NCBI GenBank assembly: GCA_047495785.1
Contig: JBLDXI010000003.1
Span: forward strand, 3,906,001 to 3,970,000
Reading direction: 5' to 3'
Origin: Lepidodermella squamata
Lineage: Eukaryota; Animalia; Gastrotricha
DNA length: 64,000 nucleotides
Shown piece after piece: positions 1 to 64,000 of this stretch (the first letter of the stretch is position 1; each line of letters begins with the position of its first letter). A program made the translations under genes and the position numbers. The notes below the pieces were generated by a model, which worked only from the letters and a program-made list of their open reading frames with translations, did no database searches and was not told the origin of the DNA.

Positions 1-1193
1 CGGAAGAGCTAGGACTGACATAATCACCTCCTTCGAATACGTATGCTTGAGCAGCCATGAAAACAACCGAATTTGCGGCTGAAGTGCCTCCTTTAAAAAT
101 GAAATTAAGGAAAAATCAGTTAAAAAAATCCGTCTCACATCACGGTATGGCAATGGTCCATTCAAATGGAAGCGAAGAGTTGTGAATGACAAATGCCAAG
201 CAGAATAAGAAAGAGCCGAGAGAGAAAGGGCCGAAACTGCGGTGAATCCTATCACTGGATTGTAGTGGAAGCGACCAGTAGGCGTTAGAATATCGGCAAT
301 CGGCCGAAAGCCGGCCAAAAAAGGGTGAAGAAGCGAACTGAACTTCTGAAATAATCAAAAAATTTGTTATGGAATGCTAACTCTTCAGTGCGGAATGAAC
401 AAACCCAATGTCTTAGCAGCCTCTCATCGCCTTTAACTGAATTTGCAGCAATGTAGCTGGGAAGGAAATAACTTCTGCGATCAAGCATTCTCGCTATCAG
501 CTATATCAAGAAAGATTTAAAAATGAAAGACAGAAATAAAACTTCGCCTCACATTATATGTTGCCTTCAGCTGAGGCATAGCTTTCCTTCCACCATCAGC
601 GTCACTCGCAAAGGCATTGCTCGCTTTTTCTAGCACAATTTTGAGCAACTCACGACAACCCTATAAAGAAAAGAAAATTACCACACCCAAAGACAAAATT
701 TTGAAATCCACCTTGTAATCAACGTTTGATAAATTATCATCCACAAATCTGAACACCGAAACCCAAACACATGAGTTTGTTGTGGATAGCGCAGTACTGT
801 TGAGGAGTATTTCGCAGACTTGTCTCGCTGAATAGCAATGGTCAGTGATTAGTCGGCTCAGGAAGTCGAGTAGTACTCCCAAACGGCGGGAAGAATATTT
901 CCCCGAATAGATTTCCTCAACCAAGCATTTCAACGGAGTCAACCCGACTTCATTTCCTTGACTATTGCAGTTTATCACCAACGTCTTGAATGCTTCCACG
1001 GATAGCTCCCAGCGCCTCAATCTGGATTTTTCATCGACTACCACGAAGCCAGCAAAGGCTTCTGTGACAAAGTCATATTGCTAAGAGAGAAGAAAATAAG
1101 AATAAATTTATATCAATAATTGATTCTTACCGTAAAACTAGCTAGGGCATCTCTAACGCGATCTGGAATTGCTTCAGCGGCTGTTGCAGTCAT
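1..1193 (-). CDS. MED23: Mediator complex subunit 23, 5' part (multi-exon, runs off window)
   Basis: ATG at 1193. Spliced exons give ...ARQVCEILLNS...VWVSVFRFV...VDYKGCRELLKIVLEK...LDRRSYFLPSY...LRHW, matching the MED23 N-terminus (VCESLINS / VDYKGVRDLLKVILEK / ERNACLLPAY). Confidence 0.9.
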
Positions 1194-1326
1194 CAAAAAT
1201 TAAAATCTACAAGAGATGGAAAGTTCCATTAATAGGCGCTTCAAAATTGTCTTTAATATGAAATCTATATATTCATTCATGATTTTTATCACACAATAAA
1301 AACTAGAGGGCACACAGGGTATCGTG

Positions 1327-2079
1327 TTAGGACAATGCCTTCTCTGCTTCAGCTTTCCGGATCTTTTCGAGTTTCTCACGCAGCTTTGCATGGTGAGACT
1401 TCGATTCTTCTAGATTTCGGTCCACCACTAACCGATCCATGATGTGTTTATAAATCAGCCTGTCGGAGCCAACCGAGAGCGTTGAAATTCCTTCAACCAC
1501 GCGTGAATTAGCTTGTTTTGCTTCCTTCAATTTCCACGGCTTGAAGCGCCAAAATGATAAGAAAACAACAGACTGAGGTAAACCAGAGAATCTCCAGTGA
1601 ATAGTAATCTCCTGTCCATCAATTCGACTAGCTACAACTTCCAATTTTGAACGAGCGTATGAAAGAATAGCACCAAATCTGAAACGCATGATCTTCCATG
1701 CATAAGCGTCGAGGCCTTTGGCAATTTCGACTTCATCCCAAAGCCGATTTTCAAAGTAAACATCTTTCCTGTAAATAGCCCATGGGTGTCTGATGGCAAA
1801 AAACTTTGGTATAGCGAAATTAACCAAGTAGTCATGTAATTTAATGACATGATCTTTCATGTCAGATTCCTCCAGAGGATCGGGATGATCGTTGCTAGCT
1901 CCATTTGTAAGCAAAAAGTCATTGGTGTTACGCTTTGCAGCCACCTTGTTAATATAACGCGAGGTTGACACAATAGCACCGATACCAGGATACAGGATAG
2001 GATAAGGCGAACCACCGCCAGTAAAGATACGAGCAGCGCGAGAAGTCTGGTGCAGCACGTATTTTCGACAAATATTCAT
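1327..2079 (-). CDS. C6orf136-like (DUF2358) protein, single exon
   Basis: 250-aa ORF with IY..DV.FENR, KGL..Y, I.WRFSGLP and F/VEG.ST motifs resembling C6orf136/DUF2358; the N-terminus resembles a mitochondrial presequence. Confidence 0.75.
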   Translation of the reverse strand: MNICRKYVLHQTSRAARIFTGGGSPYPILYPGIGAIVSTSRYINKVAAKRNTNDFLLTNGASNDHPDPLEESDMKDHVIKLHDYLVNFAIPKFFAIRHPWAIYRKDVYFENRLWDEVEIAKGLDAYAWKIMRFRFGAILSYARSKLEVVASRIDGQEITIHWRFSGLPQSVVFLSFWRFKPWKLKEAKQANSRVVEGISTLSVGSDRLIYKHIMDRLVVDRNLEESKSHHAKLREKLEKIRKAEAEKALS

Positions 2080-3227
2080 CTAGATGAAGTCAGGAAAAAA
2101 TTAGTTAATGATGAGAAAACTCCGCTCTCCAATTAGCCACAACTAGAGATTAGCTACCACTGGATGGCTCTACTCACGAATCTCAGAAAACTATATAATT
2201 AAGTAATCTGTAGAGTGCCTAATAGCTTTTTCAAGCAAAGCCAAATTTTTGTAGATTCTTAATATCAATATAAATGTAAACAAGATCAAAATGCCGGGTA
2301 TCTTCATGGCAGACGTTGGGAACAATATTTTCGATAACATGATGGCACAGGGAAGTCACATTTGAGGAAAGTGCTAACTCTGAGCTCCGAGAACAGCAAA
2401 GCAGAGCATGACAAAGCAATATTAACTTCAGGTACGTCGAATCAACATAAAAAATGACGCTATGCCAATCTTTTAAAACAAGTAGAGGGAACAGCTGACG
2501 GATTTGCAAAAGGTCCACTTAAACCTCAGACGCAGCACTCGTCGATTTGCGGTTTGCGGAGGGTATTACGAGGAGACGGAGGGTATGGATCGGCGGCTTC
2601 GGCACACCACATAACTCGCAGCCCGCGCATTCGCAAAATTCAAAAGAAATATTTTCACATAGAAATTATTTCCAGTGAGAAATCGCAATACAACACATCT
2701 GATAATATATTTACAATAATTTTTTTAAGGACACATGGTTACGCGTCTTTTTACCATACCTGAAGAAACCTGTTGATTTTCAGTGAAATCGATCGATCTT
2801 GTATTGTGACATAAGGCCCAAAACTCCGCTACCGCAGAATTATGAGCGTATGAAGGGTCTATGATCTAACCTTAAGGCAAAGTGTAACGTCGAGTGATTG
2901 GCGCCAGGGCTTCACAATCATTCCATTCATAGCATTATACATTGTAAATCGGCGCTACGCTGTATCGAAATTCACATTTTAGGCGCCTATCACCTATCAA
3001 TAGACCCCAGACCTCAGATCTCAGATCGTAGCGTACTTGCTTTTATGCTTTTAAAGTGGATCAAATTAGACAATTACGTTAAGTTGATGTCCAAATCAAA
3101 TCAACCGGTGTTATTGCAAACTTTTGATTAGCGAACGAACAAAATTAATCGGCACGAACCAAACTAGGTGTGTCTACTTTAGAATAAATTCCCTTCGTCA
3201 ACATTTATGAACTACTAAGAGTTAATA

Positions 3228-3842
3228 ATGTCCTCTGTCAAACATATGCCATTTGTAGATGGTTTTGATAAAAAGTTTTTACTGTCAACTGTGCTATGTC
3301 TAAAAAGTACAAAGTGATTGCCTATACATCTGCCGTCGAGTGAGTTTGTAAGATCATGAGTTTTACTTGACTTATGCATGGCTTATTATTGCCTTAGAGG
3401 TATCGAAGCGCAATATGTTAGAGGAGGAGGTCGTGATCCTTACATCCTGATGCTCATCGCCAATGCCCTTGGCAAAAGTGAAAAAACCCAAGAAGACATC
3501 GCAAACTTCATTCATAAAAAATCTTCCCAATTAGGTATTTAATTTTTATTCTTTCCTTGAGCGCACAGGTTCACTTTCATTTTGCTTTCAGATCTGCAGA
3601 TATCCAAGCAGTGTAATAAATTAGAATTAGAGAACGCGAAGCTGCATACCAAGCTCCTTCAGCTGCAAGTGGATGAATTCAAGTCAAAATTTGCAGTTCC
3701 ATCTCCTCCAGCTGCACCAGCCATGCCTACTGTGATAGCTGTTGGACCTCGCGGCGAATCATTGAAATGTTCAGTTTCGACGGATATGAATGCAATTCAT
3801 CCCGATCATCCAAACGTTTATTCATTCAATTACTATCGTTAA
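3228..3842 (+). CDS. CCDC17-like N-terminal module (YVRGGGRDPY + coiled coil); short paralog or upstream exons of the next gene
   Basis: Spliced exons encode EAQYVRGGGRDPYILMLI...CNKLELENAKL, homologous to 4525-4830 (EEQYIRSGGKDPYVLTLL...YNDIELDNVKL) with the same intron positions. Confidence 0.55.
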
Positions 3843-4423
3843 TGCTAGATTTTAAATATTTGAACTTGCAACATGAATTGTCCGGTTTCGCGTTCTAAGC
3901 TCTCAAAAACGCCATAATAGCATATTTCGATTTGGAAACCTGGTGAAACTGAATGAAGTACTGAAGTTTTTATTCATCTTCATAGCTATTAAACTGCATT
4001 TTTAAGGTATCGAAGTTGGTGGTGAACGATCTGAGTAATTGAGGGTGTTATTCCCAAAGCCAAATCAGCATCTATTTTCTATTTGTATTTAGTCATCTCG
4101 GTGATATAAAACATCTAGTAAGCCTAATCCTATAAAAGTATGAACTAGATAACTGGGAATCGCCCGTGCAAGATAAAATTGGCATGAACATTGACACCAG
4201 CAAAAATGAGTTTATAATTTCCTACTTAATTACTAAAAATGTATTACTGAAGGTCCGAAGCTCGAATTCCTAAATAGTTTTAAGGATTTAGGGAGCCTTT
4301 CGGGGTTTAAACAGTGATGCGGTAAAGCGAGGACCAGATGTCCTACATATTTGCTTATGAGAATACAATTATTGTATATTTATTTTTAGATTTTTCCGCG
4401 TTTATCTTGCCCAACTATTGGCC

Positions 4424-6360
4424 ATGCCAAAACATGGTAAAACGGTCAAATTCAGCAGGGAAGTAGAGTGAGTTTTACTTGTAGCTTTCCTAAGAGTGGG
4501 CCTTTATTTCAATTCTTTTTACTAGCGATGTCGAAGAGCAATACATTCGCAGTGGCGGAAAAGATCCATACGTGCTAACACTGCTCACTCGAGCGTACAG
4601 CGATGGGAAGAAAACAACCGATGCCGATCAACGAAAAGCGCTGAATAAGAGTTATGAAACCATAAGTAAGCTTTTTGCCTATTTTCATTCTCAGGGTGAC
4701 GTTTGGTTCACATCAGAGGAGGCACTAGTCCGGCAGTACAATGATATTGAGCTTGATAACGTAAAATTGCAATACGAGCTTATGTCGATTCAGAACAAGC
4801 TCAAAGCCCAGCTTGACGATAAAACGAAGAAAGGTTAGACATCAAAATATTTCGTCAAAAAGTTCAAATTAGTATTATTTTTAGATGAAGCGAAAAAAGG
4901 TTCCGCGGCGGGCATGGGCAAGAAACCCTCACCAAATGGCGGCGATCAACATTTACCTTTGGTTCAACCAATGTCCTACGTCTCGCCCGTTTCGCTGCCA
5001 GTGATACCCAATATTCAGTTGAATCAATCCAACAATCAACACCAGTCATTTTCGAAATTCCCGGGAATAGCTAATATGCCATATCCTGGCATGCTGCCGA
5101 ATTTCCGAAACCCATTTGGGAATACTTACATTGTAACAGGTCTCTTCAAAGATACGTTGCTTGAAAATCCTCTTTATTAAATGTGTATTAGGCGATGAAA
5201 TATACATTAACGGCATGGATGTGGGTGAAAAACCACCTACATCGCCATCCCATAAATTGAGGGTTCAGCCGAATGCGCTGGTAAACACGGCAACTTCACC
5301 GTTATCAAGACGAGACTTGAATCTACACGAGGCAAGAAAATTATCGGCAGGCCAGGCCCCCAAATTCTACAGCTCTACTCCTATTATTGGATTAGATGGC
5401 GAGGTTAATGCTGAAGACGATGGAACGGTAGAGTATTTAATAGTGCAGACAATTTAGCAAAATTTAGCTCCCAACAGATTGAATACAACGGAGAACCATT
5501 TTACGAGGTCAATCGTGCAGTCCCACAGGGCCCGTATGATTTCAAGTGAGCGCGTTCAAGATTCGTTTTCTCGTTTTACTAGTCATTTATTCTTTTAGCT
5601 CTGGGATACTTATATTTTTCGATTTCGTGACGAAGCTACCAAAAGAGGCTAGATACTGCCGGTTGTCAATAGCTTTAATAACAGCCGGCCGAATGAAACC
5701 TCCAATATCATTCCCAGCTTTACCGACCGAACAGTATGCCCCAGGTAAATATAAGTTTAACAAGTTGGTAATTTATTATGTCGCTTGTATATTGATTCTA
5801 GGGGATCATCCTGAATTCAAGCACTTCACTACGGTTTGCCGATTTGCCTACTCTCTTGGAGTATCTGGAGGGTATGCTGCTGAAAAATTGCTGTCGTTAT
5901 TTTCAAGTTTTGTTGATAATTAGGCGACCTACTGGCGATTCTATGAAAAGTGGAATAAGTTTTGTTGCTGAGTTGATGATTTCGCCTGATAAGCCCGTTG
6001 ACGAGCAAGCACCAGTTCTCGGCTGGATTCGACACGGGTGAGAAGGATTATTTGAGAAATGCAATTTTAATCTTATCGCTCACATGTATCAGATGGGCAC
6101 CTATTTCAGCGACAAGAAGAGTTTTTCCCGATGATCCTTATTTGAAAACTTATGCTGGTCGCTACCGAACAACTTTAAGGAAAGAGCTACCGTTAACTCG
6201 GGATTCCGAAGGTTTGCTCGAATTTACTCAAGAATCAAAGCAGCAGAAAGTTGACCATCGCACCGAACTGTTTTACCGAATCGCGAATGCTCACCAATCC
6301 TCCACAGAGCGAATGGGCCCCGTTGATATCAAATATATGGAATATTATGACGTTTTTTAA
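4424..6360 (+). CDS. CCDC17: Coiled-coil domain-containing protein 17-like (multi-exon)
   Basis: GGxDP coiled-coil module, then GPYDF.SG.LIFFDF, GRYRTTLR and ELFYRIANA...YMEYY, matching the CCDC17 C-terminal domain (PYDP.AG.VIFYDF, GRWRLPLR, ELFLRLVNA). Confidence 0.8.
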
Positions 6361-6506
6361 CTTCACTCAACACAGCCTTCCAAAATCGCTTTCTTTATTT
6401 GTCCGAATTGTGTTAAATTTTGCAATTTATTGATAATTTTGAAATATTAATGAAATGGCTAGATGAAACAATCTGGGAAATGTCTGATGTTTGTTAATTT
6501 GTAAAA

Positions 6507-8160
6507 TCAACAATTCGATGGTTCATAGACCATGAAAACAATTGACTGAGATTCATCTTTCGAGTTCTCGGTAACATCTTTGGAAAATCCACCCAGGTAG
6601 CCTTTGAAGAAATTGAATCCATCCGGTGTTGGCGGCACTACTGCAATCTCTCGCTTAGACAACACGCACCCGTAAACAAACGAAGAACGAACGCATTCCA
6701 TTAGCGCTCTTGCGATACCTTAATTAACACAGTCATAATATAATACATTCATTTGCAGTAGCTTCAAACCTTTCTTTCGGACTTCGGGAGCCACCCAAAT
6801 CACACGAATTCCTGCGATAGTTTTTCTTGGGTCTCGATCGAGCTCAATGGGCCACGCAAGATTGGTGTTAGGGTATGCTCGAGAAACAGGCTCGGCGATG
6901 CAAAGTCCAACAACCTTCGACGCGACAGAATCGACGCATACATAAGCCTAAATTTATTTTTCATAATATTATTTTCATTCCTCGAAAGAAGGAACCAAAC
7001 CACCTTTTGTCGGCTAGATAGCTTTTCAAGGCCTGGTTGGTCGATAACTTTGCTGATTTCACGATTGACAACTCCTAAAACAGCCTCGCACTTGTTAGCC
7101 AGGGATTTTTGCATAGAGCTGTCTTTGCTGGCCATAAAAATCAACAGGCCGCCGTCCAAGGACCGCAATGACGCCAAATTTTTAACAATTGACGGCTGAG
7201 CGCAAAATTATTGGCATTAATCAGCAACGGAACATAAAAGCGTGGGTACCTGATAGCTCAGAGTTTCTTTGTAAGAATCGTGATATTTCATGTGCAACAC
7301 CTCGTCGTCAGGGGATTTCAATTCGTAAACCATAGAGCAATCGGGGCATTGAACTACGCCAAATTCTTTCTGACCAGCGTCCTAAACGATTAAATTTAGC
7401 ATAGACCATACGATCGCGCATGCTTCGAGCTTACCAGGATGGGCTGAACGACATTTTCGCTAGGTTTATCTTTAGCTTTCTTTAACCAAGAGGAAAATGG
7501 ACTCTGCTGCTTTTTTGTTTCACTCAAATCCTCCTTATTTGCACTTGGAGATGGCTTTAAGAACAAATTGGCCCTGTCAAAAGAGATAGTCTTGATTGAT
7601 ACTCATGTACTGCAATTAGTGTACCATTTGGAAGCACTGCCTTTAGGTGAATCAAGAGCAGAAAATTTTCCGGGAAGCGACAGGCGAGATGGAATTGGTG
7701 AATTGATCTAAACAAACAACAGACTTGCCGTGAAAATAAAAATGTAATAAAAATAGCTCACGGTTTTTTCTCCCAGCACGGCCGAATTTCGCCCGCTGTT
7801 GCCAGCAGGCAATGGCGAGCCCTTGCTTTCGAGATGGCCAATCCTGGTTGGCGTATTAACGCCTTTAGATTGACTGGGTACCGGCGATTGTGTAGCATCA
7901 GTAACGGGCTTAGGGGAGCTGTAGAACAGTTTTTTGTCCAATTTGCTGATAACTTTAGCTGGCTCGGAAGATATGGGTGTTTTCTTTGCAGGTGGCTGAG
8001 AATTTTCCTCATCCACTTTATCAGGCAATGTACTATTAAGAGGATACAAGATATGTCAATCAAATCGAAGACAATGAAAAATTGGCTGCATTGCTTACCC
8101 ATTAAAAAGAATGTCGACAACGTCTTCCAGCTTGAAGAGCTGTCGTTTCCGGGTGGCCAT
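6507..8160 (-). CDS. ESCO2: Cohesin N-acetyltransferase ESCO1/ESCO2 (Eco1) homolog, multi-exon
   Basis: PIP-like QPILDAGQK, C2H2 finger CPDCSMVY...DEVLHMKYH and acetyltransferase IWVAPEVRRKGIARALMECVR...PTPDG; probable ATG at 8160. Confidence 0.9.
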
Positions 8161-8961
8161 GGAAAATTCAAATTACAACTATTCAGAAAGAAAGTTGAAT
8201 TAACGAAGGAAAATGTTGTTTAAATAGTCATTTGGAATTACAAAGTCAATATCGAATCGGGCATCGACTGAATTCAGTAGCATGTTGACTATTGACCAAG
8301 ATAAACACAATTGCAATTCCATTCATTTCAGGGTAATAAGAGCACTGATTGTATTTTCACAATTGACTAGGCCCGTGTGGATTACTATGCCACCAGGATG
8401 ACTCTTGTGCTAAACTCCAACTAGAAACCCAAATATTTATCGTCAATAGTCAACAGGACGCTGGCTCATTGATCCATTTATCCATCCAAAATGTAGCATT
8501 CATCTTCCACTATCCAAATTTTTTGTTGGATGTTTCAGCAGGTGTCCTATTCGTCGGAGACCGTATCGTTCCTTTTCCGATTTGAAAATACCGCGTGAAT
8601 GTTGTTTTTCAAATAAATTTGTTGTTATTATCAAATATAGCTGTTTTATACGCTTTAAAAAGTTTTACGGAAAAACAAAATTTGAAATTTTGAAAACCCC
8701 GGGAAAAGAAACGGCACCTCGTGCGCGAATCCTGTTAGCGCTTTGCCAAAACGCAATCTTACCTGTAGTTCTCAGTTCCACTTCCCCGAAATGAATGGCT
8801 ATTGCTCGGTTGGCGTGATGATCGTTAGGCAAGCCATTTGGGTGGGAATGTGGTCAACCTACTGTATCATGTTTTTCGTTACTTATTTGAAAGCAGACGG
8901 TACCTGATGTTTGAGAATCTGATGGCTTTGCCTGTTCATTTGCCGTTTGCTTTCTTAGAGA

Positions 8962-11074
8962 ATGCCTAATTTAGAGCCATTTGAACCTGCGTGGAAAAAG
9001 GAGACAACATCCATCCGCCGGACGTTGCATATCGTCACTCAAATTCGAGACGAGTTTCTGGATGCATCTGGAACAGTGATCAAGGAATTTAGATATGAGG
9101 TATCCTATTATATTTGGTTATATTTGCTATCAGCCTTCTTCCTGTTCAGAAGCGAAGTTTGCAGCAGCCTATTACCATTATACCTGCTTGGATCAACCGC
9201 AAAGGATCTCAACCTTCTACAGATTTACCTGAAACCTCTGAACCAGCTCAACAGCCCGAACCTCAGCCGACTTTCGATCACGTACCTGTCTCATCATCAT
9301 CACAACCTTCAGACGTTTCTAACTCTTCATTTCCAGCCCAAGTTATCACTGAAAGCATTCATCGCCCTCAGGAAGTTCCAAGAGGAGAGCGCTTTGTTGA
9401 TGCAACTTTCATGAGCGATGACAGGGTAACTGATGATGACGAGACCGTCGAGGCGCGCAGCGATGCTAGCTCTGCGTGCAGCGATGAGGATTCTATTGAA
9501 ACAATCGAGCTTAACAGTTTTGCATTCTGGGATTCCCCGAAAATGCGGACTTCGAGCCGAATGAAAACCGAGAGCAAAGTCTACATTCCAGTTTACGTAA
9601 TGTCCCAGAGTAACAAACCGGAAAAATTCAACATTTGTGTGAGCGCTGATGGAAAAAATAGGCGAGCTGCTCGACACGACGACTTGATATTTTTGAATGA
9701 ACTTGAACCTTATCAGCAAGTTCAGTTTTGGAAAGACGTTCGCATAGGCGATCATTTTCCTAAGGTTCAGAAAATCAGCGACCACGGCAGTAAGATGATG
9801 GCTATCACAGATTACAAGCTGTTATCTGGAAATAATTGCCAAGGCCAATTGGACCTTGCACTCACTGTAACTAATCCTCAGTTGAAATCCGAGACAATAT
9901 CATTCTGGAATTGCGCATTGCCCGCCAACGCTACCTTAATGCACTCTAAGAAAGCAGCTTCTGCTCGCAAAGCTGGCGGTAAATACAAAGGATATCTACC
10001 GCATGTTATCCTTGACATGAAGAGGAACAAGATATCTCCGACTGCTGAGCGAGGAAAGAAAACGTTTCAAGGAACTATTTTGGAACTTGGAGATCCAGAA
10101 GTAAGTTTCGGCAAATATAGAGCCTTTGGTTGATTTCTATGGTGTTAGGAGGACGAGGAAGAGACGAGGTCATCGAAGAAGTCCAGACGGACCAGTAGTC
10201 CCAGTACCTCTGCCGAAGTTTCCCACGATGGTGGTAGTCACAAATTCGGGGCATTGTATAACCTTGTATCGGTATGCGTTGATGATGCATGTTTTGCGTC
10301 GTTCAAATATTTTAATTGCAGAAATTTCATCCCGTACCTCAACTATTCGCTCAATACGATTGCGCGACGGTGTTCGACAGCAATCCCTCAAAGGAGCAAA
10401 CTGATAAAATCGAGAGCCTGCTTAGCGGAAGCGGTGCTATCTTGTACAAAAATTACGATGTCATGCGATCAAGCAACACGCGTAGCAAAAAATTCTTGCT
10501 TGTCGACAAATTTCCTCGTCGATTGTCGACTTGCTCTGCCCTCACGGGTATATATATACATTTGAGTTGGTTTATATAGCTTTTATAGCTGGCGATTACA
10601 TTTTCAGATGGCGTGCCTGTGGTAAACTTATCCTGGATTATTGATTGCCTCTCGAACAAGGCTGTGGTCACTTTATCCGCCAGACATTTGGTAGAGTGTA
10701 TTACCGCCATCGGCTACCAGAAAAAGCAGCCTTATGAAGCGAATCCGGCCACTAAGCGAATGAAGAAAGTATTTTCAGGCCTCCTGATTGGCGTTGCCGC
10801 CGAAACTGTTGAAGTGTTTGATCGTATTCAGCGTTTGACGGAAACTCTTGGTGGGAAGATGAAAGAAATCCGCTTGGACGGGGAACTGACGAGCCAGATG
10901 AAAGATGTCACCCATGTCATCATTTGCCGTTCAAATATCGAAAAAGTTACTCAGATTCACTCAGCGGCCCCCAAGATTCCGATTGTAACTATGGATTGGT
11001 TCATGGATTGTATTTTTTGCAATGAGAAATTCGATGTTAAGGCTAGCAAGAAATACTACACTTCTGTCAATTAA
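8962..11074 (+). CDS. TP53BP1: 53BP1-like protein (oligomerisation segment, Tudor-like region, tandem BRCT), 5 exons, ~630 aa
   Basis: Exons 8962-9099, 9150-10100, 10149-10271, 10322-10547, 10608-11074. N-terminal IRRTLHIVTQIRDEFLDASGT resembles the 53BP1 oligomerisation domain; FAFWD...VY...KF...DG...DDLIFL is Tudor-like; tandem BRCT (GVPVVNLSWIIDC ... IPIVTMDWFMDCI). Confidence 0.7.
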
Positions 11075-11145
11075 ATGCTCTTTGTTTGTTTTTGTTTGAA
11101 TATATTCATTGCTTTTTTTACCCATTTAGGCTATTAGATTTTCAC

Positions 11146-13420
11146 ATGGCTGAGTTAGAGGTCAGCAAAATGAGCCAAAAGCTCATGGATATATTAGAAA
11201 AAGCCGATTACCGGCCAATTACCAACTCCAAAGATAAAGTTGCTGCCGATAAATTGGATTGGCTGTTCGAGTACGACGGATTCGGTGAATTCTTTACATT
11301 CGTCGTCGATGCTATATCGGAGGAAAACATCATTTCTGAAGATTTGTTGAACCGCTTTGACGATCTCAGTCAGTTGAATCCGAGCGACATTTTACCATCG
11401 GCTGATGTTCTTGAAGTTCTTGGTTCCTTGGCGAAACTTTCGCTTCAAAACACCGATGTCGGTGGGGATGACGTTTCGAATGGCTTGTACCCTGAGCGCA
11501 TTTTAACCTCAGCAAACAGTGGCGATTTAGTGAGAAAAGAATATGCTCTGCTGCAAAAGCAAGCCGAGACTTTACGCAGACAATCGCAATTTTTCCAGGG
11601 TCAGCTGCAAATCGAACGTGTAGCAGTTGTCCAAAAAGAGGATGTGTTGAAAAAAGAACTCGACTCTACCCGTAAAATTGAGGAGAAAATCGAATCAGCC
11701 GCTTCTGAACTGGATGAAGTGTCAACGAAATTGCTGTCTGAGGTTTGCCAACTCGGAGCATTTTACGCCAGCGAACAGTTGAATTCAAATGATTTGGGCT
11801 CTTGTGGAATTATGGGCGCGTTACCGTTTCAAGATATCTACAGGATGGAGGAAGATTACGCCGCGAAATTCACGGCCTACACCAGGAAACAACTCGGACA
11901 CAAGGGTGTTATACATTTGACTGCAAATGGAGCTCCTGTTGAAAAACCTGGCCGTCTATCGTCAAACAGCAACAACTCCGGCCTGTCGACGAGCCTTGCC
12001 TCAAATGGTTTGGAACATATCCGTAACGAAGAGCTTGCTGCATGTTTTAAAGCGCTAACTCCTGCTAGGACGACTAACAAGAACGCGTCGAATCCTCAGA
12101 GCAAATGTCTTTCATTTATGCGTCCAGGTCGTTTTTCGCGAATTTCCAACTCGGAGAATCGCGCAGATGGTCGGTTATCTGTCGACGAAATGACGGTCAT
12201 TTTACAAGAAATCTACGCTGAGTATGTTTTAATTATTCTAGGAAAAATGAGAATTTTTTATTTTTTCAATACAAGTTATGGCCTTGCCTTGATGGAACGA
12301 ACCAAATCGGTGGTTGAGCGCGATCGCCTCTCAGGATGTGTTGCTTTTATCGAGCAGCTACTCGGCTCAATAGAGCGTGGCGAGTTGTCATCAATAATTC
12401 CAAATCTCGAGTAAGATTTTAATTTCTCAGCTAAATTTATTAGAAAAATGAATTAATTCCAGCGTTAATTTGACCCGTGCTGATCGAAAATACGTGGACT
12501 TGAAGTTAAAAATTGACTCTGCTCTTGCCTCTGGAACTAGTTCCATCGCTGCTTCGCTTGATCGTTTGGTCTCACTATCAGTCGAGAGCATTTTGGATTG
12601 CGGCCTTGACCTGGAATTGAAGCGAAAAGAATATGTTTTAGACAAACGAGAAAAGGTTATTGGCTACCTCAAATCGATTTGCGCACGCGGCACGACTATT
12701 CGATTGCTGCTTGAAAACGAGTTGAAATCCGTGGCGGATACTGTTATGCTAGGTGAATCTATTGTACATGAGTTGAAAACGAGCGAAGACGCCCGACTTG
12801 CCCGCAAGGCGTTTTTCGGTCGACCTCAATTTGCGCTGAAGCAATTGCCGAAATATGCAGTTGATAGCGTCAACGTATTCATCTCAGCTCTTCATAGTCT
12901 GCTGGTCAAATTCCCGTTTCCAAATGACAACAAAATGCCGTGCTGCCGCGATAAACCGGTCGATGTACTTACTCTGGCTCATGTTGCCGAGCATATCAAG
13001 CATTTTATCGAAAATGTGAAGCTGGTTGACAAGAATGTGGCGACAACTGAAGTGGCTATTCTTCAGCAAACTGCTTTATTGTGAGTTTTTCGGTGTTGTT
13101 ATCTTATTTAATAGCAAATTTTCATGTGTAGGACTTCTCTTATCAATCAAATGCGAGCTGTTTTGTCGAATGATGGCCTGGCATCTTCTCCGACAACAAT
13201 GTTGAGCAGCCTTGCTAATCGTCTTGAAAGGGAAACTGACCTTCTTGAGGCGCATCTCACTGCGGAAATTCGTAACTTTGAAGATGCTAAAAAGCAGATG
13301 AATGATCCCCTGATTCGCGAGGAACGACTGTTTTTCACTAAATTTTTCTCGGAAACCGGCGACGAATCTCATCTTGTCAATCAAGTCATTTCAGATCTTC
13401 AGAACAAAAATGCTTTCTAA
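11146..13420 (+). CDS. HAUS3: HAUS augmin-like complex subunit 3
   Basis: N-terminal LDWLFE...FF.FVVDAISEENIISE and C-terminal ERLFFTKFF motifs; coiled-coil body; two short introns (~12412-12460, ~13082-13131), possibly one more near 12221-12275. Confidence 0.85.
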
Positions 13421-13515
13421 TAACAATTTTTCTCAATCATTCACGCATGCACAGTTTTAAAGCTCAAATAAATTCACTGCCAATTTTTACTCGAATAGGT
13501 TCAAATTATTTTAAA

Positions 13516-16500
13516 ATGGGCAAGAAACATTCGGAGACCAATAGATTCAGGGTAATGATTCAGATGAAATATAATGCAGATAATGCAACGATAAATTGAT
13601 TTTTTGTTGTTAGTTTCAATCGTTCACCGATCGAATTTCAGCCATCCGAATTGGAGCTAATGTCAAGATCAAGCGTTTCGATACGATTCCAGACGATGCG
13701 GAAACCTTTCTCGGCGAAAGTTTGCGGCGCTGGTCGACCATCAACTGCTCGAATGAATTCACGGCATTCGAGTGTCAAGTCACCCCGATTTCCGAGAGCC
13801 TTCCACTGGTATATTTGCATCGCGAAAAAATCGCGAAATTGTTCAAACAGCATCTCGAAAATGCGACAAAATTGTCCGTGGAAACTCTCTTAGAGTGAGT
13901 AGTTTTGCTCGGAAATTCCATTTAATCTTACGAGTTTTATTTTAGCTTATTGGTCCACTTCGCTCGCGATCTTTCAAGCGAGTTTGTACCTTTCGCTCAA
14001 GACTTCGTCCGCCTTATGGTGACGATTTCGCTTAAAAATCAGAAAGACCCAGAGGTTCTCGAGTGGTCGTTCTCCTGCTTGGCTCATTTGATGAAGCTTC
14101 TTTGGAAGTATTTTACGGAACATCTCGAACAATTTCTGGAGATTATTCTACCCACTTTCCACGCAAAATTACCTGCATACATTAGGCAATTTTCGGCCGA
14201 GGCGTTTGCTTTCTTAGTCCGGAAATCGAATGATTTGCTCAAAACTATTCGATACATTGCTGAAGGGCAGGTTTTGGCTCACCCTGATTGCGCTTACGGC
14301 TTGGGTCTTGTCGTTTTCGAGGTCGTTCGTGGTGCTAATAAAACACTTCTGCCCTGTACGGGTGATATAATCAAACTGCTCATCGACCTTTGCACTGCAG
14401 AGGGCGGCGACTCGGCTGCCCAAGCCGAGTTTTGTCAAATCGTCCTAAATTCATGTGCAGAGCATATTTCGCCGCAAAATGCTGATGTGATTTTTAAGCT
14501 GCTCCTGAACCATTTGAGCTCAACTGCATCGGCTAATTCTTGCGAAAGTGTAGGCCATGCTCAATGCTTCATCAATACCTGGCTAGCATACCGTCGGGGC
14601 ATGCACTGCTGCGACGCGAATGCGATCGCTAAAGCAGCGGTTGACTCACTGGTCTGGCATAACCAACACGAGGAATGCTGCCAGAACTTGCTGTCGATCC
14701 TATCGAGTGTGGTTGATTTGGAAACAAATTGTCTGCCAGCTATGCAGTGCTATTTACACGTGAAAAACTTGTTTGATCTTCCGATTTCTAAAGCAATGTT
14801 GTTCGATTTTGCTCTGGATCACGTGACTTCCCCGATGTTCGCGACCAGCTTTCTACCTCACATTCTGAGCTTCCTCGTCAAATTCAGTGCGAAAGAGAAG
14901 GAAAGACTGACAAAGGAGCCGCAAAAGAGTAATGATGAGTACGATTTGTGCGAACCTGATATTCCAGATGACGAAGAGAAAGAAGAAGAGTCGGAGAATT
15001 TTGTTCGTGAAAGCTTGTTGGCGATTTTGTCAAAACTTGCGCTGCAAGATTCCACTGAAAAAGTGGTTATCCCTGACCTGATTCTAAAACAGCTATCGAA
15101 AATCCTAGACTCGGAAGCGTCGGAATTGCCGGTTGTTTGGTCCGTGGCTGTTATAACGCGGAAATTCAACCTTCTTGATGCAAAATGCGACTCGACCATT
15201 ATGTTAGCTGAATCCCTCGAAAAATTCTGTAAAACCGCCAAGTCCAAGCTTCTGTCGAAAGAAGAATTGGAAACAGTTAGTTGACGATTTTTTAAGATGG
15301 ATTTTTTGTAATGCTTTAAATTTTGTTAGGATGAAGCTCGTCGTATATTTTTAGCCGTTGGTGAAATCGCGAAATGTTTCGAATCATTGGGAAGAGCAGG
15401 ATTCGAAAAGCGAACATCTTTTTCTTGGAAAGACGGCCTTGCTTTGCTAAAGAAGTATCCGCACAACCTTTTCTGTCTAAGCCTCGTCAAAACAGTTATT
15501 GACGCGATTTCAGAAGGTATTCTCGAGTGTTTAGTAATTTAGTATATGAATATAATTTATTTCGGTTTCAGAAAGCGTTGAAGTTTACAAGGAGTACTTT
15601 CAACAACTGGAGGAAAATCTTGCAAGCCCGCTTCCTGATGCTCGAGAGTATTCACTGCATATCTTGGAACGGCTGAGTCGTGGAATTTACCGTGATCACT
15701 CAAAGACTACTAAGAAACCAGGCGTGAATGTCATCGCGACGTTGCTGGCTGCCGAACGAACTCCAGCGGACTTGCAAAGCTTCAAAAATCGCCTGAATCT
15801 ACTCGGTAAATTACGCGCTGAAATCGTCGGAAACCAGCCGGATAATATCAATTGGCAGCGGCTTTGCCTGTTTTCATTCGTCGGCCAGCTGACCATTGAT
15901 TTCACGGCTTTGCATCAACCGATTGGGGAGTTACTCGCGAGCTATGTTGAGCACATCCCTCGCGATAATTTCTGGGCTGTTTTCGCGAAATTGCTAAACG
16001 AAGCCCATGAAAAAGCCTCCTCGCCTGCTGATATTGAGCCGGAAAATGATGAGGAACTGACTTTCGAACTCGCGTCAACTTGCGCTGATTTGATGAAAGT
16101 CAGTGTTGCTGATGTGAAAAAGCGGTCGTTCTACACGGGTTGGCACACATTGCGCGTTCGGCAATGGGAGGCATTACGAAGCTTTCGAGTCGAAGATCTT
16201 GAACCTAGTTCTCGCCATTACGTTCCAGTTTTCTTGGACTTTGTCGAAACTTCATTTCCGAACATCGTATCCGCTACGTCTATGCCTGTTGTAAATTTAG
16301 TTGTCGCACCGAGTTCGGATAAGAAGGAGAGAAGGATCGCGGCCGGGTCATTTGGCGAGCGGAGGCATTGTCTCGTCACTATGTTGAACGTTTTCAGCAA
16401 GTTGCGTCATCGAAGCCAACTTATTTCTGCTGATAAAATCGTAGCTGCAGTCTTCCGATTGCTGAAAATTCCAAGACCCGAACTTCAAAAGCCAGCTCTT

Positions 16501-19500
16501 GAATTCTTGATCAACACCAATTGGCCTGGAATTGCGGCCTATAAAGACATGCTACTCGACATACTTGACGCTAAAAAATACCGAAATAGTTTGCTTGAAT
16601 TCGGAAATTTAGCTTCAATGGGCGAAAATGACCGCAAGAACCTACTTCCCATCCTTCTCCGCCTTCTTTTCGGCCAGATGCATTATGTAAAGAACAAGAA
16701 ACGAAGCGGGAAAACTGGTTACGCGAAAAAATCAGCTGCTCTTTCGTTCCTAGCTAACATTGCAGCCAGCGAAGTATCGATTTTCGTCGATATCATGCTC
16801 GAACCATTTAGAGCCTCTGAAAAGTGGTTTGCAAGCGTGTTCGATCAGTCTGAAGGGGATTTTGTCGCTAAATCGCTGTCATGTGGCATTGACTTGATGG
16901 CTTTCCCATCTACCGAATTGCAATTCTGGTTTTTCCATACTTTCATTAATTCACTGGAAAATCTGCACAACGTCTCGTCTCAAAATTGGCGGTTATTCTT
17001 CCGAATTGCAGTTGTCTTGTACTCATTCGTTACCAAAGTTCTGAATGAATCGGCTGAATCAATCGATGGAGAGCATGGGAAACGGTTGCGGCGTTTGAGG
17101 AAACTGGCATTCAAGAGTTTTGCCGTGTTTTTCCAGCGCAGGGGTGATAACATCGAAGACTGGACGAATGACGTTGAAATTACCGCCTTTTTCGATCACG
17201 TCGTTTGGCCAGAATTCAAGCGGTGCGATGTCGTGACTAGTGGAAGCGAGTTGTTACCTTTGATTTCACTGGCTACGATCTGGGCGAGTGATTACTCGCT
17301 GAAGCACTCCCTTCTTATTCGTGAAAAGCCAGGATCATCCAGCAAAGAGACATTTCTTTCGACCCTTTTTGATTCTACCCGCAAATCCAGCGCTGCATCG
17401 GCCGAATCTTCAGTGGACCTCAAAATCATCGATGCTTTCATGCAGTTTTTTGAGAAATTGCTACCGCCTCTTCGGCCAGAGCCGATGGAAGCAGATGAGC
17501 AGCAGGAGGCTGATGATTTCTCCGAAAAGGTTTTCGCGCATCGAAGTGTCATCATTTCGATGGTCTCGAGTATTCTCAATTCATCGAAAAAGAGTAAATT
17601 GTGTCGGAAACGTGTGCCGAAAGCTCTGTCGATTTTCCAACGCGTGACTACTGGCGTCGATGACCCGCATTGTGCGAATGAGGTTTTCCAACTCCTCATC
17701 TCAATGCTGTCATCCGGGTCACTTCCAACCGGCGAATCGCAAACGTCCGCCTTAAAATCGGTGCTCGAAGTTGTCCCAGTTCTTGAGTCTGTGAGCCAGG
17801 CTCAAGCGAATATGATTGCTATTTGTTTTTCTCGAATTTCGGAACGCCATTCTCGAGCTCAACTATGTGCGCTTCTCGAGCTTTTATCGCAAAAATTGAT
17901 ACCTCAATGCGCTAGGGTATCTAAACTGATTCAACAGCTTAATTCCTGGAGCCGGAAACTCGAAGAACCGGACTATGAAACTCGCCTGAGTGCCTTTGCG
18001 GAATGCTGCAGTGTTTTGAAGGCCGAAAATGAGAAATTGACTTTCCATCCGATTGAAGTTACTTTCCTGCTCAATAACTGTCTTTACTTCCTTCTTAACG
18101 TTGAAGATTTCTCAATTCGAGCCAATTCGTCCGAACTGGTTGAGGCGATCATTCACTGGGCTGGTTCGTCAAATGAAACAACAGCAACTGCGAGAAAATT
18201 GACTGTCAGTGCGGTTATTGCGGCTTGTGGGCGCGGAGTCCAGCATAAAAGTGACGTGGTTCAGCAGGAATTTCTGCGAGTTTTAGCGAAATTGGTTCGA
18301 ACGTTCCCCGACAACGCTTCGCTCACTGGTTTGTCTCAGTTGATTGATAACGACCCCGAGGCGGATTTCTTCGAAAACATGCGGCATCACCAACACCATC
18401 GCCGCGCTAGAGCGATGCGGAAATTGGCCGGCATCATCCAGCAACAAATTTCTGAGGGGGCTAGTGTCGATCCGAACAAATCGATAAGTCTCAGGGCCTT
18501 GACGACTTTCATCATGCCGTTGGCCCAGATGCATCTGATCGCCGCAGCCTCGGGCTCGGTTAAAACTGTAATGGTTGATGCGTCACTTGAATTGTTGAAG
18601 GCTTGCTGTAAACTACTCCCATGGCCGACGTACTACCGCTTGCTTTCGAAATTTCTGTCGCAATTGATTGCTGGAAACGTCGAGAAAATCACCTTCAATA
18701 TCAGGGCGGTTGTCGCGATTCTCGATGCGTATCATTTCGTATCGTACGCCGAGAAAGACGGTGGCAAATCCATGGACCTGGAAGAAGTGGAAGCCCCGAA
18801 GTCGGCAGAAATTAAGAAGGATAGTGATAAAGCGGTGCTGAAAGCGATTCGTGAACAAGTCATACCGAATCTGATCGAAGCTGTAAATGCTCAGTTACTA
18901 CCAGGTGCTCTCGCCTCGGGTCAGTGTGCTATTATTCCGTTGACTATTGCAGCCGTCCGCCTATTAATCCACTGTCCAACAGCGTATCGAAAGGCTACAG
19001 TGCCTACGATTATTTTGAAATTGGAAGATTTTCTTAAATCGAAATTTCTCGAAGTTCGTCAGGCTGCTAGAAAATCGCTATGCCAGATCTGTGTCGCGCT
19101 TGGTCCGTCTCAAATCGGTTGGATTATTCGAGATTTGAAGATCAGCTTGACTCGCGGCTATCAGCGTCACGTGCTGACTTTCACTGTCGGTGAGCTCGTT
19201 CGAACTGTGCAACCGCTATTCCAACCGGGCCAACTCGATTCTTGTATTAAGGAAGTTGTTCAAATCTTCTGTACAGAACTTTTCACGGTTCTGTCCGAAG
19301 AAAAGGAGGCGGATTGTAAAATTTCTGGTAAATGGCCTGAGGCGAAGCGACGTGCTAGCTTACACGCCTACCCCATTCTTGCTAACCTGGTTAGTAAGGC
19401 GTCGGTAGAAGTGTATTTGAACCCATTGAGAGAAATTCTATTAACATCAACTGATAGCGAAAAAATCCGGAAAGCTCGTCAAGTTTTGCATCTGGTCGTG

Positions 19501-21948
19501 CCAATTTTGGCCCAGAACCCGGGTATTGCCCTCGCCGATCTTGTCGCGTTAGCTAGAAGCTGGCTACAAGCGGCGAGTAGAACTCGGGATAACAAAAAAC
19601 CGGACTTGAAACCGAATGAAAAACCAGAATCTGGTCTTCTTGAGCCTAGACCTCAACCCTCGCAGTTGTTGCCTCCAAAGCCGGCACGATTGGGGCTGGC
19701 TATGCCTGTCATGACTCATTCAGTGAACAGCTTCGTTTTAGCTGAGTTCGGCCTGCGACTCCTTTTCAGTTTAATCAAACACAATCGATTGAGTGATTCG
19801 AGTATTGAGGTGGCTTTCGAAGGCGATGAGTCGAAAATCAATGAATTCGCTGCTGAAGTGCATTCAATGATGAAGCTGGGCGAAAACGAGGCTGTTCTCT
19901 ATGCCGCTCTTCAACTCTCCTCGACTTTATTGACATTCAAGGTCCCGGCCTTCACCAGCCGTTTAAATTCACTGGCTGATTCCGTTTTCGAGTTATTGAA
20001 AGCCGAATTACTGCAGAAAAATACGCAAAGTCGCTTATTAGTCGCTTGTTTTAAGGCGGCTGTAACTTTGGTCGAAATCGCGCGTTCTGACGAAATCAAA
20101 AAGGTGAATCGAGTCGGGCTAGATTCTGAGCAAATCGATGCTTTGTTGGTTTGCATTGACGAAGCCTTGCTCGGCGATCGCCAGGGTGTTTGTGCCCTTC
20201 AATTGCTCAAAAAATTGCTGGATACCTCTACGAAATCTGTTCAGCTGGCTGAAATCATCAACGGTACGATCACGAAGCAGGCATTACGCGGTCGAGATGA
20301 ACATCAACCGCTAGCTCGTGGGTGTATTCTCTCATACATGCTGCACTACCCAGTTGGCCAGAAAAATCTAGATTCAATGACTGAAACTTTCATCAGTGTA
20401 CTTGCCTCTGAAACTGGAGAGCCATATGTTATCAAATCTGCGTTGGAAATGGTTTTTATGATGGTTTCGCATTTCCCAGAGGTTCGTATTTTCGAGATCA
20501 TTAATTTTCTTAATTTAATGCATATTTTTTGAAATTTTCAGAAAGAGGTCGAAAGGAGATGTGCAGTGCTTTTCCTGCCAGTAGCTGCGCTGTTCGTCAA
20601 CTCGAAAGAGGTCGACATTCGAGAACTCGCGAACGTCGTGCTTGTCAAACTTCTTTCACGCGTCTCTCAAGCTCGCCGCGATATGCTGTTCAAAGAAATG
20701 GTCCAACCCTGGCTATCGTCCGGCAAACAGCTGAAGCAGCAGCTGGCCAGTCTCGTTATCGCAGTTTTTCTCGAGGCCGAAACTAGCAAATTCGAAAGCC
20801 GTTTGGCGAACGTGATGCCATCGCTTGTCGATTTGCTGGATTCGAAAATTCAGCAAAAATCAACGGACGACGAGGAGAAGGATGAAGAGAAAGAAAACGA
20901 TGAGTTGATGGATAGCAACTACGAGCCGCCATTGGACGACTCACTTGACGGCTTAATCTATTCAATCGCCTCGACGCTGGTTAAACTGGTTCGCCAATTC
21001 AAGTTGCAAGCGATTTCGGCGTGCTCCAAGGGTTTCCCGCAATTTATCGCGATTGCTATGAAACTTTCACTCCATGCCCATAGCTGGATTCGTTGCCAGA
21101 TCGGCTATTTGTGGTTCGAGTTGTTCCAATCAGTTGAACTCGCCGATTTCTTGAAGGCGGCGAAGTTGAGTCTCGGTGAACCTGGAAACGTTAAAACCTT
21201 GTGTCGAAGGGTAGTGAACCAACTTCTTACGAAGGGAATCGCGCCAGATTTTGCTGATAAAGTGGCGTTGAACTGCGTTTACTTGACTCGAGTCCTCCTT
21301 AAAACCGGGGATGCTGAAATGCTTGCGTGGTTGTGTCGTCGCGTGGTTCGAATCGCCATGGCCGAGTCGATTTACGAGTCGAAATACTCGTGTTTGAAAC
21401 GAACCTGCGTCTTCAAGTGGATGGCTGCTTTTGTTTCTGACCTGTCAAATTCTGCGAAATTGAAAGATAAGGCGGCTGATTTTCTCTCAATTCTCGCTGT
21501 ACCGCTAGCCCGAGAATTGAAAGAAACGCCAATTCTTGGCAACACGATGCCTGAAAATATGGAAGATGATGCAGACAAACAAATTGACGAAAGCGATGAA
21601 GAAACGTTGGCTGAGCGGTCGAAGGCGAAAGACGATCCTATTGCGAAGCAACTGAAGCCGATTTGTCTCGAACTTGCCGATTTGTTCAGGAAAACATTTG
21701 GGGTCAAAATGTTCACTGCTGCGTTGAATACCGCAATGAAAAAGGCGGCGGAAAATCGTCTGAAACGTAACGCCGAGCGGGCTTCGTTAGCGGTAACTGA
21801 TCCGGCTAAGGCTGCCAGAATTAAGGCGTTCAAGCAAGTTTCGAAGCGTGAGGCGCGGAAACGAAGAGTAGCTGATGATAAGGCGAATCGTGGTGTCGAT
21901 GTGAAGAGCCGCAAGAAGACGCAGCGGTTCGACGTCGAAGCGGAGTGA
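13516..21948 (+). CDS. UTP20: Small subunit processome component 20 (HEAT-repeat protein)
   Basis: MGKKHSETNRFR|FQSFTDRI start; DPEADFFENMRHHQHHRRARA, LTRGYQRHVLTFTV and DPAKAARIK motifs; ~2,700 aa over about 6 exons. Confidence 0.95.
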
Positions 21949-22751
21949 AAATTTGTTGTTTAGACTAGCATTAATAGATCTTATATAAAATTATTGTTGT
22001 TGAAATTATGATTCTAGACAATTCTGAGTGAGACAGACAGAGTGTACGTCTGACAGATTTTTTATTTTCTCGGTTCGTGCACTGGTGCCAGGATGACGAT
22101 GTATGGAGCTTTATAACAAATAATGTGCAAAATCAAATAAAATCGAGAAGGATGACTTTCAGCCTTTTTTACCCGATGAGACTGCAAAATGCAATCTAAC
22201 ACTTTCTGTTGTTTTTTGAATGAAACAGAGACCTACATACGAACTGCCGCAAGGTCGCGATTTATACCAAACAACCAGTTTTTGTGATGAAAATTCCAAA
22301 ATATCCGAAATTCACGGTCGAAGCTGGTGCTTGGGAAAGCTTCACATAGCATTATGAAAGAAAACACCTCCCCACCGATATTTAGACGAAGGAAAGGGCG
22401 GTTTGAAACCTAAAAAATATTCCGAAACTAACGTTTCTCTGATCTCCGCGATAAACAACAAGAAAAATGAGCTCAACCCCACGAAATAAAAAAAATTTAC
22501 ACCGAAACGATATTTTATTTTCTTCAAACAGCAACAGTCCTGAAATAAATAATGAATGGTCCTCAACCTCAGCAAATAAATATGACATATTCTACATGCT
22601 GTATGTCATCAGATTAACAATCCTATAATTATTATCAAGCCATCATTCATCTGTCTTTAATGAAACTAAGCAGCCAAAATAGCAGCCGATTTTCAGCCCG
22701 GCAAGAAAGCTCATTGTTAAAGTTGTTGAAAGCCGTAAATTCTAGAATTTT

Positions 22752-25700
22752 TCAGTAGTTGACCAAAATGAAAGCAATAGTCCCGATAACAACTCCAGTG
22801 GCAGCAACGATTGCGATGCGCTTCAACGTGAAAATTTCGGCCATTTTCGCAACAATCGACTTCTCATCCTCGTCATCATCGTTTTTATTCCGATTCCGCC
22901 TACCCTTCCGCTGCCGGACTTCATTTGCCGTCAGTTCAGAATCAGCCGCGCCAGATTCCTGCTGACTATTGGCCTGTTTCTCAGCAGCTTGCTTCAATTT
23001 TTCAGCCTTCAAAGCTTCTGCTTTGGCTTGGCAAACTTCGTCGCAAGGCAAGGCGGGTGGCTCCTTGCCATCCAAATACTGACCCAAACATTTTTCGGTC
23101 TGTTTGATTCGACGGCAAGAACAGCGGCGAGTAATATTCTCGGCGCAAGTCGGAGCTTGTTCGCATTTTTCAGGGTGACACTTGGCGAAACAGCGATGGC
23201 CACAAGGCATCTTGAGTTCAAAATAATTAAAAACATGCCTTGAAATATTTCAATTTCCCATACATTCTGAGCACATCGATTGCCGCAGCTGAGCAGGGCG
23301 CTTTTCTTGAGTTCAGCCTCTCCGCCAACAGCCGTGAGTTTGAAACACTCAATAGCCAGCGTCATTTGATCGCAATGGCAGCGCTTTGGAATGACTCGTT
23401 TGCAAGGCGGACAGGTATTCGGGTGGCACCCAGCCAGAGCACACGGGTGGGAGCACCCCTGAGGGCGCGGCTGCTCACAATTCGCCGAACAATCGTCACA
23501 ACGCTGAAAAATAAGAACATATTCATGTGAAAACATCCAAACTTTTAAGGAGGATTTTCTCACCTGATTTGGTCCATGGCAAGATTTCTCGCAAGTATGA
23601 TGACCGCAAGTAAGCGGTCTGCCGCATTTTCGGTGGCACGATTCAGGTTTCGCCTTACAGCACGGCATTTTTGTGACTTCGTGCCCGCCTAAACACGTCA
23701 CGTCAACCGGGTGTTGGCACGGCGGGCAGGGCAGAGATTTTCGCTCGAATCGTGCTTCGGCCTGTTTCAACATCCACGGGCCCTGCGGTTGCGATCTCAG
23801 CTGGGCTTCTTTCGCTTCGTCCTTGATTTGAACCAGCACCCAATCGTGGCAGATTGCTTCGCAGGTATGCCCGCATTTTGAGCCGCTCAAGGCTGCACCA
23901 CACTGCGTTTTGCAGGGTGGGCAATCGCCGAAATGGCACTTGTGAGGTACCACTTCGTGACGGCAGTGCGACGGCTTCTGGCACAGCAATGAACAACGCG
24001 GTGGTTTCACGTTTTTCGTACCGCATGGCACTCGAAGTGAAGTTTTGCCGCAATCGCAGGACAGCCTGATAATTTCAGTGCATGGGTAGCATCGGCCGCT
24101 AAAAAAAAAAAAAATATACATGATGTATTTCAATTAATCTATTATAATCAAGACTCTCATTTGTCTAAGATAAATGGCCGTTGAAATGGCCAAAGTGTTA
24201 CAAGGGCTTTTGCTTCAATCCGGCCTTTTATCTTGATGAATTTAAGCGAGAAAATTGTTGGTATGCACGACTTTTGAGCGTAGTAAAGTAATGGTACCGC
24301 CACTTTCATGGCAGTTTGAGCATTAAACTTGACATTAATTTCGATAGAATTTCTTCGAGAAAGCCGCCGAGGAAGACAGCATTACAAAACCAACTGTAAT
24401 AATCGTAATATTTACATCGTTCATGGCGATGCTTATGGTTCGATCGCCTACGAGGACGATTTCTGCGTTCTTCGCAAGCTGCTCAAAAGCTGTTTTTTGC
24501 TCGAAAACTCCTGGTTCAAAGGGCAATCTTTGGTCGTTGTCCTTTGTAATTGTTTTTCAGGTGGGGCCCTGGACGGCAGTCCTTGAGGTTATTGGCGAGG
24601 GAATCGCCGATCCCATCAAGAACACATTTGGAATCTGCTCATTCATTGCGCTTGCCATGACGACAAATTTCCTCCCACTGCGATACAGTTCAACTTCGAA
24701 AACGGCTGCTCCTTGGAGGAAATTCACCATTCACCAAATAATAATACTAATAAATTATTTAATTTCAAGTTTTCATAAGATCGCAAAGGACTGTTCCCCC
24801 TGGCTCACCCGAGCACCTTGACGCCGTGGCCAACTTAGAATTATGCTCAATGCTCAACCGTTGGTTCGATATACTCAATAATTCCAACGAATTCGATTAT
24901 AACTCGTTCACCACTTCGACCTACGACCGCTTCGATTGGCTTCAAAACACCTTATTGTCACGAATGGGAAAATGGCGAAATGACACCAAGCAACATCCAT
25001 GTGACAGCAATGTATTCCCGGCCCACACATTCAAAAGCGTCATCAAGTCTGCTTCTTGAATTTTATCCGTCACCCGACGCATTCTCGATCTGAGTGTGAA
25101 TTTCGTCCTCAAAATCGTTTTACCTAATAACGACCCGGACGAGCAGTTTGTTCTGTTCTAGACGTGTTGCAGAATTTTGGGTTTAGATCCCCTCTCAGCA
25201 ACATAAACCTTTTCCAATTAAGGAAAATGAGTTAAGCCACAACTCAAAGGACGATCTTCCATTAATTTGTTTCAAGAAGAATTCATTAAGTCTCGATGGA
25301 AGTAATTGGCTTGTTCGTTGGAATCCCGAAATTCTTCCGTGAATTCATCAAAAAGTTCAACCTGCCCCAGTCAATCCTACCTGACATTGTCATCTCAGTT
25401 ATTAAGGACTCATGCAAAATAATTAATAACCTCCTGTACAACAAAAATTGTTAAATGTAAATATCCGTGTCTCTAGGCAATCTGATACTTAGTATTGGAC
25501 GGAACATTGATTTTTTTCAATTAACTAATGCTAATGAAATGGGATTTTAATATTATCTATTCGCTTACTTGTGACAGCGACTTTGGCATTTGTGCTTTCC
25601 ACATGCAAGTTGTCGGTTACACACATTATCACACGGCGGACAGTGGCCGGGCGGGCAGCATTTTCGCTTGCACGGGTGGCGCCCGCAGTCGCGCATTTTC

Positions 25701-27088
25701 GGGCACTTTGTCTCACAAGTAACTTCGCCAGCAGTCGCCTGGCAGCAAACAACATTACGTTGTTTAGCCCCACATCGGCACTTCGCTTTGACCATCTCTT
25801 TACAATCGCCGCACGAGCCGACGTGGCAACGCTGGTAGCAACGATGCTCACCACAAGCCAGCGGTTTCTCGCAGGTTTCAAGGCAAGCGGGTGATGTTTC
25901 GACATCGCAGTCCAGTCCGGATATCGACGTCTTCCCACACGGGCAGTAACGGGGTAGGGTCAACGGGCAAGGTGGGCAAGGCCCGGCCGGGTGGCATATT
26001 GCCTTGCAGACATGACGCCCACATGGCAGCTTTTTCCCGCATGGCTGGTCGCAAAGCCATTCGCCGTCGGAGCAAGGTCGCTTTTCGGACTTGCGGCCAC
26101 ATCGGCAGGTTCGGGTGACGCTTTCCGAGCAACTTTCGCATTGACCAGAGTGGCAAACTACTGAGCAAATGTGGCGCTGACATGTCAACTTTTTGCCGCA
26201 TTTTTGGTTGCACGACCAGTCGCGATCGACGCAGCGATGCGGCACCGGTTGAGATTTGCCGCAGAAACAAGTGGTTTGAACGAAAGCCGGGCAAGGTGGG
26301 CAAGGACCTAAACGAAAAAATATATAAAGACTATAACAAAGATCCCCTTAACGGAAATTTCGGCCACATGAAGTAAGAATGAAGTTTAGAATATGAGAAA
26401 AACAATTAATCTTACCAGGGTGACACAACAAGAGACACGTATGAGCACACTTTGGCTTCAAATTTCGGCCGCAAACTTGTCCACACGAATGAGGAAGAAG
26501 CCACAGGTCAGGCTCCGGATCACGAGTTTTGGCACAGTAACACAGGTAAGCAGTTGGGGCTTGAATAGGTGTGTATTCAAAGCGGCATTTTGGGCTGGAA
26601 AAAGTTGTCATTAATCATAGGTTTGAAACGAATCCTACAAAAATCACACACCAATTCCAGGGCACAGTTTCAGGTTGAGGAGCAGGTGAGTTGAAATCAA
26701 CAGCAACTCGTTGGTAAACACCTTCGCGAATCCATCTTTGGATGCAGACCAAGTGGAAAATTCCAAAGCAATTCGAGCAATTCCAAGTCTATGAAGCCAA
26801 GAATGAACATATTAATGGCTGGTTTCTCAAGATATTTCCACTTACAGCTTCAGTTTTCCTCACTTCTTCAATGCAAACCAGACAGGCGGCTAAGCCGCTC
26901 ATCATGAAATCCGCAACCTGCTGTCCCACATTTCCCGAACTTTGACTGTAGCCATTAGTTAACTTTCCCAGGGCCAGCGAAAAATCTTCAGATGGCTCTT
27001 CACTCTCATCTTCATGCTGCTGAGCCAACAAGACCTTCGAAATGGCCGCCTGGTGTTGCTGCTGGGCTTGCAGAAATTTCTGCGACAT
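22752..27088 (-). CDS. NFXL1: NF-X1-type zinc finger protein NFXL1
   Basis: RING (CLVCIEEV...[15 protein letters not shown]), [17 protein letters not shown], many NF-X1 repeats (CG.H.C...CH.G.C) and a C-terminal TM helix; large intron ~24099-25568. Confidence 0.95.
24330..25160 (+). mobile_element. Degenerate P-element/THAP9-like DNA transposase remnant in NFXL1 intron
   Basis: Broken frames include [18 protein letters not shown]...[13 protein letters not shown] and [11 protein letters not shown], resembling the P/THAP9 motifs N.WFDI.NS and L.QD.LE.FF; stops and frameshifts present. Confidence 0.55.
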
Positions 27089-27253
27089 CCAGCTTATTCA
27101 ACCACCCTAAAATATGAAAAAATACCGCTATCAATTTCATCGTCATATTTTTCAAACAATTTTATTAAGAAGATCACATGATAATAAGATAATAATGATA
27201 AGACAAATCGAAGTGTAATCGAAGGTATTTCTTATAGGCGAAGCGTAAGAATT

Positions 27254-27637
27254 TTAGAGTGAAAGTTCGGATAGCGGCTGCTTTAACGCAGCGACAACTG
27301 AGACTAGTTTCGCTTTTATCAAACCATATTCAACACTGGCATCTGTTTGAAGACACATTAGTAGATTGCCAACAACTCGAGCGACGCCGATTCGACCTCG
27401 CTCGCATTCGAAAAGCAGCACACTCAGTTGATCGTCACATAGCGCGGCCCGGCCGTGTTTCTCGAATGTAGTCCAGGCACTCGAGACAATTGCACATAGC
27501 ACCCGCACATCTGCAGCAGCAAGTTGATGATGACTCAACAAAGCACCGTCGACATTCATCAGAGCAGCACATGTAACACCGGGTGTCGTTGAAAAAGCCT
27601 CGCCTAAAACGGCGTTCAAACCTTTAGCTTTAAGCAT
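27254..27637 (-). CDS. LAMTOR2: Ragulator complex protein LAMTOR2 (roadblock/LC7)
   Basis: MLKAKGLNAVL...LMNVDGALL...AIVSSAW...ECERGRIGVARV..LLMCL...YGLIKAK...L.QPL aligns along its length with LAMTOR2. Confidence 0.93.
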   Translation of the reverse strand: MLKAKGLNAVLGEAFSTTPGVTCAALMNVDGALLSHHQLAAADVRVLCAIVSSAWTTFEKHGRAALCDDQLSVLLFECERGRIGVARVVGNLLMCLQTDASVEYGLIKAKLVSVVAALKQPLSELSL

Positions 27638-27672
27638 CTATGAAAGGAAACACGAATTGGGGAAAATAAAAT

Positions 27673-28542
27673 TCATTTATTAGCAGATAATTTCTTTTTC
27701 TTGCTTTTCGGCGGTTCTAGTTTTTCATTTTCAGCGTTCTCTTCAACCACATTTACATCTTCAGCAGATAAACCTCCAACAACTTGTACTCCCAAAATGC
27801 CGCGACGAGAGAGACCGTGATGTAATGCGGCAAGAGGTGCGTCAAGGACGCTAGCCCAGCCATCGCGGATGTTCAAACCGAGGAAATCCGCCAAATTCGC
27901 TACATCGGCGGGTGGACGCAGCTCGATTGCACTTTTAGCTTCGCCCGATAGCGCAAACAAACCTTTACCGCCGCCTTTTGTACGCGATGTTAGAACTTGA
28001 GCGAATGCAATCGACGAAGTTCGCGTAGTGGAGTCTCGTATCATAGGTCCATAGTTCATTTCGCATACAAGTCCTGAGGCGTGGAGTAAAGAGTGACGCA
28101 AACTCTGTGGTGTCCACTGGAGCACGTTGAATGATATTACATCTACCGGGACCTGTCCTTCGCAAGCTGAAGTCAACAAGGCTTCACTGAGAGGCTTCAG
28201 GGCGATTATATCGAAATAAGCTGCAGTTGGGTCTCTTAGAACCCGAGCGATAGACATATCTTCGGCAATCAAGGTGAGGCGTGAATAAATTTTGACTGAT
28301 TCAGGTAGTTTGATTTGCGATACCAACTTTTTGAAAACGTTGTGAGAAGGAATTTTGATCGGACGATTGTCTTTAGGCACCTCAAATTCATAGGTGAGGA
28401 CGATATTTCGATAGCCCAATTCAATGAGAGTTCTGACACGGGCTAACGTTTCCTCGTCTGATAGTGACACAGGAACATTCAAGTCCCATGTGTCTGCTTT
28501 GGATGCAAGGCCAGCTTTAGAGCGCTTAGTTCTTTTCTTCAT
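27673..28542 (-). CDS. RPP30: Ribonuclease P/MRP protein subunit p30
   Basis: WDLNV, ELGY.NIVL, IYSRLTL, FDIIAL.P, E.NYGPMIRDS..R and SGEA....ELRPPADVANL motifs; first in-frame ATG at 28542 (the track's 28704 start is not ATG). Confidence 0.92.
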   Translation of the reverse strand: MKKRTKRSKAGLASKADTWDLNVPVSLSDEETLARVRTLIELGYRNIVLTYEFEVPKDNRPIKIPSHNVFKKLVSQIKLPESVKIYSRLTLIAEDMSIARVLRDPTAAYFDIIALKPLSEALLTSACEGQVPVDVISFNVLQWTPQSLRHSLLHASGLVCEMNYGPMIRDSTTRTSSIAFAQVLTSRTKGGGKGLFALSGEAKSAIELRPPADVANLADFLGLNIRDGWASVLDAPLAALHHGLSRRGILGVQVVGGLSAEDVNVVEENAENEKLEPPKSKKKKLSANK

Positions 28543-28855
28543 TAGCGTTGTTTGGATTTTCAGGCACTTGTAGACCGACAAGTCTAGCAGTTTCAGCAAT
28601 AGACCGTATTCCTTTGGCGTGGTACCTATCGACCAACTCCTGACGCTGGCGGCTACTTCGTAGGAAGGATAGATATGTTTCCGCGATGTAGCGCTGTTCT
28701 TCACTGTGCCGGCAATATTGCTCAGCAGTGTCCCGGTTTTTTCTCGCCGATGTTGTTAGATAGTTCCACAATTGGCTTTTTCGCACTTTTTTGTAAGATG
28801 AATAGCTTTCAAATCGATGTAACTCGTTGGCTATATTTCTTAGAACTTTTAGCAT
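28526..28855 (-). CDS. FMC1: FMC1 (C7orf55) mitochondrial ATP synthase assembly factor
   Basis: 109 aa; LR.I..EL...YL....R....T.EQYCR...E....AETYL.FLRS.R...EL...YH.KG.RS..ETA.LVGL..P is the FMC1 signature. Confidence 0.9.
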   Translation of the reverse strand: MLKVLRNIANELHRFESYSSYKKVRKSQLWNYLTTSARKNRDTAEQYCRHSEEQRYIAETYLSFLRSSRQRQELVDRYHAKGIRSIAETARLVGLQVPENPNNANEEKN

Positions 28856-29403
28856 GCCTAACCAACAGTAAAGTAACGAACCTTCATTACTATGATTTAA
28901 TTAAAAAAATTAAGACCAGAGGATTCAGCTTTTATGAATTGTAAATGCCATGATCATGGTTCTATCTGCTATAACAGATGATAGGCGACGCCTTCGTTTG
29001 AAGTTAAGTTAAGAATTAGGAGTTACTACTTGACTGTTAGCCAGCAGCAAATTAAGAAGCCAGCCAGCTTTACTTAGTTCCAGCTGGTAGCTAAAAGAGG
29101 TGGCTGAGATCACGAGTTAAGCACCAGGTAGCAGCTGTTTAAGCAGTTCTCGCATAAACAAAGGCGACCGAGATATTCCAGTCTCAATCAAACCCTCTTT
29201 AAGCTCGAAGGTCTACTCTAGCAAACCTCGACAACTTAACTTGTTGCATGGAACGCTTCAAACTCGCCCAACTTTTCCCAGAGGAATCCCAAAATCAACC
29301 TCCAAAAATTATTTTCCCGCGCGTTTTTGACTCAAAATATATATATAATCAATTTTGAACTATTAAAATTTTATCCCGTTATTTTTCAAATTCTTATATA
29401 TTT

Positions 29404-29458
29404 AGCAACGTGGCATCACGTGCTAGCTTTACGCCACGGAGACCCTGGACACGTCATC
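29404..29458 (+). promoter_or_regulatory. UPR (XBP1/ATF6-type) element cluster upstream of HSP90B1
   Basis: GGACACGTCATC at 29447-29458 (GATGACGTGTCC on minus, UPRE-like), plus ACGTGGC, CACGTG and CCACG within 55 bp, ~275 nt upstream of the endoplasmin ATG. Confidence 0.6.
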
Positions 29459-29732
29459 CTTTGCGGCTCGAATATTCTCACCGGTGTTTTTAAAGTGGTC
29501 TTACCGGGATCTATTGTTCAAAGAACGTATACGCATTAATTTGATGCTCGTTTTTAACTCGTTTTTAAATAAAAAACCACAATTTGATGTTCTTTGCGCA
29601 GCTTGCATCCGATATTTATTGAATTGATAATTGATCTGATAGCTCTCTCAATTTGGCTTGCATCCAATTCCCTAGATTTAACATGGCTTAATTTTGCTGT
29701 ATATTTTGTTGGTTTAGTGTCTGATTATTAAA

Positions 29733-32248
29733 ATGAATCGAAAGTTCAAATTGATAATTGGATTGAGCGTTCTCGTGTTTTTGTTATGCACTGAACGCAT
29801 CACCGCTGGTAAAGCTGCGGATGATGATGACGATGATGGTGCTGAGACCGATTCTCCTGGTACTGTTACTGACCGACATGGCAAGAGTCGCGAAGGCTCC
29901 CGCACTGACGACGAAGTCGTAAAAAGGTATGCTGAACTAACGCCTTCTAATCCCATTTAATCATGCTTTTCTTGTTACAGAGAAGAGGAAGCTATTCGGC
30001 TTGACGGTCTCAATGCCGCGCAGTTCAAGGAGCTTCGCGACAAGGCTGAGAAGCACGCTTTCCAGGCTGAAGTCAACCGCATGATGAAGATTATCATCAA
30101 TTCTTTGTACAAAAACAAAGAAATCTTCTTGCGCGAGCTTATTTCGAACGCTTCTGATGCCTTGGACAAGATCCGCTTGTTTTCGCTCACTGACAAGAAC
30201 GCACTCAACGCTACTCCAGAATTGGTCATTCGCATCAAGGCTGACAAGGATGCTGGCATGCTCCACATCACCGATACTGGTATTGGTATGACCAAGCTGG
30301 AGCTCGAGAAGAACCTTGGTACTATAGCCAAATCTGGTACTTCGGAATTCTTGGAGCGGCTAGAAAAAGTCTCTGGCGACGAGAAGCCGGAAGTTCAGCT
30401 TACCGATATGATTGGTCAATTCGGTGTTGGTTTCTACTCGTCTTTCCTCGTTGCCGACCGCGTTATCGTCACCTCCAAATCGAACGATGATGCCAAGCAA
30501 TACATTTGGGAGTCCGACTCCTCGAGCTTCACCATCGCCGAAGATCCTCGCGGCAACACCCTCAAGCGCGGTTCGCAGATCAGCCTGGTTCTCAAGGAAG
30601 AGGCCCGTGACTACCTGGAGGAAGCTACGCTCAAGGACCTCGTCAAGAAATACTCGCAGTTCATCAACTTCCCTATCTACATGTGGACCAGCAAGACCGA
30701 GAAGGTTGAAGTGCCTGCTGACGAGGAGGAAGCCGCGCCGGAAAAGAAGGAAACCACCGACGAAGCTACCGTCGAAGAAGAAAAGGAAGAGAAGAAGGAC
30801 AAGAAGAAGACCATCGACCGCACTGTCTGGGACTGGGAGTTGGTCAATGACACCAAGCCAATCTGGGTTCGCAAGCCTCACGAAGTTACGGAAGACGAAT
30901 ACAACGCTTTCTACAAGACGATCTCGAAGGATCACGATACCCCACTTGCCAAGATCCACTTCACCGCTGAGGGCGAGGTCACTTTCCGTGCCATTCTCTA
31001 CTTGCCGAAAGCCGCTCCCCCAGATCTCTTCTCGCAGTATGGCAAGAAGACCGACTTCATCAAGCTGTACGTCCGCCGTGTTTTCATCACTGATGACTTC
31101 TCTGTAAGTGAATCTCATGATTTTTGTGTATTTTATCTATATTTCATTCTGTTTTTCAGGACATGATGCCGAAGTACCTGTCTTTCGTCAAGGGTGTCGT
31201 CGATTCTGACGATCTGCCTCTGAACGTTTCTCGCGAAACCCTTCAACAGCACAAACTTCTGAAGGTTATCAAGAAGAAGTTGGTCCGCAAGACTCTCGAC
31301 ATGCTGAAGAAGCTGAACGACGAAGAGTTCGAGACCTTCTGGAAGGAATACAGCACCAGCGTCAAGCTCGGAGTAATCGAAGATCACGCCAACCGCACTC
31401 GCCTGGCTAAGCTGCTCCGTTTCCATTCGTCGAATGCTGATGACAAGCAGACCTCCCTTGCCGACTACGTCTCTCGCATGAAGGAGAAGCAGGAAGCGAT
31501 CTACTTCGTTGGATGCTCCAACCTCGACGAGTGCCGCAAGAGCCCGTTCGCCGAGAAGCTGCTCAAGCGCGGTCATGAAGTTCTGTACCTGGCTGAGCCT
31601 ATCGATGAGTACACCATTCAGTCTTTGCCCGAGTTCGACGGCAAGCGTTTCCAGAACGTTGCTAAGGAAGGTCTCAAGGTGGATGATTCTGAAGCCGCGA
31701 AGGAAGCAAAGGCTGCCCTCGAGAAGGAGTACGAGCCTCTGATGAAGTGGCTCAAGGAAGATGGTCTGAAGGATCTGGTCGAGAAGGCCCAGATTTCGGA
31801 CCGCCTGGCTGACTCGCCCGCCGCCCTCGTCGCCTCGAGCTACGGCTGGTCTGGCAATATGGAGCGCATCATGAAGGCGCAAGCCTACGCCAAGGCCAAG
31901 GACCCGTCCCAGGACTTCTACTCGACTCAAAAGAAGACCCTCGAGCTCAACCCGCGCCATCCCCTCGTCAAGGAACTGCGCCGTCGCTTCGATGACGTCG
32001 ACTCTCAGGACCAGGCTAAGGACTTGGCCGAGTCTCTCCTCGACATGGCCACCGTCCGCTCTGGCTACGCTGTTCGCGACACCGCTGTTTTCAGCGAGCG
32101 CTTCGAACGCATGCTTCGCCGGGCTGCGAACGTCCCCCTCGACGAGCCGGTCGAACCAGAGCCGGAGTTGCCTGAAGACTCTGCCAAGGAAGAATCCACC
32201 TCGAGCAAGTCTGAATCCTCAAAAGACGAAGACCATGAAGAGCTGTAA
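29733..32248 (+). CDS. HSP90B1: Endoplasmin / GRP94 (ER HSP90), 3 exons
   Basis: Signal peptide, [47 protein letters not shown]-terminal ER-retention HEEL; introns ~29927-29980 and 31104-31159; strong C/G-ending codon bias. Confidence 0.98.
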
Positions 32249-34504
32249 ATCAACTACCTAGAACTTTCTGACGTGATGATAAAACAGGTGTTGTTGAAAG
32301 TTTGCCGGCGCCGCCAAAAACAGAACGAATACATGTGGGCTCTGTGATAAATGATAAACGTTATTGTGTGTGTTTTTGCTCTCTATCTCACGTCATTGCA
32401 TGTTCTGTAGCCTAATATCTAGTATTTAACGTCCAATCCATTTATTCTCATTAGAGCTGGTATAATATGAATGAAAAAAAGTTGGCAATTTGAAGTAAAT
32501 GAAAGCTTTGATAAGTCTTATGTTTTTTCTCTAATTAATAATTCTCTTGGATGCTAGCGAAAAGCGATAATTTCGTTGTATTTCCAGTGATTTTTCTAGT
32601 TTCGTTTTTTGGTCTCTGACGGTATCTCGGTTTTTTTTCAATCTAAATTAATTCATTCGAGTTGTGCATTTCTGATGATTATTTGACGTAAAAACAACGA
32701 TAAATTATAAAATATTTCTTTTGTTTGTAATCTGTACTTCTTGCCTCTACTGCTGCCACCCTAAAATTATTCTCGAGTGCAAGTGAATCGATGAAGATGT
32801 ACTAACTTGCAGTGCTAAATAACTGATGAAAACGTGTCATCTTATTATACTATTATCATTATTGATGCCTGCAGTAGGCTCTCGCTACTTATATAAATGT
32901 ATCGATGATAAAATAAAAACGTGTTTGGGTTTTGTCAAATAACGACGCGGTGTTTTGAATTTCAGCAGGTGCAATAAAGTAGGCGGATTGAATGAGATGC
33001 GCCATGACCCAGACGGAAATGCGAAATATTCAGGTCATCGTAAAATCACTTTGTGCGTAATTAAAACTCCACCTTAAACATATTTCCGCATTGAGATGCG
33101 TCGTGAAAATAGATTAAGACGGCGTAATTGGGTCAGTTTTTTTCGAGTGGCACGCGTGGCCTGTTTCGCTATAACCGGCTGACGATGACGATGCTGAAGT
33201 GCGCTCTTCTTTTCCTCTCGTAGCAGAAATTTTCGGCTTTGACGAAGGTGTTGGTAGGTAGATTTTTCGCGCGCACGACTGGCAGTGTCTCTTTTGCTCG
33301 CTCGCCCGGCGTCAATATTTGATTTCAATTGGCCCAGCGCGCGCGCGCCGTTGTCGCTAAATTAGTACTTTACACCGCGATATCAAGAGGAAACTTTGCT
33401 TGCTTCATTGCAAAGTGTAGTAAAATAAGGTACAAACATCATCCTCATCATCGGCATCTCATTACGCGAAGGAGCTACGGTGTCTTGTGAGCAATGGAAC
33501 TTTTTCGTCTCTCGACTCCGCGAGCTGGCGTGTGTAGTCGAGTGGAGGAGCTCAAGGTGGCGCTACGTTTATCACTTTACGACGGTGATGATATGATGAA
33601 CGCACCTCTCTCCGAGTAGTAGACGTAATAATAACTGCAGAAAAGAAACAATACCCATAATAATTGTAAGTAATTGGCAAAAGTTTGCCACATTCCACAT
33701 CGCCAGGCGTTACACACATCTTTTTAACGTGTATGATATCGCTGCATATAAGTATAATGATGCAAAAACTGCGACAGCGACGACGACGACGATATGAGCA
33801 AACGCGACGACAGGCGTAGAAGACATACGCACACACACACACACACGTTAACACAGGTATTATTATTTTACTCGCTCTCTGTGAAATTTCTTCTTCAGCT
33901 GCACCCATCACAGCCAAGATTCCTCCCTGTCAATATTTGTCCATATAAGAATACAGCAATAATATCGCTGTAATAAGTGTATAAAGCGCTCGCTGTTGCG
34001 CTTCATTAATTGCCACTTACGCTAAGCTAGATACATCCTCTAATAATAGAGACATAATAAAAGAATGTTGGTTCATTTTTATTACACCGCATTGTTTGCT
34101 TATTCGTTTCGTCATCATCGTCATCATTATCATCGCCATCACCTCTCGCGACTATGAATAAACGCGCTCTTCAGTTATCTGTCAAGCTCGTCGCCGAAAA
34201 ATTGAGTTGTTGTTGGCTTTGCGTTCTTTTTCCGCCCGTTTTGCCGTTATTGCCGTTCCTCGGTTTTGCCGCTCGCGAGTCCGCGCGCGCGGCCGTTATT
34301 GCCCCTCAAATAACGCGCGCGCGCACAGTACTAATAAAAAGACGCACCCTCCACCAACATCTACCTTAAATTACAGCCGGTCTTCATTTTATCCTACTCA
34401 TTTTCCGTTAAACTGAGTTTTCCTGTTTCTCTTATCAATTAATAGCGGCTGCAGCTCGGTTTGTTAAGAGCAAGAAAGCGAGTGATTTGAAGAGCAAAAT
34501 CGTG

Positions 34505-37061
34505 ATGAAAACACACCAGACTGGCAGTGGCCAGTCGTCTGGAGGCGTCAAGATGTGTTTGGTGTGCGGCGACAAGGCCTCCGGTAGCCACTACGGCATC
34601 GATACCTGCGAGGGCTGCAAGGGATTCTTTCGTCGGTCTGAAGCGGGTGGCAAACTGCAGTACAAATGCTCCCGAACAAATGGTAACTGCCACATCGATC
34701 GCAGCAGCAGAATTCGTTGCCAGTATTGCCGTTATCAGGTATGAATTGATTTTACTTATTAGGAGCAACACTAAAATTGACCCAGTTACATTGACTAATC
34801 CACTGCGAAATAGCTCTTCTGACACATTTTTTCTACAGACAGTTGATGCGGGATTTTTTTTAATCCATCATACCGTTATTCGTAAATTTAGAAAAAGTCA
34901 CCACTACTTCGTGATTTCATGATTTCTTGCTTGATTTGTATTATCGCATCTGTGAAATATGCATGTCGAATAGTATGTCATGGGGCTGGTTGGCTCCTTG
35001 TTTTCAATAGGCTTGGTGCATCCAGAGTTGTTGAATGAAAATCTTTGTGAAAATGTCGTGCGTTTTTCGGCGCAGTAAAAATTATTAAGGGGCCTTTTTA
35101 TTTAATTTTTTCGCCATTTCATTTATTTTGCGAGGTTTCCCGTCAAAATCAGTAAAATTAATAATTTTATTTGATTTTGGTAGAAATGTCTCGCGCTCGG
35201 AATGAATCGCTCGAAGTCGAAATACGGCCGCCAGTCGAAGACGAAAAGCCTATTCAACGCCGTTCGCGTCATGCCCATCGACGGCCCGGCCACATCGTCA
35301 CATCCCTACGCCTTGCAATCGTCGGCCAGCCTTGCCAGCCGTTACCTCGCCGCAGCCGAAGCCGCCGCATCGCCCACATCGACCAGCAACAACGGCGCGA
35401 TGTTCCTCGACGGCCGCGACTACACAACCGACGTGATGACTGTAAATGGCCACGTGATCGGTGCAACCCCGTCTAATCGATCGTCCTGTGCTCACATGAT
35501 GGTGCCGCCCGCCGCTCACTCGTCGCCCTCGTCCTCGGCCTCATCGCTCCACGTCAACAACGCAACGATTGGCGCAAGCGCGAGTTTCGTCGACTACTCA
35601 TCGCCATTTTCGGCCTCGAACTACGACGCTAATTACCTATCATCAGCTGCCTACCAAACTACCACACCCAGCAGTTCGGCTTTCACGCAATGGAACAACG
35701 CCACGCCTAGCTCTACTGCGACTGCTACCAACCCGGCTGCGTCTTTTTGTGTTGCGTATCAAGCTAGTAATACCGAACAAACCAGCAGTTATTTCTACTC
35801 AAATTACAACTCGACGTACAACTCAAGCGATTTAGTAATCACAACTCCGGTCAATCGTCGCAGCTCATCTATCGCGAAACCAAGTGCTGTTAAGGTGGCT
35901 AGTTCTTTGAATGCGTCGATTCCGAACCCCTCGATGATGGCTGGGATGATTTCGACGGCGTTCACCCGCCATCTTGGTCCAAATGAGGTGATACCAAAAG
36001 CTGGCTCGTGCGTCGCTGTTCACCGTGGGTTTTTCTCTTCGCCGTCGCATTTTTGGTTGTCGTGGGCGTTGGCGCTGGAGAAACTTGGCAAACGTGTTGT
36101 CGAATTCGCTAAAGATATTCCCGGTTTTAACTTGTTTTCTCAATACGATCAAATGCTTCTACTCAAAAGATGTAAGTTTTAAGAGATTTTCAGTATTTTT
36201 TCACTCGTTTCATTATTTTATTTTATAGCTTGTCTTCAATTGGTTTTCATTCGGCTTATGCGTACTTACGATGCTGGAACCAACTCACTTCTGCTACCTC
36301 TCTGCTCCGATACCATGTCACCATCGTCCAGTATCGTATCGGTTGATCCCGATGTTGTCGAAACTCGCATCTCGATTTCTGAAATCGCCGAGTCTGCAGG
36401 TTTGGCTACATGCTTTTCCGCTTGAAGTAGAGATCGCTAGAGGTCGCATTAGCAGTTGAGCTCAATCTTTGTTCATTTTCATTAAAAAGCCGCTCTGAAA
36501 GCGACTGACCCCTCCGGAAGTGGCTCTAATTAAAGAGCCACCAGGCCGGAACGTTCATCAACGGCCGCATGGGACCAGCTACCTGTGAAGGTCGCCGGCC
36601 TCGTGTGGCCAAGTTCGCGCTCAGGGCCAGTCACCACGCCTCGTCATCGCGGGTTGGGTTTGTCGTCAGATGAGGCTGACGTTGGGGCAAATCTAAATAA
36701 AGAAATGATCCCAAGAAGTATGATCTTAAATTGATATTATAAATTTGTTTGAGCCCGTTCTGGGATGAAACTTCACACAGCCAGTCTATAGCTGTGACTA
36801 TTCAAATTACAAAAATAAAAAAAAAAATGGAAAATTGAGGAAAAAAGTTGCTCCTTGGCAGGGAATCGAACCCTGGTCTCCCGCGTGACAGGCGGGGATA
36901 CTAACCACTATACTACCAAGGATTGGCTGATTATATAAGTCCCAAGCACCGACTGATAAGATTAGGCACGCCGAAGCGAAAATTAGTGCAGCAGTTTAGT
37001 ATCACTTTTCGAAAAATATGGAACGCTTCACGATTTTGCGTGTCATCCTTGCGCAGGGGCC

Positions 37062-37100
<39 letters not shown>

Positions 37101-47012: not shown

Positions 47013-50000
47013 ATGTCCCGATTTTTCGGCCAAGGCAAGGTGAGCTCTGTTGCATACTAGTCTTAACATTGCATAATATAGTGATTTTCTTCCTGACTAG
47101 CTAATATCAGACGCAAATATCAAAAGATGGATATCGGTAAACTTGTTTCTCGTATTTATTGATATTACTTAGTAACTGATTCAGTCGGTCAACGAACCTG
47201 ATGGCACGGCAAGGGCTGGGAGCTCACTGCTGTCGACAAAGCGCAATAGTGACTATTCAGCAGAAATACACCAAGATCGAATTCTGGAGGCTGCTTATGC
47301 CGAGAGTAAGCTCAGCTATTGTTGGCTTTGTTCAGCTTCTCGAATATTAATGATTGCATTTGCAGCGCGCTCTTTTGTTGATAACTACATTCGCCGTGAC
47401 GAGTTGGCTGATTTGGCTGACGAAATGCGCTTTTTTGACGAAGTCGACAGGGAGATATCATCGGATATAACATTTGAAAGTTTGTATTTCTGAATTACGT
47501 CAAGCCAGTATCAACCGTATTGCATCATTTGAAGGTAATGGAATACCGAAAATTTCATCCTTACCTCGCGCTCCGAGTCCGCCACCTATCGATTATGATC
47601 AGCCGGATGATTCCATAGTCAATTCGATTATTGAACGACTTCTGGAAAAGCCTATCTTTCCGAGAGAAATGGCGGAATGCAGAGGGCAAGACGATAATTA
47701 TGATATTCCACTTTCATCGGCTACCTCCAATTCACGGCGCACGATTAGCTCGTCTAGATCAACTGTGACGACGGCGAGCTCAAGAACTGCTGACTTCCTT
47801 GCTCGACAAAAAATCAGACAAGAATTGGTAATTTTTTAGTAGCATATTGAAGTCGCTCATTGACATCATACGGTAGGTGAAGCAAAATCGCGAGAAGCGA
47901 GAAGCAGAGGAGCGAGCAAGGAAGCGCGAAGAAGTAGCGAAGCGTGAGTTGATTGCTGAATCGAAGAGAAGAGCAGCTCAGGAACAAAGGGATCGAGAAA
48001 TACGAGAAAAAGTTGACTGCTGATTATGTCTTTAACGATTTCTACTAATCTTTACTGCCTTAGATGGAGGAGGAAGAAATCAAAAGAGAAATGATGAAAA
48101 TCAAGCAGCAAATGGAAAATCAGAGGAAACTTGTTACGAAGTTGAACGCTGAGCGTAAGTCGAGGATGGCTATGAATTCTAACAATCAGCCAGACATAAT
48201 TTATCCTTTCAGAGCACGCAGTTACCCAAGCCGCCGAAGCTGCTGCTCGCGCGGAGATGGAATATGAAATGACGAAGAAAAATGAATTGGAGGAAGAAGT
48301 TCGTCAAGCTATGGATGAAGAGAAACGTCTGAAGAGAGTTCGCTTGGAACAGATATTGAAGTCGAGAAACGCTGAAAACGTCAAGTTGCTGCAGCGTTGC
48401 TTCCATGCTTGGTTGAATACTGTCATTGAGGATCGCCTGGCAGTTGCTAAATTTCGTGCTGTAGCAGATTGGCGGCGCATTGTGAGAGCGTGGAATCGGT
48501 GGAGATCTCGCGCTAACAACCAAATTATGGAAAGAGCTGCAAAACAGCACGCCGATGAACTTCGACACGAGTATAGGAAAGAACAAATAGCCGAAAGTCA
48601 TTACAAGCGTCGATTGTTGACCTTTGCCATGAGGGAATGGTGCTTTTTTATTGAACACCAGCGAATCTTGAAGTAAGAATACCACAAATGTCTACCATTG
48701 TCTGTATTTTGATTGTCATTAGGTCCGCGGAAGCGGCAAAAGAGGAGCGAAAAGCCAAAATGGCGTCATTTCTTGCTGCTGCTAACGCTGCTGCTGTTGT
48801 TGCTCAGAATACGCCGCCGGCAGAGCCAGTTCTAATCTGCGACCCAGTTGTCTCGAAGGGCATAGATGAGTTATTCTCAAATGAAAGAAAGTTCAAATTG
48901 GATCTCAAACACCTATCGAGTAGTGAAGAAGACAAAGCCGCTACTGCAGGATCGAAAGGTCGAGTGAAGGCGTCGCTGCGGAAAAGTCCAGGGAAGGTTA
49001 ACAGTGCTACATCTGAGAAAAAAGTAAAAGCAGCACAGCGACCTCTAATCGACGACGTTAACACTAGTCAAAGCGAAAACGATGAATTTCCCCAAGAATG
49101 CAATTCGCGATCCGTTCCCGACCGGAAAGCTGCAAGGCAGCAGCAAATTATAAGCTTGCAAAGGGAAAGACTCAGAGGTGAATTTTTGATAAACTGAAAA
49201 GCTCCAGAAACTGAAATATAAATTTTAATCTTTCAGATCAACAGAGATTAATTAAAGAACTGTCTTATGCCCATCGGCAAACTGAAATGATTCAACAGAT
49301 TGCTAAATACGAAGAATTACTCAAAGGACTGGAGAATCTTACTAAGCTAACTAAAATATCTCCAGCCACGCCTTCATCTGGGGCAACAAGCAATCGCTCG
49401 TCGGCTCCGGTTAAGAAATCTTCATCGAACAGCGCTCGTCTAGAAAAAACAGACCAGCAACCTGGACCAGCAAGTGCACGAAACGATTCACTGAAAAATG
49501 ATTCGGAAGTGTCGGAACATGCAGAGAGAAGTGATGATGCCGCTAACACTGTGACAGAGGCTGAAAAAGCACCTGATGAAGGAGCCGATGATGTTCAGTT
49601 GCAGCTCAGCGAAGTCGTGAAACTCTTTCATGCAACTAAAAATCTACCCACAGTCGCCAGTGTTACCCCGAAAAGCGCTCCGAGCACCCGTCGCACGATT
49701 TCCAGCACTACGAGTCACGAATCTGACTTCAGCAAGAGTATGAAATTTCATGCTATTATTTTTGAAAATTTCATAGTTTTTCGTATTTTCAGAAATGGAG
49801 GAACGCGCAGAGCTGCGTAGGAAAATGAAAGAAGAGCGAGAGAAGAAGAAACAGGAGGAAGAAAAACGTAAAATCGTAAGTCACTAGGGAATTCATTTAC
49901 AATAATAACATTATTGGCTTATTAAGGAGGAAGAACGCATGCGCGAAGAAGAGCGAAGAAAGCAAGAAGAAGAAGCGAAGCGTGCCAAGGTCGAGGAATT

Positions 50001-50787
50001 GAAGAAGAAACGTCAGCTTGAAAAAGAGGTTTGCCCACGCCTATTTCATTATCTTAAACCGAAACTGTTTGTTTTTCAGCGCGAAGAGCAGCGATTCGCG
50101 CAAATGCTGCGAGAAGAGCGGCAACAAATTAGAGCCGTTGAGGGTGATACTCGCCGATTACTGCGACATCACGGCTGGCTTCCTTGGGTACGGCTTGTGC
50201 AACAAAAGCGACAAAACTGGCAGATTGCAGTTGAGAAACATTCAACTAATACCCAGCGTAAATTTCTGGTGGCGTGGGCTGATTTTGTTCGAGAAGACGT
50301 CGCCAGGCGCCAGCAACTTGCAGATGAATTCTTCAGACACCTTATTGTTAAGCGAAGTTTTTACTCTTGGAGAATGGTAATACTTTTGTTCCTAAATAGC
50401 TCAGCTTCACTACATTTTTTTATTGCCCATTAGTGTGGAAGTTACATGCTGATTCTCGAGCAGAAAGCTGAGCGGCATTACAAGGCGCGTCTCTTGGTAC
50501 AGTATTTTTCTAAATGGGACCGTTATGTCGACCATCAGCGGCGAAAGGAGATTCGCGATGAAGATGCGGCCGACAACCATAACGTACTGCGTTTGATGAA
50601 ATTCACCTTTCGAGCTTGGAAAAAAATTCCTGTCATGGCTCGGGAAGAGCGGTTGCGCCGCGAGCGCCTGTCTTCAATGCGCCGACGCGTTGCTGAGCTA
50701 CTGCCTGATTTTCAGGCTTCAAGCACGCCTCCTCCAGCGGCTTCGATTTCAGTCGATGCGTCCGCTAAATTTGATGAACCGAGTTGA
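47013..50787 (+). CDS. CCDC191: Coiled-coil domain-containing protein 191-like (multi-exon)
   Basis: NIKRWI N-terminus, VKQNREKRE...EEEEIKREMMKI, LLQRCFHAW, Sfi1-like W/F repeats and C-terminal RRERL..MRRRVAELLPDF; start codon approximate. Confidence 0.8.
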
Positions 50788-51867
50788 AAAATATATGATT
50801 CCAAAAATCTCTTCGTTGTGCCTAATCAATTTTTCATGCTTTATATTATTATTTATTATTGACTGTGATTAGCGAGGTATTCTATGATTGCCATGCAAAT
50901 TATTCAAAGTGCGATTTACCGTGATATCACTCGTTGTACTATTGCTCAAGTACGCAATAAAGTTTGCTTAATTGGAGTTTATTATGCGGTCAATGTGTTG
51001 TTACCTACCGAGTTGATACAGTTCCGCAGGATAAATTGGGACTCTTCGGCTTAGCAGGTAAATAGTTTTGTAACGCCATAGGATGAAATCACTGGATTTG
51101 TTGCAGAAAATTCCCCATCTCTTGAGCTTTCGAATGGCACATATCCCAAGGAGATTGGAGCAATACTTTATTTTTAAGAAATATAAGCAAGGCAACTCAA
51201 TCGTCCATTTGGGATTCCCTCTTAGCACCTAAACAAACAATCACTTTGGGGCGAAAATTGTCATGTTATCAGTTGAGCGTTGCTCTCTCAGTTATCGAAT
51301 GAAAAATGATAACGGCGCAGCGATTAGTTTTTGCAGGGCATTCACCTAGAGTTCAGGAGGACATCGGCTAATTTTGGACCGTTTATTAATGCGGCTGCGA
51401 AAAAATATTTATATTTTTCTCAATTTTTCTTCCGAAATGAACGCGCCTATTTTTTAAATTTTTTTTCAAAATTTGACCCAAAGCTCAAAAAAATTCACAA
51501 AATGCCATTGCAAATGAGCGTGTCCAGAAGTGCCCACTCCAACTTTAGTCATACATGTTTTCGATCGTCAAAAATCAGGTAAAAATCGTAAAATCACCAA
51601 ATTTTACCGATGAATCACGACTCTTTCTATACAAAATAATTGATTCCTGAATTAGGACTGATTTTTAATCCTTGAAAAACATAGCTATGTCAACAATTAA
51701 CCTCCCCTATTACGGTAGGATTAAAGTTGATTGTTCCAATTTAAAAAAATAATAATAAACTCATCCGCGCATATTTTTATTATTTTGGCCACTAATATGG
51801 AGACGTTTTAACACGGAAGCTAACATAGCTGATTTATTTTGCTGCTCCACGAGGGTTGCTCTGGTCA

Positions 51868-52545
51868 TCATTCATGGTAGACAGCAAAGGCCATCGCAAC
51901 TGCGAAGAGTGACGAGTTGAGAAATGAGGCTTCGGCGAAGTCGTCATGGTCTTTGAACCACAGGCAGCGACTGACGCAGGAGAAGCTCTGCCGTTCATTT
52001 TGCCCGATCACAACCTTGACTACGATTTTGTAGCGCGGTGAGCGAATCGCCTCTTCCTTGAGACGTTTTCGAATCATGTCGCTTAGCGTCTTGGCGATAT
52101 TTCCGGCCGTCTTTGCGTTGTAAGTTTCTGACTTGAGATAATTCTCTAGAATCTGAGTCATCAGCCGTTGGGCCTAAAAAAAAACGAATAATGCTATAAA
52201 TAAAAACCATTCGATAATTACCAATAGGGGGGGGGGGGGGGGGGAAATTTATTCATCTAGCTACTATCTTTTCCCCACTGGTCCGCATTTGCCTAATTTG
52301 CCTAACGATTGAATAATTAAATATTTTGCGGCATGAAAACTGACATGGCCAGCGTTGAATAGCTGATTGTGTTCTGGGCCCAAACGATAAGATGGCTGAT
52401 ATAATGGTTTAAGGTGGCGTTTTGTTGTTGCCGCGGTTTCGGACGATTCGGTCTGAGCAGCGAGTCCGCCCATCATCATCGGAATAGCACGTGACATTCT
52501 TCGACCTGCGAATGCTTTTGGAGGAGGTCCGTCTTGATCGCCCAT
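51868..52545 (-). CDS. Tctex1 domain-containing dynein light chain (TCTEX1D1/DYNLT5-like), 2 exons
   Basis: YQPSYRLGP...F, then PRYKIVVKVVIGQ...VSRCLW...DDFAEASF.NSSLFAVA.AFAVY.E (Tctex-1 domain); the intron contains a G18 run at 52227-52244. Confidence 0.9.
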
Positions 52546-54169
52546 GATTCCGACACGAGAAACGAACAGTCAATTAATTTCAAAATTTAAAGCGACTATA
52601 GACACGCATTAGTTGAGTCAAATCGATTAGTCTTGTTTTAGTCACCTGGGACCTTGAATTTCTTTGAATAAATTAGAAATAAAGATGATTGTTAATAAAA
52701 ATTGAAAGAAATTGAAGGTACTATGGTCGTCATAGCAGACTCTAAAACTAGAGCGGCGTTGACGGCTTTTAGAAAAGCGGCTAAATATATATCGATTACA
52801 GCAATCAAGTCAAAATTTGAGAGGCAAATAATAAGTAGTACCGCAGCAGTTTATTAAACGGCATATGTATGAAAATTACCTACCTTTTAAATTGGCACTT
52901 GTTAGTTGTGCAGGCGCGGTCAGTATAGGAGCAACAGCAGCAACGCGCCAATGCGTAGGTATGTATCAATAATATTCTTATATTTCAAACTTAGCGAGCC
53001 GACGTCGCTGAGGGCTGTGAAAACAAGTGGCGACCAACCATGAGTTGAAAGCGCGTTGCTAGCGGCGACGTGGTCCGATTCAAACGAGGCCTATCAAAGC
53101 CTTGTATTATACGCCCTTTCTTCATTTTCGCCTGCCGACCTTAGTTACCATTCAACACACCTTTCGGGATTATTAGCACCATTACACCTGTGCCGCATCA
53201 CACGCTTGTCACACGACGTGTATTAGACAATGAAATGAAAATTGAAAATCAATGGTTATAAATTTTCTTGCCGTAGTTTTTGTGTTAAAAACGACTAAGT
53301 GTGCGCTGGCGACTATAACAAATAACAACACGGTATAACGTTCCGATATAAGATAATTTTTATTTTAGGAATTTATCTTCAAAATTTGTTCACGCGCACT
53401 AGAAATATTTGCTATCTAAAGTCCAAATGAAAGCGCACTGTTACGCTGTTACCTAATGCGATGAAGTTGAGGAACGCCCAACGCCAGGGGCAAAACGAAT
53501 TGCTGTTGATTCCCAAGAGAAAGTGGGCCTATTGACCACTTGGATTGTGCTGACCTCTGACCCTGAAGCAGATTGCCTATATTGATTATTTCGTTTCATA
53601 TACATCCTGATGTTTTGAGGGGGGAATCGGGAAGCAAATTTTGAATTATTGGAATTCTAGAATAAACGGACTAATTTTGTATTCGAGTTTAATCACTGTC
53701 TGATAAATCCTATATTGATCTTAAAACACAATGCTTTTATTTCAGAGCTTGTATTTTCGATGTCCCGGGCCGGGAGGGGTAGTTTACATCCCGACTCACA
53801 GCTTGCCACGGCGACGAGAGGCTACAGATTACTCCAGCGTGCCTGCATGCGCCGTCAAAATGTAACACCTATTCGAAATTAGAATCGAATCGAAGAAATC
53901 CACTCTCCGGCAATTTGTTTCTGCTAGACCTGACTTCACAGGCGCGAGTCCGGCAGGGCCCTATTGCCTACCTTTGTCTTTTTGAATCGTTATTTATTTA
54001 GCGGAAAGCTGTATCGCCCATGCGAGGAAATATGAAATCATGTTCTATTCTCGCGCCAAATCACAGTGAAGAAAATAGATAACAGCGCATCCAGATATAT
54101 GAAGATTCAGGCTCAATCAAGATTCATTTTGAAAGTAATCGAATAATCGCGTCTGTTTTTTCCGTGATT

Positions 54170-54997
54170 TCAAACATAAGTTTCACAGATAAAATCAGCC
54201 GCAATATAGTCGCAGCCTAGGTCGTATACCTCATAGCCGAGAAGGTAGCCACACTTGTTACCCATAGGGTGGCCGTTCGTCCAGGGTGGGAAGTCTTTGT
54301 ACGGCGCGCCATCGTACCACGTCCATTTGCCTCGAACCAGCGACAGGCCAATGTGAGCAAACGCACTAGAGTCTACAAACGCCTGATCGAGTTCCGCCTG
54401 GTTCTTGATGGTCGCCAGCATTCCGCCTATGCTCGCACAATATTTTACAGCAGCAGAGCGTGGTTCCACAGTTGCGTGATGAATCAGCTTTTTGACAGCG
54501 CTTTGGCATGTCAGAATACTGGTGTAGATCGTCGTCGGGTAGGGCCTTTCGCTAGGCCAGCAAGCTCCAGCTCGGCAGTTAACCACGCCATGTGGCCCAA
54601 GGCAACGAAAATACCTGCCCGAACAAACATTAGCTGGGATATTTAGCCATAATTTTGTGTATTTAAGTGCATTTAACCCTAAAAATAGCGGAAAAATTCG
54701 GAAATATTTGGCAGATTTTCGGCCTAGTCAATACTCGATTTTCTCACCATTGTGGGCTAAACGTTTCATCCTCGATCGCATAGTAAAAATACGGCTGAGC
54801 ATCGACTTTGTTCACATTGGAATTGACATTGGTGTCGAAAGAAAAACGGCGCCATTTTGTGAACTTGTTTTGCCGTATATCGCTCGTCTCTGCAAACGCG
54901 CATCCTGGCGGAAAACACAAAACGTCTTGAGAATAGATGAAGTTTCAGAGAAAAAAAAACCTAAAAGAATGACGCTCAAACCAATTGATAACTTCAT
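54170..54997 (-). CDS. Secreted C-type lectin domain protein, copy 1 (3 exons)
   Basis: Signal peptide MKLSIGLSVILLG|CAFA; CTLD A.KYCASIGGMLATI.N..E...HIGL....W.WYDG....PW..GHP..NKC......YD.GC.....FICE. Confidence 0.85.
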
Positions 54998-55085
54998 GGT
55001 TCGAAAAATTGAAAAATATGTTTTGCTTCATGATTTGCTTGACTGTGATTTGCGATTCGCGCGTGCGATAGTCGAGATCGTTAGT

Positions 55086-55433
55086 CCCAGACCGGCACGA
55101 AATGATTTGAAATACACTGAAATAATTAAGCTGAAATAAGCTGGCAAATGATTTCAGTGGATTTCAGCTTAGCGTTTTTCCAGCGTATTGCAACTTATAA
55201 TTATTTCAGCGTATTTCAGCTTGTCGATGTCGCAACGTGCTTACTTCAGCGTATTTCAACACGGTAGATAGATAGCAAAAAAAACATGACTTTACAACAA
55301 ATCGGCTGAAATGTGCGCAGCCCAGAATTCAGCTCCGGCGTATTTGAACGACGAAGAGATCGCCATATTTCAGCGTATTTAAGCTGATGAAATCAGTTCA
55401 AGCCCATTTCAGCTGATTTCGTGCCGATCTGGG
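55086..55433. mobile_element. Non-autonomous CACTA/EnSpm-like element upstream of lectin copy 1
   Basis: TIRs CCCAGACCGGCACGAAAT / ATTTCGTGCCGATCTGGG and subterminal TATTTCAGC repeats; the paralog's empty site (60562 TTAGTTGTCTCCGC) shows a 2-bp GT duplication. Confidence 0.8.
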
Positions 55434-55637
55434 GTTGTCTCCGCACTAATTTTCAAGATCACCAGACGCACTTTCCCTGCCAGAATGTTCTCCAATCCGA
55501 TCCCAACGAAATTTTCAGGAAAGTTTCCCACAATTACGAAAAATCGCATCGGAATATGCCTCATAGTTTTGGAGTAATAACGTCTACTTCAACTTCAAAC
55601 ATTAAAGAACTACAACTTGATTTCGTCCGTTATATTG

Positions 55638-55917
55638 TGTCCGCTGAGTTCAACAAAACAACTTTATCGTAAGAACTTTGGAACTCAGGGAAACCTGATT
55701 TAGCGGACCGCTCCATTCAAATCAGCCTCTATTAAGTAGATTCCCTCTATTAAGATGGAATGCAATTTTCGGTCATAATTGGTCTCATTAGATGCGCCAC
55801 GCCTTGCTACACTTGGAACTAAAGTGGCACACTTCGATGGTATCCCCGGTTATGATATATGGGGTGATTAGTGGGGTCCACCAAGCAATGGTCTGTTGAA
55901 CTCAGCGACATGGAGTA
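55638..55917. mobile_element. Small MITE-like element
   Basis: Inverted repeats TGTCCGCTGAGTTCAACA / TGTTGAACTCAGCGACA about 270 bp apart. Confidence 0.5.
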
Positions 55918-56214
55918 ATTGGAAATGTTTACTACATCCGTAATGAGGCGCCAGGATATACTACCTTCTGTTATAAACTACCTCTATTGCAAAATTTTGA
56001 AAGACGAAACGCAATAAAAATCAGTATCAGTATCTCACTGAGTCGGCTTTATCGATACAGACGCTTTGAAAATAACACTCAATGAATTTTATTTCAACAT
56101 CCGATATATCTAAAGAAAGACAATTGCAGTGTCGAACTTCCGACTCGTCAATTTCTCCTTTCAAAACGAAGGCTGTCAGCAAAATCACAGTGAGAAATTA
56201 AGGAATCCTTAACG

Positions 56215-56324
56215 GTGTTGAGGGCAGAAACGAGATTTCGGCCCGCTGAAAATGCCCGAGGGCGTAGCGAAGCGAAGCCCGAGGGTATTTTCAAGGGCTG
56301 AAATCGAGTTTTTGCCCGAAACAC
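56215..56324. repeat. Long imperfect palindrome with periodic GA/GA mismatches
   Basis: GTGTT-GA-GGGCAGAAAC-GA-GATTTCGGCCC...GCCC-GA-GGGC...GCCC-GA-GGGTATTTTCA...GAAATC-GA-GTTTTTGCCC-GA-AACAC with a central GCGAAGC. Confidence 0.8.
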
Positions 56325-58198
56325 AAGTTTAGGATTCCTGTTCCCACATTGTTGGTTATTTTCTGAATAAAAACCCAATTTTCCACTGGAAATATGGATA
56401 AAATGCCTAAACACTCATACCCACGGTGTCTGATTAAATTAATTTTGTTGAAATAAAAAATCAACCTTAAAAATCATTTAACAAATTCTTTTTGTTTCAT
56501 TCCTTTTTTAAATCAATTTTTGCACTGAATTCTTTGTTGGTGGAAACCACGCACGGCTCGGAAACGCAGTCGATTCTAACCAAATGGATATGGTTGTTGC
56601 AGTCTGAGCGACACCAATCAGCTCGTGAAAACCGCAATGCTCAAGATATCGAGCTGCTATAGCAAAAGCCCGAATTTCCTCTTGGCCGATCAGATTCCAG
56701 CGTTCAATCCGCCGGCGATGACGGCGATGACTTTGAAGGCGTTGCTGAATAACTGCAACAATACATCGAAGAATTGGCGCTTGAGACAATTGGCACGGTG
56801 CAAAATTCCAGGAAACGATACGCCGACTATGCTGTTCAACGACTTTCGGTGGAAAATCTCTGTACGAAGCGACGGCATTGGCATTGTTGGGCTGTGATCC
56901 TGTTAAGCCTGAAGAACCCGTTTGAATCACGCCATTTCACGGTCGACGCCAGTTGTCAAGTAATTTATTGCACAGCGACTTAACATGTCACATCCAGAAC
57001 TGACTATGGCTCTGTGTGTTGCGGAATTCTTAAAATCGCCGCGGTGGTGCGCTGCGGAATAATGCGCGAGTGCGCGCGATTGTTTACCTTTCTGCTTAAT
57101 AGTGTGCAAAGGTGCGGTGTTAAGACTTTTGACGCGGAAACCACTATTCGCGCCGCGGAAAAATTTAAAAATAGACGCGGAAAGTAGCGATGAATCCGCG
57201 GAATTAAATCCATTAATCAGAATAACTTGGCGGCTGGTTTTTTTTTTGCAAAAATCATCCACTGGCCACAGAACCACTTCGTCACGTTAGCTAAACGCGG
57301 CTGATAGCAAACCGCTAGCACCTAGCGACTGGTATTAAAGCTCTATAATGGGCTAACTTTTTCGCGCAATGTCGGCCAGATACGCCGTAAAAGGGATGTT
57401 CGCTATCGGTGCGCATGAACTGGGTGTTCGGCGGCTGCGTACCTATGGGACTCGAAATGAGTTTATACCGGACTGCGCACGAGGGTGGCTATAGTAACAC
57501 CGAAACAACCGCCCATTGCTAGCTCCTAGCACCTAATCGGGGTGGTTCGATAACCACTGAGACTGAGCCGAGCCATTTTACGACACGTGTTACTCAGCTC
57601 TTTCCAAACGCTGGACGCTATTCCCCCGCCGACCCATTACAACATGTAGCAGTCAATTTCTTGAAAAACCGCGTTCGAATGAACCCTCTCCGTGCGCAGT
57701 TGTCACATCTTTATTGCCCTTATTGCAGGTCTGCAAGGCGCTCGCTCTCAAAAGCGGTGTTAATCCGCTAATCCCTAATCCGCGTCTCAACAGTTCCGCC
57801 CCTCTTCGCCGCCCTAGCCCTCTGTATTGCGCTGTTGACGTGACTCGCTACCTCAGGACACCGGGCTGTGTAAACAGCTTTGGTCAATTTTGCCGATTGT
57901 TGTCGATTTCGTTGAAGTTTTTCGAAAGTTTTTCGAAAGTTTTCACACGGCGCGCAACTTGGCGCAACTTGCAAAAACTTGTCAATATCAGTCCCTTGGC
58001 TGAATCCCACTGGCTGAATTCGCTCATTTTTACGGTACCAAGAGCAACGGATATCGCTAGCGGCGCTTTGGTGGTGAAGATGTTTTACCGCCTTCTATAC
58101 CTGCGTATTACCTGACTCAGCGGCAACGGGTCAAGTCGACCCGCCGGTCACCAGTCACCTGTTGGGTCAGGTCACCGGTCTGGTACTAGTCGTGAGAC

Positions 58199-58357
58199 CA
58201 TGAGACGTACCAGGACGCCGAGGCTTGATAAAAGGGGCAAAAAACATCAGCAGCTCGTGCCTCAAATCAATGCGACGAGCTCATGAATAATCCGTTTCGC
58301 TTTACACAGATTTTATTATAGGAGATTCGAAGCCTCGGCGTCCTGGCACGTCTCATG
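58199..58357. mobile_element. MITE-like inverted repeat (28-bp arms)
   Basis: CATGAGACGTACCAGGACGCCGAGGCTT ... AAGCCTCGGCGTCCTGGCACGTCTCATG (1 mismatch). Confidence 0.7.
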
Positions 58358-59030
58358 TTCGCGGCCGGTCAGCCGCTGCCGATTGACCGGTTTTCAACCG
58401 AAATATGTCACAAAACTCAGAAATTTTATAAATCGCGTCTTTTGTTTACTATTAGCGTCTTTTGACCGCGCGCACTCACCGATTTCAGCGGGAAGCGATT
58501 AAATAAGCGCGGCGGATTAACATTTTGACCGCGCCTTCACAAATTCGCGGCGCGCGCACAAATTCCGCGTCATTTTACACATTTCAGCGTCGTGTTTACT
58601 TTGGGCGACTGACTATTGTTTATAAGCTCACCCACAGTATTATTGTTCAATAAAAATGGTTTTTGTTAAAATGCTTTCTTTGGTTCAAATTTTTGCTTTG
58701 CTAGCCCAATTCCTAAATGGAGTCTGGTTCGCCCAGTAACTCAATGATTTGGATTTTAACCGAAATTAATAATAAAAGATCCACCTTAAAACACGTGAGC
58801 GGGCGGAATCACCGGGCGGAAACACCGGGCGGAATCACATTTTCCATTGAAGCAAAAAATAACCAACCATGTGGGAAATAATTAATCCAGTTATACAGGT
58901 GATAAAGATGCAATATTTCACTGAGTTTCATCAGTAGAGTTTGCGTAGAAAATTAAATCAAAACGAATTGAGTCATTTTCGCAGCAAATATCTGAGGTTA
59001 AATAGTAAATTTTCTGAGATACACTCTCTT

Positions 59031-59071
59031 TTAGCCTGAAGATGGGCACGTCGTGCTCGAAACGTCGCTAA
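59031..59071 (+). ncRNA. Minimal type I hammerhead ribozyme (Penelope-like element pLTR type)
   Basis: TTAGC-CTGAAGA-T-GGGCAC(GTC)GTGCTC-GAAAC-GTC-GCTAA: stem I TTAGC/GCTAA, core CUGAAGA/GAAA, 6-bp stem II, palindromic ACGU stem III, cleavage after C59066. Confidence 0.88.
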
Positions 59072-59177
59072 CAATATACCAAAAAAAGGAGACTCGTGGC
59101 TGCAAAAAATGACTCAATTCGTTTTGAATAAAGATTTAGGTTGAAATTAAGTAATCGAGTCCGTTTTTTCCGCGATT

Positions 59178-60461
59178 TCAAACATAAGTTTCACAGAGAA
59201 ATCTAGGCGCAGTAATAATGTCGCAGCGTTGGTCGTATACTTCATAGCCGACAAGATAACCACACTTGTCACCCGCGGGGTGGCCGTTTGTCCAGGGCGG
59301 GAAGTCTTTGTACGGCGCGCCATCGTACCACGTCCATTTGCCTCGAACCAGCGACAGGCCAATTTGAACATACGTGGCTTGTCCTACAAACGCCTGATCG
59401 AGTTCCGCCTGGTTCTTGATGGTCGCCAGCATTCCGCCGATGCTCGCACAAGTTTTTACAGCAGCAGAGCGTGATACCAAATTTTCGTAAAGGATCAGCT
59501 TTTTGACAGCGCTTTGGCATGCCAGTATACTGGTGTAGGTCGTCGTCGGGTAGGGCCTTTCGCCGGGCCAGCAAGCTCCAGCTCGGCAGTTAACCACGCC
59601 ATGCGGCCCAAGGCAACGAAAATACCTGCCCGAACAAAAATTAGCTGGGATATTTAACCATGATTTAGTGAATTTAATTGCATTTAACCCTAATTTAAAG
59701 TGCCAACTTTCTTTCCTATGTCGTTGAGGCGAACCCCATGTTAAAAAAATAGCGGAAAAATGCGGCAATTTTTGGCGGATTTTCGGCCTATAGTCAATAT
59801 TTGTATGGTATGACATGAGTAAAGCGTTTATATCTGTACGGAGCCGCCCGAGATTTACGAGTCGGAACGAGCCGGAGGCGAGTTGCGATGAGTAAATCGA
59901 GTGCGGCGAGTTCAGATATGAACGATTTACGAATGTTATACCGTAAAATATCGAATTGTCATAGCGACTCGACCTATATTTTTGACGACAATTCTATATT
60001 TGTATGGTATAACGTGAGTAAAGAGTTCATATCTGAACGGAGCCGACCGAGATTTACGAATCGAAACGAGCCGGAGGCGAGTTGAGATGAGTAAATCGAG
60101 TGCGGCGAGTTCAGATATAAACGATTTACGAATGTTATACCGTAAAATATCGAATTGGCCAAGCTACTCGACCTATATTTTTGAAGACAATTCTATATTT
60201 AAACAACTCACCATTGTGGGCTAAACGTGTCATCCTCGATTGCATAGTAAAAATACGGCTGAGCATCGACTTTGTTCACATTGGAATTGGCATTAGTGTC
60301 GAAAGAAAAACGGCGCCATTTTTTGAACTTGTTTTGCCGTATATCGCTCGTCTCTGCAAACACGCATCCTGAGCGGAAAACACAAAACGTCTTGAGAATA
60401 GATGAAGTTTCAGAGAAAGTAAACCTAAAAGAATGACGCTCAAACCAATTGATAACTTCAT
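59178..60461 (-). CDS. Secreted C-type lectin domain protein, copy 2 (3 exons)
   Basis: Close paralog of 54170-54997 with the same exon structure; intron 2 is enlarged by insertions. Confidence 0.85.
59798..60200. repeat. Tandem dimer of a 199-bp palindromic unit inserted in lectin copy 2 intron
   Basis: Units offset by 199 bp (59807 vs 60006), absent from the homologous intron of copy 1; each unit folds as a GA-mismatch hairpin. Confidence 0.8.
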
Positions 60462-61714
60462 GGCTCGAAAAATTGTAATATATGTTTTGCTCGATTTGCT
60501 GTAATATATGATTTGCTCGATTGAATTGCGATTCGCGCGTGCCTCGCGATAGTCAAAATCATTAGTTGTCTCCGCACTAATTTTCAAAATTTCAAAGAAT
60601 ATCACCAGACGCACTTCCGCTATCACATTTTTCTCTCGAATCCGATCCTAGCGTTTGAAAATGCTTTGTTCCTTAGTTTCGACTACTGCTGCCAATCGAT
60701 GCTCATTAGATGCTAATAACACTAAGTCTCCTGTGGAAGATATAGGACATAATTGGTAAACGCTGCATGGCACATCACGAACATACTTAGCGCAGTTCGA
60801 ACGCAGTCAAAACCCTCCGTGTGCCATTTTTGGCACGCATGCCGATCAGTTTTCTTGGGTGCCACGATTGGTCCGCGTGCCAGAGGGTTTGATAAAACCA
60901 CTGTGCTAGACGATAGGTTGAAATAGACTCGCAAAATTCCGAATGTCGTGAATAAAAATAAAGCAACCTTCCGCTTGACCCGATTACATGAGGCCAATAA
61001 GTCTTATCGACCTTCCTCCAGGATCATTGTCTCATTAAATTGAAAATCATTGGCACGATTGGCAAAGACCGAGGGCTTCTCGACGAGCGCAAAAAGTTGC
61101 GCTCTGAAGATATGCAAAGGACAAAAACACCGCGTTCAAATGTCGAATATTTGCTCCAATTCTCAACACCTCACCATCATCCCATTCCTGGTGACAAAAG
61201 CCAACGGTGTCGGCCACGATGATGTTACTTTGCCGACCAGCGATGACATATTCGCTTCGAACAAAGAACAATTTCAGCACTCGACATTTGCTTTGACAAT
61301 GACTCGCAAATTTCTTCGCTGAATAGCACGTTAATCAGCCGAGAATTTCCAGATCCCGGCTGCTTCATCGATCGAAATGGCCATTCGATTCATTCGATCC
61401 ACCGATTCGATGTGAATTTGGGCTAACCTAAAATCATGCGAGCGAAATAATAATAATTTATCATGACCGTGCCTGCGCACTGAAATTGAGATCTCACTTG
61501 CGATCATAAATTATCACGTAGCTCAAAACTCTCACTTGAAATGAAAATTCATTTTATTGCCGGAGCTTGTAGAATTAAAAACAACAAAGTGTGCGCTAGC
61601 AACGGTATAACTCTATAGTGCCAAATTAAGGAACGCCCCCGGAAGATTCTGGGCTAAACAATTAATGTCGTGCTGTTTAATTGTTAACTTGATAGTTGAA
61701 TGCGGACCTAATGT

Positions 61715-63670
61715 CTAATGTCCACTTGGATTGCGCTGACCCTGGAGCAGGAGCTTAACAACCCTGCTGTGTTTATTGTGTTCAGCCATTGATCGTGCCG
61801 TTTTTCCATGAACATTTACAGCGTTGATATCGGCCCCAATTGCGATCAAATATTTCACAACGGCGTAACGATTTTCATGTGCCGCAGCCATCAGTGGCGT
61901 TGAGCCGGAATACCTTCGAAGGTTTATGTCGGCTAGCGGTTGTTCGGCCTCGGGTGTGCCGAATTCGCAAAGAGCTCGGACACAAAACAGTTGACCTTTT
62001 TCGGCAGCTTGATGGAGGGCTGATACTCCAAATTCGGTTTGCCGGTTAACAAATTTCCGCAACTCGCTCGCAGCTAATGCTGCATTTTTCTGCTGCTCCA
62101 GTCTCAATTTGGTCGAGAGGACCAACTTCAGAATTTCAACATGGCCACCGTCACAAATCGGTCGCAAACAGCTATCCCCGTTGCAGACTTGGAAACCGCC
62201 AATTTTCTTCCCATGAACGTTTTTGCTATACGAAGTATCGATTAATTCGAGAGGATTTGATCCTGAAGATAGGTACGACTCGACAACATCATAGGATCCT
62301 CTTACACAGGCTTCGAAAAATTCCTGTCAATTTCGAGGTTCACAAGACATTTCTTCATTTAAAAAAAATGAGACCTTTTCCTGGCGAATTGATGTTTCAT
62401 CGTTTTCGGAATGACGAGTCGTGGGATTGGTTGCAGTTCGATGGTCTCTCCGATTAGTGGGTTCGTGTCTTGGAACAATTTTGATACCTCCGAAATTCGA
62501 TGTAGGCGTCTTATTCTGGTCTATATTAAGAGCGATCTTGCTGTAAAGATCTACGACAGCGCCAACGAAATATTCATGGCCCAGAACCTGCGCCATGGTT
62601 GGCCTCTCAGCTGGATCTCGGTTGAGAAGATCGTAGGTGATTAGATTTCGCAGCTCTTTGCTCAGTGAATTTGGCAACAAAATTGATTTGATATGCAATC
62701 TAGAAATATAACGCAAAAATAACATTTTGAAATTATTTTATATGGAGGTACGTACCGTTTTATCGAAATCATGTAGGCATATCGATCGGATTCGTAAAAC
62801 TGGCAAAATAACATTTTCAGGGAATTTTGTATGGTGAAAATATTACCGGAAGCACAAGGCTCGCAATTTCGAACAAGGTGACCCCGAAAGCCCAAACTTC
62901 TGACTTAAAATCGTACTGCTTGTTAGATACTGGTAGGCCGCTTGCTTCAGGAATAAGCAGCTCAGGGGCAACGTGACTGAACGCTTTAACAAGCAACTTC
63001 TTCGGACAACTCTCGGAATTATGAATAAGCGGATTGAACATCTTTTCAGCTCCGAAGTCACCAAGTCTCACTATGCAATCGCCACTAAAAAAGATATTCT
63101 TAACGGGAAAAAGCGTATAATTTCCAGCGGAATCAAAGTAGGAAAATCATTACCTGGGTGGTGACATCCCTGTGGAGAATATTTTTGCTATGCAAATACT
63201 GAAGAGCTAAAGCGACCTGAGCGGCAATTTTGAGTACCGATTCTTCGCTGATCAAGTATCCTTTCTGTTTCACTTGCAAGATGGCTACTTTGAGTGTTAC
63301 CGGGTCGTTTGACGGAAAATGCTGTGCCACCAAATTGAAGCAATGTTTCTCTGTATGTAAATAATTAGGGAAGATTTGCAGTTTAATTGAATTCTCTCTT
63401 ACCGACAAAACAGCAGTAAATTTTTGTTAAATTAGGATGTGAAATTCCGGACAGTATTTCAGCTTCTTCGACGGCCGTAGCAATGAGCTGATCACGCCTC
63501 TCAGCAGGAATCCAACTTTCCAAGCCGAAGTCAATCTTCTTCAGAGCGTAGATTTCTCCATTAGAGATGCCACGAACGATGAACGTTGAGCTAAAACCTT
63601 TCTTTTTGCCAATTCGTTGAAGGACATCGAGCTGGTCTGATGCGGTGAAAATTGCTGCACCAGCTGACAT
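61715..63670 (-). CDS. NEK-like Ser/Thr kinase with C-terminal ankyrin repeats (multi-exon)
   Basis: YALKKI, EEAEILS.I.HPN, ALQYLHSKNILHRD, RLGDFG, APE, YDFKSEVWAFG, DPAERPT; then ankyrin repeats GVSALHQAAEKG, GSTPLMAAAHEN and GKTARSMA. Confidence 0.8.
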
Positions 63671-64000
63671 GCCGTTCCCTTCCCTAGTGGTTCTGTTTTT
63701 AACTTGGTCAGAATTATTTAAGGTAGATTGATTCCTCTTCGAATAAACAACGAATTGTTATATTGCTAATGCATTGAACAAAGGGGGTGGCTAGTTCAAC
63801 TGAAATGATCGGATAAATAGCATGTTAAATGTTGTCGAAAAATCAAGGAAATGGTCAATTAATGATCGAACAATCTGAAAAAAAATTGGACAGAAATTGG
63901 ACAGTTTAAAGTCATCTTGAGATATTTTCGAAATAGCCGCCCCCTTTCTTACTTAATTATAGATGACAAACAGGGGCTTCAATGCCTCTTCGTCTTCACA

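What the first reader, a model, noticed from the sequence alone, without database searches (positions are those of the whole stretch)
27673..28855. FMC1-RPP30 overlapping ORFs: candidate leaky-scanning bicistronic mRNA
Seen: the only plausible RPP30 start (ATG 28542) lies 17 nt inside the FMC1 CDS (...gctaATGaagaaaagaacTAA). There is no intergenic spacer and no clear splice acceptor. The 310 nt between the two start codons contain no ATG in any frame, where roughly 5 would be expected by chance. Inference: one mRNA encodes a mitochondrial ATP synthase assembly factor and a nuclear RNase P/MRP subunit, the second made by leaky scanning or termination-reinitiation. AUG depletion of the first ORF is the expected signature of leaky scanning.
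Basis: partly seen in the sequence, partly recalled or inferred. Interest (0 to 1): 0.82.

Follow-up and report, generated by a model that had tools for sequence, protein, structure and literature searches.

The report
Two-protein FMC1-RPP30 messenger RNA
In a small, compact animal genome that uses spliced-leader operons, one mature mRNA appears to carry two overlapping genes (a mitochondrial assembly factor and an RNase P subunit). The second is most likely read by ribosomes that skip the first start codon, which is a known kind of trick seen here in a new gene pair and setting.

Summary
On the minus strand an FMC1-like ORF (28855-28526) overlaps RPP30 (28542-27673) by 17 nt, with no ATG in any frame between the two starts.

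RNA-derived contigs add three things:
- A spliced leader (SL) is joined 2 nt before the FMC1 ATG.
- Contigs run unbroken through FMC1 and RPP30 at equal depth to a poly(A) tail 11-16 nt after the RPP30 stop.
- The next gene, LAMTOR2-like, is cut off by poly(A) and its own SL. No SL junction is seen in front of RPP30.

The only close relative (63% identical RPP30, metagenome contig) keeps the same gene order, a 26-nt overlap in the same frame, and a 295-nt ATG-free stretch ending exactly at the RPP30 ATG.

The depletion is rare among other coding sequence: 0.4% and 0/1213 windows. With the protein sequence held fixed it is weak (P about 0.1-0.3 per species).

My reading is a bicistronic SL-FMC1-RPP30 mRNA, with RPP30 translated by leaky scanning (about 0.55). 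The rivals are a minor internally trans-spliced RPP30 mRNA and termination-reinitiation. Translation itself was not tested.

This is a new member of a known kind. The scan noted other bicistron candidates elsewhere in this genome (s1-365950).

The parts
28858..28876 (-). Pyrimidine/T-rich tract and AG acceptor (AG = 28859-28858) where the spliced leader is joined, 2 nt before the FMC1 ATG
   Evidence: the X3 contig (record 17) has 11 non-genomic letters beyond 28859. In mRNA sense these read ...ATTTGTGTCTA followed by AGGCATG. The same leader end is seen on LAMTOR2 in X1. The genomic contig X2 runs straight through.
28526..28855 (-). FMC1-like (LYR-type) ORF, 109 aa, no internal Met
   Evidence: Complex1_LYR_2 below the Pfam cut-off in both species (E 6e-3 and 1.3e-4); the best Atlas cluster is 'Protein FMC1 homolog' (0.91, 195/256 features); 45% identical to the upstream ORF of the relative.
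28543..28852 (-). 310-nt stretch without ATG in any frame, bounded exactly by the two start codons
28526..28542 (-). 17-nt overlap of the FMC1 tail and the RPP30 start. The RPP30 ATG is formed by AAT-G (Asn-Glu) of FMC1.
   Evidence: The relative has a 26-nt overlap, also built on AAT-G (Asn-Gly), in the same +1 frame.
27673..28542 (-). RPP30 (RNase P/MRP subunit p30) ORF, 289 aa
   Evidence: PF01876 E=1.1e-34 (120 bits, cut-off 35)..
27676..27681 (-). AATAAA poly(A) signal overlapping the last RPP30 codons
   Evidence: Sequence. Poly(A) tails begin 14-19 nt downstream.
27657..27662 (-). Poly(A) addition sites of the FMC1-RPP30 mRNA
   Evidence: runs of 19 and 21 T (plus-strand view) abut 27657 (X1) and 27662 (X3).
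27638..27655 (-). Acceptor (tttcctttcatAG, AG = 27639-27638) where a spliced leader is joined directly before the LAMTOR2-like ATG
   Evidence: loose ends at 27639 in X1 and X3 show two different leaders.
27254..27637 (-). LAMTOR2-like Roadblock/LC7 ORF, 127 aa, the next gene of the operon
   Evidence: PF03259 E=3.5e-8. Same position in the relative.
28860..29246 (-). Probable outron/promoter-proximal region upstream of FMC1, shared with the divergent Grp94 gene (ATG 29733, plus strand)
   Evidence: RNA contigs at about a tenth of the FMC1/RPP30 depth (X1 records 7-8, X3 record 18). The strand is not known from contigs.

Best explanation
FMC1 and RPP30 are expressed from one mature bicistronic mRNA. 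The primary transcript starts in the region shared with the divergent Grp94 gene. A 30-nt spliced leader is trans-spliced 2 nt before the FMC1 AUG. The RNA runs through both ORFs without introns and is polyadenylated 11-16 nt after the RPP30 stop.

About 21-24 nt further on, the next gene (LAMTOR2-like) is released by its own SL trans-splicing. The bicistron is therefore the first unit of an operon.

Scanning 40S subunits start at the FMC1 AUG (G at -3, no G at +4) only part of the time. Those that pass meet no other AUG for 310 nt and start at the RPP30 AUG.

Shown: the mRNA architecture, with the limits of assembled contigs, and conservation of the overlap and the AUG-free stretch. Inferred: that RPP30 is translated from this mRNA, and by leaky scanning.
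For: (the RNA nature of the runs is shown by the SMART oligo, poly(A) tails and SL ends; X2 serves as the genomic control):
- X3 record 17 is SL + 28859..27875 in one piece, and record 16 continues to poly(A) at 27662.
- X1 record 5 (28430-28783) crosses the overlap at depth 247, against 271 for the RPP30 body.
- There are no joints, no poly(A) end after FMC1, and no SL loose end or contig break between 28460 and 28753.
- By contrast, the RPP30/LAMTOR2 boundary shows poly(A) and SL ends and no bridging cDNA contig.

(relative L001/L002): the order is the same, Grp94 divergent, then FMC1, RPP30, LAMTOR2, NFX1. There is a 26-nt overlap in the same +1 frame. An acceptor (ttttattcaatAG) sits 7 nt before the homologous FMC1 ATG at 5703. 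No ATG occurs from 5706 to 6000.

such ATG-free stretches are rare. They make up 1.2% and 0.6% of ATG gaps, and 0.4% and 0/1213 of windows in other coding sequences. In both species the stretch ends exactly at the RPP30 ATG.

all six synonymous sites that could create an ATG avoid it.

in L001 a TAA directly precedes the RPP30 ATG in its frame, so there is no N-terminal extension or upstream fusion.

Neither leader sequence contains an ATG.
Against: - No translation data exist.
- Contigs are assemblies, not single molecules, and they drop rare variants. A minor SL-RPP30 mRNA could be missed.
- With the amino-acid sequence fixed, the ATG-free state is unremarkable: P 0.08-0.19 in the window, 0.31-0.34 in L001, and about 0.06 jointly at synonymous sites.
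- FMC1 may simply be a Met-poor family. I could not fetch orthologues from species where it is monocistronic.
- The start contexts are not the classic weak-then-strong pair. FMC1 has G at -3 in both species, while RPP30 has C (window) or T (L001).
- An AG at the homologous Leu-(Gln/Lys)-Val codons, 24 and 12 nt before the RPP30 ATG, could act as a weak acceptor in both species.
- Only two lineages are available.
Confidence: 0.55

Rival explanations
1. Alternative processing. A fraction of the primary transcripts is trans-spliced at a weak acceptor inside the FMC1 coding region, for example ...ggtctacaAG|tg about 24 nt before the RPP30 ATG, or starts at an internal TSS. This gives a monocistronic RPP30 mRNA that is the real template. 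On this reading the long RNA serves FMC1 only, and the ATG-free stretch is a by-product of FMC1 composition.
For: The genome trans-splices, and the downstream gene LAMTOR2 is resolved that way. An AG preceded by a T/G-rich run resembling the FMC1 acceptor lies at the homologous position in both species. The codon-aware statistics leave room for chance. Contigs show presence, not absence.
Against: There is no SL loose end or contig break in 28460-28753 in either cDNA data set. SL junctions of FMC1 and LAMTOR2, and even odd SL chimeras at a quarter of the depth, were recorded or broke contigs. Depth is equal over the FMC1 part and the RPP30 part in X1, 247 against 271. The candidate acceptors lack the T-rich tract of the two proven ones. 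Using them would destroy the FMC1 mRNA.
Confidence: 0.2
2. Termination-reinitiation. Ribosomes translate FMC1 and terminate at 28528-28526. The 40S subunit then moves back 14 nt (23 nt in the relative) to restart at the RPP30 AUG.
For: The stop lies just downstream of the restart AUG in both species, with 17-nt and 26-nt overlaps. Short backward movement of post-termination 40S subunits and restart at overlapping AUGs are documented in viruses and discussed for algal bicistrons (PMC10275272, PMC11892635).
Against: Reinitiation after a 109-codon ORF is normally inefficient without a dedicated element. No UGGGA-type 18S-complementary motif lies within 80 nt upstream of the restart site in either species (read directly). 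The sequence around the overlap is not conserved. Reinitiation does not need an AUG-free ORF1.
Confidence: 0.15
3. A fusion or other recoding product, such as +1 frameshifting in the overlap that makes an FMC1-RPP30 fusion, or internal ribosome entry.
For: RPP30 is in the +1 frame of FMC1 in both species. In the window the RPP30 frame is open for 71 codons upstream of its ATG.
Against: In L001 a TAA sits directly before the RPP30 ATG in that frame. The overlap sequences share no slippery or shift-prone motif. A mitochondrial assembly factor fused to a nuclear RNase P subunit makes little functional sense. There is no conserved sequence for an IRES.
Confidence: 0.04

Closest known systems
Conserved bicistronic nuclear genes of green algae translated by leaky scanning (PMC11892635)
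   Same: Two unrelated proteins are encoded on one capped, polyadenylated mRNA. ORF1 is small. AUGs upstream of ORF2 are scarce or absent (the TOM22 locus has none). The 5' leader is short. The arrangement is conserved over long evolutionary distances.
   Different: Here the organism is an animal, the 5' end is made by SL trans-splicing, the two ORFs overlap rather than being separated by an inter-ORF spacer, and the ORF1 start context is not clearly weak. The algal mechanism was proven by mutation. Here nothing was tested at the protein level.
Human RPP14 / HTD2 bicistronic mRNA (reviewed in PMC4705651)
   Same: One mRNA pairs an RNase P protein subunit with a mitochondrial protein. HTD2 belongs to mitochondrial fatty-acid synthesis. 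From general knowledge, that pathway acylates the ACP on which LYR-type proteins depend, and FMC1 is LYR-like.
   Different: The subunit differs (p14 versus p30), the partner differs, and the order is reversed: in human the RNase P subunit comes first. The human translation mechanism was not established either. There is no evidence that the two pairings share an origin.
Drosophila dicistronic genes, e.g. Sloth1/Sloth2 (PMC9681215; overview PMC4528330)
   Same: These are animal bicistronic mRNAs that encode small mitochondrial proteins and are read by leaky scanning.
   Different: Those two products are paralogous peptides acting together. Here the products are unrelated and go to different compartments. 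Drosophila has no SL trans-splicing or operons.
SL trans-spliced operons of nematodes, tunicates and chaetognaths (PMC1657053, PMC2481426, PMC7986045)
   Same: Same-strand housekeeping genes are packed with tiny spacers. A poly(A) site is followed within about 20 nt by an SL acceptor, as at the RPP30/LAMTOR2 junction. Several leader variants exist.
   Different: The FMC1/RPP30 junction has neither a poly(A) site nor an observed SL acceptor, so this junction is not resolved in the operon way. The leader sequences match no published one I could find and differ from chaetognath leaders.
Viral and cellular termination-reinitiation at overlapping stop/start codons (PMC10275272)
   Same: The stop of ORF1 lies a few nucleotides downstream of the AUG of ORF2.
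   Different: No upstream 18S-complementary motif was found, and the overlap is not conserved in sequence or length.

Membership tests
Eukaryotic bicistronic mRNA read by leaky scanning | Both complete ORFs lie on one mature (capped/SL-bearing, polyadenylated) mRNA with no processing site between them | tested here: met
   SL at 28859, collinear contigs through the overlap at the same depth as the gene bodies, poly(A) at 27657/27662, and no joints or internal SL/poly(A) ends. Caveat: these are assembled contigs, not single molecules.
Eukaryotic bicistronic mRNA read by leaky scanning | No, or only weak, AUGs between the first and the second start codon | tested here: met
   zero ATG in 310 nt (window) and in 295 nt (L001). 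Both leader sequences also lack ATG.
Eukaryotic bicistronic mRNA read by leaky scanning | Suboptimal context of the first AUG relative to the genome's consensus | tested here: inconclusive
   FMC1 has G at -3 with C or A at +4 in the two species. RPP30 has C or T at -3. A consensus for this genome could not be derived from the noisy ORF starts of the window.
Eukaryotic bicistronic mRNA read by leaky scanning | ORF2 output rises when the ORF1 AUG is weakened or removed and falls when an AUG is inserted between the starts | not testable with these tools
   Needs reporters or ribosome profiling.
SL trans-spliced operon junction | The upstream gene ends at a poly(A) site and the downstream gene's mRNA starts with the spliced leader | tested here: not met
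   At the FMC1/RPP30 junction no poly(A) end and no SL junction were seen. At the RPP30/LAMTOR2 junction, 21-24 nt long, both are present, so that junction is a member.
Termination-reinitiation (TURBS-type) | Stop of ORF1 close to or overlapping the restart AUG | tested here: met
   17-nt and 26-nt overlaps.
Termination-reinitiation (TURBS-type) | Upstream motif complementary to 18S rRNA (UGGGA core) within about 80 nt of the restart site | tested here: not met
   No TGGGA in the 80 nt before either RPP30 ATG (read).
RNase P/MRP subunit p30 (Pfam PF01876) | Full-length match above the curated cut-off | tested here: met
   120 bits against a cut-off of 35, covering residues 20-227 of 289.
FMC1 / Complex1_LYR_2 (PF13233) | Match above the curated cut-off, or a clear orthologue relation | tested here: inconclusive
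   17.6 bits against a cut-off of 22.3 in the window, and E 1.3e-4 in L001. The best Atlas cluster is 'Protein FMC1 homolog' at 0.91. The word search found no relatives. The AlphaFold model had pLDDT 48 and was unusable.

The most novel reading that the evidence does not exclude
This lineage may run two layers of polycistrony as a rule. The first layer is operons resolved by SL trans-splicing. Nested inside them would be leaky-scanning bicistrons that put a small mitochondrial protein in front of a housekeeping gene. Candidates are FMC1-RPP30 here, and PET117-CLPTM1L, CDC26-GTF3C3 and PTRHD1-NFS1 noted elsewhere in the same genome. FMC1-RPP30 would then be a second, independent coupling of an RNase P subunit to the mitochondrial acyl-ACP/LYR system, alongside vertebrate RPP14-HTD2. 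That would point to a selected co-regulation of RNA processing and mitochondrial biogenesis.
Probability: 0.2. Interest if true: 0.65.

Novelty: new member of a known kind. Interest (0 to 1): 0.45.

Why it matters
Animals with spliced-leader operons are usually described as turning every cistron into its own mRNA. Here, public RNA data show one junction of an operon left unresolved, and the arrangement is kept in a relative whose RPP30 is only 63% identical.

If RPP30 is made from this mRNA, an essential nuclear RNase P/MRP subunit is tied at fixed ratio to a mitochondrial ATP-synthase assembly factor. That echoes the human RPP14/HTD2 bicistron.

The locus also gives a clean natural test case for telling leaky scanning from reinitiation in an SL-capped animal mRNA: short leader, 310 nt without AUG, and overlapping stop and start. 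In addition, the same data give direct RNA proof of SL trans-splicing and of an operon junction in this unidentified lineage.

Tried and rejected
- **More relatives.** The word search with RPP30 gave only P0001 and a distant fungus-like hit. The same search with P0001 gave only itself, and with FMC1 nothing. Exhaustive HMMER gave one close cluster, with the next hits at 38% identity or less. Two metagenome scans, with the RPP30 and FMC1 alignments, found nothing.
- **Distant RPP30 loci.** L003 has only 46 nt of contig before RPP30, which leaves no room for an upstream ORF, and L004 has nothing called in the 600 nt before RPP30. P0005 is not on record.
- **Upstream RPP30 exon or intron.** Rejected. 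There are no joints in the RNA contigs, and the N-terminus aligns with homologues.
- **Frameshift fusion.** Rejected on the TAA before the ATG in L001 and the lack of a shared shift site.
- **Organism identity.** Not obtained. The leader strings are absent from the paper library. Chaetognath leaders differ. The compact annelid Dimorphilus is reported to lack SL trans-splicing. The Atlas taxa were uninformative.
- **SL RNA gene in the window.** None found. The near-match at 58996 is not followed by a GT donor.
- **FMC1 fold.** The AlphaFold model was too poor to search. A PDB profile search gave only chance hits.
- **Kozak consensus.** It could not be derived from long ORF starts because they are too noisy.
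- **Literature on FMC1 with RPP30.** Nothing relevant.

Full report
**What is in the sequence**

All relevant genes lie on the minus strand.
- A 109-codon ORF runs from ATG 28855 to TAA 28528-28526.
- The RPP30 ORF starts at ATG 28542, 17 nt inside the first ORF and in its +1 frame, and ends at TGA 27675-27673.
- From 28852 to 28543 there is no ATG in any frame. ATGs resume 53 and 64 nt after the RPP30 start.
- The next in-frame ATG of RPP30 is codon 96, so 28542 is the only workable start.

**Gene identities**

RPP30 matches Pfam RNase_P_p30 at 120 bits over residues 20-227. Homologues begin a few residues before the same conserved block, so no upstream exon is missing.

The first ORF is LYR-like. 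It matches Complex1_LYR_2 below the cut-off in both species, and its best Atlas cluster is 'Protein FMC1 homolog'. I accept the FMC1 label as likely but not proven.

Thirty-six nt after the RPP30 stop a Roadblock/LC7 ORF starts at 27637. From my own knowledge of the family it is LAMTOR2-like. An NFX1-type gene follows. A Grp94-type HSP90 gene is divergent on the plus strand from 29733.

**RNA evidence**

Three public runs hold this stretch.
- X2 behaves as genomic DNA: one contig covers 27000-29237 evenly.
- X1 carries the SMART template-switch oligo and poly(A) tails.
- X3 carries poly(A) tails and leader sequences.
- X1 and X3 are therefore cDNA, although they are kept only as assembled contigs.

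What the cDNA contigs show:
1. In X3, a contig of 996 letters begins with 11 non-genomic letters (mRNA sense ATTTGTGTCTA), joined at the AG 28859-28858, 2 nt before the FMC1 ATG. It runs collinearly through FMC1, the overlap and RPP30 to 27875. The next contig ends in poly(A) at 27662.
2. In X1, a contig covering 28430-28783 crosses the overlap at depth 247. The RPP30 body contig has depth 271 and ends in poly(A) at 27657. An AATAAA (27681-27676) overlaps the last RPP30 codons.
3. At 27639 both runs show a leader joined directly before the LAMTOR2 ATG. No cDNA contig bridges 27640-27656.
4. There are no joints (introns), no poly(A) end after FMC1, and no leader or contig break between 28460 and 28753.

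The operon junction RPP30/LAMTOR2 is therefore processed, while the FMC1/RPP30 junction is not, at the resolution of contigs.

GGG plus AACCATCTGCGAATATAATTTGTG gives the leader's first 24 nt in X1. The other junctions supply its end, ...TTTGTGTCTAAG. Joining the two pieces gives a 30-nt leader. That full length is my reconstruction and was not seen in one piece.

**The relative**

A word search and an exhaustive HMMER search found a single close relative, P0001, with 63% identical RPP30. All other RPP30s are at 38% identity or less.

P0001 sits on two metagenome contigs, L001 and L002, whose called genes have the same lengths and spacing. The gene order matches the window: divergent HSP90, then FMC1-like, RPP30, Robl_LC7, NFX1-like.

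Details of the FMC1/RPP30 pair in L001:
- The FMC1 homologue is 45% identical.
- It starts at the ATG 5703 that aligns with the window's start. That ATG is preceded 7 nt upstream by a good acceptor, ttttattcaatAG.
- RPP30 starts at 6001, 26 nt before the FMC1 stop, again in the +1 frame.
- No ATG occurs from 5706 to 6000.
- A TAA sits immediately before the RPP30 ATG in its frame. This rules out an N-terminal extension or an upstream fusion there.

The overlap falls in the unconserved tails of both proteins. In both species the RPP30 ATG is built from an Asn codon AAT followed by G.

**How unusual is the ATG-free stretch?**

| Null model | Window | L001 |
|---|---|---|
| Base shuffle | 4.8 ATGs expected, P(0)=0.005 | not run |
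| Share of ATG-to-ATG gaps this long | 24 of 1984 (1.2%) | 3 of 480 (0.6%) |
| ATG-free in-frame windows in other coding ORFs | 18 of 4840 (0.4%) | 0 of 1213 |
| Amino-acid sequence fixed, codons redrawn | 1.3-1.7 expected, P(0)=0.08-0.19 | 0.7-0.8 expected, P(0)=0.31-0.34 |

In each species, one of the long ATG gaps is exactly the FMC1-to-RPP30 interval.

Only four synonymous 'risk' sites exist in the window and two in L001. All six avoid ATG, with a joint P of about 0.06.

The depletion is therefore real and conserved, but it is carried mainly by the protein sequence: no Met, and few Asn/Asp/His/Tyr residues followed by a G-initial codon. Whether that reflects selection for scanning or just the make-up of FMC1 needs orthologues from species where the gene stands alone. 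I could not fetch any.

**Mechanism**

The best-supported reading is a bicistronic mRNA, SL-FMC1-RPP30-poly(A), with RPP30 initiated by 40S subunits that bypass the FMC1 AUG.

For it:
- The mRNA architecture.
- AUG-free leaders.
- An AUG-free first ORF that ends exactly at the second start in two lineages diverged to 63% (RPP30) and 45% (FMC1) protein identity.
- A first AUG with G at -3 and no G at +4.

Against it:
- No translation data.
- The weak codon-aware statistics.
- Start contexts that are not the classic weak-then-strong pair.

Rivals:
- **A minor internally trans-spliced RPP30 mRNA (about 0.2).** An AG at homologous Leu-(Gln/Lys)-Val codons exists in both species, but no junction was seen. 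Odd leader chimeras at a quarter of the local depth did break contigs in the same data, so an abundant junction should have shown.
- **Termination-reinitiation (about 0.15).** The geometry fits, but no UGGGA-type motif is present and the ORF is 109 codons long.
- **Frameshift fusion or IRES (about 0.04).**

**Comparison with what is known**

The closest mechanistic parallel is the green-algal bicistrons, shown by mutation to use leaky scanning, where AUGs upstream of ORF2 are reduced and the TOM22 locus has none (PMC11892635).

In animals, Drosophila has many dicistronic genes, including the mitochondrial Sloth1/Sloth2 pair read by leaky scanning (PMC9681215, PMC4528330).

The human RPP14 mRNA also encodes the mitochondrial dehydratase HTD2 (PMC4705651). 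This is a striking functional echo, because both cases tie an RNase P subunit to a mitochondrial protein linked to the acyl-ACP/LYR system. The link between LYR proteins and acyl-ACP is from general knowledge and was not tested here.

The surrounding layout is that of SL operons known from nematodes, tunicates and chaetognaths (PMC1657053, PMC2481426). What is particular here is the nesting: an unresolved, overlapping bicistron forms the first unit of a resolved operon.

**Novelty and score**

The kind is known. The gene pair, the overlap, the SL context and the deep conservation are new. I rate it a new member of a known kind, interest 0.45.

Earlier notes of this scan on the same genome list other bicistron candidates (s1-365950, s1-410540), a candidate SL gene array with a 30-nt leader (s1-407453), and the operon reading of this same stretch (s1-398339). 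I did not test the first two. The RNA ends found here give direct support to the last two ideas, although I could not compare the leader sequence with that array.

**Limits**

- There are only two lineages, and the organism is unidentified.
- The RNA evidence is contigs only.

Noticed in passing
window 28859 and 27639 (minus-strand 5' ends); RNA contigs prove spliced-leader trans-splicing in this genome. One leader family is seen in two pieces, a 5' part AACCATCTGCGAAT(A/T)T(A/T)(A/T)..TTTGTG and a 3' end ..TTTGTGTCTAAG. Joined, they give 30 nt, with variants in the middle. A second, unrelated leader ending ...GAATATTAAATTTTCTGAG is seen on LAMTOR2 in X3. Neither string is in the open-access paper library.
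   Followed up: partly
window 27541 and 28754, plus strand; In X1, two contigs join the first 24 nt of the leader, in forward orientation after the SMART GGG, to the strand antisense to LAMTOR2 and FMC1. No AG acceptor precedes either junction, and the last 6 leader bases are missing. These may be template-switch chimeras or antisense RNAs. Unexplained.
   Followed up: no
window 28459 (minus strand); A cDNA 5' end (SMART oligo junction) lies 83 nt inside RPP30, right at an acceptor-like tcactatcAG. It cannot encode full RPP30 and is probably a truncated or degraded RNA end.
   Followed up: no
window 27638-27662: The RPP30/LAMTOR2 operon junction is extremely short. The poly(A) site and the next gene's SL acceptor are only about 21-24 nt apart, comparable with the tightest tunicate and chaetognath operons.
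   Followed up: partly
L001 2553-8704 and L002: The whole neighbourhood is collinear in a metagenome relative whose RPP30 is only 63% identical: divergent Grp94, then FMC1-RPP30, LAMTOR2-like, NFX1-like. Among 1.84 billion representative proteins no other RPP30 exceeds 38% identity, so this animal lineage is very poorly sampled or fast-evolving.
   Followed up: partly
window 58996-59018 (+), flanks 58966-59125: A 23-mer with 3 mismatches to the second leader (GGTTAAATAGTAAATTTTCTGAG) is not followed by a GT donor. It sits between an inverted repeat (gaattgagtcattttcgcagc ... gctgcaaaaaatgactcaattc). It is not an SL RNA gene by this test, and its nature is unknown.
   Followed up: no
window 36489-37117 (-): Rfam finds U3 (36489-36727), a tRNA (36851-36922) and U6 (37012-37117) clustered on the minus strand. 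Another first-stage note (s1-398036) already covers this.
   Followed up: no
window 28902, 28945, 29251-29283: The genomic run X2 (organism B) differs from the window by small indels (+AA, -11 nt, +AAC, +TTA, +A) in the FMC1 upstream/outron region. The coding parts show only a few substitutions.
   Followed up: no
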